Below are positions 1 through 37,926 of a stretch of DNA of 37,926 bases, one piece after another. The notes beneath the pieces are model-generated. The model saw only the letters and a list, made by a program, of their open reading frames with translations. It made no database searches and was not told where the DNA came from. A program made the position numbers and the translations under genes. The stretch's first letter is position 1. Each line of letters opens with the position of its first letter. This DNA comes from a virus. The stretch lies in UHGV virus genome UHGV-0206543; one strand, written 5' to 3'.

Positions 1-519
1 ATTTGGTTTTGGGTATTGGCTGTTATTGTTTTAATAATTATTGGAGGATCGCTTGGTGGTAATGATAAAAAAGCTTCTTCTAACGGTGGAGAAAAAGTTA
101 ATCAATCATCAACAAGCAAAAATTCAAAATCAAAAGATGAAAAAGAAGAAAATAAATTTTATAATATCGGCGATACAGTCAAAGTAGGAAATGCAGAATA
201 TACTCTAACAGGAGTAGAACTTACAGAAGAACGTAATGAATTTACTGAAAAACAACCTGCACAGGTTGTTAAAGTTTCATATATTGTTAAAAACAACGGT
301 GATAAAGATATTCCAGTGGGTATGGATATTGAAGTATACGGCTCTGATAACAAAAAAGCCGAAACGTATCCGAATGACAACACGATGGGATCGGTAGCTT
401 CTGGAAAAGAAATGGACTGTATTGCCCACTTCGGGTTAAATCAACCTGGAGAAATAGAAATTCAATTTAGCCCTATTGTATCATTTGAAAAAGCTGCAAA
501 ATTCAAAGCAACAGTATAA
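1..519 (+). CDS. DUF4352-like membrane-anchored protein, 5' end cut by window start (TM helix IWFWVLAVIVLIIIGGSLGG then secreted beta-rich domain)
   Basis: Reading frame is open from nt 1. It has a TM segment followed by the motif YNIGDTVKVGNAEYTLTGVEL, which is typical of DUF4352. It sits between cI and int, as lysogeny-expressed membrane proteins usually do. Confidence 0.55.
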   Translation: MWFWVLAVIVLIIIGGSLGGNDKKASSNGGEKVNQSSTSKNSKSKDEKEENKFYNIGDTVKVGNAEYTLTGVELTEERNEFTEKQPAQVVKVSYIVKNNGDKDIPVGMDIEVYGSDNKKAETYPNDNTMGSVASGKEMDCIAHFGLNQPGEIEIQFSPIVSFEKAAKFKATV

Positions 520-523
520 AGAT

Positions 524-545
524 TAGCCTTCGGGCTTTTCTTTTC
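524..545 (+). terminator. short intrinsic terminator after DUF4352 gene (AGCC-ttcg-GGCT then T-rich)
   Basis: A 4-bp GC stem with a tetraloop is followed by tttctttt. This call is weak. Confidence 0.35.
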
Positions 546-583
546 AGTCACACAAGAACATACATTCCCCAAGGAGGATCAAT

Positions 584-751
584 ATGAATAAATATGAAGT
601 AGAAAAACGATTATGCGAAGAATTGCACATTGACTATATACACTTAAACCTTCGTACTGGTCCAAGTTATAGGTTCACTGAGGAAGAGTATCAAGAGCTA
701 AAATCCGACTATGCCAAATTATTTTTACAACTAAAAGATATTGGAGAGTAA
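584..751 (+). CDS. small hypothetical protein (55 aa, MNKYEVEKRLCEELHIDY...)
   Basis: A strong RBS AGGAGG is 7 nt upstream of the ATG, and the ORF is intact between the DUF4352 gene and int. Confidence 0.5.
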   Translation: MNKYEVEKRLCEELHIDYIHLNLRTGPSYRFTEEEYQELKSDYAKLFLQLKDIGE

Positions 752-812
752 GATTAGAAATATTTTTAGATAGTATTTCCACAATGAAATTTGAATAAAG
801 GAGTTGCTAGAT

Positions 813-1946
813 ATGGCTTCAATAAAAAAATATACAAAAAAAGATGGATCAACAGCCTATATGTTCAACGCATATTTAGGCGTTGATCCAGTAACGGGTA
901 AAAGCAGACGCACCACACGTCGTGGTTTTAGAACACAGAAAGAAGCAAAGTTGGCATTATCTAGGCTAGAACTTGAAGTGGATTCCAAAGGTTTCGTAAA
1001 ACAGAATTACAGCACGTTTAAAGACGTATACGAGCTTTGGTATGCTCAATATGTAAATACAGTTAAACCTATCACAGCAGGCCATACAGAGCGTATGTTT
1101 AGGCTTCACATCTTGCCAGAGTTTGGCAACATTAAAATTAATAAATTAACAAAACTAATGTGTCAAAAAGCGGTCAATAAATGGAGTAAAGAATATTCAG
1201 CATTTTATCTGCTAAAATCAATAACCCAAAAAATGTTACACTATGCTGTTGCTCAGGATATTATAGATATTAACCCCATGCAATATGTTGTAATGCCAAA
1301 AAAAGATAAAACAAATGAAACAAAAAAGAAACAGTTTTTAGAACTATCCGAACTAAAAGATTTTCTGGCGGAAGCGAAAGAAACACTAAACTTTCAAGAC
1401 TATTTAATATTCCGTGTTTTAGCATTTACAGGAATCAGAAAAGGAGAATTATACGCCTTAACATGGGAAGATATTAACATTTCATACAAACAATTAACCG
1501 TAAATAAAACACTTACAAGAATAGGCAAAGAATACATTATATCGACACCTAAGACAAAAGCTTCTAATAGAACCATAGGCCTTGATGATACCACTGTATC
1601 TGAGTTAATTATCTGGAAAAAACATCAAAAGCAAGAATTGTTAAAATATGGTTTTAAAACTAAAAGTAATGATAAACAGCTTATTTTTCATAGAAAGAAT
1701 AACACTTTACATTATCCAGAACACATTAATTTTCTTTTGTTATCGGAAATGAAAACTTCTCTATCCCCCCACTCATTTAGACATACTCATGCTTCTTTGT
1801 TATTCGAATCGGGAGCTACAATTAAAGATGTGCAGAAAAGACTTGGCCACACTAACGTTAATACCACGATGGATATTTACACTCATGTAACCAAGTCTTC
1901 TGAAAGAAAAGCAATTGATAAGTTATCAAATTATGCTAATTTTTAA
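813..1946 (+). CDS. int: tyrosine site-specific integrase (phage integrase family)
   Basis: The C-terminal catalytic motifs HSFRHTHASLL and LGHTNVNTTMDIYTHV are present. An N-terminal SAM-like arm-binding region is also present. RBS AAGGAG is 11 nt upstream of the ATG at 813, and the 804 TTG start in the ORF track is less likely. Confidence 0.9.
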   Translation: MASIKKYTKKDGSTAYMFNAYLGVDPVTGKSRRTTRRGFRTQKEAKLALSRLELEVDSKGFVKQNYSTFKDVYELWYAQYVNTVKPITAGHTERMFRLHILPEFGNIKINKLTKLMCQKAVNKWSKEYSAFYLLKSITQKMLHYAVAQDIIDINPMQYVVMPKKDKTNETKKKQFLELSELKDFLAEAKETLNFQDYLIFRVLAFTGIRKGELYALTWEDINISYKQLTVNKTLTRIGKEYIISTPKTKASNRTIGLDDTTVSELIIWKKHQKQELLKYGFKTKSNDKQLIFHRKNNTLHYPEHINFLLLSEMKTSLSPHSFRHTHASLLFESGATIKDVQKRLGHTNVNTTMDIYTHVTKSSERKAIDKLSNYANF

Positions 1947-1950
1947 AATA

Positions 1951-2155
1951 TGGTATTCATTTTGGTATTCAATGTTTTTGAAAACCTTATATACCAAGGA
2001 TACTCCCTTATATTAGTATTTTAACAAGAAATAAATCACAAGTACAAGTTACTCACTAAAACACAAATAAACGTTGATACAAAGCCATTTATGTTTTATT
2101 CAACTACAAATATTCCACAACTTTTCACACCATCATGGTATTCAAATGGTAGTCA
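1951..2155 (+). repeat. candidate attP region: two pairs of direct arm-type repeats TGGTAKTCA (1951-1959, 1963-1971, 2136-2144, 2147-2155) flanking about 165 bp
   Basis: Four 9-bp direct repeats sit in the non-coding gap immediately 3' of int. Their spacing resembles integrase arm-site architecture. Confidence 0.4.
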
Positions 2156-2178
2156 AATATTACAGTTTTGTAAAACGA

Positions 2179-2208
2179 TAGACAACACGAACGTACATTC
2201 GGTATAAT
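2179..2208 (+). promoter_or_regulatory. sigma-A type promoter TAGACA-18-TATAAT driving ORF 2232-2480
   Basis: Near-consensus hexamers lie about 25 nt upstream of the RBS TAGGAGG. Confidence 0.45.
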
Positions 2209-2231
2209 AAGATTAATAGGAGGACGATATC

Positions 2232-2480
2232 ATGAAAACTAATTATGTAGGAGTAGTTGAAAAGATTAGGATGTTAAGTATGTACCCAAAAATGCTCGTT
2301 CGATTCTCATTAGTAACACAGGACGAAACTATAAACTGTATCGTCTCTAAACACGAACTGGCAAATATGTTATTAATGCTACCCGAAAAATCTGAATTAG
2401 CTGTCTATGGTCATTTAAATAAACGAAATCAACTTGTCATTGAGAAAATGCTTGTAAGGAAATCTTTGATCAGTGCATAA
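2232..2480 (+). CDS. hypothetical protein (82 aa), moron-like gene with own promoter and terminator between int/attP and the lysis genes
   Basis: RBS AGGAGG is 8 nt upstream. The gene is flanked by the promoter above and a bidirectional terminator below. Confidence 0.5.
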   Translation: MKTNYVGVVEKIRMLSMYPKMLVRFSLVTQDETINCIVSKHELANMLLMLPEKSELAVYGHLNKRNQLVIEKMLVRKSLISA

Positions 2481-2518
2481 AAAATAAGCCTCACTCTCAT
2501 CTGGGAGCGAGGTTTTTT
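2481..2518. terminator. bidirectional intrinsic terminator (A-run, 9-bp GC-rich stem 2489-2512, T-run)
   Basis: The motif aaaaat-GCCTCACTC-loop-GAGCGAGG-tttttt can terminate the plus-strand ORF and also the minus-strand tRNA transcript. Confidence 0.6.
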
Positions 2519-2519
2519 A

Positions 2520-2593
2520 TGGACCATACAGGACTCGAACCTGTGACCGAACGGTTATGAGCCGTTTGCTCTAACCAACTGAGCTAATGGTCC
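2520..2593 (-). tRNA. tRNA with CAT anticodon (elongator Met or lysidine-type Ile2), 74 nt, discriminator A, no encoded CCA
   Basis: Reverse complement is GGACCATTAGCTCAGTTGGTTAGAGCAAACGGCTCATAACCGTTCGGTCACAGGTTCGAGTCCTGTATGGTCCA, which folds into a full cloverleaf with 7-bp acceptor and T-loop TTCGAGT. The G1-C72 pair argues against an initiator tRNA. Confidence 0.85.
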
Positions 2594-2594
2594 T

Positions 2595-2622
2595 AAAAAG
2601 AGCCACCTTAGAAAGGCGACTC
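2595..2622 (-). terminator. intrinsic terminator after endolysin (8-bp stem with two G-U pairs, then UUUUUA) abutting the tRNA 5' end
   Basis: The minus-strand RNA reads GAGUCGCC-UUUCUAA-GGUGGCUC-UUUUUA. Confidence 0.45.
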
Positions 2623-2681
2623 GAAAGAAATTTAATAAGTGTGTTATTATTTTACACTACCTATAAATATTTTACTATACT

Positions 2682-3515
2682 TTATTTCACGACTGGAAAC
2701 ATAGCTTCTAAGCGATTGTACCAAGGAGCGTTTTTGTTCCATTTATCTTGTCCGTAGAAAGGAATATCTTTTCCATTGTTTCTCTTGTATAGGTCCTCAA
2801 TGACTTTCATTTCATCTGGATGAGACACACGTCTTGTATTCACTCCGTTACAAAACATTACCGTCCAAGCATCTCCATTCCATTCTAGTTTACCTGTTTT
2901 TGAATTAATTGGTCTTTCGTATAAACATTGCATAGTCGTTTCTCCACCTTTTATATTATTTTGATTGTTATTACTTGAATTGTCATTGCCTTCGTTTGGA
3001 TTGCCCATATATTTTTTTATTTGGCTAATAAAATAGTCTTTCACGGCATTTGTTTCTTTTCCATGCAATTCCCACGAACGGTGAGGACATGCCGTAGGAA
3101 CAAATTCTTTGTGTAATCTTACAGTATCTCTATTGGGATGCATTCCCCAAAACTTCATATCTTCAGCAACTTGTTTAAATGTCATTTGTTCATTAGCTAA
3201 AAAATCGGCATCGCTAGCACCCATTGATTGACATACTTCATAGCCAACATAGTTCAAATTCCCATCTGGATTCGCTGTGTGCCATGCTGCATTGAATGTA
3301 TCTTCTACACGTGCAATTGTATTTCGATCAATATAATAATGAGCAAAGCCATTCGCCAGTTGTGTAGGAGACATTACAGCCAAGGCATTGACATATTGTG
3401 CAGCTGTAGCATAAATACTTCCGGCATCATTATGAATGACAACACCTTTTGGCGTCGCATTGGGACGTCTCCCGGCAATCCCACCGCAAACAGATTGATT
3501 AATCACTTGCACCAT
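2682..3515 (-). CDS. endolysin, N-acetylmuramoyl-L-alanine amidase (Amidase_2/PGRP-like) with C-terminal cell-wall-binding region
   Basis: Zn-amidase motifs VIHNDAG and TACPHRS are present. The likely start is ATG at 3515 with RBS AAGGTGG, and the ORF-track start at 3545 overlaps the holin gene. Confidence 0.85.
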   Translation of the reverse strand: MVQVINQSVCGGIAGRRPNATPKGVVIHNDAGSIYATAAQYVNALAVMSPTQLANGFAHYYIDRNTIARVEDTFNAAWHTANPDGNLNYVGYEVCQSMGASDADFLANEQMTFKQVAEDMKFWGMHPNRDTVRLHKEFVPTACPHRSWELHGKETNAVKDYFISQIKKYMGNPNEGNDNSSNNNQNNIKGGETTMQCLYERPINSKTGKLEWNGDAWTVMFCNGVNTRRVSHPDEMKVIEDLYKRNNGKDIPFYGQDKWNKNAPWYNRLEAMFPVVK

Positions 3516-3903
3516 CTTTAGGTTCACCACCTTTATCATTTTCATCTTTTAATTTACTTAAATGCTCCTTAACCCATGAAGGAAAGGGAACGCCTAACTG
3601 CCCTAAGTTTTCAATAATGGAAATGCCATACACTGCTATATAAAATAAGACAAATCCAGTAGCGATTGATTCTAGACCCATGATTTTCAAGTATGGATAA
3701 GCAACGCTTATTAAGCAGACCACTAATAAATGTTTTACTAATCCTAGCAATCCTTTTGTGCTATTTCCTTCCTTAATGAAAATACCTTTACATAATCCTG
3801 TTAAGATATCCCCTAACACAATCCAGACAAAAACCTGAATAAAACCGTTAGAAATCATATTCTTGAATTCTAGTATCAACGCTTGATTATCAATAATCAC
3901 CAT
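3499..3903 (-). CDS. holin (three predicted TM helices)
   Basis: Hydrophobic segments IQVFVWIVLGDILTGL, LLGLVKHLLVVCLISVAY and IATGFVLFYIAVYGISII are followed by a charged C-terminus. Strong RBS GGAAGGTGGA lies before ATG 3903. The gene sits immediately upstream of the lysin. Confidence 0.7.
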   Translation of the reverse strand: MVIIDNQALILEFKNMISNGFIQVFVWIVLGDILTGLCKGIFIKEGNSTKGLLGLVKHLLVVCLISVAYPYLKIMGLESIATGFVLFYIAVYGISIIENLGQLGVPFPSWVKEHLSKLKDENDKGGEPKDGASD

Positions 3904-3972
3904 ATTTTCCACCTTCCAATAATAAAAACCGCTTAGCTTTTTGCTAAACGGCTTCATTTTAAAATTCAATCT

Positions 3973-5412
3973 CTATACTAATTCTGTAATATGCATAGAA
4001 GAAAGTTGCGTATAATCAAGTTGCTTATCTGCTGCTAATTCTAAACGAAACGCAAGATACTCACCTTTTTTTAGTGTAACATTTAAATCAAAGGCTGCGA
4101 CATTTTGATAATTCAAACCGCCAACAGCCCCGACTGCTGATCCAATACCTAAGTCTCCTACACCTTCATCAAGACCTTTGTCTATATGAGTATAAGCATA
4201 TAGAACCCCTTTTGAGCTCCCAACTTGATATTTAACGGTTCCTTGTATATTTAATTTACAATCTCTCAAAACAGTAGCTTGCCACCTACCGCTATTCCAT
4301 TGCAATGGATCGCTTTTCATCGGTAATCCAAGTCGCTGTCCTACGTTGCTAAATTCTGGTCCTAAGTTGTATCTTGACTTATTTTTGAATCCAGGATGAT
4401 TAGTTCCTGATGAATACCAAGCTTCGAAAGGTTGCTCTTTTTCAAAAGCTACTTTTTTCCAATCCGTCCAAGATGAGGGCACACCACCAAATTGACGAAT
4501 AACAATTGTTCGTTCCGTTTGAAATAATTGTCTGACTCCCCCTGGGTCTTTACTAACGAACAAACTTCCAGAGTTCGGTAGCGGCTTGTTTTCAACTCCT
4601 GTAGCCGGAATTGAGTATATGCCAGGTTCTTTAGCGTCATTTAAATCCGATAATTTAGCTTTTTTTAAAACAAATAACCCATTTTCTGCTGACTTTTGAG
4701 GGATGAATTTCTCATCTGATTCTGCCCGTGTATAAAAGTCTGCTGCTCTCAATTCTTCTAGGGCGGCATTCATAGCATCAGTAACTGTTTTTCCAATTGT
4801 TGTAATCTTGGTTTCGCTATCTGTAGCCACCTTTGATATACGACCTTCTGCATCGCTGACTGTTTTATCAATTTTCGCTTGTAATGCATTCATTTCTTTT
4901 TTAATTGATTCAATACGAGCAACTACCGCATCATAATCAGTATCTATTTTTTTTAAAGCTGCTTGATAGGCCTCGTTTAACGCTGTTACCAATTTGTTGT
5001 ATTCTGTGATAATCGTTTCTGCTTCCTCTGCGTTAATGTCAGCATTTCCTTTAACAATAATTTTAAAGTCTCCGGTAGTATCTCTTTTCCCATCTTTTTG
5101 AAACGAGAAATAAGCCCTCTTGTATGTCCCTTCTACGCTAAAAGCTGCACTAGGAAACGTGTATTCAAATGTTCCTTTTTGCAATCCAGCGTTATTGGAA
5201 GAAACGTTTTCAGAATCAAAAACTTTCACTTTTCCGCCTGCGGGTTCTCCCTCAAAGGTAATAATTCCACCCGATAAATCTGGTATCTCATCTCGCCGAG
5301 AAATTTTCACAGTAATTGTTTGCATTTTTTCGTCGCCAACACGACCATAAATAATTGGTGGCATTATTGGATCCTTTGAAAAATCGAGATTTAATATCTT
5401 ATTCGCCATCAA
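3973..5412 (-). CDS. tail fiber / receptor-binding protein with BppU-like N-terminal domain and coiled-coil stalk
   Basis: It sits between Tal and the holin. The N-terminus resembles the baseplate upper protein N-domain, and a long coiled coil follows at aa 120-230. Confidence 0.55.
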   Translation of the reverse strand: MMANKILNLDFSKDPIMPPIIYGRVGDEKMQTITVKISRRDEIPDLSGGIITFEGEPAGGKVKVFDSENVSSNNAGLQKGTFEYTFPSAAFSVEGTYKRAYFSFQKDGKRDTTGDFKIIVKGNADINAEEAETIITEYNKLVTALNEAYQAALKKIDTDYDAVVARIESIKKEMNALQAKIDKTVSDAEGRISKVATDSETKITTIGKTVTDAMNAALEELRAADFYTRAESDEKFIPQKSAENGLFVLKKAKLSDLNDAKEPGIYSIPATGVENKPLPNSGSLFVSKDPGGVRQLFQTERTIVIRQFGGVPSSWTDWKKVAFEKEQPFEAWYSSGTNHPGFKNKSRYNLGPEFSNVGQRLGLPMKSDPLQWNSGRWQATVLRDCKLNIQGTVKYQVGSSKGVLYAYTHIDKGLDEGVGDLGIGSAVGAVGGLNYQNVAAFDLNVTLKKGEYLAFRLELAADKQLDYTQLSSMHITELV

Positions 5413-7610
5413 ATCACCCCTCTATGATATTTTCTTTTATTCCTGTTCTTTCGATTAACCTTGCCCTCTAAATGCTCTATCCGTTCAATCAGCTGTTTAT
5501 TTGTCAAACTGTTCAACATTATCTGTTTATTCATATCTAACCCTAAATAATGATCTTCGGTGTCCTGTGCGCAAAGGAAAGGGGAATACTGAGCGATTAA
5601 ACCTAGCTCTCGTTTTGCTGATGGCTGCTTTTGTTTATTTCTCGTTTGATAATTTTGTTTTCTGTTAAACTCAACAAAGTTTAGTTTCTTTGTTTCTTCA
5701 ATGCCATCTATCGCAGTATTTTCAATGTTTTCTTTCAAACGTATATCTGATTGATTAATGATTGAATACCCGTTCATGTTTAAACTAGAGTAAAAATTTA
5801 CAGGCGCATTATTAGGAACCTTTAACCCAGTAATAAATATATTTCGTAGTGCCTTATCGTTTCCGTTAACATCCGTTTCAAATATTGTATTGAATAAACT
5901 TACATGTCCATTATTTCCATTTACACGGATAGAACCTACATGGGCATCCGAAGAACTATCATAACGACCTAGCCATAAATCTGTTCCTGGATAAGCTGAA
6001 ATATTCAAATATTCACGACCTGTTGGAATGTACAGTGTTCTGTATAATCCACCTAGAGTATTTATCCCGTTTGATTTATACAAACGGAAAGCTCCACCTG
6101 TCATCTCAGAAAAAAGTTTTCCATTCCAAAGATTCTTTATTGTTCCACTACTCATAGTTATTTGACTAGCACCGCTTTCTGATGTAATGGTACTACCTGT
6201 AATAGCTACCCCTATTATATTAATAGCTCTCAATGTTCCCGTGGTCATTCGATCTGCAACAATCGCTCCGTTATTCGTCATAGCTAAACCGTAGGTACCG
6301 TTATAGCCTGTAGAACTAAATCCCAGACCACCAACATTCCACCGCCAAACTTTCCTAGCCGTATTTACATCAGTTGTATCCATAATTAATAATTCTTGCG
6401 GGTCTGCTATGGATGGATAAATAACCACATGACCTTTTCCAGGGTTTTTGATGATATCAGAAGCTTCTTTTTGAGCTTGTTCAAGCCAACCAAGTTTGTC
6501 TTTTATATCTTCAGTATCCGTTTTTGAGTCTTCAATTACTTTGGCAAAGTCGGTTCTTGCTTCACCTAATTCGATTGACTCGTATCGATCTAAAGCAATA
6601 TTCCACACCGTTTTAACAATTTGCGCGGTTGTATTGATGTTTAATTGATTAAATGCCACCGTTACCCAATCACACAGATCGACTATTTCCAAGTTTTTAA
6701 GCTGTTCTTTTGAAACAGAACTTGCTAAGTCAACGTAACTAGCTTTTATACTTACCCGAGGGATACCTACATTGTTAGACTTGATAAACGATTGCACCAT
6801 GCCACGCAAAGCCGCTACGTCTTTTGGCTCTTTGTCACTAAAATCGACCATCTGTATTCTACGTTCCGTGTAATTACCGACATAGTCACTATCTATATAC
6901 ACTTCTGGTAAAGTGATTATTTTTTCATCATCGCCATTACCAATTTTTGCCCAACCATATATTGAAGTATACGTATTTTCAATGGATTCCTCTTGATTAA
7001 TATCTGTTAAATTTTTACCGTAGGCAATGACTACATTCGTATCGGTACCGGCTTTTGCTAACAAGCGAACTTGATTATTATTAAAAAGATATTCCCCACC
7101 GAAATTATCTAAAATTGAACCAGCGACACCGCCTAAAACTTCTTGCGCATTTTTATATTTTGCGGGGTCTGTAAAATCAATTGAAGAGGTAGTCCTCACA
7201 TCACTGTAAAAAGTAAAATCACTTTTAGGCTCCATCTGACTTCTTAATTGATTCAATGCTGTTTGTGCCGAAATATTAGAGTATTTGGAACCAATTTTTA
7301 CCATTGTGCGCAACAATTTATAGCGATAATGCTCACAGTAAACAGTGACAATCCCTTTGATTGGTTTTGTAATTTGTGCAATTTCAAACCGCTGACTTTT
7401 TGCGACTAATGTCGGTCCTGCATCTGCAACGACCCATCTTCCTACTTTAAGCTCGTGAAATAGTTTCCCTACCACTGGATACTGGAATGTCATATCATAA
7501 ATACCATTACGTTCCCTTGTAGAAAGAGGATTTATTGCATCTTGTAAAGGACCTATGCCTAGGGAGTTCCAATTGTTATTTTTCTTATCATGTAAAATAA
7601 TCGTGCTCAT
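5409..7610 (-). CDS. tail-associated lysin / prophage-tail endopeptidase (Tal) with C-terminal S74-type intramolecular chaperone domain
   Basis: The N-terminus matches the Prophage_tail family. The C-terminus carries the SDIRLKENIEN autoproteolysis motif. The start ATG at 7610 overlaps the Dit stop (ATGA) and has RBS TGGAGGA. Confidence 0.8.
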   Translation of the reverse strand: MSTIILHDKKNNNWNSLGIGPLQDAINPLSTRERNGIYDMTFQYPVVGKLFHELKVGRWVVADAGPTLVAKSQRFEIAQITKPIKGIVTVYCEHYRYKLLRTMVKIGSKYSNISAQTALNQLRSQMEPKSDFTFYSDVRTTSSIDFTDPAKYKNAQEVLGGVAGSILDNFGGEYLFNNNQVRLLAKAGTDTNVVIAYGKNLTDINQEESIENTYTSIYGWAKIGNGDDEKIITLPEVYIDSDYVGNYTERRIQMVDFSDKEPKDVAALRGMVQSFIKSNNVGIPRVSIKASYVDLASSVSKEQLKNLEIVDLCDWVTVAFNQLNINTTAQIVKTVWNIALDRYESIELGEARTDFAKVIEDSKTDTEDIKDKLGWLEQAQKEASDIIKNPGKGHVVIYPSIADPQELLIMDTTDVNTARKVWRWNVGGLGFSSTGYNGTYGLAMTNNGAIVADRMTTGTLRAINIIGVAITGSTITSESGASQITMSSGTIKNLWNGKLFSEMTGGAFRLYKSNGINTLGGLYRTLYIPTGREYLNISAYPGTDLWLGRYDSSSDAHVGSIRVNGNNGHVSLFNTIFETDVNGNDKALRNIFITGLKVPNNAPVNFYSSLNMNGYSIINQSDIRLKENIENTAIDGIEETKKLNFVEFNRKQNYQTRNKQKQPSAKRELGLIAQYSPFLCAQDTEDHYLGLDMNKQIMLNSLTNKQLIERIEHLEGKVNRKNRNKRKYHRGVI

Positions 7611-8368
7611 ACGGCTAAAGTCCTCCATTTTGGCTTAATTTTAAAATCAGTGATATAGGTATAATTGATAATGCTTTCGCCTGGGGGCAGAGTGATTGGG
7701 TTATAACCATCTGTATTTAAAAAGCAATATTTTGTGATATTAACGCCACCATCTTTATAAGCAATGCCTTCTTCGCAATCTAGCGTAATTTTTCCTGTTC
7801 CAGCTTCTTTTGCAATCCTGAATTGTTGGCCATTAATATAAATATTACTATCTTGTGTACTATTAGTTTTATTGAAAGTTATAATTGGCAGACTAGAAAA
7901 AGCTTCTGGATTCCTAATGCCACCTCCACTTTTTATATCTCTTTCATCATCACCATCAAGACGAAAAACGAACGGTTGGCACTTAAAAACAAAATTAACA
8001 TCTAACCAACTTCTTGTTTTGTCTGCTGCATCTACTTTGCTGTAGCCTAGCGCTTTATAATAGTACTCGCTGTATTCACTAAAAATAAGTGGGGCATAAT
8101 CTTTCGATAAATAAAGCCACGCAGCTATATCCCTTAACTGCGCAGCAATGGTTGTATCTGCTTGTTTATACAATCGTACTGGAAAGACCTTCTCAATGTC
8201 TTTATATTTTCCTTTATCATAAATGACATCAGAGCTCCTTCCATCTACCTCTGTAAACTGCAAAGCGGCTTCCGGAATAGTAAACGTCATTTCGTTTCTT
8301 ATCCGCATAGCGAATTCATTCGATTTTTTTCCTCTAAATTGAAAATATGGATAATTCGTTAAATCCAT
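7607..8368 (-). CDS. distal tail protein (Dit, Sipho_tail family)
   Basis: It lies between TMP and Tal, is 253 aa, and its start overlaps the TMP stop (TAATG). Confidence 0.7.
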   Translation of the reverse strand: MDLTNYPYFQFRGKKSNEFAMRIRNEMTFTIPEAALQFTEVDGRSSDVIYDKGKYKDIEKVFPVRLYKQADTTIAAQLRDIAAWLYLSKDYAPLIFSEYSEYYYKALGYSKVDAADKTRSWLDVNFVFKCQPFVFRLDGDDERDIKSGGGIRNPEAFSSLPIITFNKTNSTQDSNIYINGQQFRIAKEAGTGKITLDCEEGIAYKDGGVNITKYCFLNTDGYNPITLPPGESIINYTYITDFKIKPKWRTLAV

Positions 8369-11300
8369 TATAGCCGCCCCCTTGTTTGTCGTTCTGTGAG
8401 TGTTGCCAATTGTTGAGAAGTTTCTTCAATTGATTTCTCATTAGAAAGATCTGCATGTTCAATGTTTATATTGATTGTAGGATTGTATGTTTTCGCAAAG
8501 TTGCTATTATTTACAATTTGGCTACCCAACTTAGCAGCGCCCATCATATTTGTGTTTAATGCTAATTCTGGACTAGTAAAGTTAAAATTTGAAAAAGCAT
8601 TGTCAAATGAGAGTGTATCCGCAATTTGATTAGCCATAGGCTTAATTGTTTTTTGGACAGATTTAAAACTCGCTTGTAAGCTTTCATTTAAACCACCCAT
8701 AATCGCTTTACCAGCTGGAATTAAAAGTTTTCTATCGTAACTAATAGGCCCTTTATGTTCTCGTATCCAATCACCAATGCCACTGACAAACTCTTTCGTC
8801 GCTTCCCATGCATGTTTAAGCCCATCAGTGAAACTTTCCATAATTGCTCTACCAGCCGCAAATAGATCAAAATTCATAGCAGCTTTTACAGTTTCTTTTA
8901 CACCTTCCCATATACCTGATGCAATGCTTTTTGCTGTACTCCAAGCACTTTCCATTCCTTTTAATGTAGCATCTGCAAGATTGGCTACTGTTGATTTAGT
9001 ATTTTCCCATTTCTCTGCAGTGGCTTGTTTTACACCTTCCCAGGTATCGGATGCCCACTGTTTCGCTCCACTCCATGCGCTTTTAGCCCATTCTAGAGCG
9101 TTCTTTGCAGATTCTGATACTGTCGTTTTTATTCCGTCCCATGTTTCGGCAGAAGTTTGCTTAACACTTTCCCAAGTGTCGGATGCCCACTGTTTTGCTC
9201 CGCTCCATGCGTTTTTAGCACCATCAAGCGCACTTTGTGCTAAATTTGAAATTGTACTGGTAATTGCATCCCATACAATAGAAGCTATATTGCTAATCCC
9301 TTCCCATATATCACTTAAGAAGTTTTTTCCAGTTTCCCAAACTGTTTTTACAAAATTGACTACGCCTTCAACATATGAACCGATTATCTGTTGTATGCCG
9401 TCCCAGATCATACTACCGGCTTCTTTAATACTTTCCCATATCATTGATAAGTCTTCCTTTAATTGTTCCCAATCACCAGTTATCAAATCAATCAAAAGTA
9501 GTATAGGGCCCATAATTACAGATTTAATCAATTCCCAAACGCCTTCCGCAGTCGTTTTAATTCCTTCCCATATACCAGTAATTGTTTCTGTGAAATTATT
9601 CCAGAGTTCTACAATGCCATCAACAATAATCATCACTGTTGGCCCTATCGTTTCCCAAATAGCGTTAAATATATCAACTGCAGACTGCCAAATACCTTTC
9701 AAAAATTCAACAGACGTATTAAATGCCGAAACAATTCCATCTAATAAACTTTGGAAAAATTCTGTTACACCGCTCCATAAGTCTTTCACTGTTTCTATAC
9801 TAGATTTAAAGATAGACGTTATATCTTCCCCTAGCTTTTTGAAAAAATCCAGAGTACCCTTCCAGAGCTCTTTAACCGTTTTAACTGCAGAATCAAAAAT
9901 ATCTGTTATTCCTTCCCAAACTCCTTTGAAGAAATCGACCATACCTTCCCAAGCCTTTACAAGCCAGTCTGTGAAGGCTTTCCATGCTTTTTGACCAGAC
10001 TTAGTTTTGGTTATCCAATAAACTAATCCTGCAACTAATGCTGCAATGGCTCCTACTATTAAAAAAATTGGATTAACAGACATAACCGCATTAAACGCCG
10101 TTTGTATTCCTGTTCCAATTTTAGTAATTAAGTTCCAAGCTTTCTGCGCTTTAACTACTAGATTGATATATGTTTGCCAGGCTTTGTAATACAGAACAAC
10201 GCCAGATATAGCGACACCTAATGCCACTATTACCCCTTTAAAAACATCTGATGCAGTCGACCCGCTATCAATCCATTTGATAAAATCTTTAGCTTTTTCG
10301 GTTACTTTTAAAAAAGTATCTACTAGAAATAGAACGGTATCTATTAAAGTCTCAGTAATAGAAGTACTTGTTTCTCCTAGATTAAAACTACCAAAGAAAT
10401 TGGCAACTGCTTCAACAGAATCGAACAAAATATCTTTTAAATTATTAAATGCAGCTCCTAATTTTTCAGGAACATCAACAGAACCTAGAATATCAAAAAA
10501 GTATTGAATATTTTCTAATACATCTAACACAACATCTTTCAAGGTAGTAAATACATTTGATAAGATATCAATTAAACTTGAACTTTCACTACTTTTCGAT
10601 ATCTCTCCCCAAAATCGTTGAAGAATATTTATTACGTCATATACAATAAATCCTATTATTTTAAAAGCTTGATCGAATGTATCAGAAAAGATTTTTATTA
10701 TTGATTGATTATCAGCAAAAGTCTTTTTTATTGAATCAATAACAGGAATTAAGCCATCCATGGATTTTGTAATCGCTGAAAATGTATTATTTACAATGCC
10801 TTTTAAGCTATTCAAATTAGCCGCAATACTTTTTCCAGAAACTTTCGTTACGATCTCATCAAATTTAGTTAACACATTTGCCATTCCGTTGGTTATAGAG
10901 TTTTTTAGGTTTGAAAAAGAGGTAGCTATCCCTTCTGTAGTTTTTCGAGCGACTTCTTTTGTTCCACCTAAGCCATCTTGAATATCAATTAACCCTTGGT
11001 TAAACTGTTCAACAGTAACCTGGCCGCTTTGTAATGCTTTGTATAAATCTTGTTGCGCAGATTTCCCTGTAAATCCAAATTTTTCTGCTAACTTATCTAA
11101 GCCAAAACCCATGGTTTCTTGTAAAGTTGTGTATGAATCTAGGTCAACTTTACCAGTACGTAGAATTTTCATATATTGTTCTGTTCCACGTTGTGCTTTT
11201 TCACCACTAGAACCACTAGCAAGTAAAGCATTGTTTAAAGCAAGTGTACTGTCAGCCGCTAAATCGGCATCTTTAAAAACACTATACATTTGTTGCGTAG

Positions 11301-11637
11301 TGTCACTCACATCTTGCAATTTCGTTGGTAGCCCATCAATTCCTTCTTTCAACTTATTCGTTGCACGGGTAGCATCATCTGTACTAGCTCCCATAGCTGT
11401 TAAAACTTTAGGAAACTGGTTCAACTTGTCAAAACGTGTAACTGCTCCTTCAATTGAGCCTTTTAAAACATCAAACGCTGCACTGCCCAACTTAACGAGC
11501 CCCATCGCTTTGACCATGTCTCCAATGCCACGACTTGCTTTGGCGGACTTGCCTTCCAATTGGTCTAATTGATTATTTAGCCCTGTGACGTCCTTCCCAT
11601 TCACATCGACATCAATTACTACACTTCCATCAGCCAT
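8368..11637 (-). CDS. tail tape measure protein (1089 aa)
   Basis: It has a long alpha-helical protein, a central hydrophobic segment and W-rich internal repeats (WxxIKxxxxxxxE). It sits downstream of the chaperone pair. Confidence 0.9.
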   Translation of the reverse strand: MADGSVVIDVDVNGKDVTGLNNQLDQLEGKSAKASRGIGDMVKAMGLVKLGSAAFDVLKGSIEGAVTRFDKLNQFPKVLTAMGASTDDATRATNKLKEGIDGLPTKLQDVSDTTQQMYSVFKDADLAADSTLALNNALLASGSSGEKAQRGTEQYMKILRTGKVDLDSYTTLQETMGFGLDKLAEKFGFTGKSAQQDLYKALQSGQVTVEQFNQGLIDIQDGLGGTKEVARKTTEGIATSFSNLKNSITNGMANVLTKFDEIVTKVSGKSIAANLNSLKGIVNNTFSAITKSMDGLIPVIDSIKKTFADNQSIIKIFSDTFDQAFKIIGFIVYDVINILQRFWGEISKSSESSSLIDILSNVFTTLKDVVLDVLENIQYFFDILGSVDVPEKLGAAFNNLKDILFDSVEAVANFFGSFNLGETSTSITETLIDTVLFLVDTFLKVTEKAKDFIKWIDSGSTASDVFKGVIVALGVAISGVVLYYKAWQTYINLVVKAQKAWNLITKIGTGIQTAFNAVMSVNPIFLIVGAIAALVAGLVYWITKTKSGQKAWKAFTDWLVKAWEGMVDFFKGVWEGITDIFDSAVKTVKELWKGTLDFFKKLGEDITSIFKSSIETVKDLWSGVTEFFQSLLDGIVSAFNTSVEFLKGIWQSAVDIFNAIWETIGPTVMIIVDGIVELWNNFTETITGIWEGIKTTAEGVWELIKSVIMGPILLLIDLITGDWEQLKEDLSMIWESIKEAGSMIWDGIQQIIGSYVEGVVNFVKTVWETGKNFLSDIWEGISNIASIVWDAITSTISNLAQSALDGAKNAWSGAKQWASDTWESVKQTSAETWDGIKTTVSESAKNALEWAKSAWSGAKQWASDTWEGVKQATAEKWENTKSTVANLADATLKGMESAWSTAKSIASGIWEGVKETVKAAMNFDLFAAGRAIMESFTDGLKHAWEATKEFVSGIGDWIREHKGPISYDRKLLIPAGKAIMGGLNESLQASFKSVQKTIKPMANQIADTLSFDNAFSNFNFTSPELALNTNMMGAAKLGSQIVNNSNFAKTYNPTININIEHADLSNEKSIEETSQQLATLTERQTRGRL
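9010..9250 (-). repeat. tandem in-frame repeat (about 114 bp x2) inside TMP encoding SAWSGAKQWASDTWE(S/G)VKQ...
   Basis: The same repeat unit is visible in the ORF translation and in the DNA. Confidence 0.6.
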
Positions 11638-12208
11638 CTTCTTCCTCCTCCCTTACGTAATTTGGTAATGCATAACGCCTTTGAAGTTCTCTCATTTGTT
11701 CCTTGTGTTCAGTACTTTCTCCTTTTTGCGGTTTCCAGTTACGGATACTTTTAATTTTTTGAATAGGCGTGTCATCTGGCAACGTTTCTAGCAATACTTG
11801 GAATTCTTCCCAAGACAAACGGCCCTGTTCCTCAAATAAATTGATACCTATTTGTCGAAAAGAGGCATAAATGTATTTTGCATCTAATACAATGTCCATA
11901 TCTTTACTGACTGGTTTCATTGGCATAACATTTCCTAATTCATCGGTTACCACTTCTGATTTTTTACCAAAGACGAGATAGGTATCGTATAGTTCTCTGA
12001 ACATCACAAACTGAGATATTATATCTAGCTCTACGTCACCAACTAAAATCTTTATACAAATCTCTACCTTATCTGGAAGATTTACCTCGTCATCAGAAAG
12101 CACGTCAAAAACATCCAACACACGATCAAAAGCAAGATTTAGAGGATACTCTTTTCCTTCAAACTCAAAAGAGGAGGGCAGCGGATCATTTAACCGCATT
12201 GCGCTCAC
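11630..12208 (-). CDS. tail assembly chaperone (gpT-like, downstream overlapping partner)
   Basis: It sits between the major tail and TMP genes. It overlaps the upstream chaperone in the -1 frame. An internal RBS AAAGGG precedes an ATG (MRLNDPLP). Confidence 0.5.
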   Translation of the reverse strand: MSAMRLNDPLPSSFEFEGKEYPLNLAFDRVLDVFDVLSDDEVNLPDKVEICIKILVGDVELDIISQFVMFRELYDTYLVFGKKSEVVTDELGNVMPMKPVSKDMDIVLDAKYIYASFRQIGINLFEEQGRLSWEEFQVLLETLPDDTPIQKIKSIRNWKPQKGESTEHKEQMRELQRRYALPNYVREEEEDG

Positions 12209-12612
12209 CCTTTCTTGCTAACTTTTTTCAAGTACTTCTGTTTTAAACGTTCAGAATTTTTTGTTTGTTCCTCTTTAAATTCGTCCAGTTGATCGGCAAT
12301 CCCGTTGTATAAATCAAAGAAAGCATTTAGCCATGCGTTGATGTCTGGAATATCCGCATACAAGGTATCGAATGTTCCTTCGCCTAACATGACGTCATAC
12401 CCTTTTGCTAACAACTCTTTGTACGGCTCTAAGTCCAAGCTATCTGCATCGTCTTCATTGGGTCCTTCAATCGAATCTACTTCTTTTTCAAACGCTTCAT
12501 AGTTTTTTTGTACCTCGATTAAATGTTCTGGTGAACTATCAAAGAAAAATTCATGTCCTGCTAAAATGACCGGGAAACCCGTGCGTTTTACGTTAATTTC
12601 TAATGCTTTCAT
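12205..12612 (-). CDS. tail assembly chaperone (gpG-like)
   Basis: It is an acidic 135-aa protein at the conserved position. RBS GGAGGTAATTAA precedes its ATG. Confidence 0.55.
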   Translation of the reverse strand: MKALEINVKRTGFPVILAGHEFFFDSSPEHLIEVQKNYEAFEKEVDSIEGPNEDDADSLDLEPYKELLAKGYDVMLGEGTFDTLYADIPDINAWLNAFFDLYNGIADQLDEFKEEQTKNSERLKQKYLKKVSKKG

Positions 12613-12625
12613 TTAATTACCTCCA

Positions 12626-12652
12626 TAAGAAAAGGACAGCCAAATAGCTGCC
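12626..12652 (-). terminator. attenuator/terminator hairpin after Ig-like tail gene (8-bp stem, U-rich tail)
   Basis: The minus-strand RNA reads AGGGCAGC-UAUUUG-GCUGUCCU-UUUCUU. Confidence 0.4.
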
Positions 12653-12666
12653 CTTTATTTTCGTAT

Positions 12667-13119
12667 TTATGATTGATTATTCAATGTTAAGGTGTGTTGA
12701 GCTGTTTTTTTACCATCCTCTGTTGTTCCTGTTGTGGTATAAACACCAGCCGGTACCGCTTCTGTCCAAGTAATATTTCCTGTTTCAGAGACAGCAAGAC
12801 CTTCTGTTTCAGGCGTAATCTCATAGGTTACTTTTTTGTTGGTTGCATTTTCAGGCAAGACAGTTGCTGTGATTTGTCGGCTACCTGCAGTACCCGCATC
12901 TGCTGTGGATGTTTTAGGAGAAAACTCTAAGCCAGTTACAGCAATCGGCAACGTCTTAAATGCCGGTACATTTACTTTTTCCCCGCCGTCTGTAAAACCT
13001 ACTTGGTATGTTCCTGCTGGAACGTCGGTGTTTGGCTCAATTCCTGTAATTTCTAAAGGGCTTGGACTAGCCGGAACAACGACTTCCTCACCTTTATAAA
13101 CGATATATTCTCTCGCCAT
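12667..13119 (-). CDS. Ig-like (Big_2-type) domain tail protein
   Basis: The translation is a Thr/Gly-rich beta-sandwich-like sequence. It has its own RBS GAAAGAAGGAG. It lies directly downstream of the major tail protein gene. Confidence 0.6.
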   Translation of the reverse strand: MAREYIVYKGEEVVVPASPSPLEITGIEPNTDVPAGTYQVGFTDGGEKVNVPAFKTLPIAVTGLEFSPKTSTADAGTAGSRQITATVLPENATNKKVTYEITPETEGLAVSETGNITWTEAVPAGVYTTTGTTEDGKKTAQHTLTLNNQS

Positions 13120-13151
13120 TTTAGACTCCTTCTTTCATATCTATGATGACC

Positions 13152-13200
13152 CCAGTTGTAGTCGGCGTTATTTTGCCGACTACTGGGGCTACGCTTTTGG
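13152..13200 (-). repeat. conserved intergenic hairpin element copy A (between major tail gene and Ig-like gene), ends in GGGGCTACGCTTTTGGG
   Basis: A near-perfect 16-bp stem (CCCCAGT..TAGTCGGC / GCCGACTA..CTGGGG) is followed by the shared motif CTACGCTTTTGGG. Confidence 0.6.
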
Positions 13201-13668
13201 GCTGATTTCTGGCAACGTATCAAATTTAATTGAGCAGCCAAATTCTTCGTATGCTGTCGCATCACCAGAACCTGCCTTAATGCCTGTAACTGTTGCACGT
13301 CCCACATAAACATCACCATTGGTTTGTACGACTTTATGCCAAATTTTACGGCCATCGCCTAATTTATATTTTTTACTAGCAATTAATTGTTGTGCTGGGT
13401 CTTCAGCATCGTACATACCTTCAGGTGTATACGTACCAGATACTGATACTACAGTCGTTTCAGGTGTACCATCACCGTCATAAAAACCTGTGTCGTCTGT
13501 TTCTTCGTCCGAATCGTCACCAATGGTAGAAATATATTTGGCTAGTCGTAACCATTCCGTATCTTCTGTAGGTGCCGTTTCTTGCCCTGGTGTATATTCT
13601 GCAATGTAGTGTTCTCGCTTTGCATTTTTTTCACGTGCAAACATTTGGATATCCATTTTTAATAACAT
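13189..13668 (-). CDS. major tail protein
   Basis: It has an acidic 159-aa product and is placed before the Ig-like and chaperone genes. The start ATG at 13668 overlaps the upstream stop (TAATG) and has RBS GGGGGA. Confidence 0.65.
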   Translation of the reverse strand: MLLKMDIQMFAREKNAKREHYIAEYTPGQETAPTEDTEWLRLAKYISTIGDDSDEETDDTGFYDGDGTPETTVVSVSGTYTPEGMYDAEDPAQQLIASKKYKLGDGRKIWHKVVQTNGDVYVGRATVTGIKAGSGDATAYEEFGCSIKFDTLPEISPKA

Positions 13669-14066
13669 TATTTTTCCCCCTTGAATGTGGTTAATTTTGC
13701 TTGAAAATCTAATAAAAAAACGAACCAACCTTGTTCATCTGCATCATTGATGAAAGGCCTGTTCGTTATTGTTAAATTGTTGTACTCAAAAGAGCCATCT
13801 TTACTCGACAGTTCTTCAATGTTTTCTAAAACATCCGATAGTAGCCACAATGTCCGCTCTATCTTATCACCATCTTTTGATTTCATGGCAATTTCATAGT
13901 TTAACAACTCGTCTTTGATGCCGTCATAATATTCGGTCTCTACCTTGCCTCCCGGTAATGGGTAAATCACTAAGCTTTCTAGCGCTGAAAGGTATCCTTT
14001 CCGAATAGTTAACGGCAACTTAGGAATCTGATTTATCTTTTCGTTTAAACAATCAAGAAAATCCAT
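13668..14066 (-). CDS. tail completion / tail terminator protein (neck module)
   Basis: Assigned from conserved gene order upstream of the major tail gene. Confidence 0.4.
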   Translation of the reverse strand: MDFLDCLNEKINQIPKLPLTIRKGYLSALESLVIYPLPGGKVETEYYDGIKDELLNYEIAMKSKDGDKIERTLWLLSDVLENIEELSSKDGSFEYNNLTITNRPFINDADEQGWFVFLLDFQAKLTTFKGEK

Positions 14067-14392
14067 TACTTAATACCCGCTCCTTTCAGAAAAGCCCGTT
14101 TCCAGGAATTTAGATACGCACCTTTTGCTTTTAAATCCCATCGTGGCCCCGTCCCCGGTGTGGTATATTTTTTTCCGTTTAAATAAAATTGACGTTTCGC
14201 ATATTTCGTGCCGTAAATAATCTTTTCACCATTGCTTGATAAATGAACGCTTTGCCTTAAACTATTATTCTTTCGTGGTACAAATTGGTTCATGTCTGCC
14301 ATCGCTTGATTACCTAACGCATATCTGCCTCGTCTCATTGCCTCGGTGCTTACTTTGGTTCGTACACCGCTTAAATTTACCTTAATCCCCAT
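14066..14392 (-). CDS. neck protein (HK97 gp10-like)
   Basis: Assigned from gene order, size and translational coupling. Confidence 0.4.
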   Translation of the reverse strand: MGIKVNLSGVRTKVSTEAMRRGRYALGNQAMADMNQFVPRKNNSLRQSVHLSSNGEKIIYGTKYAKRQFYLNGKKYTTPGTGPRWDLKAKGAYLNSWKRAFLKGAGIK

Positions 14393-14733
14393 CAGACTAC
14401 CTCAATTTCATACGAGTAGACATTATTCGAATAGGCTTCAATTACGGTATCAATTTTAGTGATCACGTGTTCCTTGCCATCGTAAATAACTACTGATTGT
14501 TCTTTGAAGTCAGGCAAAGGCGTAGTCAATTCGTGATAACAGAAAATCAATCCGTTATAAAGTAATTGTTTGCCACTTGATGAAAAAGTATATTGGCTTC
14601 CTCTGTCAATTCGGCAATATTCAATAAGAATTGGTTCCTTGTATACTGGCTTGTTCCAATCGCCCTCCCCTAAGTACTCTTTATACTCAAAGGAATCAAC
14701 TAAGAACTTTTTGGGTGGCTTTGGCATTAGCAT
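14392..14733 (-). CDS. head-tail adaptor / head closure protein
   Basis: Assigned from gene order and size. Confidence 0.4.
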   Translation of the reverse strand: MLMPKPPKKFLVDSFEYKEYLGEGDWNKPVYKEPILIEYCRIDRGSQYTFSSSGKQLLYNGLIFCYHELTTPLPDFKEQSVVIYDGKEHVITKIDTVIEAYSNNVYSYEIEVV

Positions 14734-15131
14734 GACGAAACACCTCGATATAACAAACCTGTACCTTCCAGATACAAATAAACGTCTTCGGCAGTCAACG
14801 ACTTACTTTCGTTATTTCCAGAAGGATTGTAGCGACTGGCATTAGAAATACTCGTACGGCCTGCTGAAAAGCTTTGAGGGGCATTGTTGATACTTTCATA
14901 CGTATCCACACCAACATCGACAAAATACATTATTTGCGCACACAGAGCGAGTTTAAACTGTTTCACTCTAAATTGCCTAGAATCTTTCGTTATATCATTG
15001 AACTGATAAAAGTAATTCGTTACATTATCAATCGCTGCGGTGGCTTTTACTAAATATTTGTCAAAGTTATCTTTATATTCATCTGTGGCGCCTGTAAGCT
15101 CTTTAAACTCTTCAAAATCAATATAGGACAT
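14727..15131 (-). CDS. head-tail connector protein (gp6-like, Phage_connect_1)
   Basis: It is the first gene after the major capsid gene. Its N-terminus MSYIDFEEFKELTG is typical of the family. RBS TAGGAGGAA precedes it. Confidence 0.5.
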   Translation of the reverse strand: MSYIDFEEFKELTGATDEYKDNFDKYLVKATAAIDNVTNYFYQFNDITKDSRQFRVKQFKLALCAQIMYFVDVGVDTYESINNAPQSFSAGRTSISNASRYNPSGNNESKSLTAEDVYLYLEGTGLLYRGVSSC

Positions 15132-15188
15132 CTTAGATTCCTCCTAAAAAAGAAGGAGACTAAGCTCCTTCTTCCATTTCAATAACTA

Positions 15189-15240
15189 CCCCGCTTGTTG
15201 TCGGCGTTAGTTTACCAACTTTCGGGGCTACGCTTTTGGG
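15189..15240 (-). repeat. conserved intergenic hairpin element copy B (immediately after major capsid gene stop)
   Basis: It has the same architecture and the same 3' motif GGGGCTACGCTTTTGGG as copy A. Confidence 0.6.
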
Positions 15241-16088
15241 ACGTATGAAACATAAATTGCTTTTTGGGCATTATCGAATACAATCGCATCATAGTAATCC
15301 AAACCTTTAATCGTATCACGGTAACCGCTGCGGTCTTGTGAAGCTGGCACAGTATCTACAGTGCCGTATTTAACAATTGGCGCAACTGCCGTTAAAGGAA
15401 CAATAATAAAGTTTAATGTATCTTCAATATTTACGCCTGAGAAACGGTCTTTCGCTACTTTTAAGATGGGCACACCGCCATCAATTTGAGCAACTGTACG
15501 ATCAATACCATTGATTGACATTTGGTTAGTAGAAAATGATTTAGTTACTCCTTTAGCATTTTTTAGCAAACGGTAAGTCGCTGCCGAAACGAACATTACA
15601 TACCCACCAGGAATTTCGTTGTCAGTCATGTATTCTTCCGCAGCATCATATGCCGCTAAAATATTATCTTCTGTTAAAGTTTCATCTACTTTTTTACCTG
15701 CATTATCAAACATTACTTGTACCGCTACTTTGTCACGGTGTGGAACAGTGATTAAACGTTTGTGTTCTGTCACGATATTATTGATTGTTAACGCAGCACT
15801 TTCAGATTGATCCAATTGGTCAACATCATAACCAAACCAGTCTTCATGCGTTAATTTGATTGTTTCTTTGGCGATATCAATTTGGTTACGTGCATTTTCC
15901 CCATTGCGTTTGTATTGCGTTGCTTCCATAAATCCTGACATCTTGTTCACTCGTACTTCATTCACACCTACAAAATCAGCTGCAGTGATACTTTTTGCCC
16001 CTTGCGTCAAAATATCCCATACTTGGGAATCTGCGCGATATTCTTTATCAATTGTTGCTAAATCTTTTGAATCTAATACTACTGCCAT
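15228..16088 (-). CDS. major capsid protein
   Basis: It is a 286-aa protein after the scaffold gene. Its start overlaps the scaffold stop. The abundance hairpin element lies downstream. Confidence 0.75.
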
Positions 16089-16090
16089 AA

Positions 16091-16660
16091 TTATTCACCT
16101 AATCTTTCTTGAATTTTTTGTACAATGCTTTTTCCACCTGCTGCATTGCCTGCAGGATTTCCACCAGCCAAAATTTGAGGCGTTGGCGGAGTTGGTTCAG
16201 GGTCTTTTGCTTCTTGAAACAAGAATGATTTATTTTCTTGAAGTCCCTTTAATTGTTCTTCAAAGCCTTGTAACTTGCCGTCAACAACTTTAATAGTGTC
16301 TTTATCTAAAAGACCAAGAACAATCGTTTCATCTAGTGCATTCGCTTCTTTTAAAGCCAATTGAATGGCAAAGTCTTTTTGTTGTTCGGCTAATTGGTTT
16401 TCAGAATTGGTTTTCGCCTCATCGAACTTCGCTTGTAAATCTGCCAGATTTTGAGATAACTCTTCATTGCCTTGTGCTGATTCTTTTAAAGCCGTCAATT
16501 CTTCTTGATTCGCTTTTAGTTCTTGTTTAGCGCTGTCACGTTCACTTTCTGCGGTAGCTACTTGCGCATTCAGTTGCGTAACTGTTTTTCCGTGTAACGC
16601 CATAATCGACTTTGCGGTTTCTTCCTCAATGCCTAATGCGATTAAATCCTCTTTTTTCAT
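16091..16660 (-). CDS. capsid scaffolding protein
   Basis: The protein is a highly charged coiled coil (E/K/Q-rich) at the conserved position. The likely start is ATG 16660 with RBS TAGGAGGAA. Confidence 0.7.
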
Positions 16661-16755
16661 AAATCTGTTCCTCCTAAGTGTTTTTTGAGTGGCAACTCCC
16701 ACTGTGAGCCGTCTTTTTGAGACTTCCGAGCAGGTCTAGGTATAAAATAAAAAGC

Positions 16756-16947
16756 CTAACGGTAGTTAGACCTGTTTTCTTCTTCTCTTTTTAAATATTC
16801 TTCGTAATCGGCATCCAGTTGATCGTATGGATCATCGCTTGGCCCGATATTCATTTGAAACCCGTATCTAATTAAAGCGATAGTGATTGTCAGTGAACAA
16901 CCCATTATAGGTAACCCAATCACAACAGCAATAAATTTTAATAGCAT
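16756..16947 (-). CDS. small membrane protein (63 aa, one TM helix, acidic C-terminus)
   Basis: RBS AGAGAGGAG lies 9 nt before ATG 16947. It sits between the head morphogenesis and scaffold genes. Confidence 0.4.
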   Translation of the reverse strand: MLLKFIAVVIGLPIMGCSLTITIALIRYGFQMNIGPSDDPYDQLDADYEEYLKREEENRSNYR

Positions 16948-16963
16948 TCTATAAAACTCCTCT

Positions 16964-18121
16964 CTAAAAATCATCGTAACGAAAATCTTTTAGCAACGTA
17001 TTAACTGGGGTGTAAACTTTTTCACGGGCATAGTTTCTTCCTAAATACTCATTAGAATCTACTAGTTCTCGTAGTTTCGCTTGGTTTGCTCTTACTTTCT
17101 GTTGCCAGTGCTTGGCGTTGTCAGTCTGTCCTAATGCTTCGGAAACCATTTGATTCTTTTTAAACTTAACGATTTGACGTTCCAGTTGCCGTTGACGCTT
17201 GGTCAATTGAGCCACTTTTTCATTTTCTTTTGTATCAACTTTCGGTTGATTGTTCGTGTTAATGCCAGGAATAAAAGGGATGTGTAAATGATTGCAGTTT
17301 ACTCCCCGATGGCCTCCAGCAGTTCCATATTCAGCTTGCCAATAAGGATCGTAGATACTTTTATATTTGCTACCCCTTGGAACTGTCCTGCGTAAATCAA
17401 CCACATGCCCTTGAATCTTTGAACAAGCTTTTCTAGCCCCCATATGGCTAGTAACAAGCACCGTATGAACGCCATATTCACTCATACGGTCTGTTCGCAA
17501 CTGATTGAAGGTATTTCCTAGCGTAGACTTCAAAACGGTTCTAACGTAACGTTCTAAGCTCCACGTGTGCCCGCCTTTATCTATAAAAGTAGACTTAATC
17601 CCTTTTTGTGCCCATTCTTGTATAGTACGTTCTAACGCTTCCTCAAACGTAAATAAGCCGCTGTTAAATGCAGCGACTGTCTTATTGATGATTTCGTTGT
17701 ACATTTGAGTGGTCACTATTCCATAGCCAAAGTTAGTGGATAACAACGTTTGGTTTACATAGTTGTTAATATCAGACCAGACTTGGTCGTGATAGGCTTT
17801 CATGATATTGTCTAAATCTGTCGGCATAGGCTTTGGGTCATACGGCAATTCTTTATCCAAGTCTTTTACAATCTTTTGCCCGGTGCTTTCAAACATTCGT
17901 TCTATTTCAGATTCAGCAATTCCCGTTACTTGAGAAATAACTTTCGCTGTTTCTTTGTTAAATAAATGCAGTTCTTGTAACTTTTCTCTTTGCCACTCTA
18001 ATATGTCACCACTGCCATTTTTTAAACGCTTAGCAATGATTCGTATTAATTCACCCTCTAATGATTGATAGAGGTGTGACATGTTAGAGGACCATAAATC
18101 TAATTGATGAGGTGTTATCAT
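16964..18121 (-). CDS. minor head protein / head morphogenesis protein (SPP1 gp7-like)
   Basis: It lies between the portal and scaffold genes, is 385 aa, and its start overlaps the portal stop. Confidence 0.7.
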   Translation of the reverse strand: MITPHQLDLWSSNMSHLYQSLEGELIRIIAKRLKNGSGDILEWQREKLQELHLFNKETAKVISQVTGIAESEIERMFESTGQKIVKDLDKELPYDPKPMPTDLDNIMKAYHDQVWSDINNYVNQTLLSTNFGYGIVTTQMYNEIINKTVAAFNSGLFTFEEALERTIQEWAQKGIKSTFIDKGGHTWSLERYVRTVLKSTLGNTFNQLRTDRMSEYGVHTVLVTSHMGARKACSKIQGHVVDLRRTVPRGSKYKSIYDPYWQAEYGTAGGHRGVNCNHLHIPFIPGINTNNQPKVDTKENEKVAQLTKRQRQLERQIVKFKKNQMVSEALGQTDNAKHWQQKVRANQAKLRELVDSNEYLGRNYAREKVYTPVNTLLKDFRYDDF

Positions 18122-19653
18122 TATTCCTCATCTCCCAACTCTTTACTAACTCTAAACTCTTCAATTTCAGATGGATCTAATCCAGCTTCCTCTTCTTGAA
18201 TACGTTTATACCACTTCGAGGCTTCTTCATCTGTCAATTTGAATATCCCTTTTAGCGCTTCTGTTACTGGTACTAACCCAGCTATTTTCGCTTTACTGAA
18301 AAATTCTAGCTTTTGGTCTAAATTAGAAAAAATCCCGTCGTCGAAGTCCACGCTGATTTCTTCAAAGTCAGGTATTTTACCTGTGTACAACGACTTTCCT
18401 TGGTATATGGTTCTTTTTGCTAATTCTAGTGTAGAAACTACCAAGCCCTTGATGAACTTTTCTACTTCGTTACACTGCATATTACGCGTACGATAAGTTA
18501 AAGAGTTCTCGCTTGCTACTTCTGTTGCAGTTTTCACGGATTTCCCGTCGAAACTAAACGTACCAACACTAAGTTGCATTTGCATTTCTAATGTTTTCAT
18601 AAACTGATTGATAGCCGAAATGTACTGTTCTGTTCGAATGTCGTTTGTAATGTCTTTAATTAGTTCACTGTCTTGTTCCATTCGCATTGGTCGATAGATA
18701 TTAACATCTGGATCAAAAATCGGTTTCATGCTGTTCCCTTGTTCATCTGGATGATAATCGAGTACATGGTCACTTACAATAACTGTTCGCTGCCCCATTC
18801 GTATCTCCCAGTTAAATTGATCATACGCATCGTTGATTTGCTTGAGAGTATTTACTGAATTGTCACATATACCTATCCCTAAAGGACTGTACAAACTAAA
18901 GTTATTAAACCCAGCTGGTTTTAAATAATTAAACAGCGGTTTCTTCATGTCTGTTATGTTCGCTGATTCTGACAGCCCTTCATATTGCCCGTTATAGCCA
19001 AGTTGTACCCTCTTGCCTATCTTGTTCGCTTCCTCTGAACGGTATAACTCATTGGTAATTTTTACATTCCCGTTTATCCATTCGTGGAATTCTAAAAGCG
19101 TATAGTACACTGTCTTACTATTTTCAGTTTCAACCGTTTTAAAAAGCATGACGCCTTCAGAAATGCCGTTTGTTGTTGAACGTAACGGATAAAAGGCATT
19201 TGCTAACGCCCAAGAAAACTCCATTTCACCAGTATTCATATCAACGTAAGGACGTATCGCAAGACCACCTGCTGCAAACATTGGTTCTAAATACCTTGTC
19301 ATATTCTTTTTAAAATCATTGTGTTCGAATACGTGTTGTATATATTCATTTGCTTGTTCATCATCTACTTTAATGTCTACTTGTTCATTAAAGACTAAAC
19401 TAGCCATCATTTCTGCCGTTAGCTTTCTCATGTTTAAAGCCATATACTTACGTTTTCTTATTTCGTTATTCGAATTAACATATTCAATAACGCCATAGTC
19501 GTTTCTATACTCTTTAAAATCTTGTTCAATCCGTTGTAATTCTAACGGGTCTATATTTACTTTTGGATGATCGTTAATGCTCGTTAATTCTTGCCCAGTC
19601 AATGCATAGCCTCCTCTCTTAAATAGTCCTTTCACAGCTTCAATAAACTTCAT
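18121..19653 (-). CDS. portal protein (SPP1-type)
   Basis: It is about 510 aa and directly downstream of terL. The start ATG at 19653 overlaps the terL stop (TAATG) and has RBS TTGGAGG. Confidence 0.85.
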   Translation of the reverse strand: MKFIEAVKGLFKRGGYALTGQELTSINDHPKVNIDPLELQRIEQDFKEYRNDYGVIEYVNSNNEIRKRKYMALNMRKLTAEMMASLVFNEQVDIKVDDEQANEYIQHVFEHNDFKKNMTRYLEPMFAAGGLAIRPYVDMNTGEMEFSWALANAFYPLRSTTNGISEGVMLFKTVETENSKTVYYTLLEFHEWINGNVKITNELYRSEEANKIGKRVQLGYNGQYEGLSESANITDMKKPLFNYLKPAGFNNFSLYSPLGIGICDNSVNTLKQINDAYDQFNWEIRMGQRTVIVSDHVLDYHPDEQGNSMKPIFDPDVNIYRPMRMEQDSELIKDITNDIRTEQYISAINQFMKTLEMQMQLSVGTFSFDGKSVKTATEVASENSLTYRTRNMQCNEVEKFIKGLVVSTLELAKRTIYQGKSLYTGKIPDFEEISVDFDDGIFSNLDQKLEFFSKAKIAGLVPVTEALKGIFKLTDEEASKWYKRIQEEEAGLDPSEIEEFRVSKELGDEE

Positions 19654-20993
19654 TAGCGTTTTAACCTCCAATCTCTTGCGTTGTCTAGGCATGCATACTT
19701 GAAAGCATCCACGCTGTGGTCAAACTCTTTAATTACTTTTGGATCATCTGAATTTAAATAGCGTTCATCAAATTGGTATCGTTTGTGTTCTTCAACAAAT
19801 AATGTCAGGTCATCACAATTAGGCAATCCTGTTTTAAGCGTAGATTTCAAATAATAAAAACGCCCTTGCGCTAATAAGTCATGGACGTAGTCAATCATAT
19901 CGATATTCTTTTTCTTTGCTACAGGGTGCCATCTTTTCCCGTAATCTTTAAAGTATTGATTCCTCAAACCGCCTTCTGCGCTATCTATTGTTCGCTGTAT
20001 AATTCGGGCATTCCCAACAGAGGCATGCTTAGAGGTTCGTTCGATGAACTCGTGTAACTCTTTAGATAAATCACTCGGCGCTTTTTTTACCGTCTTTCCT
20101 TGCGGACTGTAATAGTACATGTTAAGCAATATCACATTTCCTTTAGCAGTTAGACCAAAACATAAGCAAACAGTTGCTGATGTTTGATGCCCTACGTCAG
20201 TTGCGTAATACAAGCCGACTATTCTATCGTCATCTGGTAACGTATCAAGTTCATGAAAGAGGTCGATATTGTAAACATTTGTTCCAAGTCCTACAGGCTC
20301 ACCTAAGTATAAATACCTGTAGTAATCAATGTCGTTTTCTTTTATGCGGTTAATATCTTCTAGCATTTGGTCTGTTACAAAACCTAGTTCATCATTCAGA
20401 TAACTAGATTCGTGAACCAGATAGTTTTTTTGCCCTTTTAACGCCTCTGACCACTCATTAATCCATGAATAGGGATTTCTTGGTGGGTTATAACTCCAAA
20501 AGAACTGAACCGTATCGGCCAGTGGGTGTTTTTGTCTCATAAAAGTAGTATTCGACTGATCAAATTCTTCGGCGTTTTTAAATTCAGCCGCTTCCTCATA
20601 CCAAACAGCGATAATATTGCCTATGTCATTCGATTTCAATTTCTGAAAATCGTCTTGACCATAAAAATAGAATGTAGAGCCTGTCTCTTTGTGCGTAATT
20701 TTAAAGGGAGATACCGTACAAGTAAACTGATCCATCAAACCAAACTTATTTAATGCCCATTGTATTTTTAAATAGACACTATCGCGTATTGTATTAGCCA
20801 CTTTACGAATAACAACTACGTTCGCCTTCTCGCCTGTCAAAAGGTATTTAATCATCATGTAAACCAACAATAGCGCAATTACTGACGATTTAAACGAGTT
20901 TCGGCCACCCTTTAATATGTTATACGGCTTTTTCGTTTTCCAAACCGATTTAAAGTGAGGATTAACTTCTTTTTGAATGTGAATTTTACTCAT
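19653..20993 (-). CDS. terL: terminase large subunit (PBSX/Terminase_3-like)
   Basis: An N-terminal ATPase P-loop region (ILKGGRNSFKSS) and a C-terminal nuclease region are present. The start ATG at 20993 overlaps the terS stop. Confidence 0.9.
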   Translation of the reverse strand: MSKIHIQKEVNPHFKSVWKTKKPYNILKGGRNSFKSSVIALLLVYMMIKYLLTGEKANVVVIRKVANTIRDSVYLKIQWALNKFGLMDQFTCTVSPFKITHKETGSTFYFYGQDDFQKLKSNDIGNIIAVWYEEAAEFKNAEEFDQSNTTFMRQKHPLADTVQFFWSYNPPRNPYSWINEWSEALKGQKNYLVHESSYLNDELGFVTDQMLEDINRIKENDIDYYRYLYLGEPVGLGTNVYNIDLFHELDTLPDDDRIVGLYYATDVGHQTSATVCLCFGLTAKGNVILLNMYYYSPQGKTVKKAPSDLSKELHEFIERTSKHASVGNARIIQRTIDSAEGGLRNQYFKDYGKRWHPVAKKKNIDMIDYVHDLLAQGRFYYLKSTLKTGLPNCDDLTLFVEEHKRYQFDERYLNSDDPKVIKEFDHSVDAFKYACLDNARDWRLKR

Positions 20994-21777
20994 CGACGTC
21001 GCTCCACTCATCAATAATAGTCACTGACAACTGTCCAGCGTTATCTTTTTGCATACCTTTTTCTATTTTCATTGTTTGAGCAGTTATAAATGAAATACGA
21101 CTATCACTTATAGCAAGTTCTTTTTGTTGTTTAATCGCCTTTATTAATTGATTGCTAACACGAGTTAACGCATCTTCAATTGCTAAGATGTCATCTAACT
21201 TTCTAAATGTCTTACGAGTTATTTGTACATCTTTCAAAACTTCTCTTTTAACAGTAACCATTTTCCCATCAATTACCGATGGCTCTTTAACTTTCCGAAG
21301 CTGCTGCAAACGTTCAACTTCTTCGTCGTTTAAGCCTGCCTCTGCATCTTTGATGCGTTTAAGCATTCTATATTGACGAATTTTTAGGATTCTTATTTCT
21401 TCCTCCAAAATAAAAAAAGGATCATCATTCATTGTAGAATAGATGTCCTTTTCTTCGTCAGATAACATATCGGCAAATATTGTTTCATATTCGCCAGTTT
21501 TAATAGCGTTCTTATTACCTTTAGGAGGAGAACCTCCTTTGTTCCCTTTAGCATTTTTATTACCTGGCGGCGCTCCACCTTTATTGGTAACGTTACTATT
21601 CGATTTAGTAACGTTACCTTTTAATTCCTCCGCCCATTTATCAACAGATTTCCATTTCCTGATTTGAGAATCAGAAACATTTAGTTCACTAGCTAATTCT
21701 TTAAGAACCTTTTTCCCACCTGAATCTAGCCATATTTTTTTAGCTTCATCACGACGAGGGTCTCTTTTTCTAGCCAT
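20986..21777 (-). CDS. terS: terminase small subunit
   Basis: The N-terminal HTH (LASELNVSDSQIRKWK) and a Gly/Asn/Lys-rich linker lie immediately upstream of terL. Confidence 0.75.
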   Translation of the reverse strand: MARKRDPRRDEAKKIWLDSGGKKVLKELASELNVSDSQIRKWKSVDKWAEELKGNVTKSNSNVTNKGGAPPGNKNAKGNKGGSPPKGNKNAIKTGEYETIFADMLSDEEKDIYSTMNDDPFFILEEEIRILKIRQYRMLKRIKDAEAGLNDEEVERLQQLRKVKEPSVIDGKMVTVKREVLKDVQITRKTFRKLDDILAIEDALTRVSNQLIKAIKQQKELAISDSRISFITAQTMKIEKGMQKDNAGQLSVTIIDEWSDVDE

Positions 21778-21835
21778 CCATTAACACCACCTCGCTTTTC
21801 GCTTCAATAGTTGAGTTTGTTTTCTATATTTACAA

Positions 21836-22024
21836 TCATAATTCTTTTAACTGACTTTCAATTTCAATTAAGTCTTTTAGGTCCTTAACTGTATTCAATT
21901 TGATCTGACCCGCTTTAAAGTTGCTTATCCATTGAGCCTTTGCAGCCCTGATAAGCTTATTGTTTTCTTCTGCAACCTTTTGCTTTTCTAAAGCTTGTTG
22001 AACTTCATAATCAAATGTTTCCAT
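21836..22024 (-). CDS. hypothetical protein (about 62 aa, METFDYEVQQALEK...)
   Basis: RBS GAGGT lies 9 nt before ATG 22024. The upstream extension in the ORF track overlaps a regulatory inverted repeat. Confidence 0.4.
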   Translation of the reverse strand: METFDYEVQQALEKQKVAEENNKLIRAAKAQWISNFKAGQIKLNTVKDLKDLIEIESQLKEL

Positions 22025-22056
22025 TGTAGAATACCTCGCACTATTATATAATGCTA

Positions 22057-22104
22057 AAAGACACAGAACTTCCTTTAGAGCATGCATGCCAGCTTCTGTG
22101 TCTT
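22057..22104. promoter_or_regulatory. inverted repeat IR-B (AAGACACAGAA ... GCATGCATGC ... TTCTGTGTCTT) abutting a minus-strand TATAAT
   Basis: An 11-bp perfect inverted repeat surrounds a GCATGC core. On the minus strand, TATAAT follows about 16 nt after the right arm. Confidence 0.4.
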
Positions 22105-22159
22105 CGGGGTATTCGTATCTCGTTGAAGTAGTCGAGTGTTAGCGCACTCGGCTTCTTTT

Positions 22160-22351
22160 TTATCTTAAAAAGGAAACGAAAGAGATTGTTTTAGGTTTCT
22201 GGTTAAACTTCTTAGCAATCTCAATTGATTTTTTGTTGTACGCTTCAATAAACGGCTCGATACGTTCTTTTGCTTCTTCTCTAGTGATTAAGTTACTTCT
22301 ATATAAGCTTCTAGCGTTTTCTGCTACGCTTTTTAGTTCTTTATTTGTCAT
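22160..22351 (-). CDS. hypothetical protein (63 aa)
   Basis: Intact ORF in the terminase-proximal late region. Confidence 0.35.
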   Translation of the reverse strand: MTNKELKSVAENARSLYRSNLITREEAKERIEPFIEAYNKKSIEIAKKFNQKPKTISFVSFLR

Positions 22352-22388
22352 AATCCATCACCTCTTGCAGAGCATAAACGATTACTTT

Positions 22389-23723
22389 TTATTCGTCCAG
22401 TGATTCCAGTACAGTTTCTAACTCATCATCTAATGTTTCTAGTGCTTCAAAATGTTTACTAATTTTTTGAGGATTTCCTTTGTAGAACACTAAGACATTT
22501 TGGTGAATTCTAACTACTTTTCTATTGTTCATTGATTGTCTAGCCCTTAATGCTGCAGAACCAGCAGTGTTCAATAAAATCATGTCATTATAGAAAAATA
22601 ATCCTTCTTCAGAAAAAGCTTGTTTAGTTAATCCTGTTAAATCTCTATAGAAGCCTTTTTTGTCTCGAACATCTGAAATAGTAACAACAGCAAAGCGATT
22701 ATCTTTTAGTTTTCTAGCAGAACGTTTTAAAATTTCACTATATGCTTCTGCAAACTCTTCATAGGACATATTACTAATGTCTCGTTTATCGTCTGAATAA
22801 ACTTCTAAATCGGCATATGGCGGGCATGTAAATAATAGGTCTTGGCTTTCGTCTTCAATGTGATTATCTATATTCAAGCTATCATCACAAATCCAGTTAA
22901 TATCACTCAAACCAATTTCTCGAGCATTAGCATAGTTTGCACTTACTTGTTCTGCTCTCAAATCAATACCTGTGTAATTATGGCCAAGAACTTTTGCTAC
23001 TATTCCACGCACAGAACCACCAGCGAATGGATCAAAAATATTGCTTTCTGTTTTAGGTGTAAACCAACGATACCCTAATTCGCATAGAACAGGGTCAAAA
23101 ATAGATGTTCCTTCTAGTCCTGTCGCTTGCAAGTTAGCACTAAAAACTAAATTATCTTCTCGGCCAAGCTCACTCTTAATTCCCAATTCTTTCCACTGTT
23201 TTTTACGATCTAACCATCTTTTGGTTTTTGTATCTAGGTAGGAAAACGGCGGAAACAAAAAAGAATCAAATAAATTTGAATTCAATGGATTAGCTTTTAC
23301 TTTATCTGCTAATGTCTCAATTTCATCTAAATCTGATAGTAAATCATCTAATTCTTCTTGATTAAATCCTGTTAGAGATAGTTCATCTGTGTTAAGCTCG
23401 TTCAGTAACTCAACTAATTTATCTTCATCCCACTGGCCAGAAATTTTATTTAAAGCTATGTTTAAAGCTTTTTCTTTTTCGATAGGTAAATCTACAATGG
23501 ATACTTCAATTTCGCCAATTCCTAAATCTTTTGCTACCGATACACGCTGATGGCCACCAACTAAATTTCCTGTTCTTTTATTAAAAATAGGCGGATCAAC
23601 AAAGCCAAATTCTTGAATAGATTGTTTTAGCTTCTCGTATTCTTCCATGCCTGGTTTTAATTCTATTCTTGGATTGTAGTCAGCAGGGTGTAGTTCTGAT
23701 AACTTCATCTTTTCAATATTCAT
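22389..23723 (-). CDS. ParB-like nuclease domain fused to DNA methyltransferase
   Basis: The N-terminal ParB/Srx fold reads HPADYNPR...GGHQRV. The C-terminal MTase motif I is DPFAGGS and the motif IV-like sequence is TCPPYADLE. Confidence 0.8.
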   Translation of the reverse strand: MNIEKMKLSELHPADYNPRIELKPGMEEYEKLKQSIQEFGFVDPPIFNKRTGNLVGGHQRVSVAKDLGIGEIEVSIVDLPIEKEKALNIALNKISGQWDEDKLVELLNELNTDELSLTGFNQEELDDLLSDLDEIETLADKVKANPLNSNLFDSFLFPPFSYLDTKTKRWLDRKKQWKELGIKSELGREDNLVFSANLQATGLEGTSIFDPVLCELGYRWFTPKTESNIFDPFAGGSVRGIVAKVLGHNYTGIDLRAEQVSANYANAREIGLSDINWICDDSLNIDNHIEDESQDLLFTCPPYADLEVYSDDKRDISNMSYEEFAEAYSEILKRSARKLKDNRFAVVTISDVRDKKGFYRDLTGLTKQAFSEEGLFFYNDMILLNTAGSAALRARQSMNNRKVVRIHQNVLVFYKGNPQKISKHFEALETLDDELETVLESLDE

Positions 23724-23725
23724 AT

Positions 23726-23959
23726 CTAATCCCTCATGCTTCGTTTAATATTTTCTTGAATGTTCTTCTCATCAAAATAGCCATGCCCACAATAAACTAG
23801 CTTACACGCATCAATTTCCTTTGGCGTGGCTTCTCTCGTCATTTCAATAATTGAAGCGTTCTTCTTTATCTGTACAGACATAACAACGCGCATCGAAACA
23901 GTTGAGCGGTTCGACTGTGGATATTTATGTGTTAGCGATACATACCAATAGCTTTTCAT
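23726..23959 (-). CDS. hypothetical protein (77 aa), first gene of late operon
   Basis: RBS AGGAGAG precedes it. It is coupled to the downstream ParB-MTase gene. Confidence 0.4.
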   Translation of the reverse strand: MKSYWYVSLTHKYPQSNRSTVSMRVVMSVQIKKNASIIEMTREATPKEIDACKLVYCGHGYFDEKNIQENIKRSMRD

Positions 23960-24324
23960 ATTTTTCTCTCCTAGTTGTTTTATGTACTTGATTCAATAAA
24001 TCACTTCTTGCTATACTATTTATGGGTAGCAACTCCTTTTTGTAAATAGCAATCAACAAAAATTGTGCACGAATGCTACCTAGCTACTAGATCCCATAGT
24101 CTAGTGGCTTTTTTATGTACAAAAAAAGACCACTCATTTTTATTGAGTAGTCTAAAGATTTGTATTAGACTGCCTAGCCAATCTAACACTTATTTAACAA
24201 TACTAGGTTGCTAGCCACTTTATCCTGTTTCCGCAGGCTGGCTAATTCTGAAAGGAGGTGAACCGATCGTTAAAGTAAGAAACATTTATTGACGATTCTT
24301 TTATTTAAGTAGCTATGCTACCTA

Positions 24325-24396
24325 CTGGAACAATAGGACTCGAACCTATACCGACGGTTTTGGAGACCGCTGCTCTACCAGTTAAGCTATATCCCA
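24325..24396 (-). tRNA. tRNA-Trp (anticodon CCA), 72 nt, phage-encoded, unusual U1-A72 and two G-U pairs in acceptor stem
   Basis: Reverse complement is TGGGATATAGCTTAACTGGTAGAGCAGCGGTCTCCAAAACCGTCGGTATAGGTTCGAGTCCTATTGTTCCAG. It closely parallels the Bacillus tRNA-Trp architecture. Confidence 0.8.
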
Positions 24397-24642
24397 TTAA
24401 CACTCACAAACCTGTAGAAAAAAGAGAGAGGAATTACACCCCATTTCTTTTAGTTTGAGAACGTCTGATTTGTGAGTGATCATTGCAAACTACATAGCGC
24501 TATCTTGACAAGTGCTTTCGGCGTACGTCTACGTGTAAGCTTAATGCCAAGTTTATTGCAATATTTGCTACCTAGACTAAACGAGACAGAAAGAACTGGA
24601 TTTTCCACATCCTTATTCTTTATTTTTTATAGGTAGCCTCAA

Positions 24643-24702
24643 AAGATAAGCGAAACGGAGCTAAGATAGGTAATGCATGCCTTACCCTCGTCTCCTTATC
24701 TT
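24643..24702. promoter_or_regulatory. inverted repeat IR-A (AAGATAAG ... GGTAAT-GCATGC-CTTACC ... CTTATCTT) abutting a minus-strand TATAAA
   Basis: Nested palindromes surround a GCATGC core. The layout is the same as IR-B. The repeat sits upstream of tRNA-Trp and the late genes. Confidence 0.4.
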
Positions 24703-24740
24703 TCGACACTACCATAATAACACCTAAATATTGATAAAAA

Positions 24741-24769
24741 CCGCCAACTTTCCGCCAAAAAACCGCCAA
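24741..24769. repeat. three direct CCGCCAA (minus strand TTGGCGG) repeats at 11-bp phasing immediately 3' of arpU
   Basis: The sequence is aaaaCCGCCAActttCCGCCAAaaaaCCGCCAAaa. One-helical-turn spacing suggests a protein binding array. Confidence 0.35.
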
Positions 24770-24773
24770 AATT

Positions 24774-25190
24774 TTATTTATAGGCAATTATTTTTCCATT
24801 TCGATAAGCTTCAGCAAATTCAATTAAAGCCTCTGATTTCATTCGTTGAATACTTCTTTCAGAATATCCAACTTCCCTAGCTATCTTGTAATTAGAGTAA
24901 TGGTCCTGCACACAGAAACTATAATGCAAAATTTGTCTGCTAGTTAGGCTTAATGCCATAAGCGCAGATAAAATTGCGTCTCTTTCTGCTTCTGCATCTG
25001 CTAATTGTACTAGCGCATCTTCTGCTTTGTTCCCATGACTTTGGCTTTTAGGCATATCTGTAATAATTGGTGATTTTAAATCTATCAAAGAGCGACCAGC
25101 TATTCGCTCTAAACGTCTAAAATTCTTCAACACATTTCTAGCATTCGCTTTTGTTTGTCGAAAATCTACTTCTTTTAGCAATTGAATCAA
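24774..25190 (-). CDS. ArpU-family late transcriptional regulator (sigma-like)
   Basis: It is 138 aa. A C-terminal region-4-like HTH reads YKIAREVGYSERSIQRMK. It uses a TTG start with RBS AAGGAG 9 nt upstream. Its position before the late genes is typical. Confidence 0.75.
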   Translation of the reverse strand: MIQLLKEVDFRQTKANARNVLKNFRRLERIAGRSLIDLKSPIITDMPKSQSHGNKAEDALVQLADAEAERDAILSALMALSLTSRQILHYSFCVQDHYSNYKIAREVGYSERSIQRMKSEALIEFAEAYRNGKIIAYK

Positions 25191-25206
25191 GTGAAATCGC
25201 TCCTTT

Positions 25207-25258
25207 TGTGGTATAATAATAACGACTTTTCCACAAAGTTACCCACACATTATCCACA
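25207..25258. promoter_or_regulatory. face-to-face extended -10 promoter pair: TGTGGTATAAT (plus, 25207-25217) and its inverted copy ATTATCCACA (25249-25258, i.e. TGTGGATAAT on minus)
   Basis: A perfect inverted repeat of TGnTATAAT-type elements lies 31 bp apart, directly upstream of the arpU start. Confidence 0.35.
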
Positions 25259-25280
25259 GCCAGAGCAATCTGGCTTTTTT
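25259..25280 (+). terminator. plus-strand intrinsic terminator (GCCAGA-gcaa-TCTGGC-TTTTTT)
   Basis: A canonical hairpin plus T6 runs opposite to the local gene direction. Confidence 0.5.
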
Positions 25281-25393
25281 GTTGGCAGCTTTCTTTACTC
25301 ATGATAAAATATTTTTATTGTGACCAATGTTTGGGGTAGAGTAACCTCACATATCACAAGCTACCACTTTTCTGGTAAAATATTCTTCTTAGT

Positions 25394-25418
25394 CAACCAG
25401 TGGTCGGTTGGCTTTTTT
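25394..25418 (+). terminator. plus-strand intrinsic terminator (CAACC-agtggtc-GGTTG-GC-TTTTTT)
   Basis: A hairpin plus T6 follows an upstream TGGTAAAAT extended -10-like element at 25373-25381. Confidence 0.4.
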
Positions 25419-25490
25419 ATACTTGATTTTTTATAATGGGTTTGGTATAAAAATACTATAAAAAATAAACTTAATATTATTTCTTACAGA

Positions 25491-25520
25491 ACTACCTAGC
25501 GGAAACTAGGTAGTTTTTTT
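25491..25520 (+). terminator. plus-strand intrinsic terminator (ACTACCTAG-cggaaa-CTAGGTAGT-TTTTTTT)
   Basis: A 9-bp perfect stem plus T7 follows a TTGATT-17-TATAAA / TGGTATAAA element at 25423-25451. Confidence 0.55.
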
Positions 25521-25533
25521 ATACTATCATTTA

Positions 25534-25734
25534 TTATTCTTCCAATGCCCATCCCATTAATTTACTCATTTCAAATACTACATTTCGTCTTACTCCAGTT
25601 GAAATACCTAGATAATTAAATTTTAAAACATCCCATTCTAAATCAGTTGTAACTGTTTCAACATGCCTAACATCTTCAAACTTCATTGTTTCACCAGTCG
25701 GTAGCCATATGATCAAACTTTTTGATTTTTCCAT
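25534..25734 (-). CDS. hypothetical protein (66 aa)
   Basis: Intact ORF in the early region. Confidence 0.35.
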   Translation of the reverse strand: MEKSKSLIIWLPTGETMKFEDVRHVETVTTDLEWDVLKFNYLGISTGVRRNVVFEMSKLMGWALEE

Positions 25735-25737
25735 TTA

Positions 25738-26310
25738 TTATCCCTCCACCTTCACAGCAAACGGCCAATAGCGCTCATCAATTGCTTTGATTACTGATTC
25801 AGTAAGTTTATATGCTGAATCGTGCCAATTTGTTAGTTCTTCATACTCAACAAGTCTAGCATCAGTTCTACCACTAAAAAGTTGCACTAAATATTTATGG
25901 TCAATAACTACTTTATACAACTGTTCTTTCTCGACTTCGTAGCCGTTATCAATGGCGCTCATTAGTTTTACTTTATTTTTTGGAACTGTAAGCCAGCTCT
26001 CTATTTTTTCAGTTAAAAACGAGTATTCTTCATCATAGTACCGCTCTAACTGTCTGCCGATGAACGTCATGAAAACAGCACCAGAATTTAACTTAACATT
26101 ACTGATTTGACCTCTTAAACCATCAAGCCAATCTGCCACAAATTTCTCTTCATGTGAAAATATGACTTTTCCCTGTACTTTGAGTTCTTTTATGACCTCA
26201 ATTGCTGCATTTACTCCATCGTCATAACCTCTTGACCATTCATCTTCTGCATCGCAGCCTCCGATATCATAGAGCGCTTGAATTAAATCTTCTTTTTCTT
26301 GTTTATTCAT
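25738..26310 (-). CDS. hypothetical early protein (about 190 aa, MNKQEKEDLIQALYD...)
   Basis: RBS GGGAGGGG precedes ATG 26310. A longer upstream extension is unlikely. Confidence 0.4.
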   Translation of the reverse strand: MNKQEKEDLIQALYDIGGCDAEDEWSRGYDDGVNAAIEVIKELKVQGKVIFSHEEKFVADWLDGLRGQISNVKLNSGAVFMTFIGRQLERYYDEEYSFLTEKIESWLTVPKNKVKLMSAIDNGYEVEKEQLYKVVIDHKYLVQLFSGRTDARLVEYEELTNWHDSAYKLTESVIKAIDERYWPFAVKVEG

Positions 26311-26563
26311 CGCTGCCCCTCCCAAAAAAGTCAACATTTCCTAGGATTTCTAATTCTCCATCTGGGTAAACATCTAACCAATCATGAGCACCAATAAAAT
26401 TATTAAAGGCATTCAAACCTTTTGTTTTATGATGGTGATTTACTCCAAAACCGACTAATAAAATTTCACCTCGTAACGTTCGAACAACGTCATGATATTT
26501 AATTACTTTACCGTTCTTGTCTTTTACCTCTTCAACACAATTTTTGTAATTTTCATAACTCAT
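26303..26563 (-). CDS. hypothetical protein (86 aa) with YopX-C-terminus-like LEILGNV motif
   Basis: It is translationally coupled (ATGA) to the upstream small ORF. Confidence 0.35.
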   Translation of the reverse strand: MSYENYKNCVEEVKDKNGKVIKYHDVVRTLRGEILLVGFGVNHHHKTKGLNAFNNFIGAHDWLDVYPDGELEILGNVDFFGRGSDE

Positions 26564-26721
26564 TCCGCTTCCTCCTCAATACATTTAAACAAGCCCTCTG
26601 ACTTCTTTAATATTTCTCTTTCCCTTTTATATACATTTTCTTCAAAGAAAGCTTTTGCTTCTTCGTTATTACTTATGTCAATTTCAATATATTCATCTTT
26701 GAAAGCTTCTTTAAAGCTCAT
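26560..26721 (-). CDS. small acidic protein (53 aa, MSFKEAFKDEYIEIDISNNEEAKAFF...)
   Basis: RBS GGAGGT precedes it. Both its start and stop overlap neighbours in ATGA fashion. It is not in the ORF track because it is under 60 aa. Confidence 0.35.
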   Translation of the reverse strand: MSFKEAFKDEYIEIDISNNEEAKAFFEENVYKREREILKKSEGLFKCIEEEAE

Positions 26722-27133
26722 TCTGCGACCTCCAATAGCTCTGGGTTCTCGTGAATATTTCCGAGTATTTCTAAAGAACTAGTTCCATCAAAAGTATTAG
26801 AAACATCAATAAAATCATAGTTGTCATCTGGTTCTATTCCATCGATAAAAATTGATAACAGTCTCTTTTAACGATACCTAGGTAGCTATATTCTCCATCT
26901 CGATACTGAACAATATCACCCTCAAAAATTTCAACGCCGTTCTTGTCTTTCAAGCCTGTTGATTGCATGAGGATCACATCTTTAAATTCTCGTGTCAACG
27001 TATGCCTATTCTCATGATCTCCATTATCAGCCTCAAGCCAAACTGTTTTTTTCTCAAAGTCAATTTGATTAACTTTCATCATTTTTTTATATTTCTTATC
27101 CCACGCTCTAAACTTTGGAATCATCTTCTTCAC
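26718..27133 (-). pseudogene. YopX-family protein gene interrupted by a -1 frameshift at an A5/T5 homopolymer (about 26847-26851)
   Basis: The N-terminus MIPKFRAWDKKYKKM is YopX-like and the frame stops at 26834. The -1 frame continues with FIDGIEPDDNYDF...LEILGNIHENPELLEVAE, the characteristic YopX C-terminus, and ends in an ATGA overlap with the next gene. Confidence 0.5.
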
Positions 27134-27167
27134 TCACTTTCTAAAATAGTGACAGCTGTTCTCCAGT

Positions 27168-27932
27168 TCATATAAATAGCCCCATTGGGATATTTGACAA
27201 CATTTTTTCCTGCGCAACTTCGTACATCTCTTTCTTTATTTCAAATCCATAAGCATTTCTATTGAGTTCTGCCGCAGCTCTAAGCGTAGAGCCACTACCA
27301 GCGCATGGATCTATTACAACATCCCCATAATCTGTGAAAATTTCAATTAACCGTTTAATAACGGGTACCGGTTTTTGTGTCGGATGTATTTTTGGGTAGC
27401 TGTTATCCGTTTCCCATTCAAACCAATTTAGAACCATACGGCCGTCGTTATTGAATTTGGGAAGTTTTTCTCTGTAAAGAACTAGTGCATATTCTGTAGC
27501 CCCTACGATCCTCATATTTGCTTTTAGTACTTGAGGACTGGACTTCTTAATAAAAACTAGTGGAATGTGATTTTTAAAGCCGTACCGTTTACCATAATCA
27601 ATCACCATTTGAAGCTGTTGAAAAGCGCAAAATACAATCATAGCTGGCGCTTTTCCAACTTCTTTAGGTTCTTTCTTTAACATTTTTGAGCAAAAATGCA
27701 TAAACTCTGATATTCTAAAATTCTCATCGGTGTCAAAAAAGCTTTTATTCGCTTTATCCGATTCTCCATTTTCAATTTTTCCACCCTCATACCATGCAGA
27801 ACTGGATGCATAAGCATTTTTACCTAAGTTGTACGGTATGTCTGCAATAACTAATTGTGCTTTCGGTATGCCGTATCGTTTATAATTTTGAAAATGATCG
27901 TTAAATAATTGTATTTTCGGTTCTCTCTGCAT
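27168..27932 (-). CDS. DNA methyltransferase, beta-class N6-adenine/N4-cytosine (N6_N4_Mtase family), apparently orphan
   Basis: Motif IV (ADIPYN) precedes motif I (DPCAGSGST). No adjacent restriction endonuclease candidate is present. Confidence 0.85.
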   Translation of the reverse strand: MQREPKIQLFNDHFQNYKRYGIPKAQLVIADIPYNLGKNAYASSSAWYEGGKIENGESDKANKSFFDTDENFRISEFMHFCSKMLKKEPKEVGKAPAMIVFCAFQQLQMVIDYGKRYGFKNHIPLVFIKKSSPQVLKANMRIVGATEYALVLYREKLPKFNNDGRMVLNWFEWETDNSYPKIHPTQKPVPVIKRLIEIFTDYGDVVIDPCAGSGSTLRAAAELNRNAYGFEIKKEMYEVAQEKMLSNIPMGLFI

Positions 27933-28078
27933 AATTTCAAAGGAGTAAAGAATTCTTTGTGGTCGACCAAACCTCCACTCCTTTCGCTTATTTCTTCTTT
28001 ATTTCAGCTAACTTTTTCGCAACACTTTGCCCGTTTTTGTTGCATAACGGACAATAAAAACCTTTTTGATGTTTCAAC

Positions 28079-28222
28079 TTATCTTTTTCCCAGACAATCA
28101 TCTGTCCCTTGCATTTTATACATACCATCGCTTTTCCCTCGCTTACTGTATGTGCCGTTTGCAATAGCTTTTTCTTTTAGTCTACGTTTTTTCTTTTTGA
28201 TTTTAGATTTAGTTTTACCCAT
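28079..28222 (-). CDS. small highly basic protein (47 aa, MGKTKSKIKKKKRRLKEK...)
   Basis: The ATG overlaps the stop of the upstream gene (AATGGGTAA). A second small TTG-initiated Cys-containing ORF follows at 27988-28077. Confidence 0.3.
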   Translation of the reverse strand: MGKTKSKIKKKKRRLKEKAIANGTYSKRGKSDGMYKMQGTDDCLGKR

Positions 28223-28976
28223 TCACTTTGATCGCCTTTGTCAAATCAAATCCTAAAGCGTTTGGATGACCTTCCACTTCTTCTGGTTTTACATGGTAAA
28301 CATCTGTTTCAATGTTAAAGCCTCCAACTTCGGCAGCTTTTCTTAACACATGACCATTCCAGCTTTTTCGATAGCCCGTTTTTTTATTTGCCTTAGGACT
28401 TACACAACTTCTAGCGCCTTCTTCAGTGGCTTCGCACGGTAAAACAAATAACGCTTTGTTCTGTTCGTCTAAATACAGTTGGACCCATTCTGGTTTGTTC
28501 AATCGTTGAACTACTGGACCACTTAAAGCCAGACCGCTTTTTGAGATCGTTAAACATTCCTCTGCTTTTACTCCAAAATTTCCTGAAATAAGTAACGTTG
28601 CTGTATTTAAATTAAATTTCATGTGTTTTGTCTCCTCTACTTTGTTATTTTCTTTTCGCTTAATTATGTTTTCTATGCCATTTGCCTTTCGCCAGTTTTG
28701 AAATGTGGTTGTTCCAAGTCCGAGAGCTTTCTTAATATCGTTTACTTGATAACCTAAGTCTAATAAGTGCTGATATTCTTCTTTCGTCAGCTTGTCAGGC
28801 TCTAATTTTGGTAATGGTCGCTTATCGTTTATAAGGTTAGAATTCAGTCGTTTTGATAATCTCTGGACCTCTTCCACGATTTCTGGATTATTCATCCATG
28901 ATTCATCATCACCAGTCAAAAAAAGAATTCTCTGACGAATGGCTCTTTTTGTTTCTCTGAGTTTGTTTTTCGTCAT
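28215..28976 (-). CDS. hypothetical protein with N-terminal HTH-like segment (253 aa)
   Basis: A terminase-small-like HTH (LTKEEYQHLLDLGYQVNDIKKALG) is present. No catalytic motifs were recognised. Confidence 0.4.
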   Translation of the reverse strand: MTKNKLRETKRAIRQRILFLTGDDESWMNNPEIVEEVQRLSKRLNSNLINDKRPLPKLEPDKLTKEEYQHLLDLGYQVNDIKKALGLGTTTFQNWRKANGIENIIKRKENNKVEETKHMKFNLNTATLLISGNFGVKAEECLTISKSGLALSGPVVQRLNKPEWVQLYLDEQNKALFVLPCEATEEGARSCVSPKANKKTGYRKSWNGHVLRKAAEVGGFNIETDVYHVKPEEVEGHPNALGFDLTKAIKVNG

Positions 28977-29407
28977 TCCTTTTCCTCCAAACTCATAATT
29001 TCAATTTCTGTTCGTGGTCGCATGCTGTACAACTTTTGGCAAACCATCACAGCAATTTGACCATCGTTTTTATATAAAATGCCTTCGGCAGCATCAGTGA
29101 CTGCTTTGAAATAATTATCCAAGTCAGGTTTCTTATCGCAATATTTACGCTCTAATTCCACTTCTAAGCGTTTCTTTTTAGAACTTAATAGAGATTTAGG
29201 GGCAGCGATGTAAAACGTAATATGCGTAAAAATAGCCCCTTTTTCAATCAATTCTGGTTTTGTCTTTCGTAGATACGCTTTTACCTTTTGTTTATAGGCT
29301 CTCATAGCGCTATCTTCGTAGGTTTGAACATAATTCCCACGTCTAGCAAATCTTGGGCGACTTTGTGGTTTTGGTTCAATCGGTAGAATAATTCGCATCT
29401 CTTCCAC
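28973..29407 (-). CDS. rusA: RusA-family Holliday junction resolvase
   Basis: It is about 144 aa. The KPDLDN catalytic aspartate cluster is present. It sits in the phage replication module. Confidence 0.75.
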   Translation of the reverse strand: MEEMRIILPIEPKPQSRPRFARRGNYVQTYEDSAMRAYKQKVKAYLRKTKPELIEKGAIFTHITFYIAAPKSLLSSKKKRLEVELERKYCDKKPDLDNYFKAVTDAAEGILYKNDGQIAVMVCQKLYSMRPRTEIEIMSLEEKE

Positions 29408-29415
29408 CTCGAGCC

Positions 29416-29715
29416 TTACAAATCGGCTTCTTTGACGAATACTCCGTTTACCATTTCCCCTTGGCGATTTTTGATTTCGCTATATGCTTGATTTAGGCAT
29501 TCGTATAAGTCCATGTTATTTTGCATAGCGAGAATAATTAATGTCACAACCATATCACCGATACCATCTCTTAGGTCGTTTTCGTTGTTTCTTGCCAATG
29601 CAGCACCAACTTCTCCGACTTCCTCAATCACTTTTAGCATTTGCTTTTCGGGTTCCGCTTTATCTAAACGCTTTTCTTTCGCCCATTCTTCCACTAATTT
29701 AACTAATTCATTCAT
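29416..29715 (-). CDS. MazG-like nucleotide pyrophosphohydrolase
   Basis: It is a 99-aa all-alpha protein with the EEVGEV...DGIGDM motif pattern of the MazG/HisE fold. Confidence 0.7.
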   Translation of the reverse strand: MNELVKLVEEWAKEKRLDKAEPEKQMLKVIEEVGEVGAALARNNENDLRDGIGDMVVTLIILAMQNNMDLYECLNQAYSEIKNRQGEMVNGVFVKEADL

Positions 29716-30018
29716 CTAAAATTCCTCCCCGAAATCTAATTCACGTTTTAGCTTGCTGTGAATCGATTCTAGCTCTTTTTTGTATTCTTTGACTGTTTGT
29801 ATTGTTTTACCACTAGAAAGCACATAATCGCGTTCTATTGCGACGAGAGCCTTACTTAAATTGCCATAATAACCAATCAAAGCGAGTGATTCTTTTTGTG
29901 TACCGTCTTTATCAGTCAAAATGGTTAACTCTCCGTGTTCGTTTCGTCTCGCTTTATTTACGATTACTTGCTTATCATCACTAGTAATTCGATAATCAAG
30001 TACTCTCATTTCAATCAT
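29716..30018 (-). CDS. hypothetical protein (100 aa)
   Basis: Intact ORF, translationally coupled to its neighbours. Confidence 0.35.
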   Translation of the reverse strand: MIEMRVLDYRITSDDKQVIVNKARRNEHGELTILTDKDGTQKESLALIGYYGNLSKALVAIERDYVLSSGKTIQTVKEYKKELESIHSKLKRELDFGEEF

Positions 30019-30821
30019 GACTTGCCCTCCAAAAATTCTTTTATTTGCCTATCAAGTTCAGCTTGCTTTTCTGGTGATAGTTTTTCCTCTTCTTGTTTTG
30101 GTTCATTTACCCAATCTGGTAATTGCTCTTGTCTAACTGGAGGATTCGTATATCTTGCTTGCGTTGTCGTTTCAGACAAGTCGTATTCATCGTTAAAACG
30201 TTCATCACGTATCCAGCGGAACAATTCTTGTGGATGATACCAGTCGTTTAATTTGATATACTTAAGATAATCTTTGTATCCTGTTTTAAACCGTTCGAAG
30301 TCTTCATCTGACTTAATTTTCTTTAAGAATTGCTCTTTGGCTTTTTTCTTATTGGTTTTCTTCGGATATGTTTTCCAAACTTTTTCAAATAATTCAGACA
30401 TGGTTGAACTTTGTTCAACGCTATATATATTCTTTGTATTATTCTTTGTATTATTAATTAATGTATTATTATCTTTGGCGTTTTCGCCTATACCCCTATA
30501 GTTATTTTCACCTATACCCTCTAGTTGTTTTCGCCTATATCCCTCGGTAATTTTAACTACACGTCTTTCTATAGATTTTGTACCTGGTTTATATTGATAA
30601 CTGACATCAATGTATCCCTTTTCTTTTAATCCAGATATAAGTTTAGAAACCCTGTCTTTACTTAGACCGAAAAAATTTGAAAAATACTCATTGCTAGCGA
30701 AACATCCATCGTCATTATCAAGACTATCTATTTCAACGATTAGAAATTTTTCAGTCCAACTCAGTTCTTTATCTAGCCAAACATTTTTAGGAATCCAAAT
30801 ACCTTTAAACGCTCTTTCCAT
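30015..30821 (-). CDS. replisome organizer / DnaD-domain replication initiation protein (origin iterons inside the gene)
   Basis: The N-terminal winged-helix organizer domain reads WTEKFLIVEIDSL. An internal GIGEN repeat region is encoded by the iterons. RBS TGGAGGGT precedes it. Confidence 0.7.
   Translation of the reverse strand: MERAFKGIWIPKNVWLDKELSWTEKFLIVEIDSLDNDDGCFASNEYFSNFFGLSKDRVSKLISGLKEKGYIDVSYQYKPGTKSIERRVVKITEGYRRKQLEGIGENNYRGIGENAKDNNTLINNTKNNTKNIYSVEQSSTMSELFEKVWKTYPKKTNKKKAKEQFLKKIKSDEDFERFKTGYKDYLKYIKLNDWYHPQELFRWIRDERFNDEYDLSETTTQARYTNPPVRQEQLPDWVNEPKQEEEKLSPEKQAELDRQIKEFLEGKS
30421..30554. repeat. replication origin candidate: AT-rich TTCTTTGTATTAT x2 plus three about 23-bp direct iterons (TTTTCGCCTATACCCCTATAGTTATTTT / CACCTATACCCTCTAGTTGTTTT / CGCCTATATCCCTCGGTAATTTT)
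   Basis: The direct repeats are read straight from the sequence. An iteron-within-organizer-gene layout is typical of Firmicutes siphoviruses. Confidence 0.6.
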
Positions 30822-30824
30822 TTG

Positions 30825-31505
30825 TTACCCTCCAATGTTTAATTTCTTTATTGTCTCTTGGTTTAATTTAATTCCTTTAACATGATATTTAGCTTTAAAT
30901 GCTTTTATTCCTATATCGTGTTTTTCTTTATGATGGCAATGACATAAAGATGCAAATGTATATTCTGTATGGTCAACTTTCCTTCTGCTTCTTCGTCCTA
31001 ACGCTTTATCAAAATGATCAATCTCTGCGCTAGTTTTTCCACAAATGCAGCAAACACGCTTAGTAATACATTTATAAAAATAATATTCTTGGTTTCCTGG
31101 CAAAATATCATAACCTTTTTTAAAGGGAATGCTATTTTCAAAAATATAATCAAGAATTATATTTGCTAAAATTGTTGCATCGTCTACCGTGTTTTTTGAT
31201 TCCTTTTTTAAGCTCATAGGATAACCTCTAAGCTCTTCAAAGTGTGAATAGAACATATCCTTCAACAAAGAGGTTTTATCCCCTGTTTCTCTGCTAATAT
31301 CTCCTAACAACGCATATATAAAGTTTCGTTGTGCTGCAGTAAATTGCCTTGGATCGATAAAACGAATTTCAACTTCCCTTGGTCCGTCATATCCGTAGTA
31401 CATTGTTTTAAGCCGTTCAATGTTAATTACTTCGTTTATGTCCGCAGTTATCCTTTGACCTTTTAAAGATTTAATAACTGCGGAATAAACGTTGTTTAGG
31501 TTCAT
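30825..31505 (-). CDS. HNH-type nuclease family protein
   Basis: A C-terminal Cys/His cluster reads CCICGKTSAEIDHFD...CHCHHKEKHD. Confidence 0.5.
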   Translation of the reverse strand: MNLNNVYSAVIKSLKGQRITADINEVINIERLKTMYYGYDGPREVEIRFIDPRQFTAAQRNFIYALLGDISRETGDKTSLLKDMFYSHFEELRGYPMSLKKESKNTVDDATILANIILDYIFENSIPFKKGYDILPGNQEYYFYKCITKRVCCICGKTSAEIDHFDKALGRRSRRKVDHTEYTFASLCHCHHKEKHDIGIKAFKAKYHVKGIKLNQETIKKLNIGG

Positions 31506-32425
31506 TCAACCACTTCCACTTGAATGCCGTTATTAATAATAAAATTGTTTAACGCAACTAACTTTTGATGCTCTGCTGTTAGTCTTAACGTAACTGTTTT
31601 CTCTTGTTGTTTTCTGCTGGTTTTTGGTACTTCTTCTGTGATGATTTCGCCTGTTTCAGTGTCAACTGTTTTATTGTTGATTGTTTCAGTTTTCAAGGCA
31701 GCAATAGCATCGTCGTGCTCTTTTTTTGCTTTTTCTCGTTCTTCTTGTTCTTTTTTTAAAGCAAAGGCTGAATCAATTTCCTTTATCAATTCTGATGCTG
31801 TACGCCCGCTATCAATCAAACCAACCCAAGAATATGGTTCTAAACCAACCGCTTTAGTATAGTTTTCAATTATTTTTTTATCGTTCTCAATACGTTCTTT
31901 TTCATTGGCTAATGTTGTCATCACAGATGCAATTTCTTCAATAATTTTTTTAGTTGGCTCTCCTTTAGCTGTAAAAGAAGTCTTGTTAAGCCATGAATTG
32001 GAAATTTCAATTTCCTCCATTGATACATTATAGTTTTCAGACATTTCATCGATTACTGTTTGAATTTTTTCTAATCGCTTCTGACGTTCCGCTTCTTCAT
32101 ATGCTTGAATATTTTTATTGATTTCATCGCTAACATCTTCAATTTGGCTCATATATTTTTTTATTTTTTTCTCAAAATCTTTTAACGGCTTATTATATTG
32201 ATTTTTAACCGCTTTACGTTGATCATCTAGCAACGTCGCAACTTTGTTTAAGTCTGCTCTTGCTTTTTTTGCTTCTGGAATGTTTTCATCAGTAAAAATC
32301 ATTGTTGAATAGTGACTAACGGCGCTATCGACCATTTCAGCCAATTGTGTTTCATTTTGAATAGTGATTTCACTAGCTTTAAAATCAACATTAAATTGCA
32401 AATCTGTTGTTAATTCGTTTGTCAT
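31502..32425 (-). CDS. DUF1351-like coiled-coil protein (recombination module accessory)
   Basis: The likely start is ATG at 32425, overlapping the ERF stop (TAATGA), rather than the ORF-track start at 32482. The protein has a long K/E-rich coiled coil. Confidence 0.55.
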   Translation of the reverse strand: MTNELTTDLQFNVDFKASEITIQNETQLAEMVDSAVSHYSTMIFTDENIPEAKKARADLNKVATLLDDQRKAVKNQYNKPLKDFEKKIKKYMSQIEDVSDEINKNIQAYEEAERQKRLEKIQTVIDEMSENYNVSMEEIEISNSWLNKTSFTAKGEPTKKIIEEIASVMTTLANEKERIENDKKIIENYTKAVGLEPYSWVGLIDSGRTASELIKEIDSAFALKKEQEEREKAKKEHDDAIAALKTETINNKTVDTETGEIITEEVPKTSRKQQEKTVTLRLTAEHQKLVALNNFIINNGIQVEVVE

Positions 32426-33102
32426 TATTTTTGCCCCCATGTAATGTTTTCTTCTGGTTGTGGCTGGAATTGTTGTATCCATTTCCTCAAAACTCCAATA
32501 GCTTTATTGAACATGCTAGCTGGCATGTTTTCATTGACATCTATATTTAATTCTTTACTTAGTTCATTGCGTACATAATCAAGTTCAGAATTTGATAATT
32601 CAGAAAGTTGTCGGATATGATCATTCAACGTAGCTAACTGTTTACCGCTAATCAAATTAACTTTCGGAGTATCGCTGTTCTTTTCAGCTGCCGTTTGGCC
32701 ATCGTCGTCTTTATCTGCTGCTATTCCAAATGCTGCCGAAAGCGAATAACGTCTTGCATATGTTGTTAAACTTCCTAATCCTTGAGGATTTGTTCCGCTA
32801 TCAGGAAATTCAAATGGACCATGAATGATATATTGCCCGCTTATATGAGTGATAATTGTTGTAACTTTTAACGCATTATTTTCATTGACAACATTTTGTT
32901 GAAAATCAATTCCGCTTTCGGATTCTTGCGCAGCTTTTCTAATCGCTTCTTCAATCGCTTTAAGAGTGGCATACTGGAAATTCATTGCTCCTTTTTTAGT
33001 CGAATAGGCAACTTCTGCATCAAATTTCGGTTGAGTTAACTTACTTTTTAATTTATACATACCATCAAAAAGTTTTTCTAAATTTTCACTGCAAGTATTC
33101 AT
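32425..33102 (-). CDS. ERF-family single-strand annealing protein (recombinase)
   Basis: RBS AGAGGAGGAA precedes it. It is 225 aa with a conserved core (YATLKAI...TTYARRYSL) and sits next to the DUF1351 gene. Confidence 0.55.
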   Translation of the reverse strand: MNTCSENLEKLFDGMYKLKSKLTQPKFDAEVAYSTKKGAMNFQYATLKAIEEAIRKAAQESESGIDFQQNVVNENNALKVTTIITHISGQYIIHGPFEFPDSGTNPQGLGSLTTYARRYSLSAAFGIAADKDDDGQTAAEKNSDTPKVNLISGKQLATLNDHIRQLSELSNSELDYVRNELSKELNIDVNENMPASMFNKAIGVLRKWIQQFQPQPEENITWGQK

Positions 33103-33340
33103 TTCGTTCCTCCTCTTTCAACAATGAAAGAACTTTTTCTAATCCTTCAATTAATTCAGATTTTTTGAAATAAGCACATTCATCTAAACTTTCAAATGCA
33201 AATCTAACCTCTTCATCTTCGCTATCTTGATACACAGCAACATGATCGTTTTCAATGTCTTTTTCAAAAATTAAAGAACCATATGGCGAAGATTCATCAA
33301 GTAAATGAATTCTCCCAATTGAATCAAATTCTACTTTCAT
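33086..33340 (-). CDS. hypothetical acidic protein (84 aa)
   Basis: Intact ORF that overlaps the ERF start. Confidence 0.35.
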   Translation of the reverse strand: MKVEFDSIGRIHLLDESSPYGSLIFEKDIENDHVAVYQDSEDEEVRFAFESLDECAYFKKSELIEGLEKVLSLLKEEERNEYLQ

Positions 33341-33406
33341 GATATAATTCCCCTATCAATATATGTTTTTGCGACTAATTGCTTGGCGGCATAGTCGCTT
33401 TTTTCA

Positions 33407-33520
33407 TCATGCAATCCCTCTGCGCTCTTTTTGTTGCGCAATGTATAGTTGACTTTTTTGTTGTTTGTACCATAAATCAGCTAATCTTTTTGCTTGGTTT
33501 AACTTTTCTTTTCTAGTCAT
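33407..33520 (-). CDS. small basic protein (37 aa, MTRKEKLNQAKRLADLWYKQQ...)
   Basis: The ATGA overlap with the upstream stop suggests coupling. It is below the ORF-track size cutoff. Confidence 0.25.
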   Translation of the reverse strand: MTRKEKLNQAKRLADLWYKQQKSQLYIAQQKERRGIA

Positions 33521-33855
33521 TTAAACTCACCTCGAAAAATCTTCGATAATATATCCATCAAATCGTTTGGATCATCTGTGACAAAAGTATGTGTATTTTT
33601 AGTCGTAGTTTCTGTTTCAATACCGTACATCTCTTTTAATAAACGATGTTTTGGACAATCACAATCTGATTGTTCCAGTCTTTCTTTTGCTAATGCATAT
33701 TGGCTATATGCTGCAATGGCTACCATCGTACCTTTTCCAACTTGAGATATTGCCAATTTTCCTTCTAAATCGATAGCAGCCAAAGATAAACCTACATCTT
33801 CTTTCTGGCATTCTTTTGCTAGTTTTTTAATCAATTTTTGAATTTTGTCGTTCAT
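33517..33855 (-). CDS. hypothetical protein (112 aa)
   Basis: Intact ORF. Confidence 0.35.
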   Translation of the reverse strand: MNDKIQKLIKKLAKECQKEDVGLSLAAIDLEGKLAISQVGKGTMVAIAAYSQYALAKERLEQSDCDCPKHRLLKEMYGIETETTTKNTHTFVTDDPNDLMDILSKIFRGEFK

Positions 33856-33926
33856 TTTGGTATACTCTCCTTAGTTAATTTTATATGTGTCCCCACTCGT
33901 CAAAAAACGAGTGAGGCTCTTTTTAT

Positions 33927-34670
33927 TTACGCAATAATTGTTACTGAACCTTTTTCAACATACTCATTTAAAGATTGAGTTAAATATTCATGAATACGTT
34001 CCATAGCTACATGTTTCCAAATCCCACCATCTGCTTCGAACAATGCGCAATGACCATATTTATTGATTCTAAAAACAAATGGGCTATCTGGCTGTTCAAC
34101 TTCTAAAAATGTTCGATAAGGTCTTAAATTTGCTGGACTAGGTACTTCTGCTTTTGTGAGCGTTGCTGCTCCTTCTTTTACTGTAGCAACTTGAGAAACT
34201 CCGTTATCAACTAAATCTCCCCCGCCTTCAATTCGAATAGCGCTGGCACATTCCAGAATAGCTTTTGCATCAAGATCACGTTGAATAAGAGATTGAACAT
34301 TAATAATAAATTCTTCTGAATCCATAAAGCGACTATATGGAAACACTTCTAATAACGCTTTTGCTTCAATAATTTTTTCACGCTTACGGTCTGCATCTAA
34401 AGCTGAATAAACAGCAACGTTTGTTGGGCTTTCAACATGAATTAATAAATTTGACGTAATTTCTTCATGGGAAAATTTTGATTGTAGATAACCAATTAAT
34501 CCAGATAAAGAATTAACTGTGAGTGTTTCTGCTCGTTTAATTGGATCGAGTTCAACTAAATCCGCTTTTGAACGATCAAAAAATACTTTTTCCTCTTCTT
34601 TATAAATAATTTTTTGGTCATCACGTAACCGTACTGCATACGCTAAAGCTTCTTTTAAATGTTCTGACAT
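33927..34670 (-). CDS. hypothetical protein (247 aa) with possible PD-(D/E)XK nuclease motif (ALDAD ... IIEAK)
   Basis: A D-x9-E-x-K spacing is seen in the translation. Its position upstream of the recombinase is compatible with an exonuclease partner. This is weak. Confidence 0.35.
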   Translation of the reverse strand: MSEHLKEALAYAVRLRDDQKIIYKEEEKVFFDRSKADLVELDPIKRAETLTVNSLSGLIGYLQSKFSHEEITSNLLIHVESPTNVAVYSALDADRKREKIIEAKALLEVFPYSRFMDSEEFIINVQSLIQRDLDAKAILECASAIRIEGGGDLVDNGVSQVATVKEGAATLTKAEVPSPANLRPYRTFLEVEQPDSPFVFRINKYGHCALFEADGGIWKHVAMERIHEYLTQSLNEYVEKGSVTIIA

Positions 34671-34682
34671 AATATTTCACTC

Positions 34683-35090
34683 CTAGTTTGTTTTAAATTT
34701 TTTTATTTTATCTGTTTCTTCAATTTCTTCTACTGGTGTGCCTTTATCATCTTTCAATTCAGAATCATCTGGATCGAAATACATCTGGCCTCGTTGTCCA
34801 CTTTTCAATTCATTTGCTAACGGTTTTCCTTTACCATCTTGACCAATAATAATTTTTGAAGTTAATGCTTCTCTTGGAACTAATTTTGATTTCACTTGAT
34901 AATCAATCAAAATATCTTCACGATATTCGTCTGGAATAATCGTTAAATCAATTGTTATCTTTCTCTTTTTTGTAGGATCTGTATTAGGATCATTAATATT
35001 GTTAATGACTTGAGCAAGCTCATAATCAAATCGTTCTTGTAATCCCCCCTCACTAATCCCACTTAAAGGAACATTAATATTTTTTGACAT
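34683..35090 (-). CDS. hypothetical protein (135 aa)
   Basis: Intact ORF. Confidence 0.35.
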   Translation of the reverse strand: MSKNINVPLSGISEGGLQERFDYELAQVINNINDPNTDPTKKRKITIDLTIIPDEYREDILIDYQVKSKLVPREALTSKIIIGQDGKGKPLANELKSGQRGQMYFDPDDSELKDDKGTPVEEIEETDKIKKFKTN

Positions 35091-35177
35091 TTTATTGCCG
35101 TCCTTTCTGTGATATAATTTATTTAGATTCTATTCACTTTATTTCCCCTGCTTTAGCTCTAACTAAAGTGGGGCTTT

Positions 35178-35378
35178 TTATTTTGTCTTTTTTTTAGAAT
35201 ATTGGTATTTTGCTTCATCCCAATTGAAAAACCAATGAATAAAGAAAGGTGCACTTAGTGTTGCTAGTATTGGCGTTGAAAAGTGATTTTTCAGCAATGC
35301 TCCTAGCGCAATCATCACTAAAAATGTTCCTATCAGTCGAGCTTCACGTATCGCTTTCATGGTTAACCTCCTATGCAT
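35178..35378 (-). CDS. small membrane protein (66 aa, two hydrophobic segments)
   Basis: Segments LIGTFLVMIALGALL and FFIHWFFNW are hydrophobic. Confidence 0.35.
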   Translation of the reverse strand: MHRRLTMKAIREARLIGTFLVMIALGALLKNHFSTPILATLSAPFFIHWFFNWDEAKYQYSKKKTK

Positions 35379-35556
35379 GAATTCTATTTTGAATTTCTAA
35401 ACCTCTTAAAAATTCGAGTTCTTTTTCAATTTGATATGCTTTTCCTTCGGTCAGTTGTTCTGATTGTCTAAGCGCTGCTCTATCATCTTGTAGCTGTTTA
35501 CGCTCTTTTTTGATTTGGTTGAGTATCCAGCTTTCTTGTTCAGTTGTATAAGCCAT
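35371..35556 (-). CDS. small coiled-coil protein (61 aa)
   Basis: Intact ORF with a helical, charged heptad pattern. Confidence 0.35.
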   Translation of the reverse strand: MAYTTEQESWILNQIKKERKQLQDDRAALRQSEQLTEGKAYQIEKELEFLRGLEIQNRIHA

Positions 35557-35566
35557 AATATTCTCC

Positions 35567-36295
35567 CTACGCTATGTCGTTTAAGTCTAAACTCATTTGT
35601 CTTACAACTGTTTTTGTGGCTGTGGACGGCTCCCAGTCATTGATATATTCAATTACCATTGGATAATGTTTTTCTCTTAATTGTGATCGAGTACCCACGC
35701 CGGTGATTTGCTTAATACCTGAATTAATATCTTTGTATAGCTTGCTACGCTGTTCCTTTGTGATTTTTCCAAATCCTCTTGCCACTTCTGCTACTCGTTG
35801 ATGAACTCGACGTGATAAGTAGCCATAATCATCTGCACCGATTTTTTGATTGTCTTTTAAGTCGGCTACTTCTTTTTCAATTACATCTACACGCTCATTT
35901 GTTTCTTCATTTGCTGATAAAGCAAGTATTGCTAGCTCTCTTTGGGAAGTTGGTAGTTTGGGTTGTTTGTTAAAATAATTTTCTTCTAGCTCATCAAACA
36001 TATCCCACGCACGATCCGTACCTAACATTTTTGAATGACGACCAGCACCTTGTTTAGTCCACAAAATTAGAGAGTTGGCATTTCTCCCAACAAGGTCGAA
36101 ATTTTCGACTCTGTTCTTAAAGTCTTTTAACTCTTGACCTTCCAATCTATAGAAATGTTTTCCTTCAGCAAATCTGCCCTTATTGTTATTAAAATTCTGT
36201 TTAATTTGTTTTTCACTTGCTCCATAAAACTCAGCAAGTTGTTCAGTTGTTAATAACCGTTGATTGTTCATTTCAATAATTCGTGGTGTATTCAT
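35567..36295 (-). CDS. ant: antirepressor (ORF6N/Bro-N-like N-domain with KilA-C-like C-domain)
   Basis: The N-terminus LLTTEQLAEFYGASEKQIKQNF is typical of ORF6N. It sits in the early left operon after cro. Confidence 0.65.
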   Translation of the reverse strand: MNTPRIIEMNNQRLLTTEQLAEFYGASEKQIKQNFNNNKGRFAEGKHFYRLEGQELKDFKNRVENFDLVGRNANSLILWTKQGAGRHSKMLGTDRAWDMFDELEENYFNKQPKLPTSQRELAILALSANEETNERVDVIEKEVADLKDNQKIGADDYGYLSRRVHQRVAEVARGFGKITKEQRSKLYKDINSGIKQITGVGTRSQLREKHYPMVIEYINDWEPSTATKTVVRQMSLDLNDIA

Positions 36296-36342
36296 TTTTT
36301 GTTCCTCCTCTTATTTCCTTTTATCCCATCGCCTTTACTTAG

Positions 36343-36639
36343 TTAAAGTTCTTTCTTAGCAGCATTATCTTTTCGCCATTTATTAACTTTATTTAAATCA
36401 AATAACAATTTACCAGTGGGATTAGGTTCTGCTTGCAACCCAGCTTTTCGCCATTTTCTAAATGTTTCTACAGAAACACCTTGTCGTTTCGCCATTTCTG
36501 TTTGATTGAATAATGTTTGTTGGTTTTTTGCCTCTAGTTCCGATTCAATCTCCTGTCTAAACCTACACCCTATTTCTGGCAATGCTTCCTCTAACCACTG
36601 ATCAAACAATGGTTTTAGCGCTTCTTCAAACGTGGTCAT
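36343..36639 (-). CDS. excisionase-like HTH protein (HTH_17/MerR-type Xis family)
   Basis: It has the motif TEMAKRQGVSVETFRKWRKAG. RBS GGGGTGGG precedes it. It is the second gene of the cro operon. Confidence 0.5.
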   Translation of the reverse strand: MTTFEEALKPLFDQWLEEALPEIGCRFRQEIESELEAKNQQTLFNQTEMAKRQGVSVETFRKWRKAGLQAEPNPTGKLLFDLNKVNKWRKDNAAKKEL

Positions 36640-36889
36640 CAGTTCCCACCCCTAAACCTTTTCTTTGTAGCGTAAATGCGACTTCTTTACCAAAAAAAAT
36701 TTCTATCGCTTCTGCATCTGATAACGGAATCTGTTCTTTAATGCCTTTTGCCTCTTCTATAGAAAAATCTCCACCTTTTTTCATTTTTCTGTAGAAAGTA
36801 CTTCTGTCTATGCCAATAGAATCAGCTACAGCTTGTTGGGTCGTTCCTCTTTCAACAATTAGGCCTTTTAATTTAGCAACATTAATCAT
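36626..36889 (-). CDS. cro: Cro-like XRE-family HTH repressor
   Basis: The HTH reads TTQQAVADSIGIDRSTFYRKM. It is divergent from cI. RBS GAGAGAGG precedes it. Confidence 0.75.
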   Translation of the reverse strand: MINVAKLKGLIVERGTTQQAVADSIGIDRSTFYRKMKKGGDFSIEEAKGIKEQIPLSDAEAIEIFFGKEVAFTLQRKGLGVGTDDHV

Positions 36890-36910
36890 TTATAACACCT
36901 CTCTCTAAAA

Positions 36911-37025
36911 TCGCATTTATGCGACTTGATATTTGTAATATACCACCTTGAATGTCATCAGTCAACAAAAAAGTTGCATTTATGCAATTATTTTTGTTGC
37001 AATTATGCAACCTGCAATATATAAT
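36911..37025. promoter_or_regulatory. genetic switch: operators O1 TCGCATTTATGCGA (36911-36924), O2 TTGCATTTATGCAA (36974-36987), O3 TTGCAATTATGCAA (36997-37010); leftward cro promoter TTGACT-17-TATATT (36960-36937); rightward cI promoter TTGCAA-17-TATAAT (36997-37025)
   Basis: There are three 14-bp dyad sites with consensus TyGCAwTTATGCrA. O1 lies at about +6 to +19 of the cro promoter. O3 overlaps the cI -35. Confidence 0.6.
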
Positions 37026-37044
37026 AATTATTGGAGGTGATAAA

Positions 37045-37773
37045 ATGAATGTAGGCGAACGCATGAAATTAAGAAGAAAAGAATTGAATATTAGCGCTGA
37101 TAAAATCGCTAATGAACTGGGTGTATCACGTTCAACAATTTTTAGATATGAAAAAGGCGATATCGAAAAACTACCTACAGAGAGATTGATAACTATTGCT
37201 AAAATTCTAAAAACAACTCCCGAAGAATTGATGGGCTGGAACACTTCGAATGATTTTTCTTCGATAGAAGCTATCTATAATAAGTTAGATACTACGAGAA
37301 AGCAGAAAGTATGTAGGTATGCCGAGCATCAATTAGAAGAGCAAAAAAGAAATACATCTAATAATAAAGTTATTGCTTTCATGCCAACAAATACAACCAC
37401 TGTAGAACTTTCAGGCAGATTATCAGCTGGTGGAGGTGCATTTAATGACAAAGGTTGTATAGAAAGTGTTGAAGTAGGCTCAGCTCCTTCGCAGTATGAT
37501 TTAGCATTCCAAGTTTGTGGAGACAGTATGTACCCTACTTTTCAAGATGGTGAAATTGTTTTTGTAAAAGAAACTATGGATATCTATAATGGACAGATTG
37601 GGGCAATTGAAATTAATGGCGAAGCATTTATTAAAAAAATGTACCTAGAAGGAACTAGGCTGCGTCTGGTGTCTCTAAATACTGAAATAGATGAAGATGG
37701 AAATCGATTATATCCTGATTTTTACGCTGACGAATTAGATGATTTATATGTAATCGGACGTGTAATTATATAA
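37045..37773 (+). CDS. cI: CI-like repressor: XRE HTH plus LexA-type S24 autopeptidase domain
   Basis: The HTH reads ISADKIANELGVSRSTIFRYEKG. The S24 catalytic Ser (GDSMYP) and Lys (FIKKM) are present. RBS GGAGGTG precedes it. Confidence 0.9.
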   Translation: MNVGERMKLRRKELNISADKIANELGVSRSTIFRYEKGDIEKLPTERLITIAKILKTTPEELMGWNTSNDFSSIEAIYNKLDTTRKQKVCRYAEHQLEEQKRNTSNNKVIAFMPTNTTTVELSGRLSAGGGAFNDKGCIESVEVGSAPSQYDLAFQVCGDSMYPTFQDGEIVFVKETMDIYNGQIGAIEINGEAFIKKMYLEGTRLRLVSLNTEIDEDGNRLYPDFYADELDDLYVIGRVII

Positions 37774-37775
37774 AA

Positions 37776-37806
37776 AGTCCCGTGCTCTAACATGGGCATT
37801 TCTCTT
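37776..37806 (+). terminator. weak hairpin after cI (CCCGUG-cucuaa-CAUGGG then U-rich)
   Basis: It has a 6-bp stem with one G-U. This is weak. Confidence 0.3.
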
Positions 37807-37855
37807 GTAGAGAGCTATGAGTATAAAAAAATTATATCAGAAAGAGGAGAAAAAA

Positions 37856-37926
37856 ATGGCAAAAAAAGTGATAGGCGAAGACGGTAAAACTTATACTATG
37901 AAAGAAAAAAACCTTTTTATAAAAAA
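37856..37926 (+). CDS. 5' part of a gene cut by the window end (MAKKVIGEDGKTYTMKEKNLFIKK...), probably the N-terminus of the DUF4352 membrane protein seen at nt 1-519
   Basis: A strong RBS AAAGAGGAG lies 7 nt upstream. The frame is open to the window end and the basic tail would precede the TM helix at window start. Confidence 0.45.
   Translation, partial: MAKKVIGEDGKTYTMKEKNLFIK

Follow-up and report, generated by a model that had tools for sequence, protein, structure and literature searches.

The leader between the last early gene and arpU, the late-activator gene of an Enterococcus faecalis phiFL-type prophage, is predicted to carry three self-contained plus-strand small-RNA cassettes, all oriented against lytic transcription. 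In each of them, an extended -10 promoter for host sigma-A is followed by a short non-coding body that ends in an intrinsic terminator. Judged from related sequences, cassette 1 is the conserved core of this arrangement, and cassettes 2 and 3 appear to be mobile, mosaic accessory sRNA cassettes shuffled among phages. The evidence consists of the sequence elements, their strand bias and conservation, the covariation of hairpin stems, and transcription starts mapped in a homologous prophage. The antisense unit is probably an overlooked control of when the phage turns on packaging and lysis.

ArpU/RinA-type proteins are the sole packaging and lysis switch in a very large group of Gram-positive phages, including those that mobilise virulence and resistance genes and the Streptococcus thermophilus phages that trouble the dairy industry. 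Beyond the statement that they are 'co-transcribed with early genes', we know of no account of what determines the amount and timing of these activators.

The arpU locus and strand bias of its upstream region

In the window analysed here (the whole stretch of 37,926 nucleotides), arpU occupies 24774-25190 on the minus strand. The sequence contains both the TTG start and the AAGGAG Shine-Dalgarno (SD) sequence reported in the first-pass annotation, the latter at 25199-25204 on the minus strand, 8 nt from the TTG. The product, a transcriptional activator of the late (packaging and lysis) genes, scores 134 bits against NCBIfam TIGR01637 phage_arpU (cut-off 43) and is 99% identical to phiFL2B gp34. 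Experimentally, phiFL2A ArpU activates the terS promoter, and in reporter assays ArpU alone was enough to turn on terS (PMC3753634), which provides a rationale for tight control of ArpU. The predicted ArpU target and late promoter of this phage lie at 24707-24767 on the minus strand, where 7-nt direct repeats (GGCGGTT at 24761-24767, GGCGGAA at 24750-24756, and GGCGGTT at 24739-24745) precede a -10 element, TATTAT (24714-24719), with a transcription start site (TSS) predicted at about 24707 from V583 TSS 1952358(-). GGCGG-type repeats agree with the description of the phiFL2A ArpU site (PMC3753634).

Upstream of arpU lies a gap of 343 bp (25191-25533), and every surrounding gene is on the minus strand, as the ORF map confirmed. 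On its plus strand, the gap holds four extended -10 elements (TGNTAWAAW) and three intrinsic terminators, located by the scan at 25258-25275, 25391-25413, and 25488-25517, each followed by a T-run. The minus strand of 25191-25533 contains no extended -10 element, no terminator, and no promoter-then-terminator unit. With 2000 dinucleotide shuffles of 25191-25533 as the chance baseline, the plus-strand count of four TGNTAWAAW elements compares with a mean of 0.084, that of three terminators with 0.086, and that of four promoter-then-terminator units with 0.002. The plus-strand promoter/terminator mini-units proposed at first reading thus proved strand-specific, conserved, and beyond shuffle expectation. 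The accompanying statement that the region lacks plus-strand ORFs is correct in substance but not to the letter: ORFs of 40 and 38 aa are present, yet the gap is effectively non-coding, since neither has a ribosome-binding site (RBS) and they run through the terminators. A coding reading was rejected on the latter ground. A type I toxin-antitoxin system was also rejected, as none of the ORFs with 20 aa or more in 25180-25560 is hydrophobic, and they lack an SD sequence or cross terminators. The 63-aa ORF annotated as phiFL gp33/gp38 runs across a terminator hairpin, and its coding reading was rejected too.

In an Rfam search of the window, tRNAs alone reached threshold, and no family passed in the arpU upstream region. 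Weak matches to Ref1C, STnc370, and ctRNA_pND324 were rejected as chance, the match to Ref1C (RF02845, Enterococcus sRNA 1C) scoring 22.9 bits against a gathering threshold of 90 (E = 1.8); this sRNA is encoded in the core genome (PMC3074167). The phiFL loci gave no Rfam match. An RBS-abutting antisense promoter with a terminator was found twice more in the early operon of the window, and V583 TSS 1956941 marks another.

Cassette 1 and its conservation

The promoter of cassette 1, P1, is the extended -10 element TGTGGTATAAT at 25207-25217 on the plus strand, present exactly as first described. It is directed away from arpU and begins 2 nt past the complement of the arpU SD sequence; with its -10 wedged against that sequence, an RNA polymerase at P1 would cover the DNA of the arpU RBS and start codon. 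The predicted antisense transcript, RNA 1, is about 55 nt long (25225-25280, plus strand), its 5' end being placed by the V583 homologue, in which the start site lies 8 nt after the hexamer. It would end at T1 (25258-25280, plus strand), an intrinsic terminator of the form AGCCAGA-GCAA-TCTGGCT followed by a T-run. The region 25224-25281 folds with -13.1 kcal/mol (z = -4.9). The original proposal that P1 fires into a canonical plus-strand terminator to give an RNA of about 55 nt is upheld as a prediction. The complementarity of RNA 1 to the arpU leader begins at about -35 and extends upstream, and the arpU SD sequence itself lies outside it. In relatives, the T1 stem is kept through A-U, G-U, and G-C changes (AGCCGGA..TCTGGCT, AGTCGGA..TCCGGCT), and G-U wobbles in the terminator stems pair on the plus strand only.

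Inside RNA 1 lie three direct repeats, TT(T/A)(T/C)CCACA, spaced by 11-12 bp (25227-25258, plus strand), and P1 contains an inverted TGTGG. This CCACA-type repeat cluster is the sole one in the window, where the motif occurs elsewhere 16 times against 12.3 expected and is not enriched. We rejected the TTATCCACA repeats as repressor operators because no like cluster occurs elsewhere, the cI/cro region included.

The sequence 'CTCCTTTT[G/A]TG[G/T]TATAAT' is kept at P1 in 83 related E. faecalis phage loci, which beyond P1 split into at least five unrelated sequence types (mosaic); these end in a plus-strand terminator, with the deletion variant L032 as the exception. Among 33 diverse arpU loci from Enterococcus, Streptococcus, Lacticaseibacillus, and Latilactobacillus, 27 carry an antisense TGnTATAAT against the arpU SD sequence together with a terminator, and six do not. 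This P1-T1 unit is found in 16 of 20 Enterococcus species loci (ArpU identity 38-80%) and in 11 of 13 phage records, namely S. pneumoniae EJ-1 and IPP67, S. suis phiS10, S. parauberis Javan407, S. thermophilus 2972, CHPC926, and CHPC952, Lacticaseibacillus CL1 and R23.9, Latilactobacillus P1, and phiFL3A. Three further sets of IMG/VR loci contain it in 68/69, 54/76, and 80/80 cases (202/225 in total), and about 29% of CL1-like loci have a degenerate -10 element.

Across lineages, the TG and TATAAT of P1 are fixed and the intervening 'n' takes all four bases, which is the signature of an extended -10 element read on the antisense strand. The position against the arpU SD sequence is fixed even where ArpU is only 27-35% identical, and the body of cassette 1 contains no conserved sequence usable as a seed. 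Virulent S. thermophilus phages also keep the unit, so a role limited to lysogeny would be too narrow. In some lineages (L105, L113), the antisense transcript would be only about 26-30 nt, a near-bare hairpin, which fits promoter occupancy better than a base-pairing regulator.

Cassettes 2 and 3

For the second unit, the first-pass annotation had named TGGTAAAAT (25373-25381, plus strand) as the promoter. This extended -10-like element is present, but it is probably the wrong choice, and the top-scoring promoter of the region, P2 (TTGGCA-17 nt-TGATAAAAT, 25282-25310, plus strand), had been overlooked; P2 is probably the real promoter of cassette 2. P2 is homologous to the promoter of the phiFL and V583 RNAs: its context, CTTTACTCATGATAWAAT, is common to the phiFL RNA promoter, and its position is equivalent to V583 TSS 1953273 (Ref94). 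TGGTAAAAT is more likely part of a hairpin in RNA 2 and an unlikely promoter, since a start there would leave about 30 nt, equal to the terminator hairpin, and its TGGTA pairs with TACCA in the fold. The predicted RNA 2 is about 100 nt long (25317-25418, plus strand), with a stem-loop at the 5' end, a central hairpin, and T2 as its terminator, and folds with -26.9 kcal/mol (z = -2.3). The terminator expected downstream of 25373-25381 was recovered by the scan at 25391-25413; T2 as a whole (25391-25418, plus strand) reads AGTCAACC-AGTGGTC-GGTTGGCT followed by a T-run and belongs to a 'GTGGTC-loop' family. Relatives of T2, AGTCAGCC-ATTGGTC-GGCTGGCT and AGTCAGCT-AGTGGTC-AGCTGGCT, display compensatory stem changes, and the GTGGTC loop also occurs in E. 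dongliensis, E. hailinensis, E. mundtii, and E. huntleyi phages. The complete cassette 2 was found at other positions in four related loci (L015, L046, L058, and L059). Only the promoter context and the 3' hairpin of RNA 2 align with Ref94 and the phiFL RNA, and by this comparison RNA 2 is predicted to work like Ref94 without being a Ref94 member.

Two candidates exist for the promoter of cassette 3, both on the plus strand: TTGGCT-18 nt-TATAAT at 25408-25437 (TATAAT at 25432-25437) and, from the sequence scan, the extended -10-like TGGTATAAA at 25443-25451. The latter, proposed initially as the promoter of this unit, is present, but it shares the role of candidate with the TATAAT and its -35 element, TTGGCT. 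In the P3 region, TGGTATAAAAATA forms a 92% direct repeat of TGGTATAATAATA from P1, and the cassette occupies a position equivalent to V583 TSS 1953538(+), between the GTGGTC-loop and CGGAAA-loop terminators. The predicted RNA 3 is about 65 nt long (25458-25520, plus strand), or about 80 nt if it starts at about 25444, and folds with -15.5 kcal/mol (z = -5.0). Its terminator, T3 (25488-25520, plus strand), is a 12-bp hairpin with a CGGAAA hexaloop (25500-25505) followed by a T-run, and the scan placed it at 25488-25517, after TGGTATAAA as had been anticipated. T3-type hairpins in related loci have 11 distinct stems, with the loop CGGAAA in ten and AAAAAA in one (L015). In these stems, 95.5% of cells are paired and 8/10 pairs have compensatory changes, a level reached by none of 500 shuffles; on the plus strand, there are 11 G-U against 3 A-C cells. 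Cassette 3 is missing in the otherwise identical locus L046 and is therefore a presence/absence cassette.

The loop (G)GCGGAAA equals the ArpU box GGCGGAA of E. faecalis phages, with 7/7 bases matching the middle box. The window shows no enrichment of GCGGAA, and decoy action or mimicry of the ArpU box by the CGGAAA loop was rejected, as the E. mundtii phage L095 has GTAGGG boxes yet a GGCGGAAAG loop.

By sequence comparison, the probable kin of cassettes 2 and 3 are V583 Ref94 and the CGGAAA-loop RNA family. Their RNAs would be antisense to the same arpU leader and may act in trans as well.

Transcription starts in a homologous prophage

In prophage pp4 of V583, TEX-enriched dRNA-seq mapped TSS 1952877(+) to the P1 homologue, at a distance of 35 nt from the start codon of arpU (Michaux 2020 Table S1, PMC7724050); it has a step height of 178 and an enrichment of 26.6 and is flagged as antisense, a putative asRNA (PMC7724050). 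Three further plus-strand starts, 1953002, 1953273 (step height 92,897), and 1953538 (PMC7724050), precede the same kinds of terminator hairpin, and 1953273 corresponds to Ref94 (Innocenti 2015, PMC4408782). The V583 arpU gene has transcription starts at -144 and -293, and its primary start yields a 144-nt 5' UTR (PMC7724050); because this UTR spans the P1-T1 unit, the sense and antisense RNAs overlap in V583. These homologues were transcribed in uninduced cultures, Ref94 being extremely abundant, and the final sRNA list of Michaux et al. leaves out these start sites (PMC7724050). V583 carries a different mosaic variant of the arpU upstream region from that of this phage, and promoter strings of the window type are not among the entries of the V583 TSS table up to 2.39 Mb. 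The start at the P1 homologue and the three further mapped starts make small antisense RNAs upstream of the late regulator a sound reading, and they support, from a homologous prophage and not from this phage, the candidate RNAs suggested at the outset. TEX RNA-seq of S. thermophilus phage 2972 reported only an early and a middle promoter (PMC11551762); RNAs this short would drop out of standard libraries. Our literature searches found no paper connecting arpU with an sRNA.

Sense transcription of arpU

On the minus strand, the scan revealed no terminator between the early genes and arpU, and promoter scoring of the gap gave no good sense promoter near arpU; read-through into arpU is therefore expected. 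The gene is more likely transcribed by read-through from the early operon, as has been demonstrated experimentally for 80alpha rinA (PMC3753634), and by analogy with V583 weak local promoters may supplement it. Another weak candidate for an arpU promoter is a TATTAT on the sense strand that overlaps P1 (25221-25213).

Possible role of cassette 1 and alternative explanations

On balance, and with some reserve, we favour the reading in which cassette 1 acts as a cis-antisense countertranscript and convergent-promoter interference device that sets ArpU output, as either a repressor or an activator. For this phage, we infer the transcripts, their overlap with the arpU mRNA, and the effect on ArpU together with its sign. 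Cassette 1 would set the share of the early read-through transcript that is turned into ArpU protein. The polymerase at P1 could collide with or block incoming polymerases, RNA 1 could form a duplex with the leader beside the ribosome landing zone, and RNase III could process that duplex. In lysogens, the cassette would keep leaky ArpU silent, and it would impose a threshold or a delay on the activation of the late genes. A role in the timing of late transcription, as suggested at first reading, is plausible.

An activator version, in which an anti-SD sequence in the arpU leader hides the RBS and RNA 1 unlocks translation, appears unlikely. Under it, P1 would lie in the loop of a leader hairpin to whose anti-SD arm RNA 1 is complementary. 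Either RNA 1 itself or cutting of its duplex by RNase III would free the arpU SD sequence; P1 would be occluded as long as early transcription is strong, and ArpU would be held back until that transcription drops. Helices predicted to sequester the SD sequence with the 5' arm inside the antisense-RNA target speak for this version, as in EJ-1 (15 bp, z = -3.3), S. thermophilus L287 (8 bp, z = -2.8), and E. durans L087, where the T1 complement GAUCGCUCC pairs with GGAGCGGUU (z = -4.3); the phiFL locus L001 also has a predicted SD-sequestering helix. In several Enterococcus lineages, plus-strand T1 carries GGAGCGAT-like strings copying the arpU SD region, and the T1 9-mer GGGCGATTG of E. casseliflavus is identical to it. 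Over 33 lineages, the probability that the SD sequence is paired is 0.72 against 0.61 in shuffled leaders (Wilcoxon p = 0.006), but the effect is modest and uneven, and purine-rich SD sequences pair with U-rich leaders by chance at a baseline of about 0.6. In this window, the value is 0.56 against 0.60 for shuffles, which is not significant, and only a 7-bp helix is predicted beside the SD sequence. Moreover, constitutive production in lysogens, as the V583 TSS indicates, would offer an activator no safeguard against leaky arpU mRNA.

It is also conceivable, though quite unlikely, that the cassettes are moron sRNAs, expressed in lysogeny and acting in trans on host or competitor-phage targets, which gather at the early/late junction because insertions are tolerated there and whose link to arpU is incidental. 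Such an origin would suit cassettes 2 and 3, mosaic presence/absence units with their own promoter and terminator, and the expression of their V583 homologues in uninduced cultures, with Ref94 extremely abundant. Furthermore, the CGGAAA and GTGGTC loops are fixed while their stems covary, which indicates a trans partner, and the slot is occupied by protein cargo in other phages, with a MazE/PemK pair in EJ-1 and a small hydrophobic ORF in both L063 and phiFL3A. The moron reading nevertheless leaves unexplained the fixed position of cassette 1 against the arpU SD sequence at 27-35% ArpU identity, its seedless body, and the retention of the unit in virulent phages.

The first-pass annotation had described a 'perfect face-to-face promoter pair' of equal, convergent extended -10 promoters 31 bp apart, the minus-strand member (25258-25249) driving arpU. 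We consider this highly improbable. The element TGTGGATAAT (25249-25258, minus strand; plus-strand letters ATTATCCACA) does lie 31 nt from TGTGGTATAAT and has a hexamer, GATAAT, that matches in 5/6 positions, and the annotators of the EJ-1 record also predicted a promoter on each strand at the start of arpU, the two overlapping. However, it is not an exact inverted copy of P1: it has 10 nt instead of 11, so that its TG stands directly against GATAAT, outside the -15/-14 register of an extended -10 element, and its best -35 element matches in 3/6 positions. The promoter scan does not report it, and it is restricted to two mosaic types among the 83 related loci and absent from all other lineages that keep P1-T1, including the phiFL and V583 types. 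As for driving arpU, neither of the V583 arpU starts (-144 and -293) is at the equivalent site, and TGTGGATAAT is at best a weak candidate promoter.

A bare terminator stack, in which the hairpins only halt stray antisense transcription short of the early genes and the promoter-like strings are incidental AT-rich matches, is hardly credible. In its favour, all three hairpins are unidirectional plus-strand terminators, and such terminators are in excess across the minus-strand operons (30 against 9.2 expected, both strands together). Against it, every terminator has its own promoter, a consensus extended -10 element within 30-100 nt before it, and the two are exchanged together as one cassette. 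The promoters are also under selection (TG and TATAAT invariant), with homologues active in V583, and since arpU and the late genes are encoded on the opposite strand, the plus strand offers nothing upstream to insulate.

Comparison with known antisense systems

The closest parallels to cassette 1 as a proposed device setting ArpU output come from phages and plasmids. In P22, the antirepressor gene ant is the target of sar, a short antisense RNA (about 70 nt) that covers the ant ribosome-binding site. Cassette 1 resembles sar in its backward promoter at the 5' end of a phage regulatory gene, its intrinsic terminator in the upstream intercistronic region, and its convergence with the promoter driving the target. 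It differs in that RNA 1 starts about 20 nt upstream of the SD sequence, the target is a late activator, and the host is Gram-positive; cassette 1 is known here from its sequence, with a predicted function. The anti-Q transcript of lambda, made from paQ, is an antisense transcript inside the Q coding region and depends on CII. Both systems place an antisense unit against a late-transcription regulator (Q there, ArpU here), where it would lower or delay late commitment, but P1 is a consensus, constitutive-type sigma-A extended -10 promoter outside the coding region, is followed directly by a terminator, and is kept in virulent phages too.

In coliphage 186, the close convergent promoters pR and pL both drive long operons, and their interference is described by the 'sitting duck' model. 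As there, opposing polymerases would meet at cassette 1, with output set by relative strengths; in contrast to 186, the opposing partner is most likely a distant early promoter, and the interfering transcript is halted after 30-60 nt. The inc18/pT181 countertranscripts (pIP501 RNAIII, pAMbeta1 ctRNA) are made constitutively in enterococci and streptococci and force an attenuator terminator in the sense leader. They share with cassette 1 the use of small structured antisense RNAs that end in intrinsic terminators and target a regulator or replication gene through its leader, and they do so in the same host group, but the scan found no sense-strand terminator between the antisense target and arpU.

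Ref94 and its neighbours in V583 occupy the same slot between the early genes and arpU, in the same orientation and with a homologous P1 (PMC4408782, PMC7724050). The V583 RNAs share the promoter context and GTGGTC-loop terminator of cassette 2, the CGGAAA-loop terminator of cassette 3, and the TTAGTCARCYAGTGGTCRGYTGGCTTTTT 3' module, whereas the bodies of cassettes 2 and 3 do not align with them and the cassettes differ in number and order. The RNAs of V583 have been catalogued only and never linked to arpU (PMC4408782, PMC7724050).

Implications for ArpU-type phages

We raise, as a tentative and on the whole doubtful generalisation, that ArpU-type late activators have an obligatory, undescribed partner: an RBS-abutting sigma-A extended -10 promoter in a leader loop, giving a terminated antisense RNA of 30-60 nt, which together with an anti-SD sequence would form a family-wide timer, with similar units and invariant loops belonging to a wider antisense layer. 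If this were true, the timer would lock or unlock translation of the late activator by the balance between early read-through and antisense firing, and phages of Enterococcus, Streptococcus, and lactobacilli would share it, whether temperate or virulent. Similar units set against the RBS of other early genes, together with the CGGAAA and GTGGTC loops, would then mark the wider antisense layer and a trans-acting reader. More immediately, the conserved antisense unit at the arpU RBS provides a concrete, mutable handle on the level and timing of ArpU. Unannotated small RNAs and mis-annotated ORFs, such as phiFL gp33/gp38, are indicated in many phage genomes, and the antisense unit could explain how lysogens escape lethal, leaky activation of the lysis genes.

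Results

The window comes from an Enterococcus faecalis prophage of the phiFL type (Phifelvirus), with phiFL1 and phiFL2 as megablast matches at 91-95% identity. arpU (24774-25190, minus strand) matches TIGR01637 (phage_arpU, 134 bits), and its product is 99% identical to phiFL2B gp34. The phiFL2A ArpU has been shown to activate the terS late promoter and to bind three 7-nt direct repeats just 3' of its own gene (PMC3753634); the same site (GGCGGTT, GGCGGAA, GGCGGTT) is present in the window at 24739-24767. The cI-like repressor gene (36952-37773) lies on the plus strand and the cro-like, ORF6N/C antirepressor-like and ERF recombinase genes on the minus strand, a map consistent with a minus-strand lytic operon, and no minus-strand terminators were found between the early genes and arpU. 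Beyond the ArpU boxes, and 3' of the predicted late start site (~24707), lies a tRNA-Trp gene (24325-24396, minus strand), past which a back-to-back terminator pair (24082-24109, plus; 24153-24127, minus) precedes the next minus-strand ORFs; the ArpU-dependent promoter is thus separated from the packaging genes by a terminator. Another tRNA gene (Met) lies at 2520-2593 (minus strand).

On its plus strand, the gap upstream of arpU (25191-25533) holds four TGNTAWAAW elements, three terminators and four promoter-then-terminator units, compared with 0.084, 0.086 and 0.002, respectively, in dinucleotide shuffles, and the minus strand holds none of the three, a pattern that is strand-specific and far above chance expectation. 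All sequence elements listed in the first-pass annotation were located at their positions, but its 'perfect face-to-face promoter pair' proved wrong: the minus-strand TGTGGATAAT is one base short of TGTGGTATAAT, which moves its TG out of the -15/-14 register; it has a GATAAT hexamer and a -35 agreeing at 3/6 positions. The second promoter of that annotation (25373-25381) is also unlikely, as RNA from there would be the terminator hairpin alone; the TGGTA of this element pairs with TACCA in the fold of a longer RNA. The region's strongest promoter, P2 (TTGGCA-17-TGATAAAAT, 25282-25310), had been overlooked. Cassette 1 comprises promoter P1 (25207-25217), the predicted RNA 1 (25225-25280) and terminator T1 (25258-25280); cassette 2 comprises P2 as its probable promoter, the predicted RNA 2 (25317-25418) and T2 (25391-25418); and cassette 3 comprises candidate promoters at 25408-25451, the predicted RNA 3 (25458-25520) and T3 (25488-25520). 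Inside RNA 1 (25227-25258), three direct repeats TT(T/A)(T/C)CCACA are spaced by 11-12 bp, with an inverted TGTGG in P1 (25207-25211); this cluster is the sole one in the window and is confined to the window type and one other mosaic type. phiFL2B gp34 (L001 1573-2040) is annotated as 17 amino acids longer than the window's ArpU, from a GTG that has no Shine-Dalgarno sequence (SD) and would fall within the P1-T1 unit; in the window a stop codon closes this extension, which backs the TTG start and AAGGAG assigned earlier to arpU.

The main new result, drawn from sequence comparison, is the wide conservation of cassette 1, which spans Enterococcus, Streptococcus and lactobacillus phages; the earlier finding is real and more general than had been thought. 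An ArpU profile run against representative genomes of Enterococcus species yielded 20 usable loci (ArpU 38-80% identical). In 16 of them an antisense TGnTATAAT starts 1-6 nt past the arpU SD, and a terminator follows after another 25-35 nt; among the Enterococcus loci, the spacers are unrelated and the terminator stems covary. The unit was also found in 11 of 13 sampled phage records, namely Streptococcus pneumoniae EJ-1 and IPP67, S. suis phiS10, S. parauberis Javan407, the virulent S. thermophilus phages 2972, CHPC926 and CHPC952, Lacticaseibacillus CL1 and R23.9, Latilactobacillus P1, and phiFL3A; it is absent from Lj928 and SM1. The EJ-1 depositors themselves annotated an 'extended -10 promoter' on the antisense strand. 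Three lineage-wide samples contained the unit in 68/69, 54/76 and 80/80 loci, and CL1-like loci lacking the full unit keep the terminator and have weakened hexamers. Wherever the unit occurs, TG and TATAAT are invariant and the base between them is any of the four. Counted from the -10, the T-run ends after 42-76 nt across lineages, which predicts RNAs of only ~27-60 nt. Since non-coding neighbouring DNA would not be kept by descent alone at 27-35% ArpU identity, the unit must be under selection and read on the antisense strand.

Among 83 E. faecalis phage loci (phiFL1A, phiFL1C, phiFL2B and 80 IMG/VR contigs), the string CTCCTTTT[G/A]TG[G/T]TATAAT beside arpU is constant, and the DNA past it sorts into five or more unrelated types, which reach a plus-strand terminator within 40-70 nt except in a deletion variant without terminator (L032). 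The remaining gap is a variable row of one to five promoter-to-terminator cassettes swapped among phages: one contig (L046) has window cassettes 1 and 2 without 3, and cassette 2 also occurs in L015 and L058 behind other neighbours. T1, T2 and T3 belong to the loop families GCAA/GCGAT, (A)GTGGTC and CGGAAA, respectively, and every CGGAAA in these regions lies in a hairpin loop. T3-type hairpins occur on eleven distinct stems, the loop being CGGAAA in ten and AAAAAA in the other (L015); 95.5% of cells are paired, 8/10 pairs show compensatory changes, and 0/500 shuffles were as good. An excess of G-U over A-C cells (11 vs 3) points to a folded RNA on the plus strand. In phiFL3A (L113), L063 and EJ-1, the slot behind cassette 1 carries protein-coding cargo, likewise antisense to arpU: in L063 a hydrophobic ORF of 60 aa that has an SD and a terminator of its own, and a MazE-like (weak) and PemK/MazF-like pair (Pfam) in EJ-1 (L109 154-646).

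The dRNA-seq start sites of E. faecalis V583 (Table S1 of Michaux et al., 2020), in which EF2024 is the ArpU of prophage pp4, provide an experimental anchor. The sequence before start site 1952877 (plus; antisense, putative asRNA; step height 178, enrichment 26.6) ends in CGCTCCTTTTATGGTATAATAATTTATA, the P1 homolog, 35 nt from the arpU start codon. Further plus-strand sites are 1953002 (orphan; step height 1603), giving a short RNA with a CGGAAA-loop hairpin at its 3' end; 1953273 (antisense to EF2025; step height 92,897), giving the RNA named Ref94 (Innocenti et al., 2015); and 1953538 (antisense to EF2025, putative asRNA; step height 229), located after a GTGGTC-loop and before a CGGAAA-loop terminator, an order matching T2 and cassette 3 of the window. 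The arpU primary and secondary sites (1952986 and 1953135, minus) are weak (step heights 23 and 20), and their 5' UTRs of 144 and 293 nt mean that the V583 sense leader overlaps the P1 RNA. None of the window's own cassette variants is among the V583 table entries up to 2.39 Mb; transcription in the window is predicted for P1 by homology and for cassettes 2 and 3 by positional and partial homology. Cassette 2 resembles Ref94 in its position, in its promoter context and in its 3' hairpin, whereas the RNA bodies do not match. The V583 antisense RNAs were left out of the final sRNA list of Michaux et al. (2020), and our literature search found no paper linking them to arpU.

Ref94 is the homolog of a highly structured phiFL RNA of ~185 nt that is annotated as an ORF. 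This ORF is encoded opposite to arpU and described as a 63-aa 'conserved hypothetical protein' (phiFL2B gp33, L001 2191-2382; phiFL1C gp38, L002 3513-3704; phiFL1A gp33, L003 2192-2383). It has no ribosome-binding site, runs through a terminator hairpin and coincides with the RNA; its annotation is probably spurious. A Ref94-like paralogue outside the prophage is suggested at 532495-532604 of the V583 chromosome, presumably inside the pathogenicity island. This is the intergenic sRNA_027, for which Michaux et al. (2020) predicted pairing with EF2025 (68 nt, -33 kcal/mol).

Units of the cassette 1 type occur twice more in the early operon of the window (35108-35180 and 33340-33404). TGTGATATAAT (plus, 35108-35118) abuts the ribosome-binding site of a minus-strand ORF (34683-35090) and is followed by a plus-strand terminator (35146-35173), and TGATATAAT (plus, 33340-33348) overlaps the start of another (33086-33340, minus), with a terminator at 33385-33399. 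V583 start site 1956941 (plus, ...CCTCTTTTCTGTGTTACAAT), antisense to EF2032, has the same RBS-abutting arrangement.

Discussion

The P1-T1 unit is a small transcription unit that is conserved, strand-specific and used in V583, and its DNA overlaps that of the region where arpU translation starts. The predicted pairing partner of RNA 1 is the arpU leader upstream of about -35, and polymerase bound at P1 would oppose polymerases coming from the early operon. We prefer the interpretation that such a countertranscript and interference device would limit or delay ArpU, which makes sense because ArpU alone can turn on the late operon and leakage would kill the lysogen. Alternatively, the antisense RNA would free arpU translation where the leader hides the SD. 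Such SDs are predicted to pair with an upstream anti-SD inside the antisense target in EJ-1-like, S. thermophilus, E. durans and phiFL leaders, and over 33 lineages the SD is paired at 0.72 versus 0.61 in shuffled leaders (p = 0.006), whereas the window leader shows no excess (0.56 versus 0.60). Plasmid-type attenuation is excluded for arpU because a sense-strand terminator is absent.

Virulent phages also retain the unit, so its role would extend to the lytic programme rather than being confined to lysogeny; the near-hairpin size of the transcripts in some lineages argues that the RNA is no more important than promoter occupancy. For cassettes 2 and 3, two roles are conceivable: they may provide extra antisense coverage of the long leader or act in trans, and their fixed loops on covarying stems would require a putative reader of the loops. 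The T3 loop GCGGAAA (25499-25505) matches the core of the middle ArpU box (GGCGGAA, 24750-24756) exactly, and phiFL and V583 loops contain the full GGCGGAA; mimicry of the ArpU box is nevertheless unsupported, as an E. mundtii phage (L095) with GTAGGG boxes still has the GGCGGAAAG loop.

In architecture and logic, the closest analogues are P22 sar, lambda paQ, the convergent-promoter interference of coliphage 186, and the countertranscripts of enterococcal and streptococcal plasmids, although the window elements have no sequence in common with any of them. Direct relatives are limited to Ref94 and the V583 start sites, which have been catalogued but not studied. The type of control, a cis-antisense RNA and convergent promoter acting on a phage regulator, is known; its conservation here is unusually wide, and the arpU antisense unit offers a testable role in the timing of late transcription.
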